Part shown: positions 1 through 64,000 of the stretch, one piece after another
Layout of the letters: each line of letters begins with the position of its first letter
Position numbering within the stretch: the stretch's first letter is position 1
From: Escherichia coli
GTDB taxonomy: Bacteria > Pseudomonadota > Gammaproteobacteria > Enterobacterales > Enterobacteriaceae
Strand: one strand, 5' to 3'
Assembly: GCF_965641715.1 (NCBI RefSeq)
Contig: NZ_OZ282453.1
Length of the DNA stretch: 64,000 nt
The notes under the pieces: generated by a model
Database searches by the model: none
The model's input: the letters and a program-made list of their open reading frames with translations, nothing else
Told to the model about the DNA's origin: nothing
Position numbers and translations under genes: made by a program

Positions 1-42
1 AAGTGATTGGGCAGAGCCGAAACGTTTACAATCCGATAGGAG

Positions 43-1677
43 TTGGTTTTGTCGCTACATGATAAATTATTAATGCATAACTTCGCATTAGCCAATAAAA
101 AAAGCCCTGACTTCATATCTGAACTTCCTCAAATTGAACCTAAACCATACAGCAATGGACATAAAATTAAATGGATAAACCACACACTTACTAGCACTGA
201 AGTTACTCCGCCTGATAACCTGATTAAAATATGCATATTGATTGAGTCAGGGGAAATTGCTATAACATCAGTAAGTGATATTGCCAATTTACTTGGAGTT
301 CCTGCTGGCCAATTACTTTATATACTATATCGTAAAAAAGATAATTATCGTACTTTTGAAATAGAAAAGAAGAATGGTAAAAAAAGAGTCATTAATGCTC
401 CTTGTGGCGGTCTATCGATACTCCAAACGAGACTAAAGCCCGTTCTTGAATATTTCTACAGGCCAAAGAAATCTGCTCATGGTTTTATAAAAGGAAAGAG
501 CATCATTACTAATGCTGGGATGCATATTAAAAAAAAATTTGTCGTAAACATTGACCTAGAAAACTATTTCGAATCAATAAGTTTTGCTAGGGTTTATGGA
601 ATATTTAAAAGTAAACCTTTTAATTTTTCTCATCCAGCAGCTACTGTTTTAGCTCAGTTATGTACTCACAATGGAAAATTACCTCAAGGTGCGTGTACAT
701 CGCCAATATTAGCAAATATTGCATCAGCTTCTCTAGACAAACAGCTCACCCAATTTGCAGGAAGAAAAAAAATATCTTATTCTAGGTATGCTGACGACAT
801 AACTTTTTCTTTCAATCAGAGAAATATTGATATAATCAAAAAAAACGACGACGGAAGTTATAGTCTTAGTGAAACTATAGACAATATTATTTCAAAAAAT
901 GGCTTTAAAATAAATTATGATAAATTTAGAGTTCAAACCAGAAATACAAGACAAAGTGTTACTGGCTTAGTGGTTAATGATAAAGTTAACATTAACAGAA
1001 GATATATAAGAATTACACGTTCAATGATTCATAGATGGACAGATGATAAGCTAAAGTATGCACTTCTCTTTGCTACAGAAAAAGGATATCAGGCAAAGGA
1101 TAATAACCACGCAATTCAAATTTTCCGAAATCATATTTATGGAAGACTTAGCTTTATAAAAATGGTTAGAGGGAAAGACTATCCAGGATATTTAAAACTG
1201 ATGTCATACATGAGTCATAACGATCCATTAAAAACCCAAGAAGGATTGCGAGCAATGAAAGAAACAGAAAACTTTGATGTTTTTATATGCCATGCAAGCG
1301 AAGACAAAAAAGACATTGCAATTCCAATATATGACGAGTTAACTAAACTTAAAATTTCAGCCTTCATAGATCATGTTGAGATAAAATGGGGCGACTCCTT
1401 AATTGAGAAAATAAATGCAGCACTAGTTAAATCAAAATATGTCATCGCTATTTTATCTGCTAATTCAGTCAATAAGGAATGGCCTCAAAAAGAATTAAGA
1501 GCAGTTTTAGCCAGCGAAATATCGAGTGGCGACGTAAAACTTTTGACCCTATTAAAAAAAGAAGACAAGGAGGTCGTAAACCTATCATTACCTTTACTTA
1601 GTGATAAGTTTTATATGGTCTATGATAATAATCCTGAAGTAGTCGCCAACAATATTAAATCACTCTTACAACGATAA
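43..1677 (+). CDS. Reverse transcriptase fused to C-terminal TIR domain (retron/defence-type RT); start ambiguous (TTG 43, TTG 49 after AGGAG, or ATG 73)
   Basis: RT motifs in translation: FVVNIDLENYF, LPQGACTSPILANI, SRYADDITFS (YADD); C-terminal FDVFICHASEDKKDIAIPIYDEL...ILSANSVNKEWPQKEL resembles TIR; in-frame stop at 37-39 limits the 5' extension. Confidence 0.85.
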   Translation: MVLSLHDKLLMHNFALANKKSPDFISELPQIEPKPYSNGHKIKWINHTLTSTEVTPPDNLIKICILIESGEIAITSVSDIANLLGVPAGQLLYILYRKKDNYRTFEIEKKNGKKRVINAPCGGLSILQTRLKPVLEYFYRPKKSAHGFIKGKSIITNAGMHIKKKFVVNIDLENYFESISFARVYGIFKSKPFNFSHPAATVLAQLCTHNGKLPQGACTSPILANIASASLDKQLTQFAGRKKISYSRYADDITFSFNQRNIDIIKKNDDGSYSLSETIDNIISKNGFKINYDKFRVQTRNTRQSVTGLVVNDKVNINRRYIRITRSMIHRWTDDKLKYALLFATEKGYQAKDNNHAIQIFRNHIYGRLSFIKMVRGKDYPGYLKLMSYMSHNDPLKTQEGLRAMKETENFDVFICHASEDKKDIAIPIYDELTKLKISAFIDHVEIKWGDSLIEKINAALVKSKYVIAILSANSVNKEWPQKELRAVLASEISSGDVKLLTLLKKEDKEVVNLSLPLLSDKFYMVYDNNPEVVANNIKSLLQR

Positions 1678-2121
1678 TTCTCTCACAAAAGCAAATGTGC
1701 AGATTGATGCGTATTAAGTATTAACCTGCACATACAAAAAATTAATAAAATAATATATTTTTCATAACCTGCAGGTAACAATAATATGTGTCGTAACGAA
1801 TAGTTGGATAACCTCTATACCCTATTAACCAACCAATTAACTCTATGTAATCTCGCAGCCTCAAAACCCGACTATTGTTCTCTTAACAGTCAGTTCACGT
1901 TCCATTTCGGCCTGAGCCCCATAACATGGAAGAAAAAACGCCCCCAGTCAGTCCAGCTTTCAGACAATCAGTGTGTCACCTGCCGATAATATTCTGAGTA
2001 GTTTTTTCAGCCCAGGCCTTTCGGACTTTGTACCACTGATTTTATCTTCAAAATCAGCGCGCATTCTTCGTAGTCCAGCAAACTCTTGTATATGACGTTA
2101 TTATGGCTACAGCAGTAACGA

Positions 2122-2208
2122 TTATTCCATAACAGGTACTGTAGGCCACTCAATATCCGGTGCTACTGATGTATCAACACGGTTCAGCAACACCCGATAC
2201 TTTTTCCA
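2122..2208 (-). pseudogene. tfa: Tail fibre assembly protein (tfa) C-terminal remnant, about 28 codons
   Basis: Minus-strand translation [28 protein letters not shown] matches the recalled lambda Tfa C-terminus; frame is closed by a stop immediately upstream. Confidence 0.6.
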
Positions 2209-2326
2209 GGTTGTTACCAGACTCACATTCGTTCATTAATATGTCCTGTGATTTGCGTGCGGTGAGGTAGCCTTTTCCCAACCTCACCATCATCCGGCAA
2301 TTTGTATTTATCACAAACGGCCTGTA

Positions 2327-4729
2327 TCAGTTGTCTGTTGCACCAACCATACCCGCAAATTTGAGCCATTGTCCTGATGGACTTCTGTTACCGCGGTAGT
2401 GATAAACAAGGATTGCATTTGTTACTCCACCATAGTCAGCTTTATGTGATGTGGTTAAGCGAATTGTATAATCACCATCGGGCAGGTTAAAAACTTCAAT
2501 TACAGTCCCTGCTAATTCAACCGCTCCAAACCCCGTTATATTGTTGATGCTGCCCGCATTGAATCCCATCATATCGCCAAAACCAATCCAGTACTTTTTG
2601 CTGAACGCACCATTTGACCTCAGGTGGTTAATAAATGTGGACATACTCATGCCCATTTCGCCGCCAGTTATGGCTGATGTACGTACCGAAATACTTGGCA
2701 GAGCACTACTCTTCACATAAGAGCTCAGAAGATTTATGACTTCTGTTTTCGTATAAGCATTAACGTTAGCCGCAGTCAACGTTATATCCGCAGTGCCATC
2801 AAACTTCACACCAGCAATTTCCCTTGCAGTCTGCAATTTCGTGGCACTGGCTGCGTTACCCGTTGTATCCTGATTGCCTGCCGCATTCACCCCCGGGATC
2901 AAATCTTTTACTGTATAAATCTGCGCCCAGTCCGACTCAAACCCATACTCATCCCGTGAGGAACGATAAAACAGCCCACCATTTTTATAATTGGCCCTGA
3001 TTTGCAACGTCCGGCAACTTCCACCCCCTGTATAGAAGTTTGCAACAATATAGCTGCTGCCTGTCCGGGTGACATTGTATGCACCAGATTTGGCATTCCA
3101 CGGAACGCCTCCCTCTGACTCTGCGTGCACACCGGACGATCCAAGAGCAAAAGCAGAGACATCTGCAGCGGACAGCCTGATGTCTGATTTCAATGCCTTA
3201 CCATTCACCTTACGACCAGATGGAACCCGGTCATTTGCATTATCATTCACCGCTTTCACCGCCATTGGTGTTGCCGCCAGCGATTCACTGTCACTGTCCG
3301 TGGCACTGCTGAGCTGTACCACCCCCTTTCTCGTCGTGCTCGCATCCTCTAGCGCCACGGCAGATGCAATATCCTCTGCCCGTTTTGCTGCTGTCTCGGC
3401 ACGCGTTGCTGCAGATTCCGACGTACTTTTGCTCTGAGCTGCCGCTGTCGCACTACCAGCTGCCTCTGTCGCCTTCGTGGATGCCGTCGTGGCACTGACC
3501 TTCGCCTCTGACGCCTGTCTTACCGCCTCATCTTTTGAAGCAGACGCCGATGATGCTGATGACGCCGCCGAACTGGCGGACGATGCGGCTGCCGTTTCTG
3601 AGGCTCCTGCGCGGGTTTCCGACGCTTTCGCATTCGTCTCAGATGTCTTCGCTGCGGAAGCAGAACTCGCAGCTGCAGTGGCCTGTTCAGTGGCTTCGCC
3701 AGCCTTCGTTGTGGCTGTTGAAGCGGACGATGCAGCGCTTTCTGCCGATTTTCCGGCGGCAGCGGCACTGGCTACAGCCTCCCCTGCCTTCACTGATGCC
3801 TCACGGGCCGATGATGCAGCCGCGGTTTCTGAGCCTGCCGCAGCTGAGGCACTCTGTCCCGCTGCCGTTTCAGAAGACCTGGCGTTCGTCTCGGACGTTT
3901 TTGCCGCTTTCGCGGAATTGCCTGCCGCTGTTGCCGAGGAAGCTGCGCTACTGGCGCTCGAGGATGCGTTCGTTTCTGATGATTTTGCCGCCTCTTTTGA
4001 AGCCGCCGCATCCCGGGCTGAGGTGGCAGCTTCTGACGCTTTCGTAGTCGCGGTGGATGCAGAAGTGGCTGCTGATTGTTGTGACGCTGCCGCATTCGTT
4101 TCTGACGTTTTCGCGGCACTGGCACTGGTAGCTGCCGCGCTTTTTGAGGACTCTGCAGCGGCAGCACTTTTTGATGCTTCAGTGGCCTTTGTTGATGCCG
4201 TTCCTGCGCTGGAAGTCGCTGACTGAGCCGACGACGCGGCCTGTCCGGCTGACGTGCTGGCTGCGCGTGCTGAGCCTGCAGCATCAGTCGCATGGGTTGC
4301 CGCCTCACGGGCTGATGTGCTGGCATCACTGGCTGACTTCTTCGCGGCTGCCGTGTTCTGTGCCACCACGGACGCGTTACGCGCCACCTCTTCCACCATC
4401 AGCTCAAAACGGCGCAGTGCCTCCGGACGGGCATCATCCTCCGTCATGGCACCGAGAAAATCATTCAGCGTACCGGGTCGGGAATCTTCATACACTGTGA
4501 TGGTCCCGGCATGTGACGGCGGGAATCCTTCCACCAACAGAATAACGCTGTACTGACCGTACTCAACGTCCATGCTGTAACGCCCGGCTTCATCCGGATT
4601 TTCTGAGGCCAGCGTGTTCACCACCACCGTGGTACTGTTACGTTTTGCTTTCAGCTGGATTGTGCAGTTCTGTACCGGTTTTCCTGTGCCGTCTTTCAGT
4701 ACACCTGAAATCTTTACTGCCATATTCAC
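2327..4729 (-). CDS. stf: Side tail fibre protein Stf
   Basis: N-terminus MAVKISGVLKDGTGKPVQNCTIQLKA... lambda Stf-like; long Ala/Ser/Thr-rich repetitive shaft; follows lom and J. Confidence 0.9.
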   Translation of the reverse strand: MNMAVKISGVLKDGTGKPVQNCTIQLKAKRNSTTVVVNTLASENPDEAGRYSMDVEYGQYSVILLVEGFPPSHAGTITVYEDSRPGTLNDFLGAMTEDDARPEALRRFELMVEEVARNASVVAQNTAAAKKSASDASTSAREAATHATDAAGSARAASTSAGQAASSAQSATSSAGTASTKATEASKSAAAAESSKSAAATSASAAKTSETNAAASQQSAATSASTATTKASEAATSARDAAASKEAAKSSETNASSSASSAASSATAAGNSAKAAKTSETNARSSETAAGQSASAAAGSETAAASSAREASVKAGEAVASAAAAGKSAESAASSASTATTKAGEATEQATAAASSASAAKTSETNAKASETRAGASETAAASSASSAASSASSASASKDEAVRQASEAKVSATTASTKATEAAGSATAAAQSKSTSESAATRAETAAKRAEDIASAVALEDASTTRKGVVQLSSATDSDSESLAATPMAVKAVNDNANDRVPSGRKVNGKALKSDIRLSAADVSAFALGSSGVHAESEGGVPWNAKSGAYNVTRTGSSYIVANFYTGGGSCRTLQIRANYKNGGLFYRSSRDEYGFESDWAQIYTVKDLIPGVNAAGNQDTTGNAASATKLQTAREIAGVKFDGTADITLTAANVNAYTKTEVINLLSSYVKSSALPSISVRTSAITGGEMGMSMSTFINHLRSNGAFSKKYWIGFGDMMGFNAGSINNITGFGAVELAGTVIEVFNLPDGDYTIRLTTSHKADYGGVTNAILVYHYRGNRSPSGQWLKFAGMVGATDN

Positions 4730-4735
4730 CCCACA

Positions 4736-4764
4736 AAAAAGCCCGCCTGAACCGGCGGGCTGTC
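4736..4764 (-). terminator. Rho-independent terminator downstream of lom
   Basis: Minus strand GCCCGCCGGTTCAGGCGGGC hairpin followed by TTTTTT. Confidence 0.6.
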
Positions 4765-4787
4765 ATAACACTGTGTTACCTGGCTAA

Positions 4788-5387
4788 TCAGAATTTATAA
4801 CCAACACCCACGATGAACCCGTCAGTGCGCCAGTCACCACTGCCGGAGCCTTCATAAGCGACATCAATGGCCACGGATTCGGTCGGGTTAAACTGCACGC
4901 CAGCTCCCCACGCCAGAGACGTGTTGCTGTGGCGACCGTCATCACTTCCGGTCAGCACATCGTGCTTTTTCCCCTTGTTGTCAGTTACGCGGAGATAATC
5001 CCCGGAGAAAGTCGACACACGGCTGTAAGCCACACCCGCCATCGCATACGCGCTGAACCATTCATTCACGCGCACAGACGGCCCCGCCATTACGCTGAAC
5101 CAGCGGTTACGAACGGAATCTTCATGCCAGCGGGTATCGCTGTAACGGGTAATCTGGCGATTCTTGTCTCCTGCATAGCTGAACGACGTCACCATCCCCA
5201 GTGTGTCCGTAAACTCATAACGGTATTTCACGTTAATCCCGTTCAGATCATCACTGCCGGGAACGTTCGTCCGGGCATGAAGATACCCCGCGCTCAGCGT
5301 GGACTGATGTTCAGACGCCCATGCAGGCGCACCGGATACGGCCAGACAAATGGCTGCGGACAAAATGGCGGCATAAAGTTTACGCAT
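4788..5387 (-). CDS. lom: Outer membrane protein Lom (Ail/Lom family)
   Basis: Signal peptide [24 protein letters not shown], beta-barrel-like sequence ending GYKF; position after J. Confidence 0.9.
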
Positions 5388-5409
5388 AATTACCTCTCGC
5401 TTTTCTGCA

Positions 5410-5436
5410 ATAAAAAAGGCGTCATTTCTGACGCCC
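5410..5436 (-). terminator. Rho-independent terminator downstream of J
   Basis: Minus strand GGCGTCAGAAATGACGCC hairpin followed by TTTTTTATT, then the RBS of lom. Confidence 0.55.
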
Positions 5437-5453
5437 GTTCTGGGTTATAAAAT

Positions 5454-8855
<3,402 letters not shown>

Positions 8856-8912
8856 TCATGCTCCATAAACGATAAAACCGCCCGGAGGCGGTTTCACATA
8901 AAACATTTTGCA

Positions 8913-9584
8913 TCAGCGACCAATCACCACAACCTGACCACCATCCCCTTCGTCTGCCGTGCTGATCTCCTGAGAAACCACGCGTGACCCCACGCGCATT
9001 TCACCGTACAGAACCGGCAGAACATTGCCCTGGGCAACCATGTTATCCAGTGAGGAGAAATAGGTGTTCTGTTTGCCGTTATCCGTTGTCTGTGTACGGG
9101 GAGTTCTGGCTTTCGGTGCCAGCATCTGCGCCACACCACCGAGCACCATACTGGCACCGAGAGAAAACAGGATGCCGGTCATACCACCGGCCCCAATGGC
9201 TGCCCCCCATGCTGCAAGGGTGGCTCCGGCGGTAAAGAATGATCCGGCAATGGCGGCAGCCCCCAGGACAATCTGGAATACGCCACCTGACTTGGCCCCG
9301 GCGACTCTGGGAACAATATGAATCACAGCGCCATCAGGCAGAGTCTCATGTAACTGCGCCGTTAACCCGGACGTGCTGACGTCCCGCCCGGCAATCCGTA
9401 CCTGATACCAGCCGTCGCTCAGTTTCTGACGAAACGCCGGGAGCTGTGTGGCCAGTGCGCGGATGGCTTCAGCCCCCGTTTTCACACGAAGGTCGATGCG
9501 GCGGCCAAATCGTTGCAAATCCCCGTAAAGGCAGATGCGCGCCATGCCCGGTGACGCCAGAGGGAGTGTGTGCGTCGCTGCCAT
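8913..9584 (-). CDS. I: Tail assembly protein I
   Basis: 223 aa, lambda gpI-like; overlaps the K stop. Confidence 0.9.
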   Translation of the reverse strand: MAATHTLPLASPGMARICLYGDLQRFGRRIDLRVKTGAEAIRALATQLPAFRQKLSDGWYQVRIAGRDVSTSGLTAQLHETLPDGAVIHIVPRVAGAKSGGVFQIVLGAAAIAGSFFTAGATLAAWGAAIGAGGMTGILFSLGASMVLGGVAQMLAPKARTPRTQTTDNGKQNTYFSSLDNMVAQGNVLPVLYGEMRVGSRVVSQEISTADEGDGGQVVVIGR

Positions 9585-10225
9585 TTGTCGGTATACCTCT
9601 CTCGTTTGCTCAGTTGTTCAGGAATATGGTGCAGCAGCTCGCCATCACCACAGTAAATGGCGGCATGATTCGGCACCGATGAACCAAAACAGCACAGCAG
9701 CACATCGCCCGGTTGTGCTGATGACAACGGCACCTGATACAGCCCTGTGGCCTCCAGATTATCCAGATAGAGATTCTGACCGTGACGCCACCAGTCATCC
9801 TCGCGATGAAAATCCGGCATCTCAATCCCCGCCAGATGATAAGCATCCCGGAACAGCGTGTAACAGTCCGTCACCCCGTGCTCAAAGCGCCGCCCAGTGA
9901 GATGCGGCACACAGCGGAACTTATGAATCGTCCCCCGGCAGACCAGCCACCACGGCAAATCACTCTGCACCTGCAGCCGCCGGTCGGCCTCACTCAGCCA
10001 GGGCAGACCACCGGGGTGGCTGTGGACCTGCGCCACAATCTCACCCTGCATTTCTGCCTGCAGCCAGTCCTCCGGAGCCATCCGGAAATAATCCTCCGGC
10101 TCACCGGAAATATTCACGCAGGGAAAATATCTTTCCCCCTCCGGCGTTCTCACCACGAAGCCGCACGACTCCGCTGGCGCACATCGCCGGGCGTGCGCCA
10201 GAATCGCTGATTCTGTCTCTGTCAT
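9482..10225 (-). CDS. K: Tail assembly protein K (JAB/MPN + NlpC/P60); start at internal Met MTETES
   Basis: Translation MTETESAILAHARRCAPAESCGFVV...HSHPGG matches lambda gpK. Confidence 0.9.
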   Translation of the reverse strand: MTETESAILAHARRCAPAESCGFVVRTPEGERYFPCVNISGEPEDYFRMAPEDWLQAEMQGEIVAQVHSHPGGLPWLSEADRRLQVQSDLPWWLVCRGTIHKFRCVPHLTGRRFEHGVTDCYTLFRDAYHLAGIEMPDFHREDDWWRHGQNLYLDNLEATGLYQVPLSSAQPGDVLLCCFGSSVPNHAAIYCGDGELLHHIPEQLSKRERYTDKWQRRTHSLWRHRAWRASAFTGICNDLAAASTFV

Positions 10226-10229
10226 GGGA

Positions 10230-10928
10230 TTACTGCGAAAGTTTGTTAATGGAAAGGAAGCCGCCAAAGTTGCCGACGTTATTGCGGAACTTACAGCCAC
10301 TCAGGCATTTGCTGCATTTATCCTTCGTGATATCGGACGTCGGCTGGTCATATTCATCCGCGACAGCCGGACCGCTATAACCGCACTCGTCACCGCGATA
10401 GGTCCAGGTGCAGGTGTTGGCCAGCATGATACGTCCCGGAAAAACAGCGCCATCCGTTTCCGTCGGCGTGGACAGTACAAAGGAGGCACTCACCGCGCTC
10501 AGTTCGCTGCACTGCTCGATGCGCCAGCGGCTGATCACCTCCTGCTCCGGATCGGCGTCACTGTTTCCGTTGACGAAGTTCACCGCATCCAGAAAACGGG
10601 CGTAAACCTTACGCCGGACCACCGTTCCGCCGACCAGACTCTGCAGATCTTCCGCCATCCCGGTGACCATACCGTACAGGTTAGAAACCGTCAGCGTGGG
10701 GCGCGTACTGGTGCCTTTGCCATTCAGTTCAAAACCGCTCCCCTGAATGGGATACGGCTGATACTGTCGCCCCTGCCAGGTGACCGGCTCACCTTTTTCG
10801 TTCTGCTCATTACAGAAAAAATAACGTTCTCCACCGACCTCTGTCAGGTCGATTTCCCAGAGCACCACGCTGGCCGACTGCTCCGCACGGGTGCATTCAT
10901 TCAGTGTTTCCTGCCGGATATCCTGCAT
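10230..10928 (-). CDS. L: Minor tail protein L
   Basis: 232 aa, lambda gpL-like, with a C-terminal Cys cluster. Confidence 0.9.
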   Translation of the reverse strand: MQDIRQETLNECTRAEQSASVVLWEIDLTEVGGERYFFCNEQNEKGEPVTWQGRQYQPYPIQGSGFELNGKGTSTRPTLTVSNLYGMVTGMAEDLQSLVGGTVVRRKVYARFLDAVNFVNGNSDADPEQEVISRWRIEQCSELSAVSASFVLSTPTETDGAVFPGRIMLANTCTWTYRGDECGYSGPAVADEYDQPTSDITKDKCSKCLSGCKFRNNVGNFGGFLSINKLSQ

Positions 10929-11257
10929 CAGTTCACCACCTGTTCAAACTCTGCGCTGAACTCAACACGCAGCATACTGACCCGCGACGACCATTTTGCG
11001 CAGGTCACCTTTATCTGCCGCCACTCATAAGGCGGCGTCCACAGAAAGGATTTCCAGCCCCCGTGCTCTTCCAGAAACGACTCCAGTACCGTGGCCTCCT
11101 CACGGGGGACAGAAAGCGTCACGCTGTACGTTTTCAGGTTGGCATTCAGCCCGGCAGGCGCTCGCTGGGAATAGCCATCACCAAAGCGCACCTTTCTTAC
11201 AGAAGGGGCCGAAGCCACATCCATACCGGGTTTCACTTTCCAGCGGAAGGTTTTCAT
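10928..11257 (-). CDS. M: Minor tail protein M
   Basis: 109 aa starting MKTFRWKVKPGMDV, lambda gpM-like. Confidence 0.9.
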   Translation of the reverse strand: MKTFRWKVKPGMDVASAPSVRKVRFGDGYSQRAPAGLNANLKTYSVTLSVPREEATVLESFLEEHGGWKSFLWTPPYEWRQIKVTCAKWSSRVSMLRVEFSAEFEQVVN

Positions 11258-13833
11258 CGTCCACCTCCGGAGAACAGGCCACCATCACGCATCTGTGTCT
11301 GAATTTCATCACGGGCACCCTTGCGGGCCATGTCATACACCGCCTTCAGAGCAGCCGGACCTATCTGCCCGTTCGTGCCGTCGTTGTTAATCACCACATG
11401 GTTATTCTGCTCAAACGTCCCGGACGCCTGCGACCGGCTGTCAGCCAGACTGCCCGGTGTACCGACATAACCACCGGTGGCATAGCCGCGCATCAGCCGG
11501 TAGAGATTCCCCACGCCAATCCGGCTGGTTGCCTCCTTCGTGAAGACAAATTCACCACGGTGAACAATCCCCGCTGGCTCATATTTGCCGCCGGTTCCCG
11601 TAAATCCCCCGGTCGCAAAATGGAATTTCGCCGCAGCGGCCTGAATGGCTGTACCGCCTGACGCGGATGCGCCGCCACCAACAGCCACGCCAATGGCGCT
11701 GCCGATACTCCCGACAATCCCCACCATTGCCTGCTTAAGCAGAATTTCTGTCATCATGGACAGCACGGAGCGGGTGAAGCTGCGCCAGTTCTGCTCACTG
11801 CCGGTCAGCATCGCCGCCATATTCTGTGCAATACCATCAAAGGTCTGCGTGGCTGCACTTTTTACCTGCGACATACTGTCCGTGGCGCTCTCTTCCCACT
11901 CACTCCAGCCGGACTTCAGGCCTGCCATCCAGCTCCCGCGAAGCTGGTCTTCAGCCGCCCAGGTCTTTTTCTGCTCTGACATGACGTTATTCAGCGCCAG
12001 AGGATTATCGCCATACTGTTCCTTCAGGCGCTGTTCCGTGGCTTCCCGCGCTGCCTGCCGGTCAGTCAGCCCCCGGCTTTTCGCATCAATGGCGGCCCGT
12101 TTTGCCCGTTGCTGCTGTGCGAATTTATCCGCCTGCTGCGCCAGCGCGTTCAGGCGCTCCTGATACGTAACCTTGTCGCCAAGTGCAGCCAGCTGGCGTT
12201 TGTACTCCAGCGTCTCATCTTTATGCGCCAGCAGGGATTTCTCCTGTGCAGACAGCTGGCGACGTTGCGCCGCCTCCTCCAGTACCGCGAACTGACTTTC
12301 TGCCTTCCACAAATCCCGGCGCTGCTGGCTGATTTTCTCATTCGCTCCGGCATGCTTCTCCAGCATCCGGAGTTCTGCCTGAAGCGTCAGCAGGGCAGCA
12401 TGAGCACTGTCTTCCTGGCGATCGCCTGCAGACACTTTCACGCCGGACTGCTTCGGCTTTTTCAGCGTCGCTTCATAATCCTTTTTCGCTGCCGCCATCA
12501 GCGTGTTGTAATCTGCCTGCAGGATTTTCCCGTCTTTCAGTGCCTTATTCAGTTCTTCCTGACGGGCGGTATATTTCTCCAGCGGCGTCTGCAGGCGTTC
12601 GTAAGCCTTCTGCGCCTCTTCGGTATATTTCAGCCGTGATGCCTCAGACTCGGCCCAGTCCTTTGCTGCCATCTCTCTGGCCTTTTCAAGATCGGCCTGC
12701 AACGTGGCGGCTGAAAGCCCAAGTTGCGCATTCGCTCTGTCCTCCCATGCTCCCCGGAGATTGGCAAGAAATGCTGAGGTTTTACCGCGCCGGTGGCTCC
12801 GGCTCTGATACCACTGCCATTTTTTGTCCGCCTCATCAAAAGCCTTTTCTGCTTTCTCCAGCATTCCCTGGGCAGTGTCCGGGCGACCAATATCCAGCAC
12901 CGAATCCCACATGGATTTGAATGCCCGTGCTGTCCTGTCTGCCCAGGTCTCCAGCGTGCCCATGTTCTCTTTCAGGCGGCGGGTCTGGTCATCAAACCCT
13001 TTCGTTGCGGCCTCGTTCGCCGCCTGCAATGCCCCGGCTTCATCTCCGGAACGCTGCAACTGAGCAACATACGCAATCTGCTCCGCCGTCACGTTATGGA
13101 ACTGACGTGCCATCGCTGTCAGTCCCGACGTCGGGTCTGTGGTCAGCTTCCCGAAGGCTTCAGCGACCTTGTCCACCTCCACGCCGGATGCAGAGGAGAA
13201 ACGCGCCACACTCTGGCTGATCGCCTCAAACTGCTCACCACCACGCACACCGGCATTCACCAGCGCCGTCAGTGACTCGCTGGTCTGGTTAAACGTCAGC
13301 CCTGCCGCCTGCCCGGCTCTGGACAGGACCAGCATGCGATCTGCCGTCAGACCCGACTGATTGCCGGAAAGGACCAGCGTTTTGTTGAAATCGGACAGGG
13401 TTGAGTTGCCCTGATACCAGGCATACGCCAGCGCACCGGTCGCCACTGCCAGCGAGGTGGCCCCGACCATCGGCAGGGTGATCGCACCGGCAAGTCCCCT
13501 GAACATGGGGATCATACCGCCGAAGGAGTCCTTCACCTGACCACCCTGTTGCAGCAGGATCAGCCACGGACTCTGCCCGCCTGCAAGCTGCGTGGCCACG
13601 TCGGTGAACTGTGCAGGAAGCATACGCATGGCGGCTTTATACTGTCCGACGGAAATCCCCGCTTTCTGTGCAGCCAGCGCCTGCCGGTTCATTGACTGTT
13701 CAACGACTGCCGCTGTTTTTTTCGCATCACTTTCCGTACCGGAAAAATGACGCCTGACTCTGGCCATCTGCTCGTCAAATCTGGCCGCATCCAGACTTAA
13801 ATCAACGACCAGATCGCCTACCGGTTCAGCCAT
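11254..13833 (-). CDS. H: Tail tape measure protein H
   Basis: 859 aa, coiled-coil-rich, lambda gpH-like; synteny between T and M. Confidence 0.92.
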   Translation of the reverse strand: MAEPVGDLVVDLSLDAARFDEQMARVRRHFSGTESDAKKTAAVVEQSMNRQALAAQKAGISVGQYKAAMRMLPAQFTDVATQLAGGQSPWLILLQQGGQVKDSFGGMIPMFRGLAGAITLPMVGATSLAVATGALAYAWYQGNSTLSDFNKTLVLSGNQSGLTADRMLVLSRAGQAAGLTFNQTSESLTALVNAGVRGGEQFEAISQSVARFSSASGVEVDKVAEAFGKLTTDPTSGLTAMARQFHNVTAEQIAYVAQLQRSGDEAGALQAANEAATKGFDDQTRRLKENMGTLETWADRTARAFKSMWDSVLDIGRPDTAQGMLEKAEKAFDEADKKWQWYQSRSHRRGKTSAFLANLRGAWEDRANAQLGLSAATLQADLEKAREMAAKDWAESEASRLKYTEEAQKAYERLQTPLEKYTARQEELNKALKDGKILQADYNTLMAAAKKDYEATLKKPKQSGVKVSAGDRQEDSAHAALLTLQAELRMLEKHAGANEKISQQRRDLWKAESQFAVLEEAAQRRQLSAQEKSLLAHKDETLEYKRQLAALGDKVTYQERLNALAQQADKFAQQQRAKRAAIDAKSRGLTDRQAAREATEQRLKEQYGDNPLALNNVMSEQKKTWAAEDQLRGSWMAGLKSGWSEWEESATDSMSQVKSAATQTFDGIAQNMAAMLTGSEQNWRSFTRSVLSMMTEILLKQAMVGIVGSIGSAIGVAVGGGASASGGTAIQAAAAKFHFATGGFTGTGGKYEPAGIVHRGEFVFTKEATSRIGVGNLYRLMRGYATGGYVGTPGSLADSRSQASGTFEQNNHVVINNDGTNGQIGPAALKAVYDMARKGARDEIQTQMRDGGLFSGGGR

Positions 13834-14260
13834 ACCGGACTCCTCCTGCGATCCCTTCTGATACTGTCATCAGCATTACGTCATCCTCCGTCATGCCCGC
13901 CACATCCGGGGAAGCGGGGATAACTTCATTCCCGTCCGGGTCAAAGCGGACGCCTCCGGCAAGCCCTGCCGCTTTCTGCATCAGCACATCATCTTCAGGC
14001 TCTTCGTCAGCCTCACGCCGGTTCAGCAGACTGAAATCCAGCGGATGCATATCCGGATCGCTGAAAAACAGGCTGAGCACGGTGTACGTCAGCCCGGAAA
14101 AGTGCATATCCAGCAGAACATCATGAAAATAATGGGTACTGTAAAAGCGGTGCCAGTCGGCATACTCCGTGGATGACATCCCGGCAAGCATGGCGCGCCA
14201 GTCGGGTCGCCCCATCTCACGCGCCAGTTTCAGGGCAAAACTCAGCTCACCGTCGAACAC
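13826..14260 (-). CDS. T: Tail assembly protein T frame (made as a G-T fusion by -1 frameshift)
   Basis: 144-aa ORF overlapping the 3' end of G in the -1 frame; lambda gpT-like. Confidence 0.85.
   Translation of the reverse strand: MFDGELSFALKLAREMGRPDWRAMLAGMSSTEYADWHRFYSTHYFHDVLLDMHFSGLTYTVLSLFFSDPDMHPLDFSLLNRREADEEPEDDVLMQKAAGLAGGVRFDPDGNEVIPASPDVAGMTEDDVMLMTVSEGIAGGVRYG
14242..14248 (-). promoter_or_regulatory. Programmed -1 ribosomal frameshift slippery heptamer G GGA AAG at the G/T junction
   Basis: Minus-strand GGGAAAG at the end of the G frame, as in lambda. Confidence 0.75.
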
Positions 14261-14664
14261 TTTCCCGCAGAAACAGGCTCTGCAGGCCCGGCGTCATCTG
14301 CCTGTTCAGGTGCATCATTCACAACAAACTCAGACATACCGGACAGACGCATTACCACATTTTCAGCCTGAGCAATTGCCTCTGTGGGCCAGGTGGTAAG
14401 CACTTCCTGCTCAATTTGTTTAACGGCTTCATTCATGGATGGCATCTTTGTCTTCTGCGGATGGTTATGCCACAGGGACATCGCCACCAGAAAAGCACCG
14501 GTTCTGACGAGATCTTCCACGCTCACCTGTCGATTGACACTGGAGCCCGCCTGTTCTGCCTGTCGTTTCAGCAGGGCGAGATGCTCAATACGCTGCAGGG
14601 CTGACAGTTCAGAAAGCGTGACGCTCACACCGTTATATTCAAATGATTCGGTTTTCAGGAACAT
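14242..14664 (-). CDS. G: Tail assembly chaperone G
   Basis: 140 aa starting MFLKTESFEYNGVSVTLSELSALQRIEHLALL, lambda gpG-like. Confidence 0.9.
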   Translation of the reverse strand: MFLKTESFEYNGVSVTLSELSALQRIEHLALLKRQAEQAGSSVNRQVSVEDLVRTGAFLVAMSLWHNHPQKTKMPSMNEAVKQIEQEVLTTWPTEAIAQAENVVMRLSGMSEFVVNDAPEQADDAGPAEPVSAGKCSTVS

Positions 14665-14679
14665 CGCTGACTCTCCGGA

Positions 14680-15420
14680 TTAACTGTCGGTGACGGTGAT
14701 TTCTGCAACCGCAGCAAGTTCACCATTACCGGATACAACCGGAATGTTGACCTTGCCTGCAGCAACGCCGTTCACGGTGATGGTCATACCGCTGACCGAC
14801 ACGGTGGCTTTTGTTTTATCCGCAGACACCGCACGGAAGCTCTTGTCGGTTGCGCCCTCCGGCTGGAATGCCACGGTCAGCGTGGTGCTCTGCCCTTTCA
14901 CCACCGAAGTGCTGGCAGGCGTCACGGTCATGCCGGTTGCCGCTGTTACCGTGCTGCGATCTTCTGCCATCGACGGACGCCCCACGTTGGTGACTTTCAC
15001 CGTGCGGGTGATCACTTCCTTCGCCGTCACCGCCTTACCGATACTGCTGACCCAGCCGCGGAACACATCGACCGTGCCGTTCGGGAAGCGGATTTTATAG
15101 GCACGGGTATCCCCTTCATTAAACCACGCCAGCAGCGCCTGCTGCCCCTGCTCTCCGGGCATCCACGCCAGCGTGAAGCTGGTATCTCCGGCAGATTTCT
15201 GCCCCTGCCCGGTCGCAGTCCAGTCCGCATCTTCATCATCGAGATAGCTGTCGTCACAGGACTCAGCGGTCAGTTCGCCGGGCGTCAGGTCTTTAACTTT
15301 TGCCAGACGCAACCAGTCAACGTCTGAAAGCGGATTCGCATAAGGGTTACCGCTCCCCTTATAAACCCACAGGGTGGTCCCGGCACCTTTCACCGGCATT
15401 ACAGGATTTGGTACAGGCAT
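14680..15420 (-). CDS. V: Major tail protein V (with C-terminal Ig-like domain)
   Basis: Start [24 protein letters not shown] matches lambda gpV. Confidence 0.92.
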
Positions 15421-15427
15421 AGCGTCC

Positions 15428-15823
15428 TCACATTTCATAGGTAATGACATAAGTCAGATCGGCTGAACTCCACAGGCCCGCATCATCGTCGCGCCGGTAG
15501 TCATAGCCGCTGGCCACCATACTGGTGATCAAATCTGACAGTGCCGGGATATCACTCATCACCGGATAAATCCGGGACTCCATCCACGCATCCAGCTCTG
15601 AATCCGGCACCTGAGCAGGCAGGAAAACTTCAATATGCAACTCCGCCTGCCAGGTATCGCTGTCCAGCTCTTCGCCCGTGTATTCAGCGCCGGTGAGATA
15701 AACGGCAATTGCCGGAAAATCCGCCTCATCAAAAACAGCGGGGCGACCATCAAAAAGCGTCGCCCCGGTGTCATGCTTCTCCAGTGCATCCAGTACGGCT
15801 GCACGGAGTTCAGTATGTTTCAT
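15428..15823 (-). CDS. U: Tail terminator protein U
   Basis: 131 aa starting [18 protein letters not shown], lambda gpU-like. Confidence 0.92.
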
Positions 15824-16398
15824 CGCTTTATTACCATTCTCAGTTGATGCTGCAGCGCATAGCCCAGCTCTTTCGGAAGACGTTCACGCCGTATCCGCTC
15901 AATATTCTGTTTAAACGCCGTGGTCAGCGGCACCGCCATCGGGATTTTCACCACATCAATGGGGTAACGGTTTTTCCCGGCCACACGCTGCATGACATGC
16001 CAGCGGCCATTTTTCAGTTGCTGAATAAACGCGCCGGGAATACGACGGTTTCCCACCACAAGCACGCTGCCGCCACCTTTCAGGGCTGAACGCTGCCCCT
16101 TTTTACGACGCCTGCGGCGGGACAGGACAACCCGCGCGTTACCCAGCCTGATGACGGGCAAATCCCCCCTGTTAACCCTGATTCTGGCCTGCGGATTTTT
16201 AACCGTGGCCCTTTTCAGCCTGGCCCTTTCCTTTACCAGTTTCCGGCGTACCTTTGTTTCACGGGCAACCTGTGCCGCCGACTGCGATATCGCGGATGAA
16301 GCAACGCGGTTAATGGCCATTGCGGCGGCACCAGGCACCGCCGTTTTGCTGATACGGCTGAGGTTTTCAACGGCCTGCTCAAGACCTTTTATGGCCAT
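15820..16398 (-). CDS. Z: Tail completion protein Z
   Basis: 192 aa, lambda gpZ-like. Confidence 0.9.
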   Translation of the reverse strand: MAIKGLEQAVENLSRISKTAVPGAAAMAINRVASSAISQSAAQVARETKVRRKLVKERARLKRATVKNPQARIRVNRGDLPVIRLGNARVVLSRRRRRKKGQRSALKGGGSVLVVGNRRIPGAFIQQLKNGRWHVMQRVAGKNRYPIDVVKIPMAVPLTTAFKQNIERIRRERLPKELGYALQHQLRMVIKR

Positions 16399-16409
16399 AC
16401 ATCCCCCTT

Positions 16410-16763
16410 TCAGCGGCGACGGTTAACGGCAGGCGGTACGCCCCGCCCAAGCCAGAGATGACAGCTTCCACCATCATCCGGCGAAACCCGGTCTATCCAG
16501 AAGTTTTCCTCACCGATGGTCAGCGTGTCTCCACGCCGCAGCTGCCGCACCTCATCAGTCCGGACAAACAGGAACGGGCTGGAGCCTTCAACGCGCACGC
16601 CCTGTCCGGCATAGCTGATATTTTCAGGGTCATCAAAAACACCACGTATCACAGCACCGGACTGCTCACCGGATGTCATGGTGGCTGACGTTCCCATGTA
16701 CCCGCGTATCGTTTCATCGGCGCAGGCAATGGCAGCATCGAACAGGTTATCGAAATCAGCCAC
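16410..16763 (-). CDS. FII: Head-tail connector protein FII
   Basis: 117 aa starting MADFDNLFDAAIA, lambda gpFII-like. Confidence 0.9.
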   Translation of the reverse strand: MADFDNLFDAAIACADETIRGYMGTSATMTSGEQSGAVIRGVFDDPENISYAGQGVRVEGSSPFLFVRTDEVRQLRRGDTLTIGEENFWIDRVSPDDGGSCHLWLGRGVPPAVNRRR

Positions 16764-16774
16764 AGCGCCTCCCG

Positions 16775-17170
16775 TTATTGCATTCTGGCCAGGCCACGTT
16801 CTGTCATTTCGGCTGCCACACCGGCAGAGACACGAAACGCCGTTCCCGGCAGCACAAATGCCACAGGTTCATCCCGCGAGGCGTGAAGTGCATCAGTATG
16901 CAGCGTCACCAGTGCCACGACCGTGACCAGAGCAGCCGTATCAGTCACGGTACCTGGCTGCGCTGACACCACCTCATTTTCATGCCCGGTCAGCGCATTT
17001 TCCGGGCTGACAGACGTGTCCTGACCGGCAGCGTCATCCGTGTCATCAAGCTCCTCTTCCAGCTCTGCCACACGGAGCGCCAGTTCTTCTTTCGTCCCCG
17101 TCAGGCTGACATCACGGTTCAGTTGCTCACCCAGCACCTGAAGACGGGCAATCAGTTCATCTTTCGTCAT
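16775..17170 (-). CDS. FI: DNA packaging protein FI (start at MTKDELIARLQ)
   Basis: Lambda gpFI-like sequence; synteny. Confidence 0.88.
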   Translation of the reverse strand: MTKDELIARLQVLGEQLNRDVSLTGTKEELALRVAELEEELDDTDDAAGQDTSVSPENALTGHENEVVSAQPGTVTDTAALVTVVALVTLHTDALHASRDEPVAFVLPGTAFRVSAGVAAEMTERGLARMQ

Positions 17171-17211
17171 GGACTCCTCCACAGAGAAACAATGGCCCCG
17201 AAGGGCCACGA

Positions 17212-18237
17212 TTACGCCAGTTGTACGGACACGAACTCATCAGGGTCAGCCAGCAGCATCAGCGGTGCTGACTGAATCATAGTGAACTCACGCGCCGGAT
17301 CGCCGGATGTCTTCCAGTTTTTCGGATAATGGGGAGACGCATTAATACCCTCACTCAATGCATCCGCATCCTGAATACAACCATAGGTGCGCAGACCGCG
17401 TGCCTGAGTGTTCCCCAGTACCATCGTGTTGTCCGGCAGAAAGTTCTTTTTGACGCCGTTTTCCACGTACTGTCCGGAATACACGACGATGGCCACATCG
17501 CCATACATCCCCTTATAGGACACCGCTTTACCCAGGTCTTTTACCGCTGTCTCCAGCTCGGAATGAGAGCCGCGACGGGTATCCAGCTTCTCCCTGACGG
17601 CTTTGAAGGAACGGAACAGCGCCCAGCCTTTCGGATCAAACACGATGATATTCACCACACCGCTGGCGTTCAGCGCGTAGGCTTCGATATCGTCGGTCGG
17701 GTCATACGTGGACTTGTCGCGATTGCTCCACTCCGTGCCGCCGGACTGTGTGATGTTATTCGCCTCACTGCGGCCCATATCCACCTCAACCGGATCGAAG
17801 GCTTCACCGGTCATGGTGTATTTGCCCTTAAGCACAGCAGAAACGGCCTGCATCTCTTCGACCTGAGCAATGGCAAGCTCCTCGTCTCGCATGTTCTGCA
17901 TGATGATGCGACGGCGGCGGTAAGCCGGGTCCGCCAGATTCTGTGGATCTTCATCCGGCAGGCGACGCAGGGTCATCTGCGGATTCACCTCATGCTTGGG
18001 CTTGACATATCCCGGTGTAAATTCAGAGGTGGAGCCGCCACGGGAGCGGATAACCTCACCGGAAACAATCGGCGAAACGTACAGCGCCATGTTTACCAGT
18101 CCCGGAATTTGTGAGAGATAGACTTTCTCCGTGGTGAAGGGATAGCTCTCACGGAAAAAGAGACGCAGAAACAGCGGATCAAACTTAAATTTCTGCTCAT
18201 TTGCCGCCAGCAGCTGGGCGGTTGTGTACATCGACAT
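17212..18237 (-). CDS. E: Major capsid protein E (start at MSMYTTAQLL)
   Basis: Lambda gpE-like over its full length. Confidence 0.93.
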   Translation of the reverse strand: MSMYTTAQLLAANEQKFKFDPLFLRLFFRESYPFTTEKVYLSQIPGLVNMALYVSPIVSGEVIRSRGGSTSEFTPGYVKPKHEVNPQMTLRRLPDEDPQNLADPAYRRRRIIMQNMRDEELAIAQVEEMQAVSAVLKGKYTMTGEAFDPVEVDMGRSEANNITQSGGTEWSNRDKSTYDPTDDIEAYALNASGVVNIIVFDPKGWALFRSFKAVREKLDTRRGSHSELETAVKDLGKAVSYKGMYGDVAIVVYSGQYVENGVKKNFLPDNTMVLGNTQARGLRTYGCIQDADALSEGINASPHYPKNWKTSGDPAREFTMIQSAPLMLLADPDEFVSVQLA

Positions 18238-18292
18238 AAAAAAATCCCGTAAAAAAAGCCGCACATGCGGCCTTTAGTGATGAAGGGTCAGG

Positions 18293-18625
18293 TTAAACGA
18301 TGCTGATTGCCGTTCCGGCAAACGCGGTCCGTTTTTTCGTCTCGTCGCTGGCAGCCTCCGGCCAGAGCACATCCTCATAACGGAACGTGCCGGACTTGTA
18401 GAACGTCAGTGTGGTGCTGGTCTGGTCAGCATCAACCGCCAGAATGCCAACGGCAGCACCGTCGGTGGTGCCATCCCACGCAACCAGCTTACGGGTGGAG
18501 GTATCCGGCATCAGCGGGGTCATTGCAGGCGCTTTCGCACTCAATCCGCCGGGCGCGGTTGCGGTATGAGCCGGGTCACTGTTGCCCAGCGGCTGGTAAT
18601 GGGTAAAGGTTTCTTTGCTCGTCAT
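18293..18625 (-). CDS. D: Head decoration protein D
   Basis: [27 protein letters not shown]... matches lambda gpD. Confidence 0.93.
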
Positions 18626-18634
18626 AAACATCCC

Positions 18635-19934
18635 TTACACTGGTGTGTTCAGCAAATCGTTAACGGCATCAGATGCCGGGTTACCTGCAGCCAGCGGTGC
18701 CGGTGCCCCCTGCATCAGACGATCCAGCGCAGTGTCACTGCGCGCCTGTGCACTCTGTGGTGCTGCGGCCAGAATGCGGCGGGCCGTTTCCACGGTCATA
18801 CCGGGGGTTTCGGCCAGCACGCGGGCCTGTTCTTCGCGTCCGTGAGCCTCCTCACAGTTGAGGATCCCCATAATGCGGCTGTTTTCTGCCGCAACCGCAG
18901 CGGTGATCTGCGCGTTCACGTCCGGCTGCGCCGCGCTGGCGTTTTCGCCCTCCGTCGCTGGCACCACGTCAGTAACGTCAGCCTGCGAAGCAGTGGCTGA
19001 AACAGTTGTTGATTGAGTCTCTTTGGTCATTCGCCCTCCTGAGAGACGGGATTTACGTGCATCCAGTGCATCACGCATAACGGTGATCGCATCGGTGCTG
19101 TTGACAAGTTCATCAGCCAGTCCGGCATCAATGGCCTCCTGACCGCTGTACACTGCAGCCTCGGTATCCAGCACAGCCTGCACGGACAGGCCGGTATATG
19201 CCGACACCTTCTGCGCAAACATCCGGCGGGTTGCATCCATCCGGGACTGCAGTGTCTCCCGGACGTCATCCGGAAGATGGCTGTAGGGGTTGCCATCCAC
19301 CTTATGGCTGCCGCTGTAAATCAGCGTGATTTCCACACCCTGTTTCTCCAGCGCAGCACCGTAATTACTGTGAGCCATCATGACGCCGATGGAGCCTGTC
19401 CGGGCGGTCTGCGTGACCAGACGCCGGGAGGCGGCGCTGGCAAGCAGCTGACCTGCACTGCAGTTCATGTCGTTGGCCAGCGCCCATACCGGTTTTATGT
19501 CTCGCACACGGGCGATGATGTCAGCACAGTCAAATGCTCCCGCCACCATCCCGCCCGGTGTGTCCATATCGAGCAGAATGCCGTCCACCATCGGATCGCT
19601 GGCAGCCTGTTGCAGACGGGCGATAATGCCGTTGTAACCGGTCATTCCCGAATACGGCTGCAGCGCCCGCGTCCGGCTGACCAGCGTACCGGACACCGGC
19701 AGCACGGCGATGCCGTTCATGACCTGATAACTGCGGGCCTGTCGTGGTCCGTCATCATCACCGGATAACGCCAGCGCCGCGGGTGCCTCTCCGGCAGTCA
19801 GGCTGTCGCCGGACACCGCATCCGTCAGGCGACTGATCCCAAGCTGGCCTGCAAGCGCACAAAAGAAAACCCGCGCATAGGCGGGTTCAAGCATCAGCGG
19901 CTCATTAAAAGCCATGCTGGCAATATGCGGGAGA

Positions 19935-19954
<20 letters not shown>
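18635..19954 (-). CDS. C: Head maturation protease / scaffold C (probable GTG start, VTAELRNLPHIASMAF)
   Basis: Lambda gpC-like (S49/ClpP family); overlaps the end of B as in lambda. Confidence 0.9.
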
Positions 19955-23635
<3,681 letters not shown>

Positions 23636-23661
<26 letters not shown>

Positions 23662-24181
23662 TCAGCAACCCCGGTATCAGTTCATCCAGCGCGGCTGCTT
23701 TGTTCATGGCTTTGATGATATCCCGTTTCAGGAAATCAACATGTCGGTTTTCCAGTTCCGGAAAACGCCGCTGCACCGACAGGGGGATCCCGTCGAGAAT
23801 ACTGGCAATTTCACCTGCGATCCGCGACAGCACGAAAGTACAGAATGCGGTTTCCACCACTTCAGCTGAGTCTCTGGCATTCTTCAGTTCCTGTGCGTCG
23901 GCCTGCGCACGCGTAAGTCGATGGCGTTCGTACTCAATAGTCCCTGGCTGGAGATCTGCCTCGCTGGCCTGGCGCAGTTCTTCAACCTCCCGGCGCAGCT
24001 TTTCGTTCTCAATTTCAGCATCCCTTTCGGCATACCATTTTATAACGGCGGCAGAGTCATAAAGCACCTCATTACCCTTGCCACCGCCTCGCAGAACGGG
24101 CATTCCCTGTTCCTGCCAGTTCTGAATGGTACGGATACTCGCACCGAAAATGTCAGCCAGCTGCTTTTTGTTGACTTCCAT
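23636..24181 (-). CDS. Nu1: Terminase small subunit Nu1
   Basis: 181 aa starting MEVNKKQLADIFGASIRTIQNWQEQGMPV, lambda gpNu1-like. Confidence 0.95.
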
Positions 24182-24370
24182 TGTTCATTCCACGGCCAAA
24201 AACAGAGAAAGGAAACGACAAAGGCCCAAAAGTTCGTTTTCAGCACCTGTCGTTTCCTTTCTTTTCAGGGGGTATTTTAAATAAAAACATTAAGTTACGG
24301 CGAAGAAGAACGGAAACGCCTTAAACCGGAAAATTTTCATAAATAGCGAAAACCCGCGCGCCTGACGCCC
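24182..24370 (-). promoter_or_regulatory. cos site: cosB region plus a variant cosN (12-mer GGGCGTCAGGCG on minus strand, about 24359-24370)
   Basis: Minus-strand sequence upstream of Nu1 is near-identical to the recalled lambda left end (CGCGGGTTTTCGCTATTTATGAAAATTTTCCGGTTTAAGGCG...) with a different 12-nt cohesive-end region. Confidence 0.8.
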
Positions 24371-24887
24371 CGTAGCATGCTGGCTCACCGGAAAGGACCC
24401 GCAAACAACAGGAATTATCGATATCAAATATCAATGTCTCAACCTGGTGAGGTGACAAACGAATTAATGTAAATTTGAGAGCGTAGCAACCATTCGGACA
24501 CGCTAATCTCAGAGCCACCATGAGACACCTCATAATCAATAGTAATTCATCGAGCTCCAGCCAGTCGCTTGTTTCAGTAGAAAAGCCAACTGTATATACT
24601 GGTAATCCGATACACTTTCAACTAGTCGGAAATTTTTAAACACTTCACAAATTGTACGTGTAAAGAATAGCTTAAAGTAATATATAATCCGTTTCTTTGC
24701 CGATTGTCTTACGTCTGTCTCACAATCTTTAATATGGTGTATCTGCAATAACTTCTATCCATATGAGTAAGAAGATACAATCCACCATCAAATATCATTG
24801 ATTAACCACTTAATAATACATCCACGAAATCGTTTTATTTGTTAAACTACAGCAGTCTGTTATTGATAGACCGCTGTAACAAAAGTC

Positions 24888-25895
24888 TTAATTGGATGAA
24901 AAGTAAAGAGTTGTACTGGGGTATGCAAAATCTGCTTTGTGATTATGCACAATATCAACAATTCTCAGATAAACTTTTTGCTGAATGTCAAGCCACTCCT
25001 CCCAGTCCCTTGTATAAGTGAAACAATACACCATAATATTCAATGAGGAATCCCCAAACTCGTTAAAATAAACAAGCAACGTCTGTCTTTGATCTATACT
25101 CTCTTCATGCATAAGATAATTACGAATATCTTCCACAATGAGCGAAATTTTTTTAGAATCCTCATATCGTAAACCAATCGTTGTTTTTATTCTCCTATTA
25201 GTCATTCTACCAGGGTTTTCTAAAGAAATATCAGAAAATAATGAGTTTGGGATATACATTGGCCTGTTTTCAAAAGTAATTACCTTTGTCAATCTCCAGC
25301 CGATTTCAGCAACAACACCCTCGATATTTCTATCCGGTGAACGAATCCAATCACCAATGTTAAATGGACGATCAAAATATAGCATAACACCAGAGAAGAA
25401 ATTACTTAGAATATCTTTGCCAGCCATGCCAACAGCGATACCCCCAATCCCACCAAAGGCAAGCAACCCGGAAAAACTCATGCCAACTTGCTGGCCGAAA
25501 ACCAATAAAGATATCAATAAAACTATTATTTTTAGAACTTTTGAAATTACTCTTGAATCAGTTACATCACGCCCTTTACTTACTTGCCTTCTCTCTAAAT
25601 AATCAATAACAATAAATGCCTTTCGTATAAAAACAGTAACAATCAACAATATTGAAAGTATCCTTACCACTGTCCTGGAAAGATATTTTATGTGAAAACC
25701 ATCGATTAAAAAAGACAAGTAATCTCCGATCAAAATAATAATACACGACCAGAGAAGTAAACTTAACAAACATCCAATAACTATGTAGTTCTTCTTACTA
25801 AAGCGAACCATGTAAAAATTAACAACAAGCGCAACAATAGCCAACAGCATAAAAATTACGCCAAGTGAGTTATGAATAAAAACATCGCGAAACAT
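24888..25895 (-). CDS. MscS-family mechanosensitive channel-like membrane protein (AT-rich moron between lysis genes and cos)
   Basis: N-terminal TM helices, then the MscS core FGGIGGIAVGMAGKDILSNFFSGVMLYFDRPFNIGDWI...EGVVAEIGWRLTKV...IPNS; ATG at 25895 preceded by AGGTGA. Confidence 0.8.
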   Translation of the reverse strand: MFRDVFIHNSLGVIFMLLAIVALVVNFYMVRFSKKNYIVIGCLLSLLLWSCIIILIGDYLSFLIDGFHIKYLSRTVVRILSILLIVTVFIRKAFIVIDYLERRQVSKGRDVTDSRVISKVLKIIVLLISLLVFGQQVGMSFSGLLAFGGIGGIAVGMAGKDILSNFFSGVMLYFDRPFNIGDWIRSPDRNIEGVVAEIGWRLTKVITFENRPMYIPNSLFSDISLENPGRMTNRRIKTTIGLRYEDSKKISLIVEDIRNYLMHEESIDQRQTLLVYFNEFGDSSLNIMVYCFTYTRDWEEWLDIQQKVYLRIVDIVHNHKADFAYPSTTLYFSSN

Positions 25896-26412
25896 CAATA
25901 TCACCTATATATCAACTACATAGAAATACTACCACCCCCTTCACAAAAAAAACAAGCAAGTAAGCACATCTTTATTTGTAAAACAATTATACATTAGGCC
26001 AAATCGACGAAAACAATCATACATTCTCATTTTACAATAAAGAATTTCTAAAACAAAAAGATACTTATATAAAATCAGCAATACGGCGCTTTCAGGTTAT
26101 ATATGCTCCATACCCCTTTACGAAGGGGAAACCAATAAACCAATCTGATGACCTAGTCAACCAATGGATGCTCAATACGTTCACCATTTTTAGCAATTTC
26201 CACTCATACAGTCAGAAATTAAACAAGCTGTGATCATATTCATGGTTTATTCCTTTTAGTGATGAACCTTGCGCACAGGAATAACCAGCCAGAGAGGGTT
26301 AACCAGACCACTACCGGTTTTCCTCAAGACTCATCCTGAAAGGTTCTCTGTTCTGTATGCACTGTGCGAAGTGCAAAAAATAAGGCCGCAGAAGCGACCT
26401 TTTCCGATGCGT

Positions 26413-26967
26413 TTACAAACCAACACGCGCTTTCATCCAGCCATAGACAAAGGACTCGTTAGCCTCACGTTTCTCTGCCAGCGCCAGATAACGCTCCCCC
26501 TGTGTACAGTTCAGTGCTGTCAGCATCACCAGTTCGCCATCTTTACCGCGTTTTTCCAGGAATACACGTAGTGCGTTAATGGTTCGTGGGCCGATACACC
26601 CGTCTGTATCCATGTCCGGATACAGCATCCCCTTCTGGTTAAATACATTCAGCCAGCGCTGAAGCATCTTTGCCGCAACTGCCGGCCCCATGTTCACACC
26701 CGTGTCGCAAAGCTCTGCGGCAATGTCCGCAGACAGGTTTGCCACCTTGTCGAAATTCGGTCCGTACCAGTAGTCTGCCTCCAGAATTTCCAGCGCCTGC
26801 CCGCGGCTCAAATCACGCATATCGCCACGGTACCCATGTGACCGCGCCACTTTTTCAGTTATGCCCCACTTCGTTGCACCACCTGTATCGTCAGGGTGAC
26901 TGACGTAGCCCCCCTCTTTTCCCAGGATTTCATCAAAAACTTCATCTCTCGATTTCATATCAGCCAC
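26413..26967 (-). CDS. Endolysin, glycoside hydrolase family 108-like with peptidoglycan-binding domain
   Basis: N-terminal EGGYVSHPDDTGGATKWGIT motif typical of GH108; position in the lysis cassette. Confidence 0.7.
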   Translation of the reverse strand: MADMKSRDEVFDEILGKEGGYVSHPDDTGGATKWGITEKVARSHGYRGDMRDLSRGQALEILEADYWYGPNFDKVANLSADIAAELCDTGVNMGPAVAAKMLQRWLNVFNQKGMLYPDMDTDGCIGPRTINALRVFLEKRGKDGELVMLTALNCTQGERYLALAEKREANESFVYGWMKARVGL

Positions 26968-27238
26968 TCAGTAAGGCAAAAATTTTTGAAACATTACCGC
27001 GCGCACGAACAACCAGCACGCAGAACACCAGATTAATCATGACGACCAGCCAGTTACCGGGAAGGATTGTGCCGCAGAGAAAGGCAAGTGGCGGAAGTGC
27101 ATATACCGTCATCAGCAGCCAGGCCAGCAATGACACCAGCGGCTTATGTCTGGAATCACGACGACGATAAAAAAATAGCGTTGGCACGATAAACGAGCAC
27201 AACGCTACATTCAGCAATCCGGGAAGATTATTTGCCAT
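26960..27238 (-). CDS. Small membrane protein of the lysis cassette (holin/antiholin-like)
   Basis: About 92 aa, 2-3 predicted TM segments; translationally coupled between the holin and the endolysin. Confidence 0.5.
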   Translation of the reverse strand: MANNLPGLLNVALCSFIVPTLFFYRRRDSRHKPLVSLLAWLLMTVYALPPLAFLCGTILPGNWLVVMINLVFCVLVVRARGNVSKIFALLSG

Positions 27239-27617
27239 TACCACCACCTCCCCGTTGACGGGAGAACAGACCGGATACCAGCGATGTAATATCCTGCTGA
27301 TGGATGAATGACAGGACCTTTACTGAAACCACCGACACCAGTACTGCACACAACGCATCAACGGAAGCGCTGTCAAACCCAATACGCTCCGCCATATACC
27401 CCGCCACACCACGGGCCCCAAGAACACCAACAATAAAGGACACCAAGAAATGTGCAGCCACACGCCAGGCTGAAAGCGTCTGCGGCATTGTTGCCACAAA
27501 CAGCGCACCGGCAAAGGCACCAAACACAATCCCGAAATCCGTTCCGGTGAACAGCCCGAATACCGTCGCCCCGCCGAGCGCCGCGGCCGTACCGGAACCG
27601 GACAAGGGTTCAGACAT
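27228..27617 (-). CDS. Putative holin (start at MSEPLSGSG after AGGAG)
   Basis: 129 aa, Gly/Ala-rich TM helices, C-terminal charged tail; directly upstream of the endolysin. Confidence 0.6.
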   Translation of the reverse strand: MSEPLSGSGTAAALGGATVFGLFTGTDFGIVFGAFAGALFVATMPQTLSAWRVAAHFLVSFIVGVLGARGVAGYMAERIGFDSASVDALCAVLVSVVSVKVLSFIHQQDITSLVSGLFSRQRGGGGNGK

Positions 27618-27863
27618 ACCTTTTTTCTCCTGTAAATAAAAAAGAGCCACCAGCGGCCCACCAAAAAACACCCCGTCAAAGACACCTGCACCCACAGATG
27701 CCTTTTGTGTGGTGTTATTCAGATTTGCGCAGTAAAGGCCAGAGAACAACCATCACCATCGCTACCAGCACGCCATCAGCCAGAACCGACATCAGCCGTC
27801 CGGCAAAATCTACTGCCACTACCAGAAACAGCAGGATGGCAGCCAGCACAAGACGTGCACTTT

Positions 27864-28289
27864 TCACAGATACTGCTCCAGTGGTAACTGAAGCGCCTGT
27901 GCAATTTTCTTGAGCTGCGCTTCTTCATCCGGACTAATGCTATCCTGGTCAGCGATATCCAGACAGAGGCACAGTACGTCAACCGCCTCTGTTGTCCCTG
28001 CCACGTCAGCCAGCTGACGGAGGGCTTCAGCATTGGCAGAACGCGGGGATGCTTCATAACGGGCGCGGATATTGGCGCTCATCTGGGCAATCTCACCTGA
28101 GAACAGCGCAAAGGCCGGAAGTGCTGCAATGGTTTTCTCCAGCACTGCGATTTCTTTCGCGTCGCAGGTACCGTCAGCATATGCAATGGAATATGCGCCC
28201 CAGACGGTCGCTTCCACCGCATCGCGATTTTCCATCTTCTTCACCTCAACAATCGCCTTGCAGGTTTTCTTTTTGAAAATACCAAACAT
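27864..28289 (-). CDS. Hypothetical late-region protein (possible TerB-like fold)
   Basis: 141-aa ORF from MFGIFKKKTC with RBS; acidic helical protein; TerB assignment is a guess from composition only. Confidence 0.4.
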   Translation of the reverse strand: MFGIFKKKTCKAIVEVKKMENRDAVEATVWGAYSIAYADGTCDAKEIAVLEKTIAALPAFALFSGEIAQMSANIRARYEASPRSANAEALRQLADVAGTTEAVDVLCLCLDIADQDSISPDEEAQLKKIAQALQLPLEQYL

Positions 28290-28462
28290 CGTGACGTTTC
28301 CTTTTAGTGGGAGAGCCTCGCCCCGGGATGAGCAGCCCACAGAGAAAGTCACACCGACCATCCCGTAAGCTCCCCCCCCCTGAAAGGCTCTGTGGTTTTT
28401 GATGTGCACCGGACGTGGCGCGGATATGAAAAAAGCTCGCAGTAGCGGGCCTGGCTACAGGC

Positions 28463-28488
28463 AAAAAAATACCCGTCCGGAGACGGGC
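28463..28488 (-). terminator. Rho-independent terminator (minus strand)
   Basis: Minus strand GCCCGTCTCCGGACGGG hairpin followed by TATTTTTTT. Confidence 0.5.
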
Positions 28489-28533
28489 TAACACATTCAA
28501 CATGTAAGAGTGGAACAGCGTTTATTTTAAGTA

Positions 28534-28620
28534 TGGTCGCCGCCAGAATGAGTCGTCAGATTGCAACGCAATTCTGGCAAATCGCAGGCACCAAAACAGG
28601 CAACGACTCATTCTGGCAAC
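28534..28620. repeat. 15-bp perfect inverted repeat (GCCAGAATGAGTCGT / ACGACTCATTCTGGC) with nested alternative pairing and direct repeats, followed by a T-run
   Basis: Read directly: arms at 28534-28548 and 28595-28609; ATTCTGGCA and GGCAACGAC each occur twice. Confidence 0.7.
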
Positions 28621-28773
28621 GACTTTTTTCCAATAACGCAACTTCATGAACAAAAAAAAGAACAGCACTGTATCCGCTATTGCAGAATGGAGAACAATAA
28701 AAAACCTGAACTATTATTCAACTCGGAAAACCGCCAGTGCTGTAAAAGTCCGTCAGAAATAAAACAATGAAGT

Positions 28774-28850
28774 TGTGGAGAACAGGAATCGAACCTGCAT
28801 CGCCAACCCAGAAGGCTGCGGTAATAGCTACTATACGATACCTGAATAAA
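28774..28850 (-). tRNA. tRNA-like sequence, probably a 3' fragment or pseudo-tRNA (canonical T-arm, no acceptor stem found)
   Basis: Minus strand GCAGGTTCGATTCCTGT T-arm preceded by CCTTCTGG; no complementary 5' acceptor strand could be found by eye. Confidence 0.3.
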
Positions 28851-29358
28851 GAGCAGGCCTCCGTAACCACAATAATGATACTGATAACAGACCTTCAATA
28901 TGATTGAACGGAAGCCTACAATGAACCGCAAGACAGCGGGGAACACCGCTGTGAACATAAACTTGCTGTCTTCCGGGTCGGGAGTAATATTACCGATAAT
29001 TCATATGACATCAAAAACTAATTAGTTTTCAGATTTAAAAATATGTATAAATCTGTATCAATTACATACAGTTTATGTTATTCCATCCAGAATTCTGATT
29101 TCGCACAGGAGATTGCGTAAAAACTAACACAAATATAAACGATTTGGGAACACACTGATTCAGTTGTCGCAATAAATAACAGGAAACACTCCGGGAATAA
29201 CAGATCGCAAGACTTACATCAGCAGGAGTTTTTGCAACATTTAACGTTAATTGTATCGTTGATAGAAAATCTATGACGCAATATGGTGAACTAACAGAGC
29301 CTGACGAATATCCCAATTACGCCGAGCTAATAGCGCTGCCAGCTAAACTTGCATGGAA

Positions 29359-29435
29359 TGGTCCGCCACCGGGTGCTCGAACCTCGCACAATCAACTTAG
29401 AAGGCTGATGCTCTATCCAGATGAGCTGGTGGCGG
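29359..29435 (-). tRNA. tRNA-Arg (anticodon UCU)-like, phage-encoded; T-stem imperfect
   Basis: Acceptor stem CCGCCAC/GTGGCGG, D-arm GCTC-ATCTGGATA-GAGC, anticodon loop CTTCTAA, 3' ACCA; two mismatches in the T-stem. Confidence 0.55.
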
Positions 29436-29437
29436 AA

Positions 29438-29513
29438 TGGTGGCCCTTGCTGGATTTGAACCAGCGACCTGGCGATTATGAGTCGCTCGCTCTAACCACT
29501 GAGCTAAAGGGCC
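29438..29513 (-). tRNA. ileZ: tRNA-Ile2 (anticodon CAU, ileX/ileZ-like), phage-encoded
   Basis: Minus strand GGCCCTTTAGCTCAGTGGTTAGAGCGAGCGACTCATAATCGCCAGGTCGCTGGTTCAAATCCAGCAAGGGCCACCA is near-identical to recalled E. coli tRNA-Ile2. Confidence 0.85.
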
Positions 29514-29553
29514 GGGCGCAGGATAATAACGGTACGTAACTAATTCTGCAAGT

Positions 29554-30612
29554 TCATCCGTTCTGACTGACTAAATCCTGTACTTCCCTGACCGTCTGCT
29601 CAAAACGCTCAGTCTCCAGCTCAACACCAATCACACGACGTCCCTGCGCCATCGCTGCTTTGACTGTCGAACCTGACCCCATGAAGAAATCTGCAACCAG
29701 GTCTCCCGGACGGCTGCTTGCGCTGATTATCTGCTGCAACATTTCTGCCGGTTTTTCGCACGGGTGCTTCCCGGGATAGTACTGCACCGGTTTATGCGTC
29801 CACACATCGGTGTACGGCACCTGCACAGTCACACCGAAATACCGCCGCAAATTTTTATATTCACTCAGCAGTTCCGTATACTGCCGGTTCAGTTCACTGT
29901 ATGTGCTGACCAGTTGGTAATGTGGCTTTTCCAGTTCTCCGCACTGGTGCTTCTCTTCTGCCACTCGGGCAAACAGTGCCTGTAATTTCAGATAATCGCT
30001 TTCATTCGGTAGCTGCCACTGACTGGCACTGAACCAGTGCGACACCATGTTTTTCTTTCCTGTAGCATCCACAATCTGTTTTGCCGTAATCCCCAGGGCC
30101 GCACGCGCATCACAAAAGTAAGAAATCAGCGGGGCCATCACATGCTGTTTCAGAGCCCTGCCCTTTGCCGCATAGCCATCATTTTTTAGCTGATATGGCC
30201 CCTGATAATGTCCGGCAAACAGAATGCGCTCTGTTGCCGGAAAATACGCCCGCAGGCTTTCCTTGTTGCACCCGTTCCAACGTCCGGACGGCTTCGCCCA
30301 GATGATATGGTTAAGCACGTTGAAACGTTCACGCATCATGATCTCAATATCAGATGCCAGGCGATGTCCACAGAACAGGTAAAGGCTTCCGGCAGGTTTC
30401 AACACCCGCCAGAACTGGGCCAGACAGTGGTCCAGCCACTTAAGGTAACCTTCGTCCCCTTTCCACTGATTGTCCCAGCCGTTGGGTTTCACCTTGAAGT
30501 ACGGCGGATCGGTAACAATCAGGTCAATGGAATCATCAGGCAGGGACTGAATAAAATGCAGGCAATCAGCGTTGATCAAATCAACACTGTTTATTTTTAC
30601 AGTATTTTTCAT
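29554..30612 (-). CDS. Orphan DNA N6-adenine methyltransferase (DPPY motif)
   Basis: IDLIVTDPPYF catalytic motif and C-terminal FFMGSGST AdoMet motif; no adjacent restriction enzyme gene. Confidence 0.85.
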   Translation of the reverse strand: MKNTVKINSVDLINADCLHFIQSLPDDSIDLIVTDPPYFKVKPNGWDNQWKGDEGYLKWLDHCLAQFWRVLKPAGSLYLFCGHRLASDIEIMMRERFNVLNHIIWAKPSGRWNGCNKESLRAYFPATERILFAGHYQGPYQLKNDGYAAKGRALKQHVMAPLISYFCDARAALGITAKQIVDATGKKNMVSHWFSASQWQLPNESDYLKLQALFARVAEEKHQCGELEKPHYQLVSTYSELNRQYTELLSEYKNLRRYFGVTVQVPYTDVWTHKPVQYYPGKHPCEKPAEMLQQIISASSRPGDLVADFFMGSGSTVKAAMAQGRRVIGVELETERFEQTVREVQDLVSQNG

Positions 30613-30762
30613 GGATCAGTAAGCGTAACTCTGGTAGGCTCACTCTGCTTTTGCGCTAAAGCAGTGGGCCGTGGTTCGCTTGTGACCAGTAAGCATGAGC
30701 GAATGGCTGGCAGGTGCTACCAACACCCACCAGCCGCCCATTTTCACAGCAGGAAACCGCCA

Positions 30763-30990
30763 TTACTGGCAGCGTCTGAATTTATTCCCGTACCCGCCGT
30801 TATCCTTCGCCAGACCCGCCAGAACTAACTGAGTCAGTATTAACTGGCACTGGGCTTCGCTTACTCCGGTAGTTCTCGTCATCATGCGTGGCGTTACCCA
30901 CTTGTCAGCAGGTAAGAAATGAAGGACTGCGGCGGCGGTTTCTGTCATATCTTGCTGTTTTAGCATGTCTTTTTCCCTTCTGGTTAACAT
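30763..30990 (-). CDS. Hypothetical small protein (possible winged-helix DNA-binding)
   Basis: 75-aa ORF between the rexA-like promoter region and the methyltransferase. Confidence 0.35.
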   Translation of the reverse strand: MLTRREKDMLKQQDMTETAAAVLHFLPADKWVTPRMMTRTTGVSEAQCQLILTQLVLAGLAKDNGGYGNKFRRCQ

Positions 30991-31244
30991 GACATACCAA
31001 TAACTCTTGTCTAAAAAGCCAGCAAGATAAAAAGTCAGTATTCACGACCACCAGCGTGTTTACTGTACTGCACCAGGTTTACAGGTACAAAAAACCGCTC
31101 GACGGCGGGTTTAAGCTGTGTGGCGAAGTAACCACTCTTAACAGATTAAGATAAAATTTGCGGACCGCGGTAATTTTTTTTGCTAAATTAAAGCCATATA
31201 AAAAATAAGATCCATAAGAAATTATTAGTATACTAAGGTTTAAC

Positions 31245-32186
31245 ATGGCTACTATTGCGCAATCAAAGAAACAAAAAAAACTTAAAATTGGTTTTTACAC
31301 CAGCAGTTCTGGGACTATCCGCAGCCATTCAGTTGCTAAGCAAGCAATTGAAAATCTGTATAATACTTGCGTAACCGTTACGAATAATCATTTTGATACC
31401 ATCTATAGAAATAAAAAGTTAAAAATAGCTTTTATAAATAAAGATACAAAAGCTAAATATTTCTTCGGCTACATGTCATGCTCACGAGAAGAGTATCTCC
31501 TTCCTTATATTGGTGATGAACACTGGAATGAGCACAACATACCACTAGATGATAAAAAATACATAGTCGAAAGAACCTATTTTTTATATTATTACGATAG
31601 TGATATTTTAATATTAACTCAAAATCATCTTGGGCCGAAAGAATCGGATTTAGCTTATCTGCTTTACAGCCAGAGTGGTAATCCTGGAAATAACTTTTCA
31701 TTCCAAGCCATCTGGAAAAAAGAGAGCGTCAAAGAGCTACTTGAAACAGGAAGTACTTTGAGAAGTTGTGATATTGTCCTGGCTGCTCCCAGGAACTTTG
31801 ATGCAACAAATTACCAGCTAAATAGTTCATTTTCTAAGGAACTGGTAAATATGATGGTAGGGCTGGGTGGAACACGTCTCAAGTTAAATCTAAGGGGACG
31901 TGCATCAGGGAGAGTAAAAGTCAAAGGTTATTTATCAGATCTCGTTAAGGATGGTATTAAAGAACTCCTTGAAAAAATGCCGGGAATTGTAAAAAAAGCG
32001 GCAGTAACACAGCCCAAAAATACCGTTGAACAAAGTCTTCTTGATCAGGTACTCATTTCAGAAAAAAACATATATACCGTTAATGGTTATGGCACTGATA
32101 GTGATGTTCTGCAAGCCATGATTTCTGCTAAAATTGATAACAATGAATACCTTAAGCAATACGATATCAGCAAAAAGAAGGTATAG
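31245..32186 (+). CDS. RexA-like protein (remote homolog of lambda RexA)
   Basis: 313 aa, AT-rich; local matches to recalled lambda RexA (KIGFYTSS vs KNGFYATY; LGPKESDLAYLL vs FGPTTSDLTDFL); 3 nt upstream of the rexB-like gene. Confidence 0.6.
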   Translation: MATIAQSKKQKKLKIGFYTSSSGTIRSHSVAKQAIENLYNTCVTVTNNHFDTIYRNKKLKIAFINKDTKAKYFFGYMSCSREEYLLPYIGDEHWNEHNIPLDDKKYIVERTYFLYYYDSDILILTQNHLGPKESDLAYLLYSQSGNPGNNFSFQAIWKKESVKELLETGSTLRSCDIVLAAPRNFDATNYQLNSSFSKELVNMMVGLGGTRLKLNLRGRASGRVKVKGYLSDLVKDGIKELLEKMPGIVKKAAVTQPKNTVEQSLLDQVLISEKNIYTVNGYGTDSDVLQAMISAKIDNNEYLKQYDISKKKV

Positions 32187-32189
32187 GAT

Positions 32190-32633
32190 ATGTTATTGAA
32201 ATACTTAAGAAACCTGATTGTAAGTGTTTTTTGCACCTTGTTCCTACTGAGGTATATCCCTCAGATGGGGCATGCTGACATACTTACAGCCTCCGGGGTT
32301 ATTTCAACTGTATCCGGTATTTTATTTGGTTTTATTTTAGCCACAATATCAATTTTTAGTGCTGCTAGCGAAAACTCAAATGGAATAATAAAAGCATTAA
32401 AAAACAACAACATACTTCAAGTTATTATTGTAAATCTATTAACCGCAGGTGCATCTTTAATTACGGCATGCGTTATTGCTTTGATAGCAATGTTTGCCAA
32501 TGAAAAGACATTGTTACATGGAGAAAAAATAGAATTTATTTTAATTATCGAATCTTTATCTCTTCTTATCATTTCAGTAATAACTTTTGCCTTTACATGG
32601 AGAAAAGTAAACTGGATACTCCCCCACATTTAA
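32190..32633 (+). CDS. RexB-like 4-TM membrane protein
   Basis: 147 aa; N-terminal LIVSVFCTLFLLRYIPQ vs recalled lambda RexB VIVSICYLLFRHYIPG; multi-pass TM, similar length (lambda RexB is 144 aa). Confidence 0.65.
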   Translation: MLLKYLRNLIVSVFCTLFLLRYIPQMGHADILTASGVISTVSGILFGFILATISIFSAASENSNGIIKALKNNNILQVIIVNLLTAGASLITACVIALIAMFANEKTLLHGEKIEFILIIESLSLLIISVITFAFTWRKVNWILPHI

Positions 32634-32656
32634 AAAGGGCAGAAATGCCCTTTTTT

Positions 32657-33019
32657 CTACTCCATTTCAAGTTTAACATCCAGCATTGAAAGGCATCCAT
32701 CAATAAACCCTTCAGCCATCTGTATCTCTATACGTATCAATTTCTCATCTTTTTTGCGAGCTCTTGCAAGCTTTCTTTTCGAGATGCCATACAGGTAATG
32801 GGCCACAATCAAAGAATGCTCGTACGGTTTTCGCTTTTTAAGAAGAGCAAGACAACCTTCAATAATTAATGCATCACTATCTGAACAAGCCTGACGTGTT
32901 TTGCTTGTATAGGGAAGAAGCCCTTTAAACCCAGCAGCTATAGGAGAATAGTCTACTCCTGAACTATCACTCGCCGCCCATGCTCCCCAACGATCCAGAA
33001 CCATTTGAATATCACGCAT
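32657..33019 (-). CDS. Antitermination protein Q (QuuD-like family)
   Basis: MRDIQMVLDRWGAWAA...AEGFIDGCLSMLDVKLEME resembles DLP12 QuuD; position after rusA/DUF968. Confidence 0.75.
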   Translation of the reverse strand: MRDIQMVLDRWGAWAASDSSGVDYSPIAAGFKGLLPYTSKTRQACSDSDALIIEGCLALLKKRKPYEHSLIVAHYLYGISKRKLARARKKDEKLIRIEIQMAEGFIDGCLSMLDVKLEME

Positions 33020-33036
33020 CAACTTTCTCCACAAAA

Positions 33037-34032
33037 TCAGGCCAGCACGCCAATTGCCAGCGCACGATCGATAAAACGAAATATCAGCTCCAGCTGGGAG
33101 CCATACCTCTCTTCAAATGCCACGGTATCCGCATGCAGCTCGTCGTGATGCTTTCTGCACAAAGGCAACACAAAAAGGTCATGCGCTTTTGTACCCATTC
33201 CACACTGACCGTGGCCTATCAGGTGGTGGGGATCATCAGCGGGCTTTCCACAACATGCACACGGCTGTGTCTTAACCCAGCGCGTGTACTTTTCATTAAC
33301 CCAGCGGCGACGTTTTGGGCGTAACATAAAAGACTCCGGCGACTCCGGATCCACTTTCAGCGCCAGCACCTTTTTCGCTTTATCCTGGATGATGCTGGTG
33401 GCAGGAACCGAAGGCACAAGGTCACTTTCCCGGGTGACAGACGGCACAACAGGCTTCGGTAATCTCAGTGCCTTACGGGCTGCACTTTCCGGTAAGGCAT
33501 CCGCCAGATCATTACGAATCAGCCACCAGCACAGTTCCGGCATTGTCACAACGTGACTGTCATCAAAACCGAGATCCCGACGCACAACAGACAACACCCA
33601 GCGGGCACAGTTATCCGTTGCCATTGATTCCAGCCGTTCCGTGAACTGATCGCGCAGCTGGTTATCGCAGTGCCAGCACAGACGGATTGCGCCCGGAGCG
33701 TGTCGCATTGTGGTCATGTTCTCGCTGTGCCAGTCGGAATGAGGCCACTGGCAGCCTTTTTCACGAAGTAACCAGCTTTCAAGACATTCCACGCCACCAG
33801 CACGACGGATCACTGCCTCATTGCGGAACACGGCCCGAACGGCAGGATCATCCGCCAGCGGTTGTGATGCCGCCGGAACGGCACCACTGGCGAAAGATGA
33901 ATAACGTTCCGGCTCAGGCTCCAGCAGGACACGCCCCTGCATAAACAGGGGCATCAACTCTGAACCTGGCCTGAACAATACGATCCCCATACGCGGGGCA
34001 ATTTCAGGGGTCAGTAGTGCTCTCACGGTCAC
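33037..34032 (-). CDS. DUF968-domain protein (YdfU-like) with C-terminal Cys/His cluster
   Basis: CACCGKPADDPHHLIGHG...CRKHHDELH motif; typical nin-region gene of lambdoid prophages. Confidence 0.6.
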   Translation of the reverse strand: MTVRALLTPEIAPRMGIVLFRPGSELMPLFMQGRVLLEPEPERYSSFASGAVPAASQPLADDPAVRAVFRNEAVIRRAGGVECLESWLLREKGCQWPHSDWHSENMTTMRHAPGAIRLCWHCDNQLRDQFTERLESMATDNCARWVLSVVRRDLGFDDSHVVTMPELCWWLIRNDLADALPESAARKALRLPKPVVPSVTRESDLVPSVPATSIIQDKAKKVLALKVDPESPESFMLRPKRRRWVNEKYTRWVKTQPCACCGKPADDPHHLIGHGQCGMGTKAHDLFVLPLCRKHHDELHADTVAFEERYGSQLELIFRFIDRALAIGVLA

Positions 34033-34033
34033 C

Positions 34034-34831
34034 TCAATGAACGGTATCGAGCAGCTTTAACAGCTCAGGGAATCGGGATTCGAAGAAATGCGGCTGCGTC
34101 TCGCGCGGATTTGCGGGACTGGTGATATTCTTGCCGAACATGCAGCCTTTCGCTGTCAGCGACCAGAATTTTTTGATGTTGTTAATCGCGGTACGGCTGT
34201 ATCGTTCGCGCTGCTCGACGATCCCCAGCTTCACCATCTGGTGATATGCCTGATTAGCTGTCAGGCGGATACCATACTGCTTCAGCAGTGCACTCAGTGA
34301 CAGCGTGGGGCGGCTTGAGCCATCAGGCGCGTCAGCAGGAGCATCAATGGCATAGCGCGGTGCCAGATTCGGTAAGCCAACAGCCTCCTGAAGCTTCTGA
34401 CAGGCTCCAAGCACTGATGAGTTAGACAGGTTTAATTCCCGGCGCATAAAGTCCAGCAGGATCACACCAGCCTGCATCTTGTCAGCAGCCTGTCCGGATA
34501 ATTTTTCCGGTGCGCTGGTTACCATGTCGAAAGTACGGATCACCTTCAGATGGAATGACGGGCTGATCCACATTGCATAGGCATACACCAGTTCTTTGCA
34601 GACATACGTCCCCTGGTTATTTCCGCCACGAATAACGTTAACTGGCTCTATATTGACCGAGTTGCAAATCTGCAACTCGCTTATTAAACGCTCAGTTTGC
34701 TCATTGCGGAGCCAGAATGCAGGCTTATGCTTATCCAGAGAACCAGCAGCCCTGTGCAGATCGTTCAGGCTGTAACGCCCATAAGCATCACGACGAACTT
34801 CAATACCATCAATAACCATCAGATTATTCAT
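34034..34831 (-). CDS. KilA-N domain protein
   Basis: N-terminal MNNLMVIDGIEVRRDAYGRYSLNDLHRAAG... KilA-N-like. Confidence 0.5.
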   Translation of the reverse strand: MNNLMVIDGIEVRRDAYGRYSLNDLHRAAGSLDKHKPAFWLRNEQTERLISELQICNSVNIEPVNVIRGGNNQGTYVCKELVYAYAMWISPSFHLKVIRTFDMVTSAPEKLSGQAADKMQAGVILLDFMRRELNLSNSSVLGACQKLQEAVGLPNLAPRYAIDAPADAPDGSSRPTLSLSALLKQYGIRLTANQAYHQMVKLGIVEQRERYSRTAINNIKKFWSLTAKGCMFGKNITSPANPRETQPHFFESRFPELLKLLDTVH

Positions 34832-34850
34832 ACTTCGTTTCTCCTCTTAA

Positions 34851-35240
34851 TCAGGCGGCTGCACCCGCCGGTTTCTCATACTTACTGATAGTGATCTCGA
34901 CCTTCCCTTTCGGGATAACCGGTCCCCACTCCACCAGCATTCTTTTCACCTGTCTGTCGTCTTCCCACACACCCGCGTGGGTCAGGGCGTCAAACAGCGC
35001 CTTGTTATAGTTGTCCAGATCGCGGATCCGGTTATCCGGAGGAAACAACACGATCTCCACTGAAGCAGGTGCCGACGTTGGTTTCGGCAGACGACGTAAC
35101 TGCTCAACTATTGCTGCGCATGCCGCGCTCTGGAATTTGCGCCCCGCTGCGCTTATCAGACTCTTACCAGCAAACGCCCCTTTGTTGGGGTGTCGCCAGT
35201 ACGTGTTCACGCTGGGCGGGAAAGGCAGGATCAGCTTCAT
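34851..35240 (-). CDS. rusA: Holliday junction resolvase RusA
   Basis: 129 aa starting MKLILPFPPSVNTYWRH with conserved acidic residues (DLDNYNKALFDAL). Confidence 0.9.
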   Translation of the reverse strand: MKLILPFPPSVNTYWRHPNKGAFAGKSLISAAGRKFQSAACAAIVEQLRRLPKPTSAPASVEIVLFPPDNRIRDLDNYNKALFDALTHAGVWEDDRQVKRMLVEWGPVIPKGKVEITISKYEKPAGAAA

Positions 35241-35563
35241 ACTTTCAGGCCCCTCTCATGTAACCAGTGGGCTGCACGCAGTCTGGCGTTTTCCTCACCG
35301 GCAAGCAGTGCGCGGATAATCCCGGCTGCCTCGCTGTCGTCGTCCTTCACTGTGGTATGAAGCGTGATACCCCGGGCCACGCCACGCTTTATCGTGATGA
35401 CGCCTTTTTTCTCCAGTGCGCGAAGATGCTCCACCGCTGCATTCACCGAACGGTATCCCAGCATGGCTGCCACCTCCTGATTGGTTGGCGGGAAACCACG
35501 TTCTTTCTGATAAGAAATCAGCATATCCAGCACCTGCTGCTGGCATTGAGTTAACGTCGTCAT
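35237..35563 (-). CDS. LexA-type winged-helix DNA-binding protein
   Basis: LTQCQQQVLDMLISYQKERGFPPTNQEVAAMLGYRSVNAAVEHLRALEKKGVI resembles the LexA N-terminal domain. Confidence 0.6.
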   Translation of the reverse strand: MTTLTQCQQQVLDMLISYQKERGFPPTNQEVAAMLGYRSVNAAVEHLRALEKKGVITIKRGVARGITLHTTVKDDDSEAAGIIRALLAGEENARLRAAHWLHERGLKV

Positions 35564-36057
35564 TAAGCCCCCACGTAATTCCCTGACAGATACCACTCAT
35601 CACCCGATACAGCGCGCTTGCTGCTTTTCCGTAAACACTGCTCACGACGCGCCAGAAAATTGTTTCGTTCTGGCTGGGAGTGGCTTTCACGGAATGCCGC
35701 CATCCACACCGTTGCAGCACGACGGTATAAGCCCCTGGACTCCAGTTCTTCAGCCTGGCGGGTCAGGCACAAAATCACACGGGGATCGTTAGTGCCGACA
35801 TAGAAATTGCGCACAGGTCTGGTTTCACGAACAGATTGTGGTTCCGGCTCCTGCGCTCTCTCAGTCAGGCGCGGGAAATGTCTGCGTGTATCTCCTTCAC
35901 AACGGTGAGCCACACGCCCACTCTGACGTAACTTGCTTGCTGACTGCAGAACGCGCTGCCGTGAGTAACCAGCAAAAGCATCCGCAATGTCTCCGGAAGT
36001 ACACCCCGGATGGGCTTCAATGAATTTCTGAACTTCATTCAAAAGACTCATAATCAC
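35563..36057 (-). CDS. PerC/ANR-like transcriptional regulator
   Basis: C-terminal QAEELESRGLYRRAATVWMAAF motif, PerC-like. Confidence 0.45.
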   Translation of the reverse strand: MIMSLLNEVQKFIEAHPGCTSGDIADAFAGYSRQRVLQSASKLRQSGRVAHRCEGDTRRHFPRLTERAQEPEPQSVRETRPVRNFYVGTNDPRVILCLTRQAEELESRGLYRRAATVWMAAFRESHSQPERNNFLARREQCLRKSSKRAVSGDEWYLSGNYVGA

Positions 36058-36872
36058 CCCCTGAATCCTGCCGGGATCTGGCTGTAGTCCACGTTGTCGT
36101 AACTGGCTTTGAAGTACGGGTCCTCGCGTCTGGCTGCAGATACCGCAGGAACTTCCCAGGATTCTTCGAAATGACGATCCGGACCAAAGAACGTGACAGC
36201 CTGTTTCACAAATTGTGTGCCGCTGTTACCCATCGCAGATACCCAGCCCGCGTAGCGTTTCACACCTTCCAGCATGGTTTCGGGGTTTACCCCCTCATTC
36301 AAACGGGCTTTCCAGGCTTTGAAGGCTGCAGATTTTGAATTACCACCAGCACGTTTGGGATATGCCAGCCATGCCTGCTCAAACTCCGGAGAGTATTCCG
36401 GCCGGTTTGAACGAACTCGCACGGACTCATCAACTGATGCACCAACAGCTATTGGTTCATTGACTGGTTCTTTGACTGGTTCAAAAGAGTGACTGGTTCT
36501 GGGTGAATCTCCTGCACTACCCCCTGGTGCAACTCCTGCACTACCTGGTGAATTTGCTGCACCAGATAGTGAATTATTTGCACTACCCCCTAGTGAATCT
36601 CCTGCACCATCCAGATGAAGGAGATAGATATTACTTGAGTTACCTTTTTCACCTTTCCGGGTGACTTTTTTTACCAGCCCGGACTCACAAAGGGCCGCAA
36701 TATGATTCATCACAGAACGTTTGCTAATCTCGCACTGGTCAGCAATATGCTGGTAGCTGGGCCAGCACTCACCCTGATCGCTGGCATTATCAGCCAGCTT
36801 GATCAGAACCAGTTTTCGCAATGGATTACCCACTCGAATTTTCATCGCTTTAACCATCAGCTCCATACTCAT
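36054..36872 (-). CDS. Phage replication protein (N-terminal HTH, C-terminal DnaT-like domain)
   Basis: N-terminal HTH (SYQHIADQCEISKRSVMNHIAAL); C-terminus ends DYSQIPAGFRG, like host DnaT (QIPPGFRG) at 57453. Confidence 0.7.
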   Translation of the reverse strand: MSMELMVKAMKIRVGNPLRKLVLIKLADNASDQGECWPSYQHIADQCEISKRSVMNHIAALCESGLVKKVTRKGEKGNSSNIYLLHLDGAGDSLGGSANNSLSGAANSPGSAGVAPGGSAGDSPRTSHSFEPVKEPVNEPIAVGASVDESVRVRSNRPEYSPEFEQAWLAYPKRAGGNSKSAAFKAWKARLNEGVNPETMLEGVKRYAGWVSAMGNSGTQFVKQAVTFFGPDRHFEESWEVPAVSAARREDPYFKASYDNVDYSQIPAGFRG

Positions 36873-37105
36873 GCTGCACCTCCGAGATGCTTCATGTTTT
36901 TTCCGGAGCGAAAGGTTATAAGCGGCATACTGACGCGGTAATTACGGCCCAGCGGTTCACAAATCACCTTCTGACATTCACGGTCCACCAGGCTAACACG
37001 TAGAACATGCCCTGCGGGCGTGGTGTACCACTGACCAACGGTAGGAATTGATGTTTTTTTACGCTGAAGCAAACGGCAAATATTGAGGATCAACGGATTA
37101 AGCAT
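36869..37105 (-). CDS. Hypothetical protein
   Basis: 78-aa ORF translationally coupled (ATGA overlaps) within the early-right operon. Confidence 0.4.
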   Translation of the reverse strand: MLNPLILNICRLLQRKKTSIPTVGQWYTTPAGHVLRVSLVDRECQKVICEPLGRNYRVSMPLITFRSGKNMKHLGGAA

Positions 37106-37934
37106 GACGATGCCCTCCGCTGATATTCAGGAAACGGTGAATATGAAGATTAGCCTTATCCGCCAGACGAATACGTTCAGCCTGCAAGTTAAGAAGGGTT
37201 TCTACCAGAACCTGATGCGCCTGCGGATCCGAAAGAGTTACCTTGCGCAGAGCACGTAGTGCAGTTGTTACATAGCTGAGTTTATGTAAGTCTTCATCAT
37301 TCAGACGAGTGAGGGCTGGGACAGTAGCCATGATGGCAGCCTCCGTATGCAATGGATAACTTCCACCACCGGAAACGCCAATTTCGCTGGTGGTGAACTG
37401 AGCAGGGTTGGCGTAACCGGCGCATACGGAAACCGGCGCACCTTTCGGTGCCCCCACCCAGCCCACCATAATTTGGGTATAGCTGAGTTGTAGCAACAAA
37501 AAAGACGCTAACGCGCCAATTGTCGCCGTATGCAATTCCAGGACGCCAATCCCGGCACCCGCTTTATAAGGTGCCTGAACAGTGTAACGTCCCGGAATGG
37601 CAGAATCAATGTGCTGGTGGTCCTTCACACTCAACAAAATCACGCCTGAATTTCCACAAAGGGCTAAAGCACTCATGCGGGTAGTCTTTGCGAAGATAGA
37701 TAACGCGCTGTGTTTCTGGTTCCCAACGAATAACATGGACATAAAGCCCTCTTCCGTCACGAAACCAGCGGTTAAGTTCCCGCACAACTCGCCCCCCACA
37801 GTCAGGTAAAGTTCTCTGTGGTTACTTACAGCCAGGTGATTTGGTAATCTGCATTCATGCCGTAACAACAGGTGTTCAGCGACACTGACCACCAGCTGTT
37901 GCGACAAACGGTTATTTGCCGTTAAACTGTTCAT
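37098..37934 (-). CDS. Hypothetical early-right operon protein (YdaU-like by position and size only)
   Basis: 278-aa ORF coupled to flanking genes; no motif recognised. Confidence 0.5.
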   Translation of the reverse strand: MNSLTANNRLSQQLVVSVAEHLLLRHECRLPNHLAVSNHRELYLTVGGELCGNLTAGFVTEEGFMSMLFVGNQKHSALSIFAKTTRMSALALCGNSGVILLSVKDHQHIDSAIPGRYTVQAPYKAGAGIGVLELHTATIGALASFLLLQLSYTQIMVGWVGAPKGAPVSVCAGYANPAQFTTSEIGVSGGGSYPLHTEAAIMATVPALTRLNDEDLHKLSYVTTALRALRKVTLSDPQAHQVLVETLLNLQAERIRLADKANLHIHRFLNISGGHRHA

Positions 37935-38494
37935 GCGTTAGTTTCTCCACAGACACAAAACGCCACGACGCCCGGAGCTGCACACTCGCGGGCGTCACTC
38001 TTTTCTGGAGCGCAAAAGATTTTGTAGACCAGTGCTGCATGCTCTTGGAGCTTCGAAATTGACAGATACAACTCATCATTAATTGCTGTCTGCTCGTGTG
38101 GCTCCACGACCCCATCTTCGATTGCCGAACGAATCTGCTTTGAGTAATTCCCGATCTGTTCGATGACTTCCAGCAGGCGCTGGTTTATATCGGCGTTCTC
38201 TACTTCCTCAATTTCAGGAAGCGATACGAACACCCCACCAGCAGACTGTGCGACAGCATCCGCAATGTAGTGAGTGCCAGCCGCGCGCTGTAAAACCATT
38301 GCCCATCCCAGCGGGAAAATCTGATCGCCATCGGCACGAAGGCGGTTAAATAATGCGTTCTCTGTTACATCCAGCCAGTCAGCTGCTTCAGCGTAACCAC
38401 CCGGCAACGCTGCGATAGTTTTTCTGACAGCTTTCACGTACCACTCAGGCTGTTTTTCTACTTTCCAGTGATACTTACCCACGGTTAGCCTCAT
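37931..38494 (-). CDS. Hypothetical regulator (CII/YdaT-like by position)
   Basis: 187-aa ORF 32 bp downstream of the cro-like gene. Confidence 0.45.
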   Translation of the reverse strand: MRLTVGKYHWKVEKQPEWYVKAVRKTIAALPGGYAEAADWLDVTENALFNRLRADGDQIFPLGWAMVLQRAAGTHYIADAVAQSAGGVFVSLPEIEEVENADINQRLLEVIEQIGNYSKQIRSAIEDGVVEPHEQTAINDELYLSISKLQEHAALVYKIFCAPEKSDARECAAPGVVAFCVCGETNA

Positions 38495-38525
38495 CGTTCT
38501 GTGGTTAAAAATTGAAGGTGTTCTG

Positions 38526-38726
38526 TTAATCTTTCGGATAGATATCCGGCCTTAAGTCAGATTTCGTAATTGCACCTGACGTGCATTGCTCAAGTTTTTT
38601 CGCCAGCACAAAACTGGCTTTTTTATAACCATTGAAAACCAGCCGTAAGTAGCCAGGTGTTGAGCCAACTTTTCCGGCCAACTCGCCCTGCTGTTCTTTG
38701 GTTAAAGAGTCCCAATACGCTTTCAT
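38526..38726 (-). CDS. Cro/YdaS-like HTH regulator
   Basis: 67 aa starting MKAYWDSLTKEQQGELAGKVGSTPGYLRLVFNG; GGAGG RBS; divergent from cI. Confidence 0.75.
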   Translation of the reverse strand: MKAYWDSLTKEQQGELAGKVGSTPGYLRLVFNGYKKASFVLAKKLEQCTSGAITKSDLRPDIYPKD

Positions 38727-38729
38727 ACA

Positions 38730-38800
38730 ATATGTACCTCCGATATACATATTACATGATTGAAATGAACCTTCAAGATACTTGTACCTTATCGGTACAA
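38730..38800. promoter_or_regulatory. Immunity switch operator/promoter region with two palindromes (ATATGTA-N9-TACATAT; TTGTACC-N5-GGTACAA)
   Basis: Inverted repeats read directly between divergent cro-like and cI starts. Confidence 0.6.
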
Positions 38801-38816
38801 AGGTTTTAATTTCGTT

Positions 38817-39491
38817 ATGAAAACAATCCATGACATCCGGCGGTCTAACGCCAGAAAACTGAGAGATGGTGTTGGCGGGAATTCTTCCTTTGCCACCATG
38901 ATTGATCGCGAGCCAACCCAGACCAGCAGGTTTATGGGAGATGGTGCTACTAAAAATATCGGTGACAGCATGGCGCGGCACATCGAAAAATGTTTCGACC
39001 TGCCTGTCGGATGGCTTGATCAAGAACACCAGACCACGAACATCACAAAAAAACCTGATGTTTCAATCACTAACAAACAAATAACGTTAGTCCCTGTCAT
39101 ATCATGGGTACAGGCCGGAGCATGGAAAGAAGTTGGCTATTCTGAGGTTGATTTGAGCACAGCAGAAACTTACCCCTGCCCTGTACCCTGTGGCGAAATG
39201 ACTTATATCTTGCGGGTGATTGGTGATTCAATGATTGATGAGTACCGCCCTGGAGACATGATTTTTGTTGATCCCGAAGTCCCTGCCTGCCACGGTGACG
39301 ACGTTATTGCATTGATGCACGATACAGGCGAAACCACCTTCAAGCGATTGATAGAAGATGGAACACAGCGTTATCTCAAAGCATTAAACCCAAACTGGCC
39401 TGAGCCTTACATTAAGATTAACGGTAATTGCTCTATAATTGGTACAGTGATTTTCTCGGGAAAACCAAGAAGATACACAATAAAGGCCTAA
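38817..39491 (+). CDS. cI: CI-like repressor (HTH + S24 LexA-type autopeptidase domain)
   Basis: N-terminal HTH, C-terminal GDSM serine motif and downstream Lys; divergent from cro-like gene. Confidence 0.85.
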   Translation: MKTIHDIRRSNARKLRDGVGGNSSFATMIDREPTQTSRFMGDGATKNIGDSMARHIEKCFDLPVGWLDQEHQTTNITKKPDVSITNKQITLVPVISWVQAGAWKEVGYSEVDLSTAETYPCPVPCGEMTYILRVIGDSMIDEYRPGDMIFVDPEVPACHGDDVIALMHDTGETTFKRLIEDGTQRYLKALNPNWPEPYIKINGNCSIIGTVIFSGKPRRYTIKA

Positions 39492-39503
39492 TCAATATTT
39501 ATG

Positions 39504-39527
39504 AACCTGCTTCGGCAGGTTTTTTTA
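39504..39527 (+). terminator. Rho-independent terminator after cI
   Basis: CCTGCTTCGGCAGG hairpin followed by TTTTTTT. Confidence 0.7.
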
Positions 39528-39530
39528 TAC

Positions 39531-39558
39531 TTGACAATGTACCCATGGGATACATAAT
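39531..39558 (+). promoter_or_regulatory. PL-like sigma70 promoter (TTGACA-16-CATAAT) with overlapping operator-like palindrome ATGTACCCATGGGATACAT
   Basis: Consensus -35 and near-consensus -10 read directly; the palindrome shares the TGTAC half-site with the cI/cro operators. Confidence 0.55.
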
Positions 39559-39978
39559 GTATCCAAAAGAAACATGAGGCAGGCAAGATTCAAACAAAAT
39601 TTGGTTGTAACACGGCGTATGGCACATGCGTCGTTAGCGGTCTGGGGACGTTAAAGGGGACAATCCACTTCTTGCTCGGGCAAACAAACCAGGTAGCCGG
39701 AATGTGCAAGTCAATGATGATGCTGATAAGACGCCTAACCAGCGTGGCGATCCGGTTTGACGCCTGGGAAGAGACCAGGGTGCAACGATGAGGGCATTTA
39801 TAGAGCCGCGACAAAGTGTGGTGCCGTAACTGGCTAAGTGCTCTCAGCGTTGTGGTAATCCGCGAAATGGCGCGGCGGTAAGTATGGCGGGGTTACTCTT
39901 TCCCCGTTGAGGACACCGGATTGTCAGGTTGACCATACGCCTGAGTGACAACCCCACCACAACAGCCACTGCTTTGGC

Positions 39979-40022
39979 GGTACCAGTTTGTACACTTGCT
40001 TCCGGCTGGTACCGCTCTTTTT
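39979..40022 (+). terminator. Terminator-like hairpin in the early-left leader (GGTACCAG...CTGGTACC + T-run)
   Basis: 8-bp perfect stem followed by GCTCTTTTT. Confidence 0.45.
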
Positions 40023-40159
40023 ACAAAACAGAGAAGAGCATCACCGGACGACGGGCTCATAACCCAATCCATCCGGGCGGCTGCCACCGCAGGTGTTCTT
40101 CTCTGTTTTGTGGAGAAACCAACCGACCTTGCAGGGTCGATATGATGAGGAGCAGCAAA

Positions 40160-40522
40160 ATGGCTAGCGAACGCAGTACTGATGTGCAGGCATTTATCGG
40201 GGAGCTGGACGGCGGCGTATTTGAAACCAAAATCGGCGCAGTTCTCAGTGAAGTCGCTTCCGGTGTGATGAACACGAAAACCAAAGGTAAGGTCTCACTC
40301 AACCTGGAAATCGAACCATTTGATGAGAACCGTGTGAAAATCAAACACAAACTCTCATATGTTCGCCCGACTAACCGCGGGAAAATTTCCGAAGAAGACA
40401 CCACCGAAACGCCGATGTATGTCAATCGCGGTGGTCGCCTGACTATTCTGCAGGAAGACCAGGGACAATTACTGACTCTTGCCGGTGAACCTGACGGAAA
40501 ACTCCGCGCAGCAGGTCATTAA
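40160..40522 (+). CDS. Hypothetical early-left protein (first gene of the PL-like operon)
   Basis: 120-aa ORF starting MASERSTDVQAFIGELDGG, preceded by AGGAG. Confidence 0.55.
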   Translation: MASERSTDVQAFIGELDGGVFETKIGAVLSEVASGVMNTKTKGKVSLNLEIEPFDENRVKIKHKLSYVRPTNRGKISEEDTTETPMYVNRGGRLTILQEDQGQLLTLAGEPDGKLRAAGH

Positions 40523-40587
40523 TATCGTTCTTAATTAACTGATTATTTATCTCATCACTGAATATCTTTATATAGTGAGGACTTATT

Positions 40588-41412
40588 ATGTCTCAGAACT
40601 TAGACGCAACCGCAATTAATCAAATCCATGCCCTTATTTCTGCTCAGGGTGTTAATGAAATTATCAGTAATATTGGTGCCGATGCTGTGGCATTGCCTGA
40701 GAATTTCCGCATTCATGATCTGGAAAAATTTAATTTAAATCGCTTCCGTTTCCGTGGTGCGCTTTCCACTGCCAGCATCGATGACTTTACCCGTTATTCT
40801 AAAGATCTTGCAGATGAAGGCACCCGCTGCTTTATCGATGCTGATAATATGCGTGCCGTCAGTGTACTTAACCTGGGTACTATTGATGAACCAGGTCACG
40901 CAGATAACACCGCCACTCTCAAACTGAAAAAGACAGCACCGTTCTCTGCCCTGTTGTCTGTTAACGGCGAGCGTAACTCCCAGAAGTCACTGGCAGAATG
41001 GATTGAAGACTGGGCCGACTACCTTGTGGGCTTTGATGCTAATGGTGACGCTATTCAGGCAACAAAAGCGGCTGCGGCAGTCCGTAAAATCACGATTGAA
41101 GCAAACCAGACCGCTGATTTTGAAGATAATGACTTCAGCGGCAAACGCTCCCTGATGGAGTCTGTCGAAGCGAAGACCAAAGACATTATGCCAGTGGCAT
41201 TTGAATTTAAATGCGTTCCGTTTGAAGGTCTGAAAGAACGTCCGTTTAAATTACGCCTCAGCATTATCACTGGCGATCGTCCTGTACTGGTTCTGCGCAT
41301 TATTCAGCTGGAGGCGGTGCAGGAAGAAATGGCTAACGAATTTCGTGATCTGCTTGTTGAGAAATTCAAGGACAGCAAAGTAGAAACCTTTATTGGTACT
41401 TTCACCGCCTGA
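40588..41412 (+). CDS. YfdQ-like protein (DUF2303)
   Basis: 274 aa, same length and position as KplE1 yfdQ (recalled). Confidence 0.5.
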
Positions 41413-41539
41413 TTTCATTACTGCAAATGCCCCTGCGGGGGCATTTATGGAAACGTAATTTACTCAATAATCGCCGGATGGTGAGGGATTCTTTTTACCA
41501 GAATTCAGCGCGGTGCAGCGCATATACGTGGAGAACAAA

Positions 41540-42076
41540 ATGTCATTTATCAAAACTTTTTCTGGGAAGCATTTTTATTATGACAGGATAAATAAAGACG
41601 ACATCGATATTAACGATATCGCGGTTTCCCTTTCAAATATCTGTCGCTTTGCCGGTCATCTTTCGCACTTCTACAGCGTCGCCCAACATGCGGTTCTTTG
41701 CAGCCAGCTGGTGCCGCAGGAATTTGCTTTTGAAGCGTTAATGCATGATGCAACAGAAGCGTATTGCCAGGACATTCCCGCACCACTGAAACGCCTTCTT
41801 CCTGACTATAAACGGATGGAAGAAAAAATAGACGCCGTAATCCGTGAGAAATACGGGTTACCCCCGGTTATGAGTACACCCGTGAAATATGCCGATCTCA
41901 TCATGCTGGCAACCGAACGCCGCGATCTCGGGCTTGATGATGGCTCTTTCTGGCCTGTACTGGAAGGCATCCCGGCAACAGAGATGTTCAACGTGATTCC
42001 ACTGGCACCGGGCCATGCCTACGGGATGTTTATGGAACGTTTTAACGATTTATCGGAGTTACGCAAATGCGCATGA
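41540..42076 (+). CDS. HD-domain 5'-deoxynucleotidase (YfdR-like)
   Basis: HD motif region (HFYSVAQHAV...MHDATEAY); 178 aa from MSFIKTF. Confidence 0.7.
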   Translation: MSFIKTFSGKHFYYDRINKDDIDINDIAVSLSNICRFAGHLSHFYSVAQHAVLCSQLVPQEFAFEALMHDATEAYCQDIPAPLKRLLPDYKRMEEKIDAVIREKYGLPPVMSTPVKYADLIMLATERRDLGLDDGSFWPVLEGIPATEMFNVIPLAPGHAYGMFMERFNDLSELRKCA

Positions 42077-42429
42077 ATGTTTTCGAAATGGAAGGGTTTC
42101 TTCGCGGGAAATGTGTACCGCGAGATCTGAAAGTGAACGAAACAAATGCTGAGTACCTGGTACGTAAATTCGACGCGCTTGAAGCTAAATGTGCGGCACT
42201 GGAAAACAAAATAATACCAGTGTCAACTGAACTGCCACCAGCAAATGAAAGTGTTCTGTTATTTGATGCTAATGGAGAAGGCTGGCTGATTGGCTGGCGT
42301 TCTCTCTGGTACACCTGGGGACAAAAAGAAACCGGAGAATGGCAGTGGACATTTCAGGTCGGGGACCTTGAAAACTTCAATATCACTCACTGGGCAGTAA
42401 TGCCCAAAGCGCCGGAGGCTGGAGCATAA
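42067..42429 (+). CDS. YfdS-like protein
   Basis: 120-aa ORF coupled to flanking genes; KplE1-like synteny. Confidence 0.5.
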   Translation: MRMNVFEMEGFLRGKCVPRDLKVNETNAEYLVRKFDALEAKCAALENKIIPVSTELPPANESVLLFDANGEGWLIGWRSLWYTWGQKETGEWQWTFQVGDLENFNITHWAVMPKAPEAGA

Positions 42430-43049
42430 TGACCACATTTACCAATAAAGAACTGATTAAAGAAATCAAAGAACGAATCAGCAGCCTAGAGGTTCGAGAC
42501 GATATTGAGCGCCGTGCTTATGAAATTGCTCTGGCATCGCTGGAAGAGGAGCCGGTGGCATGGCTGCATTCAGACAATGGCTTAGGTATTCCGGCAATAA
42601 CCAGGAGCAAAAACATTGCTGACAGTTGGTTATCAATGGGCTGGTATGTTCAGCCGCTATATATAGCCAAGCCAGTACTGGTGGTGCCAGATGCTCGTCC
42701 GTCTTTAAATAATGGCATAGTCGGTTTTGATGAAGGCTGGAACGCCTGCCGCGCCACCATGCTTCATGGTGCCAAACCTGTAAGCCAGACTTACAAGTTG
42801 AACAAGCTGCCGGGCAACTCTCCGGTAACTCAGGATGGTTGGATAAGCTGTAGTGAGCGAATGCCGAACGATAAACAGTATGTTTGGTGTTGGGGTAAGT
42901 CTTACGGCTGGACTGAGTGCGATACCTTCGAAGGGTATTACGATTGGTCGAGAAACAAATGGTGGGCAGTTACTGACGATGGGGAAGAACCGGCATCGAA
43001 AGTAACCCACTGGATGCCGCTACCGGAGCCACCGCAGGAGGTGAAGTAA
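42429..43049 (+). CDS. DUF551-domain protein (YfdT-like)
   Basis: 206 aa with Trp-rich C-terminus (WCWGKSYGWTECDTFEGYYDW). Confidence 0.5.
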   Translation: MTTFTNKELIKEIKERISSLEVRDDIERRAYEIALASLEEEPVAWLHSDNGLGIPAITRSKNIADSWLSMGWYVQPLYIAKPVLVVPDARPSLNNGIVGFDEGWNACRATMLHGAKPVSQTYKLNKLPGNSPVTQDGWISCSERMPNDKQYVWCWGKSYGWTECDTFEGYYDWSRNKWWAVTDDGEEPASKVTHWMPLPEPPQEVK

Positions 43050-43243
43050 TGAACAACTTAATGACAACTAAACAAGTCGCCGACTTCTGTGGCGTTTCAG
43101 TATCGACCGTTCTTCGCTGGAACAGCGTAAACAGGAGAACTGGCCAGAAATACAGGCCTGACTTTCCAGATCCTGATATTAAATCCTGCCCAAATAAATG
43201 GGCATCACGCAAGATATACAGGTTTGCTGGAGTTATTGAGTGA
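43049..43243 (+). CDS. AlpA/Xis-like small DNA-binding protein (putative excisionase)
   Basis: 64 aa, MTTKQVADFCGVSVSTVLRW HTH; last gene of the early-left operon. Confidence 0.6.
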   Translation: MNNLMTTKQVADFCGVSVSTVLRWNSVNRRTGQKYRPDFPDPDIKSCPNKWASRKIYRFAGVIE

Positions 43244-43277
43244 TGGGTATTAGCTCATATCAGAACTAATACCCATC
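43242..43277 (+). terminator. 12-bp perfect inverted repeat hairpin after xis (GATGGGTATTAG-N12-CTAATACCCATC)
   Basis: Read directly; no T-run follows, so it may be a terminator or a protein-binding site. Confidence 0.4.
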
Positions 43278-43445
43278 AATGACACAGAGCCAACTACCCA
43301 CCCTGTGTCAGGGGCTAACTTTTAACACCATAATTCACCGCTAGATAAAAACTGTATTGCATTGCACGAGCGGCGCAGCATTATCAGTTAGAGTGTCTTT
43401 ACCTTGTTAGGCTCCACAGTTCGCACTGTCCAACGCCTGTCACTT

Positions 43446-46400
43446 TCACACGCTGCGCCTTCGAGAATATTCATTTAATCGCTGATAACGAACATCTTGC
43501 TCCAGTTGTGGAGCAGCTTGAACAATTTGAAGCAAGCATTGCCCCAACTCTCGAGGCCCCCAGTGTTGTTCGGCAATCACGGCATTCAGCAGGGATAGAG
43601 CGTCCGCAGGATATCGGCTGCAAATATCTGATTCTAGCAAAAGGCGAACGTCGTAGCTAAGGTGTTCGAGCGGTTGCAGCCAGTCCTGCACCACTGCCAA
43701 AGCCGCCGGAAATTCACCTCGGGCAGCAATCACCATACGAGTCAACGATTCGGATATGCGTGGGGTGGCCAAGTTGCGGGACTTTGGCCAAACCTGTTGC
43801 CAAAATGGCTGGACACGATTTTTCCAATACTCCTCGCGCTGATCGCCCGCACCTTCAAGTGCCTGGTATAACGCCTGCGCGGCTACCTCCAGACCTTCTT
43901 GTGGAAGAGCACTAATTGCCGTTCGGAACTCCTCCACGGTATATCCCTCGGTAGGGCCCAGAGCTGCATAAGTCAGGAAAATAGCGAATTGCTGCCGGTG
44001 CTCGCCAAGATCAGAATAGTGATTGGCGCTCTCCAAAAAATCTGACTTGAAAGCTATCAGCAACGGTTCATACAGGCGTGGCGACCAGAGGAAGCCTTCC
44101 CACACAGCTTTTGCTTCGACGGGATTACTCCAAGCAAACAAGGGCAATAGATACTGTTCGGTCCAAGGTCGATCTACGCGAAAAAATGCGATCAGCCGCG
44201 ACCCCAGCAACACCCGACCATGGCGGAATAGCTCTATCTGTACATTACACAATTTGGTGAAAAGTGTTTTCAATTCAACAGGAAGCAAATCATTGTCATT
44301 CGGGTTCTGTTTGAACCATAGGGTGATCAGTGATTGCGTGACATGCCCAATGGGATGATTGATCGCCGTAGAAACAGGATCATAGGTCTCAATTCCGTTT
44401 CGAATGGTGCTAGACTCTGGGCTTGTTTCTATCATCAGAACCCGACGACAAAGGGCCAGTAGAATCTCCTCGTGGCAGAGGATGGTCTTCGAAGCCTCCT
44501 CCATCCACCAAGTGACAGCGTGGGAAATCTCCTGAAGTACTGCGTCAGGCATGTCAAGCACCAACGGTGCGGCGTACCGCCACGAACGCAAAATCATCCC
44601 TGGTTCAGCCCAAGTCTGCAGAGCTTCACGCCACCGACCAACAGGCCACACATCATCTTGTGATAGTTTACGTAACGCATACAGACTGTGAAAAAAGCGC
44701 GTACGGCAAACATCACTCCAAGTGTCCTCATAGAAAGGCAGTCTTTCTGGCATAGGCTTTGCGAGCCATTGCACTAATTCCTGCCACTTACGGGGCGCAA
44801 TGTCGACATCTATACTCTCCTCGAAGCCTGGATCACCGGTTCCGCTCATCCAGTGAGAGAATTCATCACGCTCGTTGGTTGCCAGTTGCCATTTTGGGTA
44901 TGCTGTGGATATTTCCGTCAAACGTGTAGCCGCAGACTCTCCCAAAACAAGGCCCGCTCCCCTGAGCTTCTCTAGACACAACCAGACGGAATGAGCCACC
45001 AAATAATGCCACCTGTCTGCTTCCAAATTATCCTCGTACATCTCGCGCGGAGGCCCTGCCAAGATAGCAGTTTCCAGACGCTCTTGTGCAATTCCTGTCA
45101 GATGTCGTCCCTGCAAAACAAACAGTCTGAATACCTCTCGCCGAGTATCCGTGGCCCACAACCACCATGAACCGTCCTCTAACAACCAATTAACCCACCG
45201 CTCAGGTGGTATGCAGTTGTCTTGGCTTGCGGCAAACAGTGCCAGACGTTTGAAGGTGGGATATGGCAACTCAAACCAATTCTGAGCAATGCGCGAGGCC
45301 TGATCGCTGTCTTTGGCTCGAACGGCTAACCATGAATCCCGAAGTAATTCAATCAGGCTCACCCAATCGCGGAACCCCCGGTTCTGCCAGTGCGGAGTGA
45401 TGGACGGCAAATCCCAATGCGAGCGGTCGTGACGATCGTCGGACTCTCCCAACTCCCGCAACAAGTCCAGTGCATCACGCAACAACTGCTGAAAATCTTC
45501 CAACAGGTATGGCAAGGACGATTTCCATGACTCGTCAGCAAGGTCGAACAGGGTTGAACGTACGTAATCAGCAGTCAGCACCAGCTCCCAATCCACCAAT
45601 TGCTTGATTCGCAAGGGTTCATCAGTGCTGCTCGAATCGTCTTCACTATAGCGAAACGGCCGCCTCAACATAACCTTGGGAGAAAGCAACTCGCGTAACT
45701 CCAAGCGCAATGTAGTCGTCAAGCCTTCATTCTTTAAGCGGTTTTGCCAACGATACAAATCCAGGTTCTGCAATGGCGATTTCACACGACCACTAAGCAG
45801 AAGCCGCCATAAAGTAGACATAGGTGGACCAGGAATAGCCAGGGGGGAATGCAAGAGAATTTCATCTAACTCAGAAGTCTTACGCTCCCGCATCAGTGCT
45901 GCTAAGCGATCTAGTTCGCTCTCAATCAGAAACATCCAACGGTCGTGTATTTGTCCGCCGCGTTCAGCAATCCATATGATCAACCTAGGGTCGCCCAGAT
46001 AACGAACTAGCCAACGGGCTATATGGGACATTACGTCATCCCATTTGCTAGCACTGACACATCCAGAAACCAGCGACATCTGCGGGGCCAGCTCATAGGG
46101 CGCAGGACGCTGAACCAGACTGAATCGGAGTTTCGGGTCAATTTCGACATGCGGAGATACACAAAAGCGTGGCAGATCGCTGTATTTAAATCGTTCGTCC
46201 GAGAAAGCTTTCAATAACCAATCCAGCGGCGGTGCAGGATTGAGTTCCGCAAAGCGTTTTGCTGGTAAACCTGATTTATCTGACAAGGCCCACAACATCC
46301 GACCAACGAAATCGTCCTGACGAGTGCTGTCCTGCGGGCGGGCCAGAGCATGTTTGACGACTATAGCCTCTTTGCCCTGTATACCATCTCGATAAGTATC

Positions 46401-47273
46401 TGCCCAAGCGTGCAACGTTTGATGCAGCACTGAATGATCAGTGGAGCTCGCCGGTACGGTGTAAAGGATAGGAGTGACCCCTTTGGCCTCCCACTCGATG
46501 GCTTTCCGGTGCTCCTGCCCCGGCTCACACTCCCCCAGTGCCCATACTTGTGGTGTGACTTCACCGAGCCTCCGATCTGCTGCAAGCGCATCCATCATGT
46601 AGCGCAGTACCGGGTCGTTGATGCTGTAGCCAACGAAGCAGACCACATAGTTACGAAATAACTCACTCACAAAGCGAGCTGCCCAACGCTCAGTGAGATA
46701 AGCCAAGCCAAAGTCACCGCTGGTAACAACCAGACGATTCAGGGCAGTATCATCCGCCTTTTCCGGTAACAGCCCATGCAGGTATACAAGTCCATCCCAG
46801 CGGCTGTTTTTTGGAATTGGCAGCATCGGCGCTACATAGGCCTGAAAAGCCTGGCCTGTACGTTTAGCTGCCACATGAAAGAGACGGTCAAAGTTGGTAG
46901 TGACCAATCGAAGGGCACCCTCGCGGCTACGGGCTAAACGTAACAGCGCCGCCTGAGTATCAATAGCGCCCCTACGACGGAGCTTTGGCTTAAGGGCTTT
47001 TTCCAACGCGCGTCGGACGGCTATACGCTGCCCTGGTAAGCGCCGTTCCAGCAAATCTAATGTGCCGTCAAATTGCCCACGCTCGAAAACCTCACGCTCA
47101 ATTTCTGAAAGTGTTGTTCCGTTCCTCTGGTAAATTAGTTCTACCAACCCTTTGAAACCAGGTAAACCAGCAGGGTAGGAAATGCCTGCTCCACAGAAGA
47201 ACACAACGCGCCCTTCCTCGTGCGCCTGCAAAAGCTCATCAGGAATATCAGGGCCGTTGGTAATGAATTGCAT
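43446..47273 (-). CDS. SIR2-domain protein, 1275 aa (defence-associated sirtuin-like; N-terminal SIR2 NADase domain + large C-terminal region)
   Basis: N-terminal VVFFCGAGISYPAGLPGF (GAGIS), LVTTNFDRLF and LVYLHGLL motifs; no P-loop seen; AGGAGG RBS. Confidence 0.8.
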   Translation of the reverse strand: MQFITNGPDIPDELLQAHEEGRVVFFCGAGISYPAGLPGFKGLVELIYQRNGTTLSEIEREVFERGQFDGTLDLLERRLPGQRIAVRRALEKALKPKLRRRGAIDTQAALLRLARSREGALRLVTTNFDRLFHVAAKRTGQAFQAYVAPMLPIPKNSRWDGLVYLHGLLPEKADDTALNRLVVTSGDFGLAYLTERWAARFVSELFRNYVVCFVGYSINDPVLRYMMDALAADRRLGEVTPQVWALGECEPGQEHRKAIEWEAKGVTPILYTVPASSTDHSVLHQTLHAWADTYRDGIQGKEAIVVKHALARPQDSTRQDDFVGRMLWALSDKSGLPAKRFAELNPAPPLDWLLKAFSDERFKYSDLPRFCVSPHVEIDPKLRFSLVQRPAPYELAPQMSLVSGCVSASKWDDVMSHIARWLVRYLGDPRLIIWIAERGGQIHDRWMFLIESELDRLAALMRERKTSELDEILLHSPLAIPGPPMSTLWRLLLSGRVKSPLQNLDLYRWQNRLKNEGLTTTLRLELRELLSPKVMLRRPFRYSEDDSSSTDEPLRIKQLVDWELVLTADYVRSTLFDLADESWKSSLPYLLEDFQQLLRDALDLLRELGESDDRHDRSHWDLPSITPHWQNRGFRDWVSLIELLRDSWLAVRAKDSDQASRIAQNWFELPYPTFKRLALFAASQDNCIPPERWVNWLLEDGSWWLWATDTRREVFRLFVLQGRHLTGIAQERLETAILAGPPREMYEDNLEADRWHYLVAHSVWLCLEKLRGAGLVLGESAATRLTEISTAYPKWQLATNERDEFSHWMSGTGDPGFEESIDVDIAPRKWQELVQWLAKPMPERLPFYEDTWSDVCRTRFFHSLYALRKLSQDDVWPVGRWREALQTWAEPGMILRSWRYAAPLVLDMPDAVLQEISHAVTWWMEEASKTILCHEEILLALCRRVLMIETSPESSTIRNGIETYDPVSTAINHPIGHVTQSLITLWFKQNPNDNDLLPVELKTLFTKLCNVQIELFRHGRVLLGSRLIAFFRVDRPWTEQYLLPLFAWSNPVEAKAVWEGFLWSPRLYEPLLIAFKSDFLESANHYSDLGEHRQQFAIFLTYAALGPTEGYTVEEFRTAISALPQEGLEVAAQALYQALEGAGDQREEYWKNRVQPFWQQVWPKSRNLATPRISESLTRMVIAARGEFPAALAVVQDWLQPLEHLSYDVRLLLESDICSRYPADALSLLNAVIAEQHWGPRELGQCLLQIVQAAPQLEQDVRYQRLNEYSRRRSV

Positions 47274-47455
47274 TCCTTTTCCTCCTATCCAATGTGCACG
47301 TTCATTCGAGTAAATGAAGGCAAGGGGTTACATCTTATTATACCGACCGTGCAAATCCGGCTTCCTAGCAAGCTACTTTACTTGCCAACTCATAATGTCC
47401 GAACTCCGAACAAAGCGGACTGCTAGATTTGATTGCGTTCTAGCTACGCAAAATA

Positions 47456-48679
47456 TCATTTCGAGCCTGAACGAGTACAAGTAACAATCGATTCAACTCT
47501 CTCCCACCATGCCTGGTAGGCTTTACGCTGTTCTTCTAGATAATCACTCTTGTCATAAACTTGCCATACACCTGGCAGTTTATGACCGAGCATTATTTCA
47601 GCAATATGAGGCGCAGTAAGATCAGAAAAGTTTGTTCGTGCTGTTCGTCTCAAATCATGAAGAGACCAATGAGGAAATTGATACCCCAAACGCCGCCATG
47701 CGTACTGCATTAAATTGTAAGGCAGCGACTGCAATGATGTCCGACCAACTGGTTCCCTGCTTCCTTCCTTAGTAAAAAGCATATCGGAACCGTTGTTCAT
47801 AGAGATAACGTATTTTATAAGCTCTTCAACCGGTTCAATAATGGGCCGCTTTAGCGGTTTGCCTGTTATATCCCCTGTCTTATGTCGTTCTGGTGGTACA
47901 GTCCATATTTTATTAATGAAATCAAAATCGTCCACCTTGGCAGTAATTAGCTCTGAACTACGGCAACCAAAATGCAGCAATAGTTTAATGAAGGCCCGGT
48001 ATTTAGGAACCATTCGAGAACCATCGATCGCAGCATAAAGGATTTTAATTTCATCATGTGTCAGAAACCGTTTCTTCTGACCTTTACGGATATCCATATC
48101 TTTACCCGTGATATCCGACAGCGGGCGAGTTTCAATGAGCTTTCTCTTATACGCCCAGACATGGGCCTGCTTTGCGTTAATTAGCAATCGGTCTGCTATT
48201 GCTGGAGTCTTAGTGCTAAGAGGCTCCAGGACTTCTAACCAATCATGCAATGTAGCTGCATCGTGAGGGATATTCCCGATTTTAGAGAACAGGTGCAGCT
48301 CAAACGAGCGGAGTATCTGTTCAGAACCTTTTTTATTTTTTACACAATATGCTTCATACCAAGCACGGATCACAGATTCTACCGTCATGGCTTCAGTAGC
48401 TTTACGTTTTTCTGCCAGCTTGACCAATCGTGGATTGCGGTTTGACTCGAGTTCACCACGAAGACGGATAACTTCTTCTCTGGCCTCTTTTAGTCCAGTT
48501 GCCGGGTAAGTTCCGATATCAAGACGCTCACCTTTCCCCGCCCACTGATAACGATATTGGAACACTACGCGACCTTTCGGTGATACTCTAACAGACAGAC
48601 CATCACGATCGGATTTAACCAAAACCTTATCACGTTCCTTTCCAACGACTGAACGCAACCACGCATCAGACAGCGCCAT
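47456..48679 (-). CDS. int: Tyrosine recombinase / phage integrase (P4-type)
   Basis: 407 aa; C-terminal catalytic region with HDLRRT and LGHKL...Y motifs; adjacent to host yjjG. Confidence 0.9.
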   Translation of the reverse strand: MALSDAWLRSVVGKERDKVLVKSDRDGLSVRVSPKGRVVFQYRYQWAGKGERLDIGTYPATGLKEAREEVIRLRGELESNRNPRLVKLAEKRKATEAMTVESVIRAWYEAYCVKNKKGSEQILRSFELHLFSKIGNIPHDAATLHDWLEVLEPLSTKTPAIADRLLINAKQAHVWAYKRKLIETRPLSDITGKDMDIRKGQKKRFLTHDEIKILYAAIDGSRMVPKYRAFIKLLLHFGCRSSELITAKVDDFDFINKIWTVPPERHKTGDITGKPLKRPIIEPVEELIKYVISMNNGSDMLFTKEGSREPVGRTSLQSLPYNLMQYAWRRLGYQFPHWSLHDLRRTARTNFSDLTAPHIAEIMLGHKLPGVWQVYDKSDYLEEQRKAYQAWWERVESIVTCTRSGSK

Positions 48680-48687
48680 TACTCACC

Positions 48688-48745
48688 TTGTACAAATAAC
48701 AAAAAACCTCTGCTGTTTTGTACATTATGTACAAGCACATGTACA
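48688..48745. promoter_or_regulatory. Four TGTACA palindromic hexamers upstream of int (possible operator or arm-type sites)
   Basis: TGTACA at 48689, 48719, 48728 and 48740 in the AT-rich int promoter region. Confidence 0.35.
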
Positions 48746-49064
48746 GATTTTTGATGAAAGTAACCTGATCAATTTAAAGTTACATGAAAGAATTTTCAAT
48801 CAAAGAAATCACATAACATCATGTTATTAAATGAGTTATATAATTATTACTCAATTAATTGAAAGGATTTTGAAAGAGTAAAAGAGCTTTTATTTGGGCT
48901 TAATTATTGGGGTGAGAAATAATGGCAAAAGTGCGGCGCTTCGCCACCTCTTGCAAATAAGGAGACAACGTCATAATTCTTTCTTCTTGAGTAAGCGGCA
49001 TCGCGCCGCGCTTGTTGAAAACGAAAAATTGCGGCTATTTTACCCATCAACGGGGGGGAGGCAA

Positions 49065-49742
49065 TCAGTGTTTACACAGGAGCTGCTCCAGTTCGTGCAA
49101 CGAAGAAACGGTCCAGGTGGGCGCGATGCCTTCTGGTTGCTCGCGATTGTGCGCATTCAGCCAGCAGGTCGCAAGCCCGGCGTTGATGCCACCGAGAATA
49201 TCGGACTCGGCAGTGTCGCCAACCATCAGCACGCGTGAACGGTCAGGATTGCCCGCCTGTTCCAGCGCATAATCGAAAATTTTCTTATTCGGTTTGGCAA
49301 CGCCAACTTCTTCGGAAATCACCAGCAAATCGAAGTAATCACGCAGGCCCGTCCGTTCCAGACGCACTTGCTGCAAGGCACTAAAACCGTTGGTGATGAT
49401 GCCGATTTTGGCGTTGCCACGAATGGCGTTAAGCAGAGAAACCGCGCCCGGCAGCGGCGTGCAGATTTCCGCCATCGCATTAATAAAGGCTTCGTTGAGT
49501 TTACCCGGCTCGACGTTCAGCCGTTCGGCCCAGCTCTCAAACCGCCCGTGCTGAAGCTGTAATGAAGTGATCGCGCCGTTTTGATAATCCACCCACAGTG
49601 GCTTGTTAACGGCCTGATAGTCCTGAAAATCTTCAGCGGTAAAGGTGACGCTGTAATCAAGAAACATCCGCTGCAGGCCGGTGAATGAGTCAAAGGTAAA
49701 CAGCGTTTCATCGGCATCAAAGAAAATCCAGTCCCACTTCAT
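49065..49742 (-). CDS. yjjG: Pyrimidine 5'-nucleotidase YjjG (HAD family)
   Basis: 225 aa starting [15 protein letters not shown]. Confidence 0.95.
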
Positions 49743-49756
49743 TATTCCACCTTGTC

Positions 49757-50203
49757 TTACATACTGATTGGCAACGCCATGATGATGGCGTCTTCGCGAC
49801 CGTCCGTGGTGGGGTAGTAATTGCGGCGAATCGTCGCCTCGTTAAAGCCTAAACTTTCGTACAGGGCAATGGCGGCAGCATTTGAGGCACGGACTTCCAG
49901 CCATAGTGTCGCCACGCCGCGTTTTTCCAGTTCGTCGATCAGATGTTCCAGTAGCGCCCTTCCCAATCCCTGACGCTGATAGTCAGGATCGACCGCAATA
50001 TTGAACAATGTAGCTTCATCCAGCACCACTTGCGTAATCGCAAACGCCGCCATTTTGCCGTTTTGCGTTAACTGAAAGTTGAGATAACGCTCGCCCTGGT
50101 TGCTGGCAAAGGTTTTTTCACTCCACGGAAAGGCGTGGGCGCGTTGTTCAATGTGGTAAGCCGCTGGTAAATCAGTCGTTTCGAGGGAAGAAATCGTGTT
50201 CAT
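49757..50203 (-). CDS. rimI: Ribosomal protein S18 alanine N-acetyltransferase RimI
   Basis: 148 aa GNAT with [13 protein letters not shown] motif. Confidence 0.95.
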
Positions 50204-50585
50204 ATGTGCAAATTTGTTGCCATAACGCGGCGCGTGCCGTTGGGTTTGCCCGTAAATCGGTGAGCGCCGGTGATGCCACCTGAGCGCCTTCCAGTGATAG
50301 CGGTTCGTCAGTACCCAACCGCCAGCTGTTGCAGCGACTGCCTTGCGGCAGCATCGCGATTTTTTCTGGCGTCAGTTGCAGCACCTGGTCGGGGCTGACG
50401 GTTAATGCGCGCAGAACATCGCTCACTAAAGGATCAGTCAGGGCGGGAAGATCGTTTGCCACCATCACCAGACGGACGTGTGCCGGGATCGCAATGGCAA
50501 TCTCCCCCTGCAACGCGCCAGGGCGACGCAGCGACCACTGGGTAATGCCCAGTTGCTGTAACTGCCAGTCTCGTCGGGATGTCAT
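50172..50585 (-). CDS. holD: DNA polymerase III psi subunit HolD
   Basis: 137 aa starting MTSRRDWQLQQLGITQW. Confidence 0.95.
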   Translation of the reverse strand: MTSRRDWQLQQLGITQWSLRRPGALQGEIAIAIPAHVRLVMVANDLPALTDPLVSDVLRALTVSPDQVLQLTPEKIAMLPQGSRCNSWRLGTDEPLSLEGAQVASPALTDLRANPTARAALWQQICTYEHDFFPRND

Positions 50586-50687
50586 AGCGAATCGCTCCTG
50601 TTGTCAGGGGCGCAAATATAGCAAATTCGTCGATACCGCGCCAACATATGGCTATAATCGCCGCCAGTATCAATTGAGGAGCATTCC

Positions 50688-51719
50688 ATGTCTGCATTTA
50701 CCCCGGCAAGTGAAGTCTTGCTGCGTCACAGTGATGATTTCGAACAAAGCCGTATTCTGTTTGCCGGAGACTTACAGGATGACCTGCCCGCGCGTTTAGA
50801 TACCGCGGCCAGCCGTGCTCATACCCAGCAATTCCACCACTGGCAGGTATTAAGCCGCCAGATGGGGGATAACGCCCGTTTCAGTCTGGTCGCTACGGCG
50901 GATGACGTCGCAGATTGCGATACTTTGATTTACTACTGGCCGAAGAACAAACCGGAAGCCCAGTTCCAGTTGATGAATTTACTTTCTCTGCTGCCAGTGG
51001 GGACAGATATTTTTGTCGTTGGCGAGAACCGCAGCGGCGTGCGCAGCGCCGAGCAGATGCTGGCAGATTATGCGCCGTTGAATAAAGTCGACAGCGCTCG
51101 TCGCTGTGGACTCTATTTTGGTCGTCTGGAAAAACAGCCAGTATTTGATGCGGAGAAATTCTGGGGCGAATACAGCGTCGATGGCCTGACGGTCAAAACG
51201 CTGCCTGGCGTGTTTAGCCGCGACGGTCTGGATGTCGGTAGCCAGTTGCTGCTCTCGACGTTAACTCCGCACACGAAAGGTAAAGTGCTGGATGTCGGCT
51301 GTGGCGCGGGTGTGCTTTCAGTTGCCTTTGCGCGCCATTCGCCGAAAATTCGTCTCACCTTGTGCGATGTCTCTGCCCCGGCGGTAGAAGCCAGCCGCGC
51401 AACACTTGCGGCCAACGGTGTTGAAGGTGAAGTCTTTGCCAGCAACGTCTTTTCCGAGGTGAAAGGTCGTTTTGATATGATCATCTCCAACCCGCCGTTC
51501 CACGATGGGATGCAAACCAGCCTGGATGCGGCGCAAACGCTGATTCGCGGCGCGGTGCGTCATCTTAATAGCGGCGGCGAGCTGCGAATTGTAGCGAACG
51601 CCTTCCTGCCTTACCCGGACGTGCTGGATGAGACATTTGGCTTCCACGAAGTGATCGCGCAAACAGGGCGATTCAAGGTATATCGCGCCATTATGACCCG
51701 CCAGGCGAAGAAAGGTTAA
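50688..51719 (+). CDS. rsmC: 16S rRNA m2G1207 methyltransferase RsmC
   Basis: 343 aa with [11 protein letters not shown] and NPPFH motifs. Confidence 0.95.
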
Positions 51720-51724
51720 GTATC

Positions 51725-51905
<181 letters not shown>

Positions 51906-52028
51906 TAGTCTCCTGATGGACATTTTTCCAGCAATTACACATCAGGCGATAATTAACTATTGACGAAAAGCTGAAAACCACTAGAATGCGCCTCCGTGGT
52001 AGCAATTCTTTTTAAGAATTGATGGTAT

Positions 52029-52115
52029 GCGAAGGTGGCGGAATTGGTAGACGCGCTAGCTTCAGGTGTTAGTGTCCTTACGGACGTGGGGGTTCAAGTC
52101 CCCCCCCTCGCACCA
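52029..52115 (+). tRNA. leuQ: tRNA-Leu (CAG)
   Basis: GCGAAGGTGGCGGAATTGGTAGACGCG...GGTTCAAGTCCCCCCCCTCGCACCA, 87 nt, first of three tandem copies. Confidence 0.95.
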
Positions 52116-52143
52116 AAAACCACGTTGATATTGCTCGCACTGG

Positions 52144-52230
52144 GCGAAGGTGGCGGAATTGGTAGACGCGCTAGCTTCAGGTGTTAGTGTTCTTACGGAC
52201 GTGGGGGTTCAAGTCCCCCCCCTCGCACCA
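52144..52230 (+). tRNA. leuP: tRNA-Leu (CAG)
   Basis: Second tandem copy, one nucleotide different in the variable arm. Confidence 0.95.
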
Positions 52231-52264
52231 AACGAGGCGATATCAAAAAAAGTAAGATGACTGT

Positions 52265-52351
52265 GCGAAGGTGGCGGAATTGGTAGACGCGCTAGCTTCA
52301 GGTGTTAGTGTCCTTACGGACGTGGGGGTTCAAGTCCCCCCCCTCGCACCA
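52265..52351 (+). tRNA. leuV: tRNA-Leu (CAG)
   Basis: Third tandem copy. Confidence 0.95.
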
Positions 52352-52389
52352 ATTATCTTTACTTCCTTTCTTGTTTCTTCCCTGTTTTG

Positions 52390-52626
52390 TCATCCCTGAT
52401 TCAAATTCATTATCATCAGCATGATGCCAGCAATAAGCGCCAGGCACGATGGTAGCAAAATGTAATGCCGCAACTGTTTGTGATACAGCATCACCGGCGT
52501 CAATACTAATCCCATCAGAATGACAATCCGCCACTGATCCGGCGATAAATCCGCATACATCAGCCCTGCAATCAGCAATCCCGGCAGCAACACTCCCCAG
52601 CCACTGCCCAGCGTACGTTGCAACAT
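52390..52626 (-). CDS. yjjZ: Small inner membrane protein YjjZ (DUF1435)
   Basis: 78 aa from MLQRTLGSGWGVLLPG. Confidence 0.8.
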   Translation of the reverse strand: MLQRTLGSGWGVLLPGLLIAGLMYADLSPDQWRIVILMGLVLTPVMLYHKQLRHYILLPSCLALIAGIMLMIMNLNQG

Positions 52627-52766
52627 GGTTTCATCTCTTTCATTGATAATGATAACCAATATCATATGATAATTTTTATCATTTGCAAGCCAGAGAAATC
52701 CCTTGCTATCGGGTAAACCTATCGCTAGGATTAGCAATCATTATCATTTAGATTACTATCCCGATT

Positions 52767-53555
52767 ATGGCCTATCGTTCCGCACCGCTCTATGAAGATG
52801 TCATCTGGCGAACACATCTCCAGCCGCAGGATGCTGGGCTTGCACAAGCCGTACGGGCGATGATCGCCGAACATCGTGAACATTTGCTCGAGTTTATCCG
52901 CCTGGATGAACCCGCTCCGCTTAACGCCATGACGCTGGCGCAATGGTCATCACCGAATGCGCTAAGTTCTCTACTCGCGGTCTATTCCGATCATATCTAT
53001 CGCAACCAACCAACGATGATCCGCGAGAACAAACCGCTGATCTCACTATGGGCACAATGGTATATCGGCCTGATGGTGCCACCATTAATGCTGGCGCTAC
53101 TGACGCAGGAAAAAGCATTAGATGTGTCGCCGGAACATTTCCATGCTGAGTTTCACGAAACCGGACGCGTCGCCTGTTTCTGGGTCGATGTGTGTGAAGA
53201 TAAAAACGCAACACCACATTCGCCGCAGCAGCGAATGGAAACGTTAATCAGCCAGGCGCTGGTTCCGGTTGTGCAAGCACTAGAAGCGACCGGAGAGATC
53301 AACGGCAAACTTATCTGGAGTAATACCGGTTATTTGATCAACTGGTATCTCACTGAGATGAAGCAACTGCTCGGCGAGGCTACTGTTGAATCGCTGCGCC
53401 ATGCCCTCTTTTTTGAGAAAACGCTCACGAACGGTGAAGATAATCCACTCTGGCGTACCGTGGTACTGCGCGACGGCCTGCTGGTGCGCCGCACTTGCTG
53501 CCAGCGTTATCGCTTACCGGATGTGCAGCAATGTGGCGATTGTACGCTGAAATGA
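52767..53555 (+). CDS. fhuF: Ferric-siderophore reductase FhuF
   Basis: 262 aa with C-terminal Cys cluster (CCQRYRLPDVQQCGDCTL). Confidence 0.95.
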   Translation: MAYRSAPLYEDVIWRTHLQPQDAGLAQAVRAMIAEHREHLLEFIRLDEPAPLNAMTLAQWSSPNALSSLLAVYSDHIYRNQPTMIRENKPLISLWAQWYIGLMVPPLMLALLTQEKALDVSPEHFHAEFHETGRVACFWVDVCEDKNATPHSPQQRMETLISQALVPVVQALEATGEINGKLIWSNTGYLINWYLTEMKQLLGEATVESLRHALFFEKTLTNGEDNPLWRTVVLRDGLLVRRTCCQRYRLPDVQQCGDCTLK

Positions 53556-53592
53556 AAGCACTGCCGGGGAAGTAAACCCGGCATCATGCGGA

Positions 53593-54270
53593 TTAATAGG
53601 GATGCAACACATTACTTGCTTCGCAATGCCGCATACATAACAGAATATCTGCGGCCTCCAACAACCCTGCGTCAGAACTGACGCCCAGTTTCGACATCAC
53701 ATTAAATTTATGTGCACGGATCGTTTTGATATTGCGTTTAAGCTGCTCGGCAATTTGTGTCATTGAGTAGCCACGTGACATAAAGCGCAATATTTCTCTC
53801 TCCGTCGGGCTTAGCGTCCGGCTTTGGTTAATGTACCACTGATTGTTCAGTCGGTCGGTCGCCTGACGTACACCATTTAATGACAAAAAGAGTTCCTGAT
53901 GAAAAATCTCCAGCGTTGACGCTTTACTTAATACACCGTCCAGCGGTGATGGCGACAATGAACCAATCAGCCGAGCTTCAATATCATCATCCGCAATAAC
54001 TAAACGCCGGGTACGCGGAAACTTAATCGCCAGTTCAGTCAGGCAAGATAATCCCTCTCTGCGCTCACTTCTCATGGCAGAAAAAGAAAAAATGACCGCC
54101 GCAAACGAGATCCGCGACATGGCATCCTGAAATGACTCCTGACTGGTATAGGTATGGAGCTTATAAGGGTTACCCGCAAACTTTCTGAATAAACTCTCAA
54201 TACCGATACTACTCATGACGCATTTTTCTATGAGTGCGACATTTCTCTTCTTAATTCGGCTGTGTTCCAT
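53593..54270 (-). CDS. bglJ: LuxR-family transcriptional regulator BglJ
   Basis: 225 aa with C-terminal LuxR HTH. Confidence 0.9.
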
Positions 54271-54953
54271 TCTGCGGCATCTCCATAAACAGAAGGCAAG
54301 TTAAGTTCTCTTGCACCCTGCGCGCTATTTATCCATGCATACATTTCAGCGTTGCTGTGAATTGCCAGTCGACGCATCGCACTGTTTTTTTGGGCGCTGA
54401 TAGTTTTATTACTTTTCTTAAGCAATGAAGCTATCTGGTTGATGCCCCATCCTTTACCTAATAGCCGCAGTACCTTGCGCTCTGAAAGAGTGAGAATGAC
54501 GGAGCGATAGCTAAAATCATGAGTTTCAGTCATTGCCGGAGAGGTCAGCATGGCGCTGATACGCTCTGCGTGCGTATTGCCGGAACGTACGGTCTTGACC
54601 AGATTCTCAATGGGTTCAACATCAGACAATAACGTCGCCGTAGGGCACATGAGCAGTTCTACTGCCTGGGAATACCAGGAGCGTGACACCATGAAAACCC
54701 AGTGAATTTCCCGATATTGTGAGATTAAAGAATAATAATGTTCACAAACAGAACGTGGATCTTCACTTTCACCGGCTAAATCAGCAATGACTAATCCGGA
54801 ACGACGTAATTGTAATAAGGTAAGGTCCTCCGCAGAGGCGCTGGATATTATTTCATATTCAGGGAAGTGAGTCCTCATGACCTCTTTTAACCCTGCTTGC
54901 ATAACAGGTATTTTACTGATAACAATTCCATTTTTGCAGCATCCTGGCAACAT
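54228..54953 (-). CDS. yjjQ: LuxR-family transcriptional regulator YjjQ
   Basis: 241 aa with C-terminal LuxR HTH; overlaps the bglJ start. Confidence 0.9.
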
Positions 54954-55571
54954 ATTTCCTCCACATCCACTGTCTAAAAATTATGATGGTTTATTCAGGA
55001 TATTCATTCCTTAAATGTTTCCAGCAAATTAATAGATTAAGCGAATAAATTATCCTTAGCATTCACTTTCATATCAGCATACTCCTGCTGCACAACAACT
55101 CCACTGCATGTGTCAGAAGGTTAGCATCAAATGATAACCTGGTGAAATAGCCTGGAGACATTTAAAATATCTACATTAAGTTGTTAGGAATACTTAATGA
55201 AAAACAGAAATCACATTCATTTAATTTATAATTAAATGATATCCCTTCCCGCAGAATGAAAAATCACACAACCAATATTTATTCAATGAAATCTGATGGT
55301 TTTAACTTGTTAACATTAAAAAACGCGCCCGGTTATCTATTATCCTGACTCGTAAAGGCCAAACAATAAATTCATTATAGTGATAATATTCATGCGATAG
55401 TTTGTTTACGGCGAGAGATAATTCGCTTTTTATCACCAAGCGTCTCCCGATAACCAGGATTAATCAGCGCAATTTTGATCTTAACCTACCGCAAAACAAC
55501 CGTGCTTCATGATACAAATGGATTCTCATTATCTGAACAATACGCAGCACGTCTATGACAAAGGGCGAGTT

Positions 55572-56342
55572 ATGCAAACTGAGCAACAGCGAGCCGTAAC
55601 ACGGCTTTGTATCCAGTGTGGATTATTTCTTTTGCAACATGGTGCGGAAAGCGCGTTGGTTGATGAGCTTTCCTCACGACTGGGTCGGGCGCTGGGAATG
55701 GACAGCGTCGAAAGTTCTATCTCTTCGAACGCCATAGTGCTGACAACTATTAAAGATGGGCAATGCCTGACATCGACACGTAAAAATCACGATCGCGGCA
55801 TTAATATGCATGTGGTGACTGAAGTCCAGCACATTGTGATTCTTGCGGAGCATCATCTGCTGGATTACAAAGGCGTAGAGAAACGATTTAGCCAAATTCA
55901 GCCATTACGTTACCCAAGATGGCTGGTAGCCTTAATGGTTGGCCTTTCTTGCGCCTGTTTCTGTAAACTCAATAACGGTGGCTGGGATGGTGCCGTCATC
56001 ACCTTCTTTGCCAGTACGACCGCGATGTATATCCGCCAGCTGCTGGCACAACGTCATCTTCATCCACAGATCAACTTTTGCCTTACCGCTTTCGCCGCCA
56101 CCACCATTTCCGGATTGCTTTTGCAACTCCCCACTTTCAGCAATACCCCCACCATTGCGATGGCCGCCAGCGTTCTGCTGCTGGTGCCGGGCTTTCCGTT
56201 GATTAATGCCGTCGCCGATATGTTTAAAGGCCACATCAATACCGGACTGGCACGCTGGGCGATCGCCAGTCTGCTGACACTGGCTACCTGCGTCGGCGTG
56301 GTGATGGCACTGACGATTTGGGGGCTACGCGGATGGGTGTGA
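55572..56342 (+). CDS. yjjP: Inner membrane protein YjjP (ThrE family)
   Basis: 256 aa from [12 protein letters not shown]. Confidence 0.9.
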
Positions 56343-56806
56343 TCGAATTTCTGTTTGCATTGGCGCAGGATATGATCCTCGCCGCCATTCCTGCGGTCGG
56401 CTTTGCGATGGTGTTCAACGTTCCCGTGCGGGCGTTACGCTGGTGTGCGCTGCTTGGCTCGATAGGTCATGGTTCCCGAATGATCTTGATGACCAGCGGG
56501 TTGAATATTGAGTGGTCAACCTTTATGGCTTCTATGCTGGTCGGCACCATTGGTATTCAATGGTCGCGCTGGTATCTGGCGCATCCGAAAGTGTTTACCG
56601 TGGCGGCCGTTATCCCTATGTTCCCGGGCATATCGGCTTATACCGCAATGATTTCGGCGGTAAAAATCAGCCAGCTAGGTTACAGCGAACCGTTGATGAT
56701 TACCCTGTTAACCAACTTTCTTACAGCTTCATCGATTGTTGGTGCGTTATCTATCGGTCTTTCCATTCCTGGATTATGGTTGTACCGCAAGCGCCCTCGC
56801 GTATAA
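56333..56806 (+). CDS. yjjB: Inner membrane protein YjjB
   Basis: 157 aa from [12 protein letters not shown]. Confidence 0.9.
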
Positions 56807-56913
56807 AATTGCCTCGCTTAAAGCACGCGGATGAGAGACAGCCTCCTCTCCTCCGTGTGTTACTATAAAAGTTATCTCCCTTCTCGTTCATCGTTCCATA
56901 TTTGAGAAACAGT

Positions 56914-57453
56914 ATGTCTTCCAGAGTTTTGACCCCGGACGTCGTTGGTATTGACGCCCTGGTAAACGATCACCAAACCGTTCTGGCAAAAGCTGAAGGC
57001 GGTGTGGTTGCCGTATTTGCTAACAATGCCCCGGCGTTTTATGCCGTCACGCCTGCACGCCTGGCTGAACTGCTGGCGCTGGAAGAAAAGCTGGCGCGTC
57101 CGGGAAGCGATGTCGATCTGGACGATCAACTCTATCAGGAACCGCAAGCCGCTCCCGTTGCTGTACCCATGGGGAAATTCGCCATGTATCCGGACTGGCA
57201 ACCCGATGCCGATTTTATCCGCCTGGCGGCGCTATGGGGCGTGGCGCTAAGAGAGCCGGTGACCACCGAAGAACTGGCCTCATTCATTGCCTACTGGCAG
57301 GCGGAAGGTAAAGTTTTTCACCATGTGCAGTGGCAACAAAAACTGGCGCGCAGCCTGCAAATCGGTCGTGCCAGCAACGGCGGACTGCCGAAACGAGATG
57401 TGAATACGGTCAGTGAACCTGACAGCCAAATTCCACCAGGATTCAGAGGGTAA
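56914..57453 (+). CDS. dnaT: Primosomal protein DnaT
   Basis: 179 aa from [16 protein letters not shown], ending QIPPGFRG. Confidence 0.95.
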
Positions 57454-57455
57454 CG

Positions 57456-58193
57456 ATGAAAAACGTTGGCGACCTGATGCAACGCCTGCAAAAAATGATG
57501 CCTGCCCATATCAAACCTGCATTCAAAACGGGTGAAGAGCTACTGGCCTGGCAGAAAGAACAAGGGGCGATCCGCTCCGCCGCTCTCGAACGTGAAAATC
57601 GGGCGATGAAAATGCAGCGCACCTTTAACCGCTCCGGTATTCGTCCACTGCATCAGAACTGCTCCTTTGAGAACTATCGCGTTGAGTGTGAAGGGCAGAT
57701 GAATGCGTTAAGCAAAGCGCGCCAGTATGTCGAAGAGTTTGACGGCAACATCGCCAGCTTCATCTTTTCTGGTAAGCCAGGAACCGGCAAAAACCATCTG
57801 GCGGCGGCAATCTGCAACGAGCTGCTGCTACGCGGTAAATCCGTATTGATCATCACCGTGGCCGATATTATGTCGGCGATGAAAGATACCTTCAGGAATA
57901 GCGATACCAGCGAAGAACAACTGCTTAACGATCTGAGCAACGTTGATCTGCTGGTGATCGATGAGATCGGCGTGCAGACCGAATCGAAATACGAAAAAGT
58001 GATCATCAACCAGATCGTCGATCGCCGCTCTTCTTCCAAACGCCCAACCGGGATGCTGACCAACAGTAATATGGAAGAGATGACCAAGTTGCTGGGCGAA
58101 CGCGTGATGGACCGTATGCGCCTGGGTAACAGTTTGTGGGTGATCTTCAACTGGGATAGCTACCGTAGCCGTGTAACAGGTAAAGAGTATTAA
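57456..58193 (+). CDS. dnaC: Replicative helicase loader DnaC
   Basis: 245 aa with Walker A GKPGTGKNHLA. Confidence 0.95.
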   Translation: MKNVGDLMQRLQKMMPAHIKPAFKTGEELLAWQKEQGAIRSAALERENRAMKMQRTFNRSGIRPLHQNCSFENYRVECEGQMNALSKARQYVEEFDGNIASFIFSGKPGTGKNHLAAAICNELLLRGKSVLIITVADIMSAMKDTFRNSDTSEEQLLNDLSNVDLLVIDEIGVQTESKYEKVIINQIVDRRSSSKRPTGMLTNSNMEEMTKLLGERVMDRMRLGNSLWVIFNWDSYRSRVTGKEY

Positions 58194-58238
58194 TCCCCGT
58201 TTCTGGCGGTATACTGCGACACAATTCCACCTTGAGTA

Positions 58239-58736
58239 ATGATGATGAAAACTGTTAAACATCTTCTGTGCTGTGCCATTGCCGCCAGCGCATTAATTTC
58301 CACCGGGGTGCATGCTGCGTCCTGGAAAGATGCGCTCTCCAGCGCCGCCAGCGAACTTGGCAACCAAAACAGCACGACACAGGAAGGCGGTTGGTCGCTC
58401 GCGTCATTAACTAACTTGCTTAGCAGCGGGAACCAGGCCTTAAGCGCAGATAACATGAACAATGCCGCAGGCATTCTGCAATACTGCGCGAAGCAAAAGC
58501 TGGCGTCGGTAACCGATGCCGAAAACATCAAGAATCAGGTGCTGGAAAAGCTGGGCCTGAACAGTGAAGAGCAAAAAGAAGACACCAACTATCTGGACGG
58601 CATTCAGGGTTTGCTGAAAACCAAAGATGGTCAGCAACTCAATCTGGATAACATCGGAACGACTCCGCTGGCAGAAAAGGTGAAAACCAAAGCCTGCGAT
58701 CTGGTGTTAAAGCAGGGGCTGAACTTCATTTCCTGA
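58239..58736 (+). CDS. yjjA: Periplasmic protein YjjA (DUF2501)
   Basis: Signal peptide then Gly/Ser-rich mature protein. Confidence 0.85.
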   Translation: MMMKTVKHLLCCAIAASALISTGVHAASWKDALSSAASELGNQNSTTQEGGWSLASLTNLLSSGNQALSADNMNNAAGILQYCAKQKLASVTDAENIKNQVLEKLGLNSEEQKEDTNYLDGIQGLLKTKDGQQLNLDNIGTTPLAEKVKTKACDLVLKQGLNFIS

Positions 58737-58989
58737 ACCGCGAAACGCCGCGTTTTAGCTGTTACCCGGCTGACGCGGCTCTCTCCTGCCCTTTTCCCTG
58801 CTCCTGGACGGTTTTCCCCCTGTTACACGGGAAGCGACCGCGATCAAAAAAGTCTGTTTATAAACTAATTCCTAACAACATCGCATTTTTTTGACACTAG
58901 AATTGCAGCAATATGGCGACGCCATTACATTGTGCTTCTCAAAAAGCTTAAACGTTGGCTAAACGGCCCGGTTTAGTGAGGATCGCCCG

Positions 58990-61281
58990 TTGTCAGAACT
59001 ACTCTCTTTCGCCCTTTTTCTCGCCTCTGTGCTGATTTACGCATGGAAAGCGGGACGTAACACCTGGTGGTTTGCAGCCACATTAACGGTGCTGGGGCTA
59101 TTTGTCGTTTTAAATATCACCCTGTTTGCCAGCGACTATTTTACTGGCGATGGTATTAACGACGCGGTTCTCTATACCTTAACCAACAGCCTGACCGGTG
59201 CTGGCGTCAGCAAATACATCCTGCCGGGTATCGGCATTGTGCTGGGGCTGACGGCGGTGTTCGGTGCGCTGGGCTGGATCCTGCGCCGTCGTCGCCATCA
59301 TCCGCACCATTTTGGTTACAGCCTGCTGGCGCTCTTACTGGCGCTGGGTTCGGTGGACGCCAGCCCGGCATTTCGTCAGATAACGGAACTGGTGAAATCC
59401 CAGTCACGCGATGGCGACCCGGACTTTGCGGCTTATTATAAAGAGCCGTCGAAAACTATCCCTGACCCGAAACTCAACCTGGTTTATATCTACGGCGAAA
59501 GTCTCGAGCGGACCTATTTTGATAACGAAGCTTTCCCGGATCTCACGCCTGAACTGGGCGCGTTGAAAAATGAAGGCCTGGATTTCAGCCACACGCAGCA
59601 GCTGCCAGGAACGGATTACACGATTGCGGGCATGGTGGCTTCTCAGTGCGGCATACCGCTGTTTGCCCCCTTTGAAGGCAACGCCTCCGCCTCTGTCTCC
59701 AGCTTCTTCCCGCAGAACATCTGTCTGGGCGATATCCTGAAAAACTCGGGTTATCAGAACTATTTCGTGCAGGGCGCAAATCTGCGTTTTGCCGGTAAAG
59801 ATGTGTTCCTGAAATCGCACGGCTTCGATCACTTATACGGCTCAGAAGAGCTGAAAAGCGTGGTGGCCGACCCGCACTATCGCAACGACTGGGGATTCTA
59901 CGACGATACCGTTCTCGATGAAGCGTGGAAAAAGTTTGAAGAGCTTTCCCGTTCTGGTCAGCGATTCTCACTGTTTACCCTGACAGTCGATACCCATCAC
60001 CCGGATGGTTTTATCTCTCGTACCTGTAACCGCAAAAAATATGATTTTGACGGTAAGCCGAATCAGTCATTCAGCGCGGTAAGTTGCAGCCAGGAGAATA
60101 TCGCGACGTTTATCAATAAAATCAAAGCGTCACCGTGGTTTAAAGATACTGTCATCGTCGTCTCTTCTGACCATTTAGCGATGAACAACACGGCGTGGAA
60201 ATACCTCAATAAGCAGGATCGCAATAACCTGTTTTTTGTCATTCGTGGCGACAAGCCGCAGCAAGAGACGCTGGCAGTGAAGCGTAACACGATGGATAAC
60301 GGCGCGACGGTGCTGGACATTCTCGGTGGCGATAACTATCTCGGACTTGGTCGTAGCAGTTTATCCGGGCAGTCGATGTCGGAAATCTTCCTCAATATCA
60401 AAGAGAAAACATTGGCGTGGAAGCCAGATATCATCCGCCTGTGGAAATTCCCTAAAGAGATGAAAGAGTTCACCATCGACCAGCAGAAAAACATGATTGC
60501 CTTCTCGGGTAGCCATTTCCGTTTGCCGCTGCTGTTGCGGGTTTCAGACAAACGCGTGGAACCGCTGCCGGAAAGCGAATACTCAGCACCGCTGCGTTTC
60601 CAGCTGGCCGATTTCGCTCCACGCGACAATTTCGTCTGGGTTGACCGTTGCTACAAGATGGCACAACTCTGGGCTCCGGAACTGGCACTTTCCACCGACT
60701 GGTGTGTCTCGCAGGGGCAGCTTGGCGGTCAGCAAATTGTTCAGCATGTTGACAAAACAACATGGAAGAGCAAGACGGCATTTAAAGATACGGTCATCGA
60801 CATGGCGCGTTACAAAGGCAATGTCGATACGCTGAAGATTGTTGATAACGATATTCGCTACAAAGCCGACAGTTTCATCTTTAACGTCGCCGGTGCGCCA
60901 GAAGAGGTGAAACAGTTTAGCGGGATTTCCCGTCCGGAGTCGTGGGGCCGCTGGTCCAACGCGCAGCTGGGCGATGAAGTAAAAATCGAGTACAAGCATC
61001 CGCTGCCGAAGAAATTTGACCTGGTGATTACCGCCAAAGCATACGGCAATAACGCCAGCCGTCCTATTCCGGTACGCGTAGGCAATGAAGAACAAACTCT
61101 TGTGCTGGGCAATGAAGTGACCACCACCACACTGCATTTCGATAACCCAACCGATGCCGACACACTGGTAATTGTGCCGCCGGAACCTGTCTCAACCAAC
61201 GAAGGGAATATCCTCGGACACTCGCCGCGTAAGCTCGGGATCGGCATGGTGGAAATTAAAGTGGTAGAACGTGAAGGGTAA
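58990..61281 (+). CDS. opgB: Phosphoglycerol transferase I OpgB (MdoB)
   Basis: 763 aa starting [24 protein letters not shown]; sulfatase-like domain. Confidence 0.95.
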
Positions 61282-61295
61282 TTCCTGACTGATGT

Positions 61296-61320
61296 GTAGG
61301 TCGCATAAGGTGCGACCTAC
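61296..61320. repeat. REP-like palindromic hairpin downstream of opgB
   Basis: GTAGGTCGCA-TAAGG-TGCGACCTAC 10-bp stem. Confidence 0.5.
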
Positions 61321-61418
61321 ACGCCTTCTACGGCTTACAACACATTATTAAGAAACAAAAAAAACAGCGCCCAACACTTCCCCGGACGCTGCATGGCAAC
61401 TTTAATAATCTCGCCTTA

Positions 61419-62441
61419 TCAGAAAGTAATTACACCCTTAATCAACTCACGATTGTTAATCACATCGCGCTCGTAGGTTTCTGCCAGCGTGGCGAACGGG
61501 TAGCGATGGGTTAACATCATGTCGGCAGTGATTTTTCCTTCCGCCATCAGTCGACCGACTTTAGCGAAATCTTCCGGCGTGGCGTTGCGGCTGCCCATCA
61601 TCGTCGTTTCTTTTTTATGGAATTCCGGATCGGAGAACTGCAACTCACCTTTAAACAGGCCGACAAATACCACCGTGCCGCCGTGACGAATCAGATTCAC
61701 GGTGTTATTCATCGCATGTTGATTACCTGTCGCGTCGATCACTTTCTGCGCCAGCGAACCACCAAACTGCGCCCGCAGCTGCGCGTCAAAATCTTCGGCT
61801 GACGGGTCCAGCACGGGCAACTCCAGACGCGTTGCCACATGTTCACGGCGCGCCGGACTGGTATCCGCCACCACCACCTGTGCGCCATCGGCTTTAGCGA
61901 TTGCCGCCGCGCCCAGACCGATTGGCCCCGCCCCGACCACCAGCACCTGCTCGCCGGGAGCAATGGCTGCGCGACGCACCGCATGAGCGCTAATAGCGAA
62001 AGGTTCAATCAATGCGGCCGCCTGCGGGTCAATACCGTCTGCGGGCAAAATGTTCGCCACCGGCACGCTCAAATACTCACTAAAACCGCCATCCTGATGC
62101 ACGCCGATGACTGAAATTTTTTCACAGCAATTGGTACGCCCGCTTTTACACGCCGGGCATTGCTGACAGGCAACATAAGGGATCACAGCAACTTGCTGAC
62201 CATTTTTAAGATCAGCAATATTTTTACCCAGCCCAACAATCTCCCCACATATTTCATGGCCTAAAACCCGTGGATAACTAAAAAATGGTTGATTTCCACC
62301 CCAGGCATGAATATCGGTACCGCAAATCCCGACAGACTTAATTTTTATTAATGCTTCATTGTCACCCGGAATAGGTATCTCGCGTTGTTTCCAGACTAAT
62401 TCTTTCGGCTGCTGGCAAATTAAAACATTCATCGTAGACAT
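61419..62441 (-). CDS. lgoD: L-galactonate-5-dehydrogenase LgoD (YjjN), zinc-dependent ADH
   Basis: 340 aa from MSTMNVLICQQ; GHEICGEIVGLG and Cys cluster. Confidence 0.92.
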   Translation of the reverse strand: MSTMNVLICQQPKELVWKQREIPIPGDNEALIKIKSVGICGTDIHAWGGNQPFFSYPRVLGHEICGEIVGLGKNIADLKNGQQVAVIPYVACQQCPACKSGRTNCCEKISVIGVHQDGGFSEYLSVPVANILPADGIDPQAAALIEPFAISAHAVRRAAIAPGEQVLVVGAGPIGLGAAAIAKADGAQVVVADTSPARREHVATRLELPVLDPSAEDFDAQLRAQFGGSLAQKVIDATGNQHAMNNTVNLIRHGGTVVFVGLFKGELQFSDPEFHKKETTMMGSRNATPEDFAKVGRLMAEGKITADMMLTHRYPFATLAETYERDVINNRELIKGVITF

Positions 62442-62579
62442 GATTCGGCTCTCCATTTTTTGTTGCCTTAGATATCAATGAAAATGAAAAATGGCAGCGG
62501 AACGGAAAATCTGTTTTGTGAAAACACACGCATAAAAATGTTTTAAATCGGGTTTTAATGGACTCACAAGGAGGAAAAT

Positions 62580-63494
62580 ATGAGTCGTTCACAAAATTTA
62601 CGCCACAATGTGATTAACCAGGTCATTGATGATATGGCGCGGGGTCATATCCCTTCCCCACTTCCATCGCAAAGTGCGCTGGCGGAAATGTACAACATCA
62701 GCCGCACTACAGTGCGTCATATTCTCAGCCACTTACGCGAATGCGGCGTCTTAACGCAGGTTGGAAACGACTATGTTATTGCGCGTAAACCTGACCATGA
62801 TGACGGTTTCGCCTGTACTACCGCTTCAATGAGTGAACAAAACAAAGTGTTTGAGCAGGCTTTTTTCACGATGATAAACCAGCGTCAGTTACGCCCTGGG
62901 GAAACTTTTTCTGAACTGCAACTGGCGCGGGCCGCGGGTGTCAGCCCGGTGGTTGTAAGAGAATATCTTTTAAAATTCGGCCGTTATAATCTTATTCAAA
63001 GCGAAAAGCGCGGCCAGTGGAGCATGAAGCAATTCGATCAATCCTACGCCGAGCAGCTGTTTGAGCTACGCGAAATGCTCGAAACACATTCACTTCAGCA
63101 CTTTCTCAACCTGCCTGATCATGATCCCCGCTGGCTGCAGGCGAAAACCATGCTCGAACGTCATCGGCTACTGCGTGACAACATCGGCAATAGCTTTCGC
63201 ATGTTCTCGCAACTTGACAGAGATTTTCACTCCTTACTGCTTTCAGCTGCCGACAATATCTTTTTTGATCAATCGCTTGAGATCATCTCAGTCATCTTTC
63301 ATTTTCACTATCAATGGGACGAAAGCGATCTTAAACAGCGCAATATCATTGCCGTCGATGAGCATATGACCATTCTCAGCGCTCTGATTTGCCGCAGTGA
63401 CCTTGATGCCACCCTTGCGCTCCGTAACCATTTGAATTCAGCGAAACAATCAATGATTCGATCCATTAATGAGAACACGCGTTATGCTCATTAA
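62580..63494 (+). CDS. lgoR: GntR-family regulator LgoR (YjjM)
   Basis: 304 aa with N-terminal GntR HTH. Confidence 0.9.
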   Translation: MSRSQNLRHNVINQVIDDMARGHIPSPLPSQSALAEMYNISRTTVRHILSHLRECGVLTQVGNDYVIARKPDHDDGFACTTASMSEQNKVFEQAFFTMINQRQLRPGETFSELQLARAAGVSPVVVREYLLKFGRYNLIQSEKRGQWSMKQFDQSYAEQLFELREMLETHSLQHFLNLPDHDPRWLQAKTMLERHRLLRDNIGNSFRMFSQLDRDFHSLLLSAADNIFFDQSLEIISVIFHFHYQWDESDLKQRNIIAVDEHMTILSALICRSDLDATLALRNHLNSAKQSMIRSINENTRYAH

Positions 63495-63708
63495 GTACGG
63501 ATTAAAAACAGCAAACTATTAGCGGGTGCACGGTTTTATCAAAAGATAAATACCGGGAAATTCCCGCTTACCTATGCTCACAATCAGTCGACTAAAAATG
63601 TTTTTGTGAGCGGTAGTAAAGTCCTAAAACTTTAACCTGCCGTTAATGTCAACCTTGCGTAATGCACAATTACGTAAACAATTAAAATTATAAATACAGG
63701 AGTCCGGC

Positions 63709-64000
63709 GTGGAAAAAGAAAATATCACCCTCGATCCGCGTTCTTCATTTACTCCATCTTCGTCGGCAGATATTCCCGTGCCACCAGATGGATTAGTTCA
63801 ACGCAGTACCCGAATTAAACGCATTCAAACCACCGCCATGTTGTTATTATTTTTTGCGGCGGTAATCAATTATCTCGACCGCAGTTCGCTGTCGGTAGCA
63901 AATTTAACGATTCGTGAAGAATTGGGATTAAGTGCCACCGAAATCGGCGCTTTGCTCTCCGTGTTTTCACTCGCTTACGGCATTGCGCAACTTCCTTGCG
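63709..64000 (+). CDS. lgoT: L-galactonate transporter LgoT (YjjL), N-terminal part; runs off the window end
   Basis: VEKENITLDPRSSFTPSSSADIPVPPDG...LLFFAAVINYLDRSSLSVAN MFS N-terminus. Confidence 0.85.
   Translation, partial: MEKENITLDPRSSFTPSSSADIPVPPDGLVQRSTRIKRIQTTAMLLLFFAAVINYLDRSSLSVANLTIREELGLSATEIGALLSVFSLAYGIAQLPC

What the first reader, a model, noticed from the sequence alone, without database searches (positions are those of the whole stretch)
29554..30612. Orphan N6-adenine DNA methyltransferase in the late region
DPPY-class methyltransferase with no adjacent restriction endonuclease, placed between Q and the tRNAs, so probably late-expressed. Orphan phage methyltransferases commonly protect phage DNA from host restriction or modulate gene expression. 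Target specificity cannot be read from the sequence.
Basis: partly seen in the sequence, partly recalled or inferred. Interest (0 to 1): 0.35.

Follow-up and report, generated by a model that had tools for sequence, protein, structure and literature searches.

The report
Prophage copy of non-specific adenine methylase M.EcoGII
The gene is real and intact, but it is an ordinary copy (90% identical) of the well-studied prophage enzyme M.EcoGII, which methylates every adenine regardless of sequence, and relatives occur in about half of complete E. coli genomes.

Summary
The ORF at 29554-30612 (- strand, 352 aa) is confirmed. It is a beta-class N6_N4 DNA methyltransferase (Pfam E=2.5e-43) with DPPY at aa 35-38 and FxGxG at aa 310-314. 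No restriction enzyme lies nearby.

It is not an unknown orphan. It is 314/348 identical to M.EcoGII of E. coli O104:H4 and falls in the same 90% cluster. Its predicted target-recognition domain is 71/78 identical. The synteny matches the M.EcoGII locus: DUF968, Q, opposite-strand cassette, small winged-helix ORF, methylase, tRNAs.

M.EcoGII methylates adenine in any context, is silent in lysogens, and slows growth when over-expressed. So specificity can be predicted from sequence, and the prediction is "none".

Late, Q-dependent expression is supported by architecture only. In 83 related loci the methylase lies downstream of a Q-allele-specific segment that ends in an intrinsic terminator. 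In the lambda-Q group that segment carries the lambda pR' signature.

The likely role is blanket protection of progeny phage DNA from restriction. That role is inferred and has not been shown in vivo.

Relatives occur in 2640 of 5426 complete E. coli genomes. Verdict: already known, low interest. Side observations are the conserved winged-helix partner ORF and a variable cargo slot between Q and pR'.

The parts
29554..30612 (-). Methyltransferase ORF, 352 aa, M.EcoGII family (beta-class N6-adenine MTase)
   Evidence: ORF. Pfam PF01555 E=2.5e-43. 314/348 identical to M.EcoGII, P0137. Same 90% cluster as M.EcoGII.
30499..30510 (-). Catalytic motif IV, DPPY (aa 35-38)
   Evidence: Position found. 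Invariant in 34 homologues.
29902..30135 (-). Predicted target-recognition domain (aa 160-237, helical bundle with HTH)
   Evidence: Domain limits taken from the AlphaFold model of M.EcoGII in PMC11551740. 71/78 identical to the machine-read (OCR) M.EcoGII sequence. Helices at 147-173, 177-184, 190-193 and 204-223 in my own model (low confidence).
29671..29685 (-). AdoMet-binding motif I, FxGxG (FMGSG, aa 310-314)
   Evidence: Position found. F309, F310, G312, S313 and G314 are invariant.
30613..30762 (-). 150-nt leader of the methylase with no Shine-Dalgarno before the ATG. It contains a weak terminator-like hairpin (30756-30773), which overlaps the small ORF stop, and a long conserved hairpin (30705-30735).
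   Evidence: Fold: -67.4 kcal/mol, z=-2.9. The hairpin is kept in 30 distinct leader variants, with only G-U wobble changes. Most relatives have a canonical terminator, GCCTTCAGTCCTGAAGGCTTTTTTATTT, at the first hairpin.
30763..30966 (-). Small ORF, 67 aa (phrog_331), a stand-alone winged-helix protein that always precedes the methylase
   Evidence: PHROG E=1e-25. AF2 pLDDT 83 with a three-helix plus beta-wing topology. Foldseek TM up to 0.83 to winged-helix domains. Present in every related locus that reaches far enough upstream of the methylase to show it, and in Klebsiella and Salmonella prophages and phages SfV and mEp460.
31088..31106 (-). Intrinsic terminator-like hairpin plus T-run (CCGCCGTCGAGCGGTTTTTTG), a candidate tR'
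   Evidence: Found by the terminator scan. At the same position every Q-type group has a different GC-rich hairpin followed by a T-run. Annotated as a rho-independent terminator in phage SfV.
31107..31190 (-). Q-allele-specific segment, inferred to carry the late promoter pR' and the Q-binding/pause site. The promoter was not located precisely.
   Evidence: It follows the Q stop codon directly in phage 1720a-02. It is shared only by loci with the same Q family. The lambda-Q group has TTGATT-N16-TAAATT...AACGATGGG here, the lambda pR' signature. The consensus promoter scan found nothing convincing in the window.
32657..33034 (-). Antiterminator Q (PF06530 family)
   Evidence: Pfam E=5.2e-52. 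RefSeq annotation: 'antiterminator Q family protein'.
29359..29513 (-). tRNA(CAT) (annotated tRNA-Ile in RefSeq) and tRNA-Arg(TCT), starting 41 nt after the methylase stop
   Evidence: ARAGORN. Rfam tRNA scores of 72.7 and 32.3 bits. RefSeq annotation. The same spacing is seen in all E. coli relatives with enough sequence.

Best explanation
The ORF encodes a prophage-borne, beta-class N6-adenine methyltransferase of the M.EcoGII/M.EcoGI family. By homology it should methylate adenine in any sequence context, with no recognition motif, using AdoMet. It probably acts as a homodimer. It is the second gene of the late operon. Transcription starts at the Q-specific late promoter segment just upstream of the small winged-helix ORF. 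It must read through an intrinsic terminator, plus a second weaker one in this allele, so the gene is off in the lysogen and comes on only when Q is made after induction. An ATG with no Shine-Dalgarno, behind a structured 150-nt leader, probably keeps translation low. Once made, the enzyme would heavily methylate replicating phage DNA before packaging. Progeny genomes would then be insensitive to many m6A-sensitive Type I, II and III restriction systems in the next host.

Shown here: gene, motifs, family membership, synteny, and position downstream of terminators.

Taken from the literature on close homologues: non-specific activity, silence in lysogens, slower growth when over-expressed, and restriction-insensitive product DNA.

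Inferred: Q dependence in this prophage, activity of this particular allele, and the anti-restriction role in vivo.
For: Identity. 314/348 aa identical to the M.EcoGII sequence, with no gaps. That sequence was recovered exactly as P0137, with O104:H4 accessions AFS73976.1 and AKE83937.1. Both proteins are in the same 90%-identity cluster. The TRD is 71/78 identical to the machine-read (OCR) M.EcoGII sequence. Catalytic and AdoMet motifs are intact.

Robustness of the activity. Reconstructed ancestors that are only 60-83% identical to this protein all methylated DNA and RNA; largely non-sequence-specific methylation was reported for M.EcoGII and its variants from nanopore RNA data (PMC11551740).

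Context. The M.EcoGII locus in O104:H4 has the same order: RusA, KilA-N, DUF968, Q(PF06530), two opposite-strand ORFs, 67-aa ORF, MTase, tRNAs. Its roughly 400 nt upstream of the MTase leader are about 99% identical to the window.

Late placement. In 83 loci the MTase lies after a Q-type-specific segment that ends in a terminator. The lambda-Q group shows the lambda pR' -10 and pause signature. In Klebsiella, Salmonella and Erwinia prophages and in phages SfV and mEp460 the homologue sits between Q (three different Q families) and the holin.

Selection. 82 of 83 related ORFs are intact.

Literature. M.EcoGII methylates up to 99% of dA, which makes DNA insensitive to multiple restriction enzymes. 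It is not expressed in the native strain and slows growth when over-expressed (PMC5778455). The M.EcoGI homologue in ST131 is transcriptionally inactive by RT-PCR (PMC4659465). [quoted passage not shown]
Against: No activity data exist for this allele. It carries residues not seen in 33 diverse homologues at positions that are otherwise at least 85% conserved: D55G, P142L, R167C, A181V, H232Y, L323Q and A327V. It also carries E134G and R224C, which are rare among close relatives. R167C, A181V, R224C and H232Y lie in the predicted TRD and could weaken or alter DNA binding.

The late promoter could not be pinpointed in the window by consensus scanning.

I found no paper showing that virion DNA of such phages is hypermethylated, or that the gene gives anti-restriction protection in vivo.

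Heavily m6A-modified DNA would be a target for m6A-dependent Type IV enzymes, so protection is not universal. This last point rests on established knowledge and was not tested here.
Confidence: 0.8

Rival explanations
1. It is a conventional sequence-specific orphan methyltransferase that recognises a defined motif, as the database label 'site-specific DNA-methyltransferase' implies.
For: Sources name cluster members 'site-specific DNA-methyltransferase'. The nearest solved structures are sequence-specific enzymes: M.BceJIV, M.RsrI, CcrM and M.MboIIA. Several allele-specific substitutions fall in the TRD.
Against: The label is generic automatic annotation. The solved structures match only the catalytic core, at about 20% identity. 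The protein is 90% identical to M.EcoGII overall and 91% identical in the TRD. M.EcoGI is also reported non-specific, and ancestors as low as 60% identical to this protein all methylated DNA and RNA; largely non-sequence-specific methylation was reported for M.EcoGII and its variants from nanopore RNA data (PMC5778455, PMC4659465, PMC11551740).
Confidence: 0.05
2. This allele is an attenuated or inactive copy that is decaying in a resident prophage.
For: It has seven residues unseen in diverse homologues at conserved positions, including the loss of two arginines in the TRD (R167C, R224C) and H232Y. One 99.7%-identical relative carries a W105* nonsense mutation (L005). A toxic gene is an obvious target for inactivation.
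Against: The ORF is full length with all catalytic and AdoMet-binding residues intact. The exact protein sequence is found on 236 contigs, so it is a circulating allele and not a one-off lesion. 82 of 83 related copies are intact. The prophage appears complete, from integrase to tail fibre.
Confidence: 0.1
3. Its main natural substrate is not phage DNA. It might be RNA (phage tRNAs or late mRNAs), or the host chromosome as a host-takeover device.
For: M.EcoGII methylates RNA and DNA:RNA hybrids in vitro (PMC5778455). In all E. coli relatives a tRNA gene starts exactly 41 nt after the methylase stop. Over-expression slows host growth.
Against: The tRNAs are absent next to the homologue in Klebsiella, Salmonella and Erwinia prophages, and none is annotated next to it in phages SfV and mEp460, so the linkage is not a family feature. 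DNA activity exceeds RNA activity, and m6A in bacterial mRNA has no known role (PMC11551740 discussion).
Confidence: 0.04
4. It acts as an epigenetic regulator of host or prophage genes in the lysogen.
For: Some orphan MTases (Dam, CcrM) and the Stx-phage M.EcoGIII have strong regulatory effects (PMC4659465).
Against: The gene sits behind terminators downstream of Q. Homologues leave no methylation signal in lysogens and are untranscribed by RT-PCR. Indiscriminate methylation carries no positional information.
Confidence: 0.02

Closest known systems
M.EcoGII (and its 95%-identical paralogue M.EcoGI) of E. coli O104:H4 C227-11; Murray et al. 2018, PMC5778455
   Same: 90% aa identity over 348 residues with no gaps, and the same 90% cluster. 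Same beta-class motif order. TRD 91% identical to the machine-read M.EcoGII sequence. Same lambdoid prophage position: DUF968, Q(PF06530), opposite-strand cassette, 67-aa winged-helix ORF, MTase, tRNAs. The upstream 400 nt are about 99% identical.
   Different: 352 aa against 349 aa, because the C-terminal tail is LVSQNG instead of LIV. 34 substitutions, including several at otherwise conserved positions (D55G, E134G, P142L, R167C, R224C, H232Y, L323Q, A327V). Two tRNAs instead of three, with argN(TCG) missing. A different cargo cassette between Q and pR'. Activity of this allele has not been tested.
'DNA methylase' of Stx2 phages (Stx2a_1447, WGPS2, 1720a-02, Stx2c phages) and of phages SfV (orf48), mEp460, cdtI and phiP27
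   Same: 88% nucleotide and about 89-90% aa identity to the Stx-phage copies. Same winged-helix-ORF, MTase, tRNA module after Q. Phage 1720a-02 is named as an M.EcoGII homologue in PMC5778455.
   Different: In Stx phages stx2AB follows the tRNAs. Here that slot holds about 950 bp of unannotated low-GC DNA with no phage match. SfV and mEp460 have no tRNAs annotated there, and the holin follows directly.
Other promiscuous mobile-element adenine MTases: M.EcoGIX/M.BceJIII (plasmid, single-strand specific), M.HaeV/Hia5-type (alpha class), and phage Mu Mom
   Same: The same strategy of relaxed-specificity modification, expressed only when DNA is about to leave or enter a cell, and harmful if expressed constitutively (PMC12707154, PMC7736820).
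   Different: Unrelated or only distantly related proteins. M.HaeV-type enzymes have the reversed (alpha) motif order (PMC5778455). Mom makes a different adduct. M.EcoGIX acts on single strands during plasmid establishment. None of these sequences was compared here.
Solved beta-class MTases: M.BceJIV (8URK), M.RsrI (1EG2), CcrM (6PBD), M.MboIIA (1G60), M1.HpyAVI (5HFJ)
   Same: Rossmann catalytic core with DPPY and FxGxG. phmmer E=1e-25 to 1e-13, and Foldseek E about 1e-12.
   Different: Only the two core segments align (aa 9-133 and aa 270-343), at about 20% identity. The central TRD has no solved relative. All of these enzymes are sequence-specific.

Membership tests
M.EcoGII/M.EcoGI family (non-specific beta-class adenine MTases of lambdoid prophages) | Close full-length sequence similarity to M.EcoGII | tested here: met
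   314/348 identical with no gaps. Same 90% cluster as the exact M.EcoGII sequence P0137.
M.EcoGII/M.EcoGI family (non-specific beta-class adenine MTases of lambdoid prophages) | Beta-class order: N-terminal DPPY, central TRD, C-terminal FxGxG, with no extra domains | tested here: met
   DPPY at aa 35, FMGSG at aa 310. A single PF01555 match spans aa 29-340.
M.EcoGII/M.EcoGI family (non-specific beta-class adenine MTases of lambdoid prophages) | Conserved M.EcoGII-type target-recognition domain (aa 160-237) | tested here: met
   71/78 identical to the machine-read (OCR) M.EcoGII sequence. Caveat: R167C, A181V, R224C and H232Y are unusual.
M.EcoGII/M.EcoGI family (non-specific beta-class adenine MTases of lambdoid prophages) | Location in a lambdoid prophage downstream of Q | tested here: met
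   Same synteny as the O104:H4 M.EcoGII locus.
M.EcoGII/M.EcoGI family (non-specific beta-class adenine MTases of lambdoid prophages) | Methylation of adenine in any sequence context (DNA, ssDNA, RNA) | not testable with these tools
   Needs expression plus methylome or LC-MS. Inferred from homologues only (PMC5778455, PMC11551740).
M.EcoGII/M.EcoGI family (non-specific beta-class adenine MTases of lambdoid prophages) | Silent in the lysogen and deleterious when expressed | not testable with these tools
   The architecture is consistent: terminators lie between the late-promoter segment and the gene, and there is no Shine-Dalgarno. No expression data are available for this strain.
Pfam PF01555 N6_N4_Mtase | Score above the gathering threshold | tested here: met
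   149 bits against a 26.7-bit cut-off.
Type II restriction-modification system (MTase with cognate endonuclease) | A restriction endonuclease gene adjacent to the MTase | tested here: not met
   The neighbours are a winged-helix ORF, tRNAs, a DUF6731 plus membrane-protein pair, and Q. None gave an REase hit in Pfam, PADLOC or PHROGs. The DUF968 protein, two genes upstream of Q, has only a sub-threshold HNH-like hit (25.2 bits against a 26.6-bit cut-off). It is a common lambdoid gene that also accompanies M.EcoGII.
Dam-type (alpha-class, GATC) phage methyltransferases | FxGxG N-terminal to DPPY, and a PF02086 (D12 class) match | tested here: not met
   The motif order is the reverse. PF02086 is not among the Pfam hits.

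The most novel reading that the evidence does not exclude
The small winged-helix protein that precedes this methylase in every enterobacterial relative examined that has enough upstream sequence (no such gene was called in the Erwinia locus) may be a functional partner and not a bystander. Its recognition helix is invariant from E. coli to Klebsiella and Salmonella. It might be a controller that times expression, or a factor that confines an otherwise indiscriminate methylase to phage DNA. Together with the structured leader that lacks a Shine-Dalgarno, this would make the locus a two-component 'hypermethylate only what is exported' module. M.EcoGII has so far been studied only as a lone enzyme.
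Probability: 0.1. Interest if true: 0.5.

Novelty: already known. Interest (0 to 1): 0.13.

Why it matters
For the genome scan this is a routine feature, a copy of a characterised and commercially used enzyme family that is present in roughly half of complete E. coli genomes. Two practical points follow. First, the automatic label 'site-specific DNA-methyltransferase' is misleading for this family. Second, a lysogen-versus-cured methylome would probably miss its activity, because the gene is expected to be on only after induction. What remains open for the whole family, and is not special to this locus, is the in vivo biology: whether virion DNA is really hypermethylated, how much restriction evasion that buys, how the host survives it during the late phase, and what the conserved winged-helix neighbour does.

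Tried and rejected
1. My first hand-corrected version of the machine-read M.EcoGII sequence from the SUPREM supplement was not in the protein collection. A locus translation (L033) showed the correct residues, and the corrected sequence was then found exactly.

2. The AlphaFold2 model of the methylase was mediocre (pLDDT 65, pTM 0.55). I used it only to confirm the beta-class core by Foldseek and drew no conclusion about the TRD from it.

3. Consensus promoter scanning gave no convincing sigma-70 site for pR' in the window. Counts equalled the shuffled expectation. I tried several -35/-10 registers by eye and none convinced me. The promoter is therefore placed only by comparative modularity.

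4. Rfam found nothing in the leader or the post-Q segment.

5. Literature searches found no paper on induction-dependent hypermethylation or on an in vivo anti-restriction role for this family.

6. The idea of functional coupling between the methylase and the adjacent tRNAs was rejected, because the tRNAs are absent next to homologues in other genera and none is annotated there in SfV and mEp460.

7. The small ORF is not homologous to lambda orf-64, which occupies the analogous post-pR' position.

8. Its best structural match is the Z-alpha domain (TM 0.83). I treat this as generic winged-helix similarity, given 16% identity and E>1e-3. By eye the Z-alpha signature residues are not present, but this was not tested formally.

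9. PADLOC gave no defence-system assignment for the DUF6731 plus membrane-protein cassette.

10. The 949-bp stretch downstream of the tRNAs has no megablast match among phages.
Full report
OBSERVATION. The window holds an ATG-to-TGA ORF of 352 aa at 29554-30612 on the - strand.

- It matches Pfam PF01555 (N6_N4_Mtase) across aa 29-340 with E=2.5e-43, 149 bits against a 26.7-bit cut-off.
- DPPY lies at aa 35-38 and FMGSG (FxGxG) at aa 310-314. This is the beta-class order: catalytic motif, then target-recognition domain, then AdoMet motif.
- On the same strand the antiterminator Q (32657-33034, PF06530 E=5e-52) lies upstream. Two tRNA genes lie immediately downstream: tRNA(CAT) at 29438-29513, annotated tRNA-Ile in RefSeq, and tRNA-Arg(TCT) at 29359-29435.
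- None of the neighbours gave a restriction-endonuclease match in Pfam, PADLOC or PHROGs.

The window is 100% identical to a complete-looking lambdoid prophage of porcine E. coli EC416, integrated beside yjjG.

WHAT IT IS. The gene is 88% identical in DNA to the 'DNA methylase' of many Stx2 phages, including phage 1720a-02. Relatives are present in 2640 of 5426 complete E. coli genomes, with up to 8 copies per genome.

Murray et al. [quoted passage not shown] That paper names the 1720a-02 gene as a close homologue and calls the family very large.

I took the M.EcoGII sequence (GenBank EGT69837.1) from Supplementary Table S1 of PMC11551740. I corrected its machine-reading errors with the help of a locus translation. 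The corrected sequence was found exactly in the protein collection as P0137, with O104:H4 accessions AFS73976.1 and AKE83937.1.

- The window protein is 314/348 identical to it, with no gaps.
- Both proteins sit in the same 90%-identity cluster.
- Against the machine-read sequence, the predicted target-recognition domain (aa 160-237, limits from PMC11551740) is 71/78 identical.
- Reconstructed ancestors that are only 60-83% identical to the window protein all methylated DNA and RNA; largely non-sequence-specific methylation was reported for M.EcoGII and its variants from nanopore RNA data. The non-specific phenotype is therefore robust across much more divergence than separates this allele from M.EcoGII.

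The solved structures that match are M.BceJIV, M.RsrI, CcrM, M.MboIIA and M1.HpyAVI. They align only with the two halves of the catalytic core, at about 20% identity. My own AlphaFold model was too weak (pLDDT 65) to add anything about the central domain.

CONTEXT AND EXPRESSION. The genomic locus of M.EcoGII itself (L085, O104:H4) has the same order as the window: RusA, KilA-N, DUF968, Q(PF06530), two opposite-strand ORFs, a 67-aa ORF, the methylase, then tRNAs. The roughly 400 nt upstream of the methylase leader are about 99% identical between the two loci. The methylase coding sequences are only about 88% identical, so the region is mosaic.

I collected 80 related loci from viral contigs, which with three annotated ones makes 83. 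In these loci:

- The order small ORF, methylase, then a tRNA(CAT) starting 41 nt after the stop codon is seen in every locus with enough flanking sequence.
- 82 of 83 methylase ORFs are intact. The exception is W105* in L005.

Aligning the DNA upstream of the small ORF shows a modular pattern.

- The segment just downstream of Q differs between Q families.
- Each version ends in a GC-rich hairpin plus T-run, with different stem sequences.
- After that hairpin all loci share the same roughly 120 nt leading into the small ORF.

In the group whose upstream gene is a lambda-Q homologue (E about 1e-34), this segment reads TTGATT-N16-TAAATTTGCCCTAACGATGGG. Phage lambda itself has TTGACT-N17-TAAATTTGACTCAACGATGGG at pR' (sequence read). 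That this is the pR' -10 element and the pause-inducing element is established knowledge.

I therefore place pR', the Q-loading site and a tR'-type terminator in that segment. In the window the segment is about 31107-31190 and the hairpin is at 31088-31106. In phage 1720a-02 the same segment directly follows the Q stop codon. In the window, and in Stx2a_1447, a cassette has been inserted between Q and this segment.

Most relatives have a second, canonical terminator straight after the small ORF. The window allele has a weaker hairpin there.

The methylase ATG has no Shine-Dalgarno. It sits behind a 150-nt leader containing a long hairpin (z=-2.9) that is preserved in 30 leader variants with only wobble changes.

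In Klebsiella, Salmonella and Erwinia prophages, and in the isolated phages SfV and mEp460, the homologue again lies between Q and the holin. Three different Pfam Q families are involved. SfV has an annotated terminator after Q.

All this supports Q-dependent late transcription, but by architecture only. I could not locate the promoter itself in this Q family.

MECHANISM.

Shown here: an intact M.EcoGII-family gene downstream of the late-promoter module and at least one terminator.

From the literature on 90-99% identical homologues:

- Up to 99% of dA can be methylated, in any context. ssDNA and RNA are also substrates.
- The modified DNA is insensitive to multiple restriction enzymes.
- The gene is not expressed in the native lysogen and slows growth when over-expressed.
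- The ST131 homologue (99% identical to M.EcoGI) was predicted inactive from RT-PCR, and in the O111 STEC isolates no methylated motifs beyond GATC and CTGCAG were detected in 95JB1, so the remaining putative MTases were judged inactive.

Inferred: after induction, Q-modified RNA polymerase reads through the terminators. A small amount of enzyme then hypermethylates replicating phage DNA before packaging. This gives progeny broad protection against m6A-sensitive Type I, II and III restriction.

I put about 0.97 on family membership. I put about 0.8 on non-specific activity of this allele, about 0.8 on late Q-dependent expression, and about 0.6 on anti-restriction as the selected function.

CAVEATS AND RIVALS. 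The window allele carries residues not seen in 33 diverse homologues at positions that are otherwise at least 85% conserved: D55G, P142L, R167C, A181V, H232Y, L323Q and A327V. It also carries E134G and R224C, which are rare among close relatives. Four of these lie in the predicted TRD.

- Attenuated or altered enzyme: possible, about 0.1. However, the exact protein occurs on 236 contigs and all catalytic residues are intact.
- Site-specific enzyme: about 0.05. It rests only on generic annotation.
- RNA or tRNA substrate: about 0.04. It is weakened because the tRNAs are missing next to homologues in other genera and none is annotated there in SfV and mEp460.
- Regulation in the lysogen: about 0.02. 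It conflicts with the silence reported for homologues.

COMPARISON AND NOVELTY. This is a member of the M.EcoGII/M.EcoGI family. The sequence, motif-order, TRD and synteny criteria were all tested and met. The defining activity and its silence in lysogens cannot be tested with these tools. It is not part of a restriction-modification pair and it is not a Dam-type enzyme.

Its statement that specificity cannot be read from the sequence is not right, because homology predicts 'no specificity'. Its proposed refutation, lysogen versus cured methylome, would probably be uninformative, because the gene is expected to be off.

Novelty: already known. Interest: low.

SIDE OBSERVATIONS.

(a) The 67-aa ORF before the methylase is a stand-alone winged-helix protein.

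- It belongs to phrog_331.
- AF2 gives pLDDT 83 with a three-helix plus wing topology.
- Foldseek gives TM up to 0.83 to winged-helix domains, though with E>1e-3.
- Pfam gives only sub-threshold wHTH hits.
- Its recognition helix is invariant from E. coli to Klebsiella and Salmonella.
- It accompanies the methylase in SfV, mEp460 and other phages.
- Its function is unknown. This is the basis of the novel reading I cannot exclude.

(b) The slot between Q and the pR' segment carries different opposite-strand cargo in different prophages.

- The window has a DUF6731 protein plus a membrane protein.
- O104:H4 and Stx2a_1447 have unknown pairs.
- A Salmonella prophage has HicAB.
- An Erwinia prophage has an AAA_13 ATPase.

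(c) About 950 bp of unannotated low-GC DNA with no phage match (28410-29358) occupies the position where stx2 sits in Stx phages.

Noticed in passing
window 30763-30966 (- strand); also L001 4647-4844, L085 4646-4849, L088 3629-3850, L089 3661-3852, L091 2501-2695: A 63-73 aa stand-alone winged-helix protein (phrog_331) precedes the methylase. It is found in every related E. coli locus that reaches far enough upstream to show it, in Klebsiella and Salmonella prophages, and in phages SfV (orf47) and mEp460. Its recognition helix CQLILTQLVxAGL is invariant while the rest diverges to about 50% identity. Function unknown; it may be a controller or partner of the promiscuous methylase.
   Followed up: partly
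window 31245-32633 (+ strand): A low-GC (31-36%) two-gene cassette on the strand opposite the late genes. It encodes a DUF6731 protein (313 aa) and a 147-aa multi-pass membrane protein, and has its own bidirectional terminator next to the Q stop. It is inserted between Q and the late-promoter segment. It has no PADLOC match. The same slot holds other cargo elsewhere: unknown pairs in O104:H4 and Stx2a_1447, HicAB in Salmonella L089, and an AAA_13 ATPase in Erwinia L090. It looks like a moron or defence hot spot.
   Followed up: partly
window 28410-29358: About 950 bp with 38-45% GC between the tRNAs and the TerB-family gene. RefSeq annotates no gene here, no convincing ORF is present, and there is no megablast match in the phage collection. 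It occupies the position where stx2AB lies in Stx phages. The only Rfam hit is a sub-threshold PhrS match (E=0.059).
   Followed up: partly
window 30613-30762 (- strand): The methylase has a 150-nt leader with a long conserved hairpin (30705-30735; variants keep pairing through G-U wobble) and no Shine-Dalgarno before the ATG. Most relatives also have a canonical intrinsic terminator straight after the small ORF, while the window allele has a weaker one (30756-30773). This may be translational or termination control of a toxic gene.
   Followed up: partly
window 29554-30612 (protein positions 55, 134, 142, 167, 181, 224, 232, 323, 327): This allele carries substitutions at otherwise strongly conserved positions: D55G, E134G, P142L, R167C, A181V, R224C, H232Y, L323Q and A327V. 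Even so, the exact protein is found on 236 contigs. The effect on activity is unknown.
   Followed up: partly
window 30640-31130 compared with L085 4480-5000: Mosaicism. The post-Q segment and the small ORF are about 99% identical to the O104:H4 M.EcoGII locus, but identity drops to about 88% within the leader and the methylase coding sequence. This implies a recombination junction in the leader.
   Followed up: no
window 27767-27858 (- strand): ARAGORN calls a 92-nt tRNA-Arg(TCT) here. Rfam's tRNA model does not match, and the stretch overlaps an annotated DUF3927 CDS, so this is probably a false positive.
   Followed up: yes
window 29359-29513 compared with L001 6094-6345 and L085 6100-6351: The window has only two of the three tRNAs usual in Stx-type phages. 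It has ileZ-like (CAT) and argO-like (TCT), and the argN-like tRNA-Arg(TCG) is missing.
   Followed up: no
L005 (IMGVR_UViG_2565956619_000010) 4001-5056: A 99.7%-identical copy of the window methylase carries a premature stop at W105. It is the only disrupted copy among 83 related loci.
   Followed up: no

Follow-up and report, generated by a model that had tools for sequence, protein, structure and literature searches.

A prophage cassette facing antiterminator Q in Escherichia coli encodes a probable, very divergent relative of the RexAB phage-exclusion system

To our knowledge, no abortive-infection system has been known for longer than RexAB of phage lambda; how an infecting phage is sensed and how the membrane protein is triggered are old questions. 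The two lambda genes, accessory and dispensable to their temperate phage, are adjacent and co-oriented; the first encodes a soluble protein of about 300 residues and the second a membrane protein of about 145 residues with four helices. [quoted passage not shown] By a 2026 count only five Rex-like systems have been described (PMC12894663), and linkage to the CI repressor gene is not universal among the accepted ones (PMC11077077).

The RexABpp system (PP_5643/PP_5644) of the P. putida prophage P1 is a two-gene defence established by experiment, in which the membrane partner acts as the effector and arrests growth (Rosendahl et al. 2026, PMC12894663). This partner of RexApp has four helices and lacks detectable similarity to RexB. 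The pairs of the temperate phages Sbash (gp30/gp31), CarolAnn (gp44/gp43) and Butters (gp30/gp31) are, by description, composed of a cytosolic RexA-like and a membrane RexB-like protein. These pairs exclude heterologous phages, and their RexA-like proteins dimerise and bind DNA non-specifically (PMC11077077, PMC12894663). The position of the actinobacteriophage pairs relative to the repressor varies (PMC11077077, PMC12894663); by description they come from other hosts and their proteins are larger (337-372 residues). In Butters it is the cytosolic protein that acts as the effector, a reversal of roles.

The cassette described here resembles these systems in its layout. It is situated in a lambdoid prophage of E. 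coli, within a stretch of 64,000 nt that was analysed as a whole and is called the window below. The genes of interest and their surroundings are as follows.

31245..32186, + strand: rexA-like gene, an open reading frame for protein A (313 residues; DUF6731, phrog_7651)
32190..32633, + strand: rexB-like gene, an open reading frame for protein B (147 residues; phrog_8552, four transmembrane helices)
32657..33034, - strand: antiterminator Q (phrog_79, E=5e-45), convergent with the cassette; context, outside the module
30763-30990, - strand: gene for a 75-residue protein
29554-30612, - strand: DNA methylase
26413-27749, - strand: holins and endolysin
38817-39491, + strand: CI-like repressor, 6.2 kb from the cassette

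The cassette is thus placed between Q and the lysis genes, and its neighbours on either side are all on the - strand. The TAG stop codon of the rexA-like gene is separated by 3 nt from the ATG of the rexB-like gene, which is directly preceded by a GAAGG ribosome-binding site. The GC content of the cassette is 0.34, compared with 0.53 in the flanks; it varies between 0.30 and 0.40 along the cassette and between 0.50 and 0.57 on either side. A preliminary description of this DNA had given the coordinates, sizes and spacing of the two open reading frames, their orientation opposite to the late genes, their AT-richness and the distance of about 6 kb to cI, all of it correctly. Q is of the PF06530 / phrog_79 type (PF06530 is recorded on the orthologues in the allelic loci L123 and L125) and carries the PGAP label 'antiterminator Q family protein'. 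A canonical rexAB pair was looked for elsewhere in the window and was not found, and a RexA-family HMM built here had no match in the whole window.

Like lambda RexAB, the cassette consists of adjacent, co-oriented and accessory genes of a temperate phage, the first for a soluble protein of about 300 residues and the second for a four-helix membrane protein. Unlike lambda rexAB, it lies outside the cI operon, is convergent with Q and has its own terminator. RexABpp is likewise prophage-borne, but RexApp, at 37.5 kDa including the tag, exceeds A in size, RexBpp is at least 181 residues long, and the pair is found downstream of a CI-like repressor, whereas the cassette is found beside Q. The termini of RexApp derived from primers (MHRTATFV..., ...YNKQSRLMV) match none of the proteins collected here.

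The two convergent transcription units meet at a single element.

32632..32655, both strands: bidirectional intrinsic terminator at the junction of the rexB-like gene and Q, with a G+C-rich hairpin between an A-run and a T-run

The RNA of this element folds with -13.4 kcal/mol on the + strand (z=-4.6, none of 200 shuffles being as good) and with -13.0 kcal/mol on the - strand (z=-3.4). The terminator is common to the cassette and to Q, and L123 and L125 have different hairpins at the same place. The cassette is an AT-rich, moron-like unit with its own terminator.

On its other side the cassette is bordered by two non-coding regions.

31180..31244, + strand: upstream region of the cassette, expected site of its own promoter
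31075..31179, - strand: left boundary of the cassette, conserved among alleles and in many lambdoid and Stx phages

A Shine-Dalgarno-like AAGG is found at 31235-31238, upstream of the rexA-like gene. The hexamers TTGCTA (31180-31185) and TATACT (31229-31234), which had been proposed as the promoter of the pair, are both present, but they are 43 nt apart and so cannot form a -35/-10 pair; a consensus scan upstream of the cassette gave no promoter-like site on the + strand. The blocks TTTTTTG(C/A)TAAATTAAAG and ATTAGT(A/G)TACTAAGG are common to this region and to the 87%-identical allele in L128. A hairpin at 31158-31170 was discarded, as its fold is no better than that of shuffled sequence. Further out, positions 31000-31150 are 95% identical to mEp460, to Ayreon, where they are annotated 'terminator', and to Stx2c phages. 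The left boundary is kept in L123, L125 and L128 to about 31145, and the alleles diverge beyond this point. On the - strand a hairpin with a T-run at 31094-31106 is called as terminator-like, with a fold no better than that of shuffles. The interval 31075..31179 is a putative late promoter and early terminator region, the presumed site of action of Q.

Protein A is basic, with a pI of 9.25, and is described as cytoplasmic. It matches the Pfam family DUF6731 (PF20505) over residues 34-260 with an i-Evalue of 2.1e-10 and phrog_7651 with E=1e-151, and the RefSeq protein identical to it is named 'DUF6731 family protein'. A literature search found no paper mentioning DUF6731. A profile of close relatives in this family collects 231 cluster representatives (50% identity) at E<=1e-3. 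Homologues of A and B are conserved down to about 20% identity, and both open reading frames are real and intact. Unlike A, which is 34 residues longer, lambda RexA belongs to another Pfam family, and standard searches do not connect the two proteins. The Pfam RexA model (PF15969), which scores 1.7e-96 with lambda RexA as a control, does not match A even at E<=10; BLASTP of A against lambda RexA gives E=0.25, which is not significant; and a profile search of PDB sequences with the close-family A alignment returned noise only and did not retrieve RexA. PADLOC and NCBIfam scans with both A and B gave no match.

The relationship appears at the level of profile-profile comparison. A shallow A alignment, containing close relatives only, gives P=0.036 against RexA in hhalign, and for both A and B shallow alignments were insufficient until distant family members, obtained by a back-translated motif scan, had been added. 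A broad profile of 176 DUF6731 sequences (Neff 6.6) was then aligned to a RexA profile of 25 sequences with a probability of 89% and E=2.3e-6 over 252 columns in local mode, and with a probability of 94.9% and E=1.1e-8 in global mode, the two modes covering 252-258 columns and placing A residues 14-307 on RexA residues 1-269. Reversed or block-shuffled RexA profiles score 13-24 as against 48.5 for the real one, and the control P values are at least 0.011. By this comparison A is remotely homologous to lambda RexA, and the profile alignment suggested as a check in the preliminary description came out in favour of the relationship that it had proposed. The motifs on which that proposal relied, GFY and GPxxSDLxxxL, are collinear in A and lambda RexA and are aligned with each other by hhalign, even though the pairwise BLASTP similarity is not significant. 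In the close A family G130, P131, D135 and L140 are invariant.

This was further supported by the AlphaFold2 model of A (pLDDT 81.8), in which seven strands are followed by four strands and by a C-terminal helix broken at 298-300. The secondary structure of the model fits the published topology of RexA, and A is predicted to have the RexA fold. Other members of the RexA structural superfamily, namely RdgC and the kinetochore proteins IML3, CHL4 and CENP-N, have scores far lower than that of RexA; they lack a membrane partner and belong to unrelated biology. In the hhalign alignment, which is unreliable at such resolution, R219 and K221, with which RexA contacts DNA, are placed opposite P257 and N259 of A. 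Conserved basic positions of the A family (K250, K251 and K/R253) are located 4-8 residues from these sites.

Protein B is very similar to RexB in size and layout. It has 147 residues, compared with 144 in RexB, and its hydrophobic segments (8-26, 30-61, 74-106 and 112-138) lie at the positions of those in RexB (3-28, 42-70, about 79-106 and 113-137); the matching length and the multi-pass topology had been noted earlier. Both proteins have clusters of basic residues at the two termini and in the TM2-TM3 loop, the C-terminal cluster being less clear in RexB. By the positive-inside rule B would be oriented like RexB, with the basic TM2-TM3 loop in the cytoplasm. The AlphaFold2 model is a four-helix protein (pLDDT 85.6), and B is thus predicted to be an inner-membrane protein with the size and four-helix layout of RexB.

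The sequence links between B and RexB are specific and suggestive, but weak. The RexB N-terminus quoted in the preliminary description is that of the real protein. The similarity to B that was seen there by eye is not significant in BLASTP (E=0.012). The Pfam RexB model (PF15968) has no match to B. Among 28 members of the B family it nevertheless ranks first by the number of members with a sub-threshold match, with just two at E<=0.1 and a best i-E of 2.2e-3. The hhalign P value of B against RexB falls from 0.14 to 0.0023 and to 5.5e-4 as more diverse partners join the alignment; the best of these alignments spans 39 columns of compositionally biased membrane helices and beats all 40 block-shuffle controls. 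A RexB-family HMM has seven matches among 1,710 open reading frames, with E values of 1e-4 to 1.6e-3, and each of the seven is located immediately downstream of a DUF6731 gene. A weak bridge between RexB and the distant B proteins is provided by phrog_17119. A BFVD fold search with B returned uncharacterised phage proteins only, and not RexB. The conserved motifs of the B family are AGT...GF in TM2 and T-G-H in the loop that follows, and lambda RexB has a related TM2-loop motif. B is probably homologous to RexB.

Two other identities were considered for the pair. The proximity of B to the lysis genes brought a holin or antiholin into consideration; this was rejected because B is encoded on the other strand, has A as its obligate partner and is also found in loci that lack lysis genes. 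Kiwa is a two-gene defence system consisting of the multi-pass membrane protein KwaA and the soluble protein KwaB of about 300 residues (DUF4868), which acts on DNA. Its gene order is reversed relative to the cassette. No PADLOC Kiwa model matches A or B at E<=1, Pfam DUF4868 was not found, and no Kiwa structure is among the PDB fold matches. Kiwa and all other catalogued defence systems are set aside on the strength of the negative PADLOC and NCBIfam scans.

The weakness of the homology between B and RexB leaves some room for a defence or superinfection exclusion whose mechanism differs from that of lambda, with a cytosolic toxin held in check by the membrane protein, or with a membrane protein that blocks DNA entry. 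Such a mechanism would agree with the reversed roles of Butters gp30/gp31 (PMC12894663) and with the lack of conservation of the RexA DNA-contact residues in the alignment with A. Against it, B has both the topology of RexB and its TM2-loop motif, KwaA, KwaB and all other PADLOC models are without a match, and of the four other RexAB-like systems on record three are lambda-like, with the membrane protein as effector (PMC12894663). We consider it unlikely.

The pair is kept together in nearly all loci of the family that were examined, even though the sequences are only about 20% identical. The order A then B is found in all nine viral loci, in 16 of the 17 metagenome loci with room for both genes, and in three of four distant contigs that were looked up, the fourth of which stops just after A. 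The surroundings of the pair vary. In the Pseudomonas phage AUS531phi the order is CI repressor, A, B, the same as that of cI-rexA-rexB in lambda, and two more copies (L043 and L051) are CI-linked. Another two (L055 and L056) are found beside the type I restriction gene HsdR, and further ones beside integrases or in a tectivirus-like Vibrio element; these, like the restriction-adjacent copies, are without Q.

The slot facing Q recurs in divergent alleles of E. coli prophages and in lineages that are only 21-26% identical, and Q proteins that are 53-58% identical to each other still adjoin the pair. These comparisons indicate that the Q-facing position of the family is old and recurrent. The earlier statement that the cassette had been relocated next to Q is right as to the position, but a single move is too simple, because the slot recurs in such distant lineages and other members are CI-linked. 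Within the slot the A/B alleles are only 44-62% identical, inside backbones that are 86-100% identical, as would be expected of a locus in an arms race. The cassette is carried by 24 of 5,426 E. coli genomes and by 6 of 50,697 phage records, and is thus dispensable for this type of phage. In eight of the 24 carrier genomes its genes are 100% identical. A profile scan of genome contigs with the close A alignment found only two loci. In closely related backbones stx2 virulence cargo is located downstream of Q.

The long association with Q, and the location of the cassette between Q and the presumed late promoter region, would also suit a role in the development of the prophage, in which A would modulate the switch between lysogeny and lysis or the Q-dependent late transcription, and B would antagonise or sequester A or tune the timing of lysis. 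Lambda RexA is known to bias the bistable CI/Cro switch without needing RexB, which antagonises it (PMC11077077). However, the members beside type I restriction genes, beside integrases and in the Vibrio element are all without Q, the divergence of the alleles within nearly identical backbones would not be expected of an essential developmental regulator, and the rarity of the cassette shows that it is dispensable. A developmental role is improbable. That the pair is a lysogenic-conversion moron unrelated to phages, serving host fitness or the envelope with the RexA-like fold as a generic DNA-binding scaffold, or even a decaying passenger, is very improbable: its foreign, AT-rich composition, the stx2-type cargo of related backbones and its absence from every defence database are outweighed by two intact open reading frames, pairing kept at about 20% identity, identical genes in a third of the carriers and related pairs in defence-like settings (beside HsdR, in the CI immunity region and near integrases).

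The cassette is probably an accessory operon by which the prophage encodes a two-component phage-exclusion system of the RexAB type, though a very divergent one; its function is assigned by analogy. The RexAB relationship proposed in the preliminary description is largely supported by sensitive methods only: by hhalign for A, and by topology and weak links for B. The standard searches, namely the Pfam RexA and RexB models, PADLOC and NCBIfam, are negative.

By analogy with lambda RexAB and RexABpp, the pair would have a promoter of its own that is active in the lysogen. A would form dimers that bind DNA non-specifically and sense the DNA, or a protein-DNA intermediate, of an infecting phage; the one observation in favour of this predicted activity is that A is basic. 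Once activated, A would trigger oligomers of B in the inner membrane. B might then dissipate the membrane potential or integrity, so that growth of the infected cell stops, the superinfecting phage is aborted and the lysogen population is protected. Transcription that comes by way of Q from the early-right operon runs towards the cassette and could, speculatively, damp it upon prophage induction.

A broader reading is tentative and on present evidence rather doubtful. DUF6731 proteins and their four-helix partners might represent a large unrecognised branch of the RexAB superfamily, distributed among temperate phages and defence islands of Proteobacteria, of which one lineage has become fixed between Q and the lambdoid late promoter, making this slot a defence hotspot in which the pair evolves far more rapidly than the phage backbone. 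If so, expression of A and B could be shut off at induction because the cassette faces the early-right operon, which would prevent self-abortion.

The cassette links DUF6731, a Pfam family without an assigned function, to RexAB phage exclusion, and offers a second, genetically tractable case in E. coli. If DUF6731 and its partner belong to the RexAB superfamily, many very divergent sequences (231 representatives) become available for comparison. The conserved motifs can be mutated: GP..D....L after strand 6 of A, and AGT...GF in TM2 and T-G-H in the next loop of B. In lambdoid prophages of the Stx and cdt types, the interval from Q to the late promoter may be a variable defence locus, and such a locus would matter for phage therapy and for how toxin-converting phages spread.

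The cassette, consisting of a gene for the rexA-like protein A followed by a gene for the rexB-like membrane protein B, is situated in a mosaic lambdoid prophage. The ORF calls agree exactly with the coordinates, strand, lengths and 3-nt spacing reported in the preliminary description, and the AT-richness claimed there is seen in the GC content of 0.34, compared to 0.53 in the flank.

Features of the cassette and its surroundings
27767-27858, - strand: tRNA-Arg(tct), between methylase and holins
27864-28409, - strand: TerB-like 'tellurite resistance' gene (phrog_632)
29359-29435, - strand: tRNA-Arg(tct), between methylase and holins
29438-29513, - strand: tRNA-Met, between methylase and holins
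31245-32186, + strand: A gene, 313-aa ORF
32190-32633, + strand: B gene, 147-aa ORF, 3 nt after the A gene
32657-33034, - strand: Q, the late-gene antiterminator (phrog_79), right of the cassette
38817-39491, + strand: CI-like repressor, 6.2 kb from the cassette, in agreement with the 6 kb estimated earlier

The B gene is preceded by a GAAGG ribosome-binding site. The genes to the left of the cassette, all on the - strand, are a 75-aa gene, a DNA methylase, the tRNA-Met, the two tRNA-Arg, the TerB-like gene, two holins and an endolysin. The methylase-holin interval (27767-29513) is similar to the part of Stx phages that holds tRNA genes and morons. An AT-rich gene at 24888-25904 (- strand), downstream of the lysis genes, encodes a 338-aa multi-pass membrane protein that has no PHROG match; judged by eye, its C-terminal half resembles an MscS-type mechanosensitive channel, and the gene may be another moron. 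No canonical rexA or rexB was found elsewhere within the window. Over positions 31000-32700 the sequence shares 99.9% identity with phage cdtI, whose orf54 and orf53, both unnamed, are the counterparts of the A and B genes. The cassette is rare. Among complete E. coli genomes it was found in 24 of 5,426, and among phage records in 6 of 50,697.

E. coli K_EC180 (NZ_CP062203.1) carries an identical cassette in a degraded prophage. There, PGAP calls B as 122 aa from the internal Met26 (15021-15389 of locus L122, equivalent to 32265-32633 of the window), which deletes the first transmembrane helix. The RefSeq start is probably wrong, because the 147-aa form, starting 3 nt after the upstream stop, is kept at full length in ~70%-identical homologues. 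The edge of the same prophage, beside prfC, holds a retron-like or Abi-like defence pair in which a reverse transcriptase accompanies a SLATT-domain protein (1652-3551 of L122). The longest ORF of Q in the window has a TTG start and 125 aa, and its orthologues are called as 121-122 aa from the MRDIQ methionine.

PADLOC and NCBIfam scans of A and B gave zero matches. Pfam assigns A to DUF6731 (E=2e-10) and has no family for B; the corresponding PHROGs, phrog_7651 and phrog_8552, are both listed as of unknown function. An 87%-identical homologue of A is labelled 'portal (connector) protein' in ON470608.1 (30253-31191, vB_EcoS-733R5) and ON470622.1 (15461-16399, vB_EcoS-716R3), which looks like a misannotation. 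The lambda RexA and RexB sequences given in the preliminary description are accurate, and BLASTP aligns the same segments that had been matched by eye, GPxxSDL in RexA and the N-terminus in RexB. However, these pairwise matches are not significant alone (E=0.25 and 0.012, respectively).

Profile comparison shows that A is a remote RexA homologue, as had been proposed. The close family of A comprises 45 clusters from Enterobacterales and Vibrio, in which G130, P131, D135 and L140 of the GPxxSDLxxLL motif are among the invariant residues. Searching its profile against 1.84 billion cluster representatives yielded 231 relatives, mostly of 285-305 aa. When only the close relatives were compared by hhalign to a 25-sequence RexA alignment, the P-value was 0.036. 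The match runs end to end once the profile is deepened to 176 diverse DUF6731 sequences (Neff 6.6), and then places A 14-307 onto RexA 1-269 over 252 columns (probability 89%, E=2.3e-6; in global mode 94.9%, E=1.1e-8). The real score was 48.5, and reversed or block-shuffled RexA profiles scored 13-24 (P>=0.011). In the AlphaFold2 model of A, seven strands precede a group of four, and a broken helix forms the C-terminal end. This predicted topology fits the published architecture of RexA, which has a split globular domain, a dimerisation domain and a kinked helix alpha-8 (PMC11077077). Protein A is basic (pI 9.25), and the RexA DNA-contact residues R219 and K221 lie opposite non-basic residues of A in an alignment that is unreliable at such resolution.

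Protein B is likely to be homologous to RexB, although the evidence falls short of proof. As stated in the preliminary description, it is a multi-pass membrane protein of RexB length (147 and 144 aa). Both proteins have four hydrophobic segments at nearly equal positions, and in both K/R residues cluster N-terminally and within the TM2-TM3 loop; AlphaFold2 predicts B as a confident four-helix protein (pLDDT 85.6). The RexB sample was taken from 26 viral contigs carrying rexA, and B-type partner proteins were collected from contigs of distant DUF6731 genes and by scanning viral and metagenome contigs for a back-translated EGL-EKN-F motif. As diversity increased, the hhalign P-value fell from 0.14 to 0.0023 and then to 5.5e-4, the last with a score of 27.7, above all 40 block-shuffled controls (maximum 19.8). 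The aligned core is TM2 and the next loop: AGT...(I/L)..A(L/M)(S/T), a basic stretch and (T/Y)G(H/Y). A RexB-family HMM matched seven of 1,710 metagenome-locus ORFs (E 1e-4 to 1.6e-3), every one directly downstream of a DUF6731 gene. When 28 B-family members were compared singly to Pfam, RexB ranked first by members matched, at sub-threshold values (best 2.2e-3), and phrog_17119 weakly links RexB to distant B proteins. A fold search of B among viral models (BFVD) was uninformative, as it retrieved uncharacterised phage proteins but not RexB.

A and B stay together as a conserved unit, and the contexts in which they occur are defence-like. B comes after A in all nine viral loci and in three of four distant contigs, the fourth of which stops right after A. 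Of the 17 metagenome loci that had room for a downstream gene, 16 show the same order, and the sole exception has a truncated A. In Pseudomonas phage AUS531phi a Cro/CI-family repressor, A and B follow in one orientation, which is the cI-rexA-rexB arrangement of lambda. Elsewhere a CI/DicA-like repressor lies a few genes upstream of the pair (L043, L051), or the pair adjoins the type I restriction subunit HsdR (L055, L056) or an integrase (L114). It also directly follows the integrase in the 14.6 kb tectivirus-like element of Vibrio phage 10N.286.54.F4_PE001 (Vinavirales; L130, 1389-2896), where A is 38% identical to the query; the family thus crosses very different virus types.

The preliminary description had the pair relocated next to Q. 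The pair does adjoin Q, but the position is better seen as a slot of long standing. Of the E. coli prophage alleles, whose A proteins share 87%, 62% and 44% identity with the query, the latter two are at exactly this location and converge with Q, which is of the PF06530 type. Towards the holin, the 87% and 44% alleles are divergently oriented; in the 87% and 62% alleles, one flank is cut off by the contig end. Eight more loci, with A only 21-26% identical, have the same convergent place beside a Q of 53-58% identity, and in L039 holin, endolysin and spanin genes are on the far side of the pair. Among the window and the allelic loci L123 and L125 the backbone is 98-99% (DUF968, RusA), 89-100% (KilA-N) and 86-88% (Q) identical; A is only 46-62% and B only 44-54% identical. 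The most variable portion of Q among alleles is the C-terminal third, nearest the cassette. Every Q-slot locus compared has a cassette richer in AT than the DNA around it. About half of window 20000-44000 is 96.5% identical to the Stx2k-converting phage phiSTEC1575-Stx2k (OQ243220.1), the matched region including Stx2 subunit A and the DUF968 gene, with stx2 downstream of Q. One backbone thus has, near Q, either a toxin or a Rex-like pair as cargo.

The left boundary (~31075-31145) is a non-coding stretch that is conserved in the alleles and also in a large number of lambdoid and Stx phages, one of which has it annotated as "terminator"; for many lambdoid and Stx2c phages the identity is ~95%. 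Within 31075-31180, a - strand hairpin with a T-run (31094-31106) has a fold energy no better than shuffled sequence. This segment may be a Q-dependent late promoter and early terminator region. If it is the target of Q, the cassette would lie between Q and its target, outside the late operon. At the other end, a strong hairpin between the B and Q stop codons, bordered by an A-run and on the opposite side by a T-run, folds on both strands (-13.4 and -13.0 kcal/mol; z=-4.6 and -3.4) and is thus a bidirectional terminator. The promoter suggested earlier, TTGCTA (31180-31185) with TATACT (31229-31234), did not hold. Both hexamers are present and partly conserved in the 87% allele, but they are 43 nt apart and so are not one sigma-70 promoter, and a promoter scan upstream of the A gene gave no + strand candidate. 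One might speculate that TATACT is a -10 element, which would start the transcript a few bases before the ATG.

What the analysis shows is the homology and fold of A, the topology of B, their obligatory pairing and the compact two-gene cassette with its own terminator. A literature search found no paper naming DUF6731, PF20505, the phrog or the protein accessions; five Rex-like systems were counted in a 2026 P. putida paper, which describes RexABpp, an equally remote pair that is experimentally proven (PMC12894663). The cassette shares the architecture and probably the mechanism of lambda RexAB, but differs from it in sequence family (separate and far larger), genomic placement and transcription unit. 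Alternatively, the pair may have a developmental role, as in the effect of RexA on the CI/Cro switch, may be a reversed-role system, as in phage Butters, or may function outside defence. As an abortive infection system, by analogy with lambda RexAB and RexABpp, A would be a dimeric DNA-binding sensor that upon infection activates oligomeric B. Active B would then damage the membrane energetics, causing cell arrest, and the incoming phage would be aborted.

Follow-up and report, generated by a model that had tools for sequence, protein, structure and literature searches.

We analyzed a 64,000-nucleotide stretch of Escherichia coli DNA (assembly GCF_965641715.1, contig NZ_OZ282453.1; hereafter the window) around the junction between a prophage Q gene and an oppositely oriented two-gene cassette. 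Q occupies the minus strand at 32657–33034 as a maximal open reading frame with a TTG start and encodes an antiterminator of the Q21/933W family. The likelier start is ATG 33019, which yields a 120-aa protein, has a Shine–Dalgarno sequence GGAGA 7 nt upstream, is also annotated for Q in phage cdtI and is used by Q homologs. Pfam analysis matched Q to PF06530 across the whole model (E = 5.2e-52), and phmmer gave a weak match to the Q21 structures 6JNX and 6P18. Q shares 48–49% identity with QuuD and with H-19B Q, and divergence is concentrated in residues ~62–105, which we infer to form the DNA-binding region. Facing Q on the plus strand is an open reading frame of 147 aa, and the open reading frame list confirms the convergent arrangement described in an earlier note on this DNA, with 23 bp (32634–32656) between the two stop codons. 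That note had argued that the gap leaves no room for a late promoter directly 3′ of Q, and our analysis agrees: the gap holds no promoter and is filled by a predicted bidirectional intrinsic terminator hairpin (32632–32656, both strands), recognized by folding and by a U-run on both sides, with the sequence AAAAAGGGCA-GAAA-TGCCCTTTTT. On the plus strand its folding energy is −13.4 kcal/mol (z = −3.9, matched by 0/200 shuffles), and on the minus strand it is −13.0 kcal/mol. A strong hairpin occupies the equivalent place in nearly every cargo class at the Q-side junction of relatives. Such a hairpin would stop cassette mRNA before antisense entry into Q, and would also stop unmodified Q-sense transcription before antisense entry into the cassette.

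The cassette opens with a putative AT-rich leader and promoter region (31182–31244, plus strand), read from the sequence and lying back-to-back with the predicted late promoter; many cargo classes of relatives carry a (G/A)TGATT-N17-TAAATT-like pattern just past the A-tract of that promoter, which the window does not fit. On the same strand follow a gene for a 313-aa DUF6731 protein (31245–32186) and, 4 bp past its stop codon, the gene for the 147-aa membrane protein (32190–32633). The 313-aa protein matches PF20505 (DUF6731; E = 1.7e-10), and a fold search with its AF2 model (pLDDT 81.6) returned lambda RexA (8TWQ) as the best PDB match (E = 1e-7, probability 1.00), with RdgC next. The global TM-score to 8TWQ is low (0.35–0.38), and BLASTP against RexA gives E = 0.25 for a weak local match that spans a GP..SDL motif. 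The putative RexB-like partner has four hydrophobic segments, a length near that of lambda RexB (147 versus 144 aa) and a marginal BLASTP match to RexB (E = 0.012 over 49 aa). Neither cassette protein matches the Pfam RexA and RexB models or any PADLOC model, those for Rex included, and Pfam returned nothing for the four-TM protein. The label rexAB-like in the earlier note is apt for fold and gene architecture but is not borne out by family HMMs. Like lambda RexA/RexB, the cassette is arranged as a two-gene operon with a soluble ~300-aa protein followed by a four-TM ~145-aa protein, carried by a temperate phage outside its lytic operons; in contrast to the lambda pair, it is neither beside cI nor in the PRM transcript. 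The DUF6731/four-TM gene pair has conserved counterparts in Vibrio and Yersinia. Our literature search, beyond which papers may exist, found none on DUF6731, and we know of no settled mechanism for lambda Rex. The cassette may have a defense function as a candidate role, and the DUF6731 protein and its membrane partner offer a testable RexAB-like system.

Beyond the cassette, comparative evidence supports a predicted late promoter PR′ on the minus strand at ~31143–31181, with a start near 31136. The PR′ block (31112–31181) is specific to the Q type, and 1.5 kb with two antisense genes separates the Q stop at 32657 from the A-tract at 31181. In the direction of transcription, the block begins with an UP-element-like A8 tract (31174–31181, about −45 to −38), an A-rich run conserved in 50 distinct relatives. 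It is followed by the nearly invariant 11-mer CGCGGTCCGCA (31159–31169, about −33 to −23), which is conserved across 50/50 distinct block sequences, occurs once in the window and is replaced by CGTAAAAA in the QuuD/H-19B subfamily, whose Q proteins diverge from this one mainly at residues ~62–105. The phage 21 Q-binding element sits between the −35 and −10 positions (PMC6606751), and the matching position of the 11-mer here points to it as the candidate Q-binding element (QBE) of this Q subfamily. Alignment places the −10 hexamer TAATCT (31143–31148; conserved pattern TAnnnT) against TATCAT of H-19B and Sp5 and TATGCT of DLP12 and PhiR40_1, directly 5′ of G(T/A)TAAGAGTGG, and the Ss-VASD record labels the homologous position 'putative late promoter PR′'. 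The conserved start and initial transcribed region GTTAAGAGTGGTTACTTCGCC (31122–31142) is homologous to GATAAGAGTGGTTACATTGCC of H-19B/Sp5 and also occurs once in the window, and the −10 together with the GTTAAGAGTGGTTAC segment aligns with the H-19B/Sp5 arrangement TTTACG-N16-TATCAT-GATAAGAGTGG. In Sp5 the PR′ start and a 258-nt terminated RNA have been mapped by dRNA-seq and Term-seq (PMC7547250), and counting from the A located 7 nt past the Sp5 −10 to where the tR′ U-tract ends gives exactly 258 nt, equal to the published RNA length. The predicted +1 here would be A31136. From +1 to +15, the conserved sequence is similar to AACGATGGGTTAATTCGC at the start of lambda PR′. At +7 to +12 H-19B has TACATT compared with TACTTC, without the final T, in the window, and among AAGAGT, TACTTC and CAGCTT, examined as possible sigma-dependent pause hexamers, none is both canonical and conserved.

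PR′ has no recognizable −35 hexamer and its −10 matches the consensus at 3/6 positions, and for this reason a consensus promoter scan of 28400–33200 did not call it. The number of scan hits equaled that in shuffled sequence, so the scan is uninformative for either option raised in the earlier note, namely a PR′ inside or beyond the insert or late transcription running antisense across the cassette. For the first of these options, the comparative evidence favors a position beyond the insert over one inside it: the 31112–31181 block abuts the Q stop in relatives that lack an insert and aligns with the mapped Sp5 PR′.

Characterized Q/PR′ systems share much of this anatomy. H-19B, Sakai Sp5/Sp15 and phage 21 likewise have a PF06530 Q and, where the window has its candidate 11-mer, a subfamily-specific element between −35 and −10, and H-19B/Sp5 have the homologous start and initial transcribed segment followed by an intrinsic-terminator hairpin. 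In contrast to H-19B, Sp5 and phage 21, where PR′ abuts or overlaps the Q 3′ end, PR′ here lies 1.5 kb from Q, and the candidate element is distinct both from the TGAGCA repeats found in phage 21 and from the H-19B spacer CGTAAAAA. PR′ here also lacks the −35 hexamer of H-19B/Sp5, and there is no counterpart of the second Sp5 terminator at +258, which defines StxS. The separated layout occurs in DLP12 (qsr′) of E. coli K-12, where the order quuD-nmpC-PR′-essD places an antisense accessory gene between a PF06530 Q and a PR′ whose conserved start block and hairpin are those of the window. In the 434B hybrid phage, which carries this DLP12 segment, quuD is likewise followed by nmpC in antisense, with IS5, and then by this PR′ block. 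DLP12 differs in its cargo, an IS5-disrupted nmpC porin gene rather than a RexAB-like pair, and in its Q subfamily and promoter spacer element. The DLP12/434B layout demonstrates that a PR′ far from Q can still be served by it; DLP12 is the classical precedent, and related prophages share the layout too.

The first intrinsic-terminator hairpin after PR′ (31087–31112, minus strand) was found by terminator scan, is followed by a T-run and is tR′-like. The earlier note had suggested a weak minus-strand hairpin with a T-run near 31087–31110 as a tR′ analog; the hairpin is present, is as weak as proposed (−8.5 kcal/mol, z = −0.2) and by comparison is a tR′-like element. Its stem covaries across 33 relatives, and the SfV and Ayreon records annotate it as a terminator. 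The Sp5 homolog is evidently read through without Q, since the 258-nt RNA accumulates, and the hairpin here may terminate transcription with uncertain strength. The hairpin also marks the point where homology to phages with other Q types stops: in SfV, Ayreon and 720R4, which have a different Q of 250 aa, the homologous stretch runs from the hairpin (31111) toward lower coordinates, and these phages have their own lambda-like PR′ upstream of the shared hairpin. Because homology with these phages begins at the hairpin, the 31112–31181 block travels with the Q type and not with the late genes. Further along the predicted late transcript, all on the minus strand, lie a first small open reading frame of 75 aa at most (30763–30990), annotated in cdtI, PhiR40_1, SfV and 1720a-02; a DNA methyltransferase gene (29554–30612; PF01555, E = 2.5e-43); and, downstream of the methylase, tRNA-Met(CAT) and tRNA-Arg(TCT) genes (29359–29513) identified with ARAGORN and Rfam. 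This pair recalls the tRNA cluster found in Stx phages (compare ileZ/argN/argO in Sp5). An Rfam search of 27000–34000 (E ≤ 1) returned only tRNAs and nothing at the PR′–hairpin segment.

Relatives reveal how the junction varies. In 1720a-02, PPyecE and two IMG/VR loci (L021 and L072), which lack an insert, the PR′ block lies 5–8 bp past the Q stop. The IMG/VR sample comprises the 80 loci most similar to this Q, and within it 75 of 77 related loci, a count that is not an unbiased frequency, have the PR′ block 0.8–2.2 kb downstream of Q and always in Q orientation. Between the Q stop and the PR′ block, these 75 loci hold ~30 cargo classes of 0.8–2.2 kb with a GC content of 31–43%. The cargo lies mostly in antisense and is in large part defense-like, including KAP NTPase (PDC-S20, PDC-S49), TIR-TM, NYN, HNH (PDC-M68A) and PDC-S42 classes as well as a NucC-like DUF6602 protein and an AbiC-like protein; judged by such matches, junction cargo is enriched in known or candidate defense genes. 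In some relatives the cargo is frameshifted (L014, L075), and forms with no cargo are common among Stx phages. The genome record of phage cdtI contains the same region at 99.8% identity, and this phage was reportedly described as inducible by Asakura et al. in 2007. PhiR40_1 and the 434B hybrid, both deposited as isolates, have cargo at the same junction.

On the basis of anatomy, homology and recurrence of the layout, all drawn from sequence, we propose with a probability of about 0.82 that an accessory cassette was inserted in reverse at exactly the point where the Q stop gives way to the upstream boundary of its cognate PR′, leaving PR′ intact and served by Q at a distance. The cassette would be self-contained, with its own promoter region, RexA-like DUF6731 gene, RexB-like four-TM gene and bidirectional terminator, and would be expressed in the lysogen as an insulated moron. 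After induction, Q would be made from the early rightward transcript, diffuse and load onto RNA polymerase at PR′ ~1.5 kb away, and the modified polymerase would then pass the hairpin into the small open reading frame, the methylase, the tRNAs and the lysis and structural genes, directing late transcription away from the cassette and not across it. Late transcription can proceed without crossing the cassette because Q acts in trans, and the adjacency of Q and PR′ is a positional and not a mechanistic feature. As PR′ transcripts would begin beyond the cassette and head in the opposite direction, the late antisense transcription across the cassette considered in the earlier note is not predicted, and neither is the silencing of the Abi module by late antisense during lytic induction. 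The late genes would have an ordinary answer, a normal Q/PR′ pair pulled apart by an insert, and PR′ in Stx, Cdt and other lambdoid prophages is best sought by the start block TAnnnT-GTTAAGAGTGGTTAC and not by distance from Q.

Antisense transcription of the cassette could have either a late or an early origin. In H-19B and Ss-VASD the PR′ −35 lies inside the Q 3′ end, and a comparable late start at or inside the Q 3′ end would here run antisense through the cassette and silence it in lytic growth. We give this arrangement very little credence: the conserved PR′ elements occur once each in the window, at 31128–31169, with none near 32600–32700; the 23-bp gap is wholly terminator; minus-strand promoter-like hits within the cassette number 10 compared with 9.5 expected from shuffled sequence; and the Q-type-specific block lies beyond the cassette in 75/75 cargo-bearing relatives. 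Alternatively, with PR′ placed as proposed, early rightward transcription after induction may escape the 32632–32656 hairpin, for instance on polymerase modified for antitermination, cross the cassette in antisense and dampen the prophage's own RexAB-like system in the lytic cycle. The geometry permits such read-through, with Q-sense transcripts pointing into the cassette, and lambdoid early transcripts are often modified by N (PMC8065619). However, read on the Q-sense strand the hairpin forms a strong terminator, and the recurrence of a strong hairpin in nearly all cargo classes suggests selection for insulation. Pfam found no N-like match among open reading frames left of cI in the near-identical cdtI early region, and a search of the early region for boxA-like sequences gave none, although missing N and nut signals are no proof of absence. 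Taken together, we regard early read-through as unlikely.

Other readings concern PR′ itself. PR′ in this Q subfamily may not be constitutive, with Q needed for initiation in addition to antitermination, an idea that arises because the GC-rich 11-mer occupies the −35 position and the Q family fold is sigma-region-4-like, as reported for Q21 (bioRxiv 10.1101/651190), and that would account for the tolerance of a weak first hairpin. The missing −35 hexamer, the 3/6 match of the −10, the 11-mer spanning −33 to −23 and the weak hairpin are all consistent with this reading, yet every characterized Q protein works by way of a paused complex at a PR′ that is constitutive, the A-tract might act as a compensating UP element, and the sister subfamily has a good −35 (TTTACG/TTTACA), which together make Q-dependent initiation improbable. 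It is also conceivable that the layout is defective-prophage debris in which an insertion uncoupled Q from the late genes, as the window is a chromosomal prophage and cargo is frameshifted in L014 and L075. This is hardly tenable given that the complete phage cdtI genome carries the region at 99.8% identity, the isolates PhiR40_1 and 434B hybrid have cargo at the same junction, and all PR′ elements are intact and conserved.

Beyond the reverse insertion with an intact, distantly served PR′, we tentatively suggest that in lambdoid prophages of the Q21/933W family the Q–PR′ gap of a few base pairs may be a dedicated, insulated docking site for counter-oriented defense cargo. Each cargo would bring a bidirectional terminator on its Q side and a promoter back-to-back with PR′, and with the candidate QBE placed upstream of this cargo promoter at a distance of only tens of base pairs, binding of Q could tie expression of the cargo to the lytic switch. 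The site would then hold many uncharacterized candidate systems, including the widespread RexAB-like DUF6731/four-TM pair. P2-like phages and P4-like satellites carry defense hotspots (PMC9122126), and the junction resembles these in its fixed position between conserved phage genes and its interchangeable low-GC cargo, much of it matching known or candidate defense genes; it differs in phage family and site, and in being bounded by a regulator gene and that regulator's target promoter. A literature search that included PMC6266700 did not find this junction described as a hotspot, and a description may exist elsewhere. The junction is an easily recognized place to harvest candidate anti-phage genes.

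PR′ and its nearby hairpin predict a short terminated RNA, as in lambda 6S RNA and StxS, and the 5′ part of this predicted RNA is homologous to the 5′ end of StxS-L. In contrast to StxS, the RNA would be only ~45–50 nt long if the first hairpin terminates, and the 74-nt Hfq-binding 3′ part of StxS is absent. The initial transcript also contains a small GUGG-N8-CCAC stem, whose pairs are almost invariant among relatives with only one-sided changes.

The antiterminator gene Q (PF06530, E = 5e-52) occupies 32657-33034 on the minus strand, where TTG 33034 opens the longest ORF; the real start is probably ATG 33019, which is preceded by a GGAGA Shine-Dalgarno sequence and agrees with the phage cdtI annotation and with homologues. 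The ORF list and sequence confirmed that Q converges on the rexB-like gene, a plus-strand ORF of 147 aa ending at 32633, with 23 bp between the stop codons. The gap plus two bases of the plus-strand stop codon reads AAAAAGGGCA-GAAA-TGCCCTTTTT, a hairpin that is flanked on each side by a U-run and has a folding energy of about -13 kcal/mol whether the plus or the minus strand is folded (plus-strand z = -3.9). Because the gap is a hairpin and not a spacer, there is no room for a promoter directly 3′ of Q, as the earlier note had proposed. The surrounding region, 30600-33100, matches the complete genome of the lambdoid Enterobacteria phage cdtI (AB285204) at 99.8% identity and is present at a coverage of at least 80% in 24 of 5426 complete E. 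coli genomes.

We located the late promoter PR′ by pairwise comparison of the window with related phages, which set the boundaries of the block described here. SfV, Ayreon and 720R4 encode a different Q of 250 aa, and their homology to the window is confined to the part at 31111 and below, which begins with a hairpin; just before the homologous hairpin SfV has a lambda-like PR′ of its own (TTGCAT-N17-TAAGAT ... AACGAT). The insert-less phages 1720a-02 and PPyecE_EH1910 belong to the same Q subfamily as the window and have its 31175-31087 sequence directly after the Q stop. Since different-Q phages share only the hairpin onward and same-Q insert-less phages share the block, the minus-strand block 31112-31181 is, on this comparison, linked to Q type, as expected for PR′ and qut; in the window it lies 1.5 kb away from Q. 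With the Q protein as query, IMG/VR yielded 80 loci, a sample biased to close relatives of the window's Q and including duplicates, 77 of which carry the block in Q orientation. The distance from the Q stop to the block is 5-6 bp in two of these 77 loci and 818-2211 bp in the other 75. Of the two arrangements offered by the earlier note, a PR′ beyond the insert is supported by these comparisons, and late antisense transcription across the rexAB-like cassette fails for PR′ transcripts, which would run leftward and away from it.

Alignment of 50 distinct versions of the block yielded the pattern A-rich run, yTAnCGCGGTCCGCA, 10 variable bases, TAnnnT, GTTAAGAGTGGTTACTTCG and T-run hairpin. The corresponding minus-strand elements of the window are an A8 tract (31181-31174), the 11-mer CGCGGTCCGCA (31169-31159), the -10 hexamer TAATCT (31148-31143), a conserved start segment (31142-31122) and the hairpin (31112-31087); neither the 11-mer nor the TAAGAGTGGTTAC core recurs anywhere else in the 64-kb window. 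At the TAnnnT position DLP12 and PhiR40_1 have TATGCT, with TTTACG or TTTACA 16 bp before, and H-19B and Sakai Sp5 have TATCAT preceded by TTTACG, a site of the type labelled 'putative late promoter PR′' in the Ss-VASD record. From these sequences we assign the hexamer as the -10 of PR′. In Sp5, dRNA-seq and Term-seq mapped the PR′ start at 258 nt from the 3′ terminus of the terminated RNA (PMC7547250), and the Sp5 sequence from an A 7 nt after TATCAT to the last U of the tR′ U-tract spans exactly 258 nt, the offset between Sakai genome versions having been inferred from matching this distance itself. The homologous base in the window is A31136. Numbered from this base, the A-tract spans -45 to -38, a placement like that of the proximal subsite of an UP element, and the 11-mer spans -33 to -23. 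The start segment resembles the lambda PR′ start region AACGATGGGTTAATTCGC, and no convincing sigma-dependent pause hexamer could be assigned in it (TACTTC versus TACATT in H-19B, +7 to +12). The predicted initial transcript also includes a small conserved stem, GUGG-N8-CCAC (31121-31135, minus strand), which reads GTGA...TCAC in one relative and otherwise varies little.

In phage 21, two direct repeats lying between the -35 and -10 elements make up the Q-binding element (QBE; PMC6606751). Within the window's own Q subfamily, whose Q proteins share 77-100% identity with that of the window, the 11-mer hardly varies; in its place the QuuD/H-19B subfamily has (A/T)(T/A)CGTAAAAA, with the downstream start segment common to both. 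The two Q subfamilies are 48-49% identical and differ mostly in residues about 62-105, which by analogy we take to be the DNA-recognising region because the corresponding part of Q21 contains the residues reported as QBE contacts (S93 to R127 and R113; PMC6606751). As protein and site change in parallel between subfamilies, we infer that the 11-mer is a candidate QBE of this Q subfamily.

Q proteins are diffusible and act in trans on PR′/qut templates, so the distance between Q and PR′ is no obstacle. The reading best supported by the sequence comparisons is that Q produced from the early transcript would serve a PR′ beyond the cassette, loading around 31136-31169, and that late transcription would leave the cassette behind, moving toward lower window coordinates. 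The hairpin between the convergent genes would shield Q against transcription of the cassette, and the cassette against Q-sense transcription that is unmodified. Antisense transcription could survive in a weaker form if early transcripts escaped this hairpin and ran over the cassette; we consider this improbable, as an N-like protein and boxA were looked for in the early region and neither was found, and the recurrence of a strong hairpin at the same spot points to insulation. That the layout is the product of a defective prophage is likewise unlikely, given that the complete phage cdtI genome has the same region and that phage isolates carry cargo at the same junction. More speculatively, the lack of a -35 element could mean that PR′ requires Q for initiation too.

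RNAalifold analysis of 33 distinct sequences recovered the stem of the hairpin after PR′ with compensatory changes (pair 48/61, GC in 16 and CG in 10 sequences; pair 49/60, CG in 13 and GC in 11). Because of these changes and the annotation of the homologous hairpin as a terminator in the SfV and Ayreon records, we regard the predicted 31087-31112 hairpin as a real, conserved structure, and its proposed role as a tR′ analogue is reasonable, although the window's copy is weak (four G-C pairs, -8.5 kcal/mol, z = -0.2). In the Sp5 comparison region (L096 934-1203; window counterpart 31087-31112), accumulated RNA ends at a second terminator at +258, beyond the homologue of the first hairpin, which is thus evidently passed without Q. 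The window has no equivalent of this second terminator before the methylase. The weak hairpin, the Sp5 read-through and this missing terminator together make some constitutive transcription of the downstream small ORF, methylase and tRNAs possible, and the conserved first hairpin may terminate incompletely or serve a different function.

The E. coli K-12 prophage DLP12 shares this layout, its cargo being the porin gene nmpC, in the order quuD, antisense nmpC::IS5, TTTACG-N16-TATGCT-GTTAAGAGTGGTTACTTCG, hairpin and essD. That the Q, S and R functions of DLP12 are active in hybrids with lambda was already evident from the classical qsr′ substitution phages. Phage 434B (OL657227; L094/L097), deposited as a complete genome and annotated as a hybrid with the DLP12 segment quuD-nmpC::IS5-PR′-holin, has Q about 2.9 kb from PR′. 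A study of pR′ diversity in Stx phages places pR′ right after Q (PMC6266700). Since the Q/PR′ pair falls within a known family and its split layout is already familiar from a classical case, the observation is explained and of modest interest.

Across the 75 cargo-bearing IMG/VR loci, all close Q relatives, the interval between the Q stop and the PR′ block holds about 30 cargo classes of 0.8-2.2 kb and 31-43% GC, almost all antisense to Q, and a strong hairpin directly follows the Q stop in nearly every class. The cargo includes the DUF6731/TM pair in four variants, KAP NTPases (PADLOC PDC-S20 and PDC-S49), a TIR-TM protein, an NYN nuclease, an HNH protein (PDC-M68A), a three-gene PDC-S42 set, a ClpP-like SDH-type protease, a NucC-like DUF6602 protein and an AbiC-like protein, as well as proteins without any match (L027, 339 aa; L026, 379+142 aa; L074, 372+170 aa; L080, 271 aa; L083, 267 aa; L057, 356 aa). 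Matches to PADLOC candidates account for many of the classes (PDC-S20, -S42, -S49, -M68A, TIR-TM, NYN and NucC-like). Many cargo classes (L042, L045, L057 and others) have a (G/A)TGATT-N17-TAAATT-like promoter pattern in cargo sense, on the cargo-proximal side of the A-tract and right beside the candidate QBE; the window cassette (31182-31200) does not fit this spacing.

The first protein of the window cassette, of 313 aa, belongs to DUF6731. An AlphaFold2 model built with 26 homologues (pLDDT 81.6, pTM 0.76) has lambda RexA as its best PDB match (8TWQ; E = 1e-7, probability 1.00), followed by RdgC. The global TM-score is just 0.35-0.38, a value that a different hinge angle between two domains might explain. 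BLASTP against RexA gave no significant match, the best segment aligning the DUF6731 invariant residues G130, P131, D135 and L140 with RexA GPTTSDL..FL. The 147-aa partner has four hydrophobic segments, almost the length of RexB and a marginal N-terminal match to it (E = 0.012). DUF6731 always occurs with a four-TM protein of about 150 aa; the two stay together both in Vibrio, on the chromosome and not within a prophage, and in Yersinia, where a prophage carries them at this same Q junction (L098/L099 4001-5478; L100 4001-5403). From the fold match, the partner architecture and the conservation of the pair, 'RexAB-like' is a fair description of architecture and predicted fold; the Rex models of Pfam and PADLOC match neither protein. 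Membership of the Rex family and the abortive-infection role implied by the earlier label of Abi module are putative. In the literature searched we found no description of the Q/PR′ junction as a defence-cargo site and nothing on DUF6731, and we record the cargo hotspot and the RexAB-like pair as leads without a claim of priority.

The genes around Q form a typical set, including KilA-N and a DUF968/YdfU-like gene, and past the insert a small ORF, a DNA methyltransferase gene and tRNA genes follow in the same order as in Stx phages such as 1720a-02 and Sp5. Within the late-operon moron region, ARAGORN called a tRNA-Arg(TCT) of unusual length (92 nt, 27767-27858) and Rfam gave a sub-threshold tRNA-like match at 28781-28839; an unannotated 181-aa ORF (27864-28409) adjoins these calls. 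Just outside the cdtI-homologous region, three tandem tRNA-Leu(CAG) genes (52029-52351) may mark host flank or the neighbourhood of the prophage attachment site.

Follow-up and report, generated by a model that had tools for sequence, protein, structure and literature searches.

The window, a 64,000-nucleotide stretch of Escherichia coli DNA, carries a prophage whose replication gene lies on the minus strand, as well as the host genes dnaT and dnaC. The features of the prophage replication gene and its surroundings were as follows.

36054..36872, minus strand: gene of the replication initiator (272 aa and a stop codon), from the list of open reading frames
36672..36824, minus strand: N-terminal winged-helix DNA-binding domain, aa 17–67 (Pfam HTH_36, E = 1.8e-11; 44 bits, cutoff 25)
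36503..36607, no strand assigned: array of iteron-like repeats, about 5 copies, period 21–24 bp (GTGAATCTCCTGCACTACC...), from a repeat search and TRF (period 24, 4.6 copies)
36444..36499, no strand assigned: short direct repeats TGACTGGTTC, 3–4 copies at about 12 nt spacing, adjoining the iterons, from a repeat search and TRF (period 12)
36153..36425, minus strand: helical C-terminal domain 'FFGP', aa about 150–240 (...YPKRAGGNSK...FFGP...W)
36057..36128, minus strand: C-terminal tail REDPYFKASYDNVDYSQIPAGFRG, aa 249–272, with the DnaT-type core IPAGFRG at 36057–36077
35563..36057, minus strand: downstream gene for a PerC-family/wHTH regulator (Pfam PerC, E = 1e-9; PHROG_1324 'transcriptional activator')

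The Initiator Gene and Its Neighbourhood

As originally predicted, the 272-aa open reading frame encodes a protein that starts with a helix-turn-helix domain (HTH_36, E = 1.8e-11) and terminates in ...YDNVDYSQIPAGFRG (ending ...DYSQIPAGFRG). By tblastn it was 100% identical to Orf39 of phage SfV, to a protein of mEp460 and to the 'replication protein' of Stx2c phages, and it shared 98.2% identity with the HTH protein of Stx2a_WGPS2 (AP012537), the representative of Eru6. Eru6 is a non-lambdoid replication region of Stx phages, and nothing is known on how Eru phages replicate (Llarena et al., 2022, PMC8951638). The protein matched PHROG_270 'replication initiation protein' (E = 1.7e-88), in agreement with its predicted role in phage replication, and its residues 1–140 matched PHROG_8540 'O-like' (E = 7.8e-62). 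Pfam Phage_rep_O gave no match, and DnaD_N (PF21984) a weak one of 24.3 bits, under its cutoff. The helical domain, for which the name 'FFGP' is coined here, was at most weakly DnaD-like and not DnaT-like, and the tail (aa 249–272) was predicted by a model to be disordered. The gene follows cI/cro/cII-like genes, the same position as in SfV. Because of the PHROG_270 and HTH_36 matches, the SfV-like gene position and the iterons located within the gene as in lambda O, the open reading frame is, as judged from sequence, the replication initiator of the prophage, with a lambda-O-like role and predicted binding to the origin.

The iteron array encodes the Gly/Ser-rich linker of the initiator, the presence of which had been correctly predicted. 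By analogy with ori-lambda inside gene O, the array is the presumed origin; iterons inside O are present in the lambda annotation. The adjoining short repeats had a local GC content of 42–45%, and the base composition revealed no strongly AT-rich unwinding element by the iterons.

An adjacent loader or helicase gene, the expected partner of lambdoid initiators, was missing beside the initiator gene. The tblastn searches of the 64-kb window with DnaC-type, divergent IstB-type, DnaB-like and lambda P queries had the host dnaC as their sole match, consistent with the earlier statement that the prophage carries no P- or DnaC-like loader and extending it to DnaB-like genes. Loader and helicase were also absent from the gene list of an annotated, near-identical prophage of E. 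coli EC416 and from the annotated early-gene region of SfV. The slot held by a loader gene in related phages is filled here by the PerC-family gene, the ATG of which is found 2 nt past the initiator stop in the junction sequence, with the AGGGGG of the initiator's Arg-Gly codons at the ribosome-binding-site position for this gene.

A Terminal Peptide Shared With DnaT

The host genes relevant to the initiator terminus lie on the plus strand.

56914..57453, plus strand: host dnaT, 179 aa from ATG (347 bits with the NCBIfam DnaT equivalog; aa 89–154 match the Pfam DnaT domain)
57391–57450, plus strand: host DnaT tail, conserved across DnaT orthologues
57456..58193, plus strand: host dnaC, starting 2 nt past the dnaT stop

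The layout of the dnaT/dnaC junction is that of phage initiator/dnaC-like pairs, such as the O/dnaC-like pair of Gifsy. When the initiator was compared with host DnaT by BLASTP, the last 9 residues were aligned, 8 of the 9 being identical (pairwise E = 0.009), and no similarity outside them was found. The DnaT-like C-terminal domain of the original prediction was thus not recovered, and for this protein no significant similarity to DnaT extends beyond the terminal motif. The initiator did not match NCBIfam NF002770 (DnaT equivalog), and lacked the PF17948 three-helix ssDNA-binding C-terminal domain (about 84–153 in DnaT) as well as the N-terminal oligomerisation domain and the acidic PriB-binding linker; the conserved C-terminal tail ...IP.GFRG was present.

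The predicted match between the two termini was borne out by a wider comparison, in which the homologous motif, with the consensus [KR]RD.N..S.PD..IP.GFRG, was kept in 104 DnaT sequences of Enterobacteriaceae, and [IV]P.GFR, its core, persisted in DnaT orthologues of 33–50% identity. A homologue search with the C-terminal half gave mostly gene fragments, informative on tail variants and not on full-length architecture. When 50,697 phage records were searched by tblastn with the 29-aa DnaT tail, 49 matched; three of these were chromosomal or unannotated records containing DnaT itself, the others fell within proteins annotated as replication or DNA-binding or left unnamed, and the 13 matches inspected were C-termini of replication initiators. 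IMG/VR was then searched with two degenerate DNA patterns comprising the tail and a stop codon (at least 120 matches each), and in 160/160 retrieved loci the pattern formed the end of a long open reading frame. In enterobacterial phages, the DnaT-type tail was carried by more than 20 unrelated clusters of initiator bodies (17 clusters with the PD subtype and 8 with the DY subtype), including bodies of the Pfam DnaT, Phage_rep_O, Phg_2220_C or HTH_36 types, and most of these were without any DnaT core. Its occurrence was limited to phages whose hosts have DnaT, and some copies tolerated 2–7 extra residues past the motif.

In a set of 12 independent sequences, 4, 4, 2, 4 and 3 synonymous codons, respectively, were in use for the invariant residues P, G, F, R and G, and this turnover indicates that selection acts on the peptide. 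The peptide was still present in SPN1S and AH07, where the Arg-Gly codons are CGC GGT and not Shine-Dalgarno-like, and in cases where about 120 nt separate it from the start of the next gene. Taken at the level of sequence families, the tail shared by the initiator and DnaT is a real homologous motif of 7–24 aa, portable and under selection. A reading of 'QIPPGF' as a clamp-binding motif was ruled out, since Q alternates with S, T, E, K, L and A at the Gln position.

Tail Type and Loader Type Across Phages

In the IMG/VR loci ending ...PDxxIPxGFRG-stop, a DnaC-type gene started 3–21 nt after the stop in 62 of the 78 informative cases and was missing in 16, while P-like or DnaB-like genes were found in 0/80. 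These DnaC-type genes were 59–99% identical to phage DnaC copies, which are full-length and 47–50% identical to host DnaC. The reverse test gave the same picture, with an open reading frame bearing the DnaT-type tail preceding all YdaV-type dnaC copies (77/77). For the subtype of the window, ...DYxxIPxGFRG-stop, a loader or helicase of any kind was present in 0/71 loci. Over the two subtypes together, a DnaB-like gene was present in 0/160 loci. A dnaC copy usually lies next to the PD subtype and never next to the DY subtype, a difference that counts against a docking of the tail on DnaC.

Other tails went with other neighbours. FFGP bodies ending ..SGFSEQDYGxSxxNW or ..LAGLGAMSDKFGKSSDKLTF were followed by a divergent IstB loader and a DnaB-family helicase, and bodies with a true DnaT domain and lambda-O-like or acidic tails were followed by lambda-P-like genes. 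Since the P-type phages use host DnaB yet are without the DnaT-type tail, the tail tracks the loader and not the helicase. A natural tail swap was seen between the window initiator and that of phage AsXd-1, which are 68% identical over their full length as far as ...DY(S/G)Q, past which the former has IPAGFRG and the latter SDCNW; AsXd-1 has loader and helicase genes, and the window phage has neither. Within a single cluster of initiator bodies, the dnaC copy was present in some phages and missing in others, a pattern to be expected if host DnaC can stand in for it. An apparent exception, in which a short P-like gene comes after an initiator with the DnaT-type tail (locus L029), was rejected as such, since frameshifted remnants of a dnaC-like 3'-end lie between the two genes. 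Across several hundred phage loci, which belong to mosaic phages, are phylogenetically non-independent and have co-inherited adjacent genes, these comparisons show tail type to be strictly associated with loader type. No published description of the shared tail or of its association with loader type was found in the literature, although a link between O-like proteins and DnaT at the domain level has already been reported (Brezellec et al., 2017, PMC5509034).

A Possible Route of Helicase Recruitment

We propose that the N-terminal winged-helix domain would bind the roughly five iterons within its own gene, and that the disordered C-terminal tail would present the heptapeptide IPAGFRG, the conserved peptide that ends host DnaT. 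The tail may then dock on the host helicase-loading complex, likeliest via DnaC and possibly on the DnaB6·DnaC6 complex, and the initiator would bring host DnaB·DnaC directly to the phage origin, as DnaT does at an abandoned fork. Direct recruitment of this kind would explain a phage without a P-, DnaC- or DnaB-like gene. We put the probability that the initiator tail docks host DnaC·DnaB, as the tail of DnaT itself may, at about 50%. Within this proposal we infer that the tail binds protein, that DnaC or DnaB·DnaC is its partner and that the DnaT tail does the same job; the product of the host dnaC gene in the window would accordingly be the partner of the initiator tail.

DnaT binds PriA by its C-terminal domain and PriB by its acidic linker (PMC13377028). 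Because no counterpart of these regions was detectable in the phage protein, the target is likelier to be the DnaC·DnaB loader–helicase complex than the PriA/PriB primosome. The idea that the phage recruits the host primosome by mimicking DnaT is therefore kept in part: borrowing of the host helicase-loading machinery is the best available reading, but with DnaC·DnaB as its likely target and not PriA/PriB. The mimicry survives in this narrower form because the family-level evidence shows the tail to be a portable, selected peptide.

In the 2026 cryo-EM study, the recruitment of DnaB/DnaC by DnaT is stated to be unknown, genetic dnaT–dnaC interactions are noted, and the authors prefer the DnaT N-terminal domain as the recruiter of DnaB/DnaC, by analogy with DnaA (PMC13377028). 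The phage comparison points instead to the small, easily mutated IP.GFRG heptapeptide. The DnaT tail is missing from the fitted crystal model and is undescribed in that preprimosome paper. Against the docking stands a biochemical role already published for this tail, self-association: DnaT without its last 18 aa is a dimer and no longer a trimer (Szymanski et al., 2013, summarised in PMC5314882), and truncation of DnaT to 84–153 roughly halves its ssDNA affinity and lowers its cooperativity (PMC4132743). An AlphaFold2 model of DnaC fused through a 30-aa Gly/Ser linker to the last 30 aa of DnaT gave no confident docking, with a tail pLDDT of 40–50; the model was of monomeric DnaC without DnaB, built from a 32-row alignment, in which DnaC was folded, and it was judged without PAE or coordinates.

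Two other partners of the tail were considered. In the reading nearest to the wording of the original prediction, the tail would bind the core of host DnaT, mimicking a DnaT–DnaT contact, and the initiator would recruit DnaT and thereby DnaB·DnaC, with dnaT required. The loss of the trimer along with the tail does suggest a contact between the tail and another DnaT protomer (PMC5314882), the tail is limited to phages of DnaT-bearing hosts, and an association with DnaC-type loaders fits too, since DnaT works with DnaC. We nevertheless regard it as unlikely: it leaves the near-obligate adjacency of tail and dnaC copy (62/78; 77/77 in reverse) without a reason, it makes the adaptor step a special case where other tail classes partner with the adjacent loader, and self-association is impossible for most of the tail-bearing bodies, which have no DnaT core. 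Quite unlikely, in our estimation, is a direct, loader-independent binding of host DnaB, as by domain I of DnaA, given that lambda-P-type phages use host DnaB with lambda-O-like or acidic tails and that the tight linkage with dnaC copies would be unaccounted for. It is nonetheless in keeping with the need of phages that have the DnaT-type tail and no helicase of their own to use host DnaB (DnaB-like genes in 0/160 IMG/VR loci), with the other tails of phages encoding a DnaB-like helicase, and with the failure of the AlphaFold2 fusion to dock on DnaC.

We consider it very improbable that the shared terminus serves for something other than protein interaction, as a ribosome-binding site, a conserved recombination 'linker' between phage modules or a degradation or regulatory tag, or that it is a product of chance. 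A possible Shine-Dalgarno sequence, AGGGGG or AGAGGG, does occur 5–9 nt before the next ATG in dnaT/dnaC, in the phage pairs and in the window phage, and identical tails sit on different bodies, as at mosaic junctions. However, nearly all synonymous codons are used at the invariant residues, with CGC GGT in SPN1S and AH07, and this codon analysis ruled out the Shine-Dalgarno and recombination-linker explanations. The tail is moreover kept with the next gene about 120 nt off and its core at 33–50% DnaT identity, chance is excluded by the 160/160 matches at the ends of open reading frames, and a role as degron has nothing in its favour.

Returning to the docking of the tail on DnaC·DnaB, a broader picture can be put forward more tentatively, in which recruitment of DnaC·DnaB by the restart preprimosome may depend on the DnaT tail as its missing element, enterobacterial phages would share this tail as a single 'word' in a modular tail code, the loader-less SfV, mEp460 and Stx 'Eru6' phages would plug directly into host DnaC, and the host dnaT–dnaC operon would share ancestry with a phage initiator-tail/dnaC module. 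Under such a code, the last 7–30 residues of an initiator may specify its loader, whether DnaC-type, lambda-P-type or a phage loader–helicase pair, and if this is true, the helicase-loading dependency of an initiator could be deduced from its terminal residues. The proposal is a first mechanistic hypothesis for the widespread lambdoid phages with one replication gene and no loader, a class that includes serotype-converting Shigella phages and the Shiga-toxin 'Eru6' phages. In Stx phages, toxin output is influenced by the replication rate.

Comparison With Known Systems

The window phage resembles the lambda O/P system in the early-right-operon position of its initiator, the N-terminal DNA-binding domain and the in-gene iterons that encode a flexible linker, and in both the C-terminal part must hand over to a helicase loader. 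Unlike lambda, it has HTH_36 in place of Phage_rep_O and no P gene, and host DnaC presumably serves as its loader. Lambda O ends in ...LTNTDWIYGVDL, a tail of another class, which co-occurs with P-like genes, whereas the tail in the window is of the DnaT type.

With E. coli DnaT, the initiator has in common the IP.GFRG-COOH terminus (8/9 residues), a disordered tail after a helical domain and the need to act upstream of DnaB·DnaC loading. It differs in having neither the N-terminal domain, the acidic linker nor the ssDNA-binding C-terminal domain of DnaT, and it presumably acts at a sequence-specific origin, whereas DnaT acts at PriA-marked forks. The phage initiators with a DnaT domain and the domesticated DopC/DopE are likewise HTH_36 proteins of the O-like kind, have parts in common with DnaT and adjoin a loader gene (Brezellec et al., 2017, PMC5509034). 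SPN1S-type initiators combine the Pfam DnaT domain with the same DnaT-type tail; the window protein, in contrast, has the tail alone, on an unrelated domain. The DnaT-type tail is also found on the initiators of the Rac YdaU/YdaV and Gifsy-1/2 O/DnaC-homologue modules, where a full-length DnaC copy follows 2–6 nt after the initiator stop; the window phage has none, and its tail, unlike theirs, is of the longer DY subtype.

As a short, conserved, disordered terminal peptide that is portable and would tether partners, the tail is comparable to the SSB tail (DDDIPF) and to clamp-binding motifs. Its pattern of acidic residues followed by Ile-Pro-x-x-Phe loosely recalls SSB-Ct, but the sequence is different, ending in Arg-Gly and not in Phe-COOH.

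Initiator Gene and Its C-Terminal Domain

Proteins 100% identical to the prophage replication protein occur in Shigella phage SfV (Orf39, 'replication protein'), in mEp460 and in many Stx2c phages; that of Stx2a_WGPS2, which represents the Shiga-toxin phage replication region 'Eru6', is 98% identical. According to the study that set up this classification, nothing is known of how Eru phages replicate (PMC8951638). The relevant features were as follows:

36054..36872 (-): initiator ORF, 272 aa, terminus ...YDNVDYSQIPAGFRG
36503-36607: about five iterons of 21-24 bp, encoding the Gly/Ser-rich linker of the initiator
36444-36499: three to four TGACTGGTTC repeats, after the iterons
56914..57453: host dnaT
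57456..58193: host dnaC

The N-terminal HTH of the original prediction was recovered as the sole Pfam match (HTH_36, aa 17-67, E = 1.8e-11), the predicted Gly/Ser-rich linker was also present, and the protein fell within the 'replication initiation protein' families of PHROGs (PHROG_270, E = 1.7e-88). The gene lies behind cI/cro/YmfL-like genes, as in SfV. Its assignment as a replication initiator is well supported by homology and anatomy, and the protein is already known and annotated, in places as 'primosomal protein I'.

The proposed DnaT-like C-terminal domain did not hold up. PF17948, which matched host DnaT and the SPN1S initiator strongly, gave no match in the C-terminal domain (aa ~150-240), the hhalign probability of DnaT-likeness was 6%, and an HMM search of PDB sequences with this domain returned nothing meaningful. 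The AlphaFold2 model had a three-helix bundle in this domain (pLDDT 70-86) and a disordered tail. Against DnaT, BLASTP aligned only the last nine residues (SQIPAGFRG vs SQIPPGFRG); the tail is the only part common to the two proteins.

Conservation and Distribution of the Tail

A nine-residue match would be weak on its own, but is made strong by its conservation among DnaT sequences and by its recurrence in phage initiators, so that the predicted shared terminal signature stands. The last 20 residues of DnaT read [KR]RD.N..S.PD..IP.GFRG in 104 Enterobacteriaceae sequences, and [IV]P.GF[RK] was kept at or near the terminus in orthologues of 33-50% identity; only 177 DnaT relatives turned up when 1.84 billion representative proteins were scanned in full with HMMER. 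Klebsiella homologues of the phage protein end in ...TRDPNQISEPDKTIPAGFRG, equal to DnaT at 14/20 positions. When the DnaT tail was searched by tblastn in 50,697 phage records, 49 matched, three being DnaT itself and the remainder proteins annotated under replication, DNA-binding or no name. All 13 matches inspected were C-termini of replication initiators (including Rac YdaU, Gifsy-1/2 O, SPN1S and 75/02-Stx gp15), all from phages of Escherichia, Salmonella, Klebsiella, Shigella or Pantoea.

The bodies bearing the tail included a true DnaT domain (SPN1S), Phage_rep_O (Gifsy), Phg_2220_C (Pantoea AH07), HTH_36 and several without any Pfam match. IMG/VR was scanned with two degenerate DNA patterns covering the tail and its stop codon, and each gave at least 120 matches; all 160 loci retrieved were ends of long ORFs, in 17 body clusters for one pattern and 8 for the other. 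With 22 specified bases, chance would give about one match or less in ~10^11 bases, the size of the collection being assumed. The tail is portable between initiator bodies, and its codon use (see below) places it under selection as a peptide.

Tail Type and Loader Type

Tail of the initiator, gene content behind it and members, among annotated phage and metagenome loci (L-numbers, retrieved loci; FFGP body, helical C-terminal domain of the initiator)
DnaT-type tail; nothing recognisable; SfV, SPN1S, BUCT711, ST11-OXA245phi3.2, HannyBb, Evi, AH07, L031
DnaT-type tail; DnaC copy next; Rac, 75/02-Stx, ST974 and ST846 Klebsiella phages, Gifsy-1/2
..SGFSEQDYGxSxxNW or ..LAGLGAMSDKFGKSSDKLTF tail, same FFGP body; IstB-type loader and DnaB-family helicase; Stx2_14040, Stx1_14040, phiP27, AsXd-1
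lambda-O-like (LDWNNTDWIxG) or acidic tail, true DnaT domain; lambda-P-like gene; L020, L022, L026, L024

A P-like gene or helicase of the phage's own accompanied 1/16 DnaT-type tails vs 9/11 other tails (Fisher p ~1e-4, in a phylogenetically non-independent sample). The phage DnaC copies were 47-50% identical to host DnaC over the full length, the N-terminal DnaB-binding part included; the IstB-type loaders behind FFGP-body initiators were divergent (30-34% identity, AAA+ region only). Burkholderia and Vibrio phage homologues of the FFGP domain had other tails.

In IMG/VR, tails of the PD subtype (...PDxxIPxGFRG, L034-L113) were followed 3-21 nt past the stop by a DnaC-type gene in 62 of 78 informative loci and by none in 16, and no P-like or DnaB-like gene occurred anywhere in these loci (0/80). 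Members with and without the dnaC copy were found within single body clusters. The longer DY subtype of the window protein (...REDPxFKxSYxNVDYSxIPxGFRG, L154-L233) was accompanied by a loader or helicase in 0/71 loci. Conversely, an ORF with a DnaT-type tail preceded 77/77 YdaV-type dnaC copies, with a 6-nt spacer.

One locus (L029, 3990-4300) carries frameshifted remnants of a dnaC-like 3' end (..VGVLTNLNH.., ..SFDWESYRSNV..) between an initiator with a DnaT-type tail and a short P-like gene; these remnants represent a decayed loader copy.

A natural tail swap was seen in AsXd-1, whose initiator is 68% identical to the window protein over the full length up to ...DY(S/G)Q, after which the window protein ends in IPAGFRG and AsXd-1 in SDCNW. 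Downstream, AsXd-1 encodes a loader as well as a DnaB-like helicase; the window phage has neither. The original prediction of a prophage without a loader gene was upheld: tblastn of the 64-kb window for loaders and helicases matched host dnaC alone, and no such gene is annotated in the nearly identical prophage of E. coli EC416. The DY-subtype tail resembles a hybrid, its proximal part as in the helicase-associated class, joined to the DnaT core.

Other Features of the Prophage

43446-47273 (-): Dsr1 defence-associated sirtuin, full-length 1275-aa ORF (PADLOC Dsr1, 2733 bits; Pfam SIR2_2)
32657-33034 (-): antiterminator Q (Pfam Phage_antitermQ, E = 5e-52)
35237-35596 (-): 119-aa protein with LexA_DNA_bind only (Pfam E = 4e-19)
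27767-27858, 29359-29435, 29438-29513 (-): two tRNA-Arg(tct) and one CAT-anticodon tRNA

Dsr1 lies between the early-left genes and the integrase (47456-48679), a site with three different small genes in the EC416 prophage, and is anti-phage defence cargo of the prophage. An internal N-terminal motif of antiterminator Q, VDYSPIAAGFKGLLP, equals the initiator tail VDYSQIPAGFRG at 9/12 positions; that family of Q proteins retains the motif (variants VEWSSVAAGFKGLIP), and the likeness may be coincidence. The 119-aa protein, in the early operon adjoining the RusA gene, has no S24 peptidase domain and would be a non-cleavable LexA-like protein. The tRNA genes lie upstream of the late genes, an arrangement typical of Stx-like lambdoid phages; one tRNA-Arg(tct) is unusually long (92 nt), and the EC416 counterpart of the CAT-anticodon tRNA is annotated as tRNA-Ile.

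Proposed Role of the Tail

On the most parsimonious reading, initiator tails serve to dock the loader, and the DnaT-type tail would engage DnaC-type loaders, either host DnaC or a phage copy. The window phage, having no loader gene, would load host DnaB via host DnaC at its intragenic origin. By extension, the tail of DnaT itself may be the element recruiting DnaC·DnaB to the restart preprimosome. A cryo-EM study states that this recruitment mechanism is unknown and notes a genetic dnaT-dnaC interaction; its fitted crystal model of DnaT covers residues 84-153, without the tail, which the paper does not describe (PMC13377028). In a single AlphaFold2 test (monomeric DnaC-Gly/Ser linker-tail fusion, 32-row alignment), the tail was left unplaced on DnaC (pLDDT 40-50). 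Also counted against docking is that a dnaC copy never occurs with the DY subtype and usually occurs with the PD subtype.

The main rival is that the tail binds the DnaT core, by which the phage would recruit host DnaT. It draws on the published roles of the DnaT tail in trimerisation (Szymanski 2013, as cited in PMC5314882) and in cooperative ssDNA binding (PMC4132743), and we consider it unlikely. Direct binding to DnaB is rather improbable, being disfavoured by the lambda-P-type phages: these use host DnaB yet bear other tails, which speaks for the tail tracking the loader and not the helicase. A nucleotide-level feature, a degron or chance is a weak explanation and very improbable. The Arg-Gly codons of the tail (AGGGGG) do occupy the ribosome-binding-site position for the next gene; however, the invariant residues (P, G, F, R and G) are encoded by 4, 4, 2, 4 and 3 synonymous codons among 12 independent sequences, and SPN1S and AH07 encode Arg-Gly as CGC GGT. 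Selection therefore acts on the peptide, and a ribosome-binding role does not account for the conservation.

The host dnaT/dnaC junction (57418-57476) reads ..ttcagaggg TAA cg ATGAAAAAC, and the O/dnaC-like junction of Gifsy-1/2 (L011, L012, ~3525-3585) has the same layout, ..ttcaggggg TAA cg ATGAAAAAC; at both, the Arg-Gly codons sit at the would-be ribosome-binding site of dnaC. The common layout would fit descent of the dnaT 3' end plus dnaC and a phage initiator-loader module from one ancestor. Two database proteins, P0239 (425 aa) and P0293 (409 aa), are single DnaT-DnaC polypeptides in which the stop codon is lost; formally fusions, they probably arose as variants in sequencing or assembly.

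The docking proposal lends itself to testing and speaks to an unsettled point of replication restart. In the literature, we found neither the shared tail nor its association with loader type described, and no mechanism put forward for how this class of loader-less phage replicates; O-like proteins have been linked to DnaT at the domain level (PMC5509034). The general principle behind the proposal, initiator-mediated recruitment of the helicase loader, is known, and the intragenic iterons of the window initiator resemble ori-lambda, which lies inside gene O.
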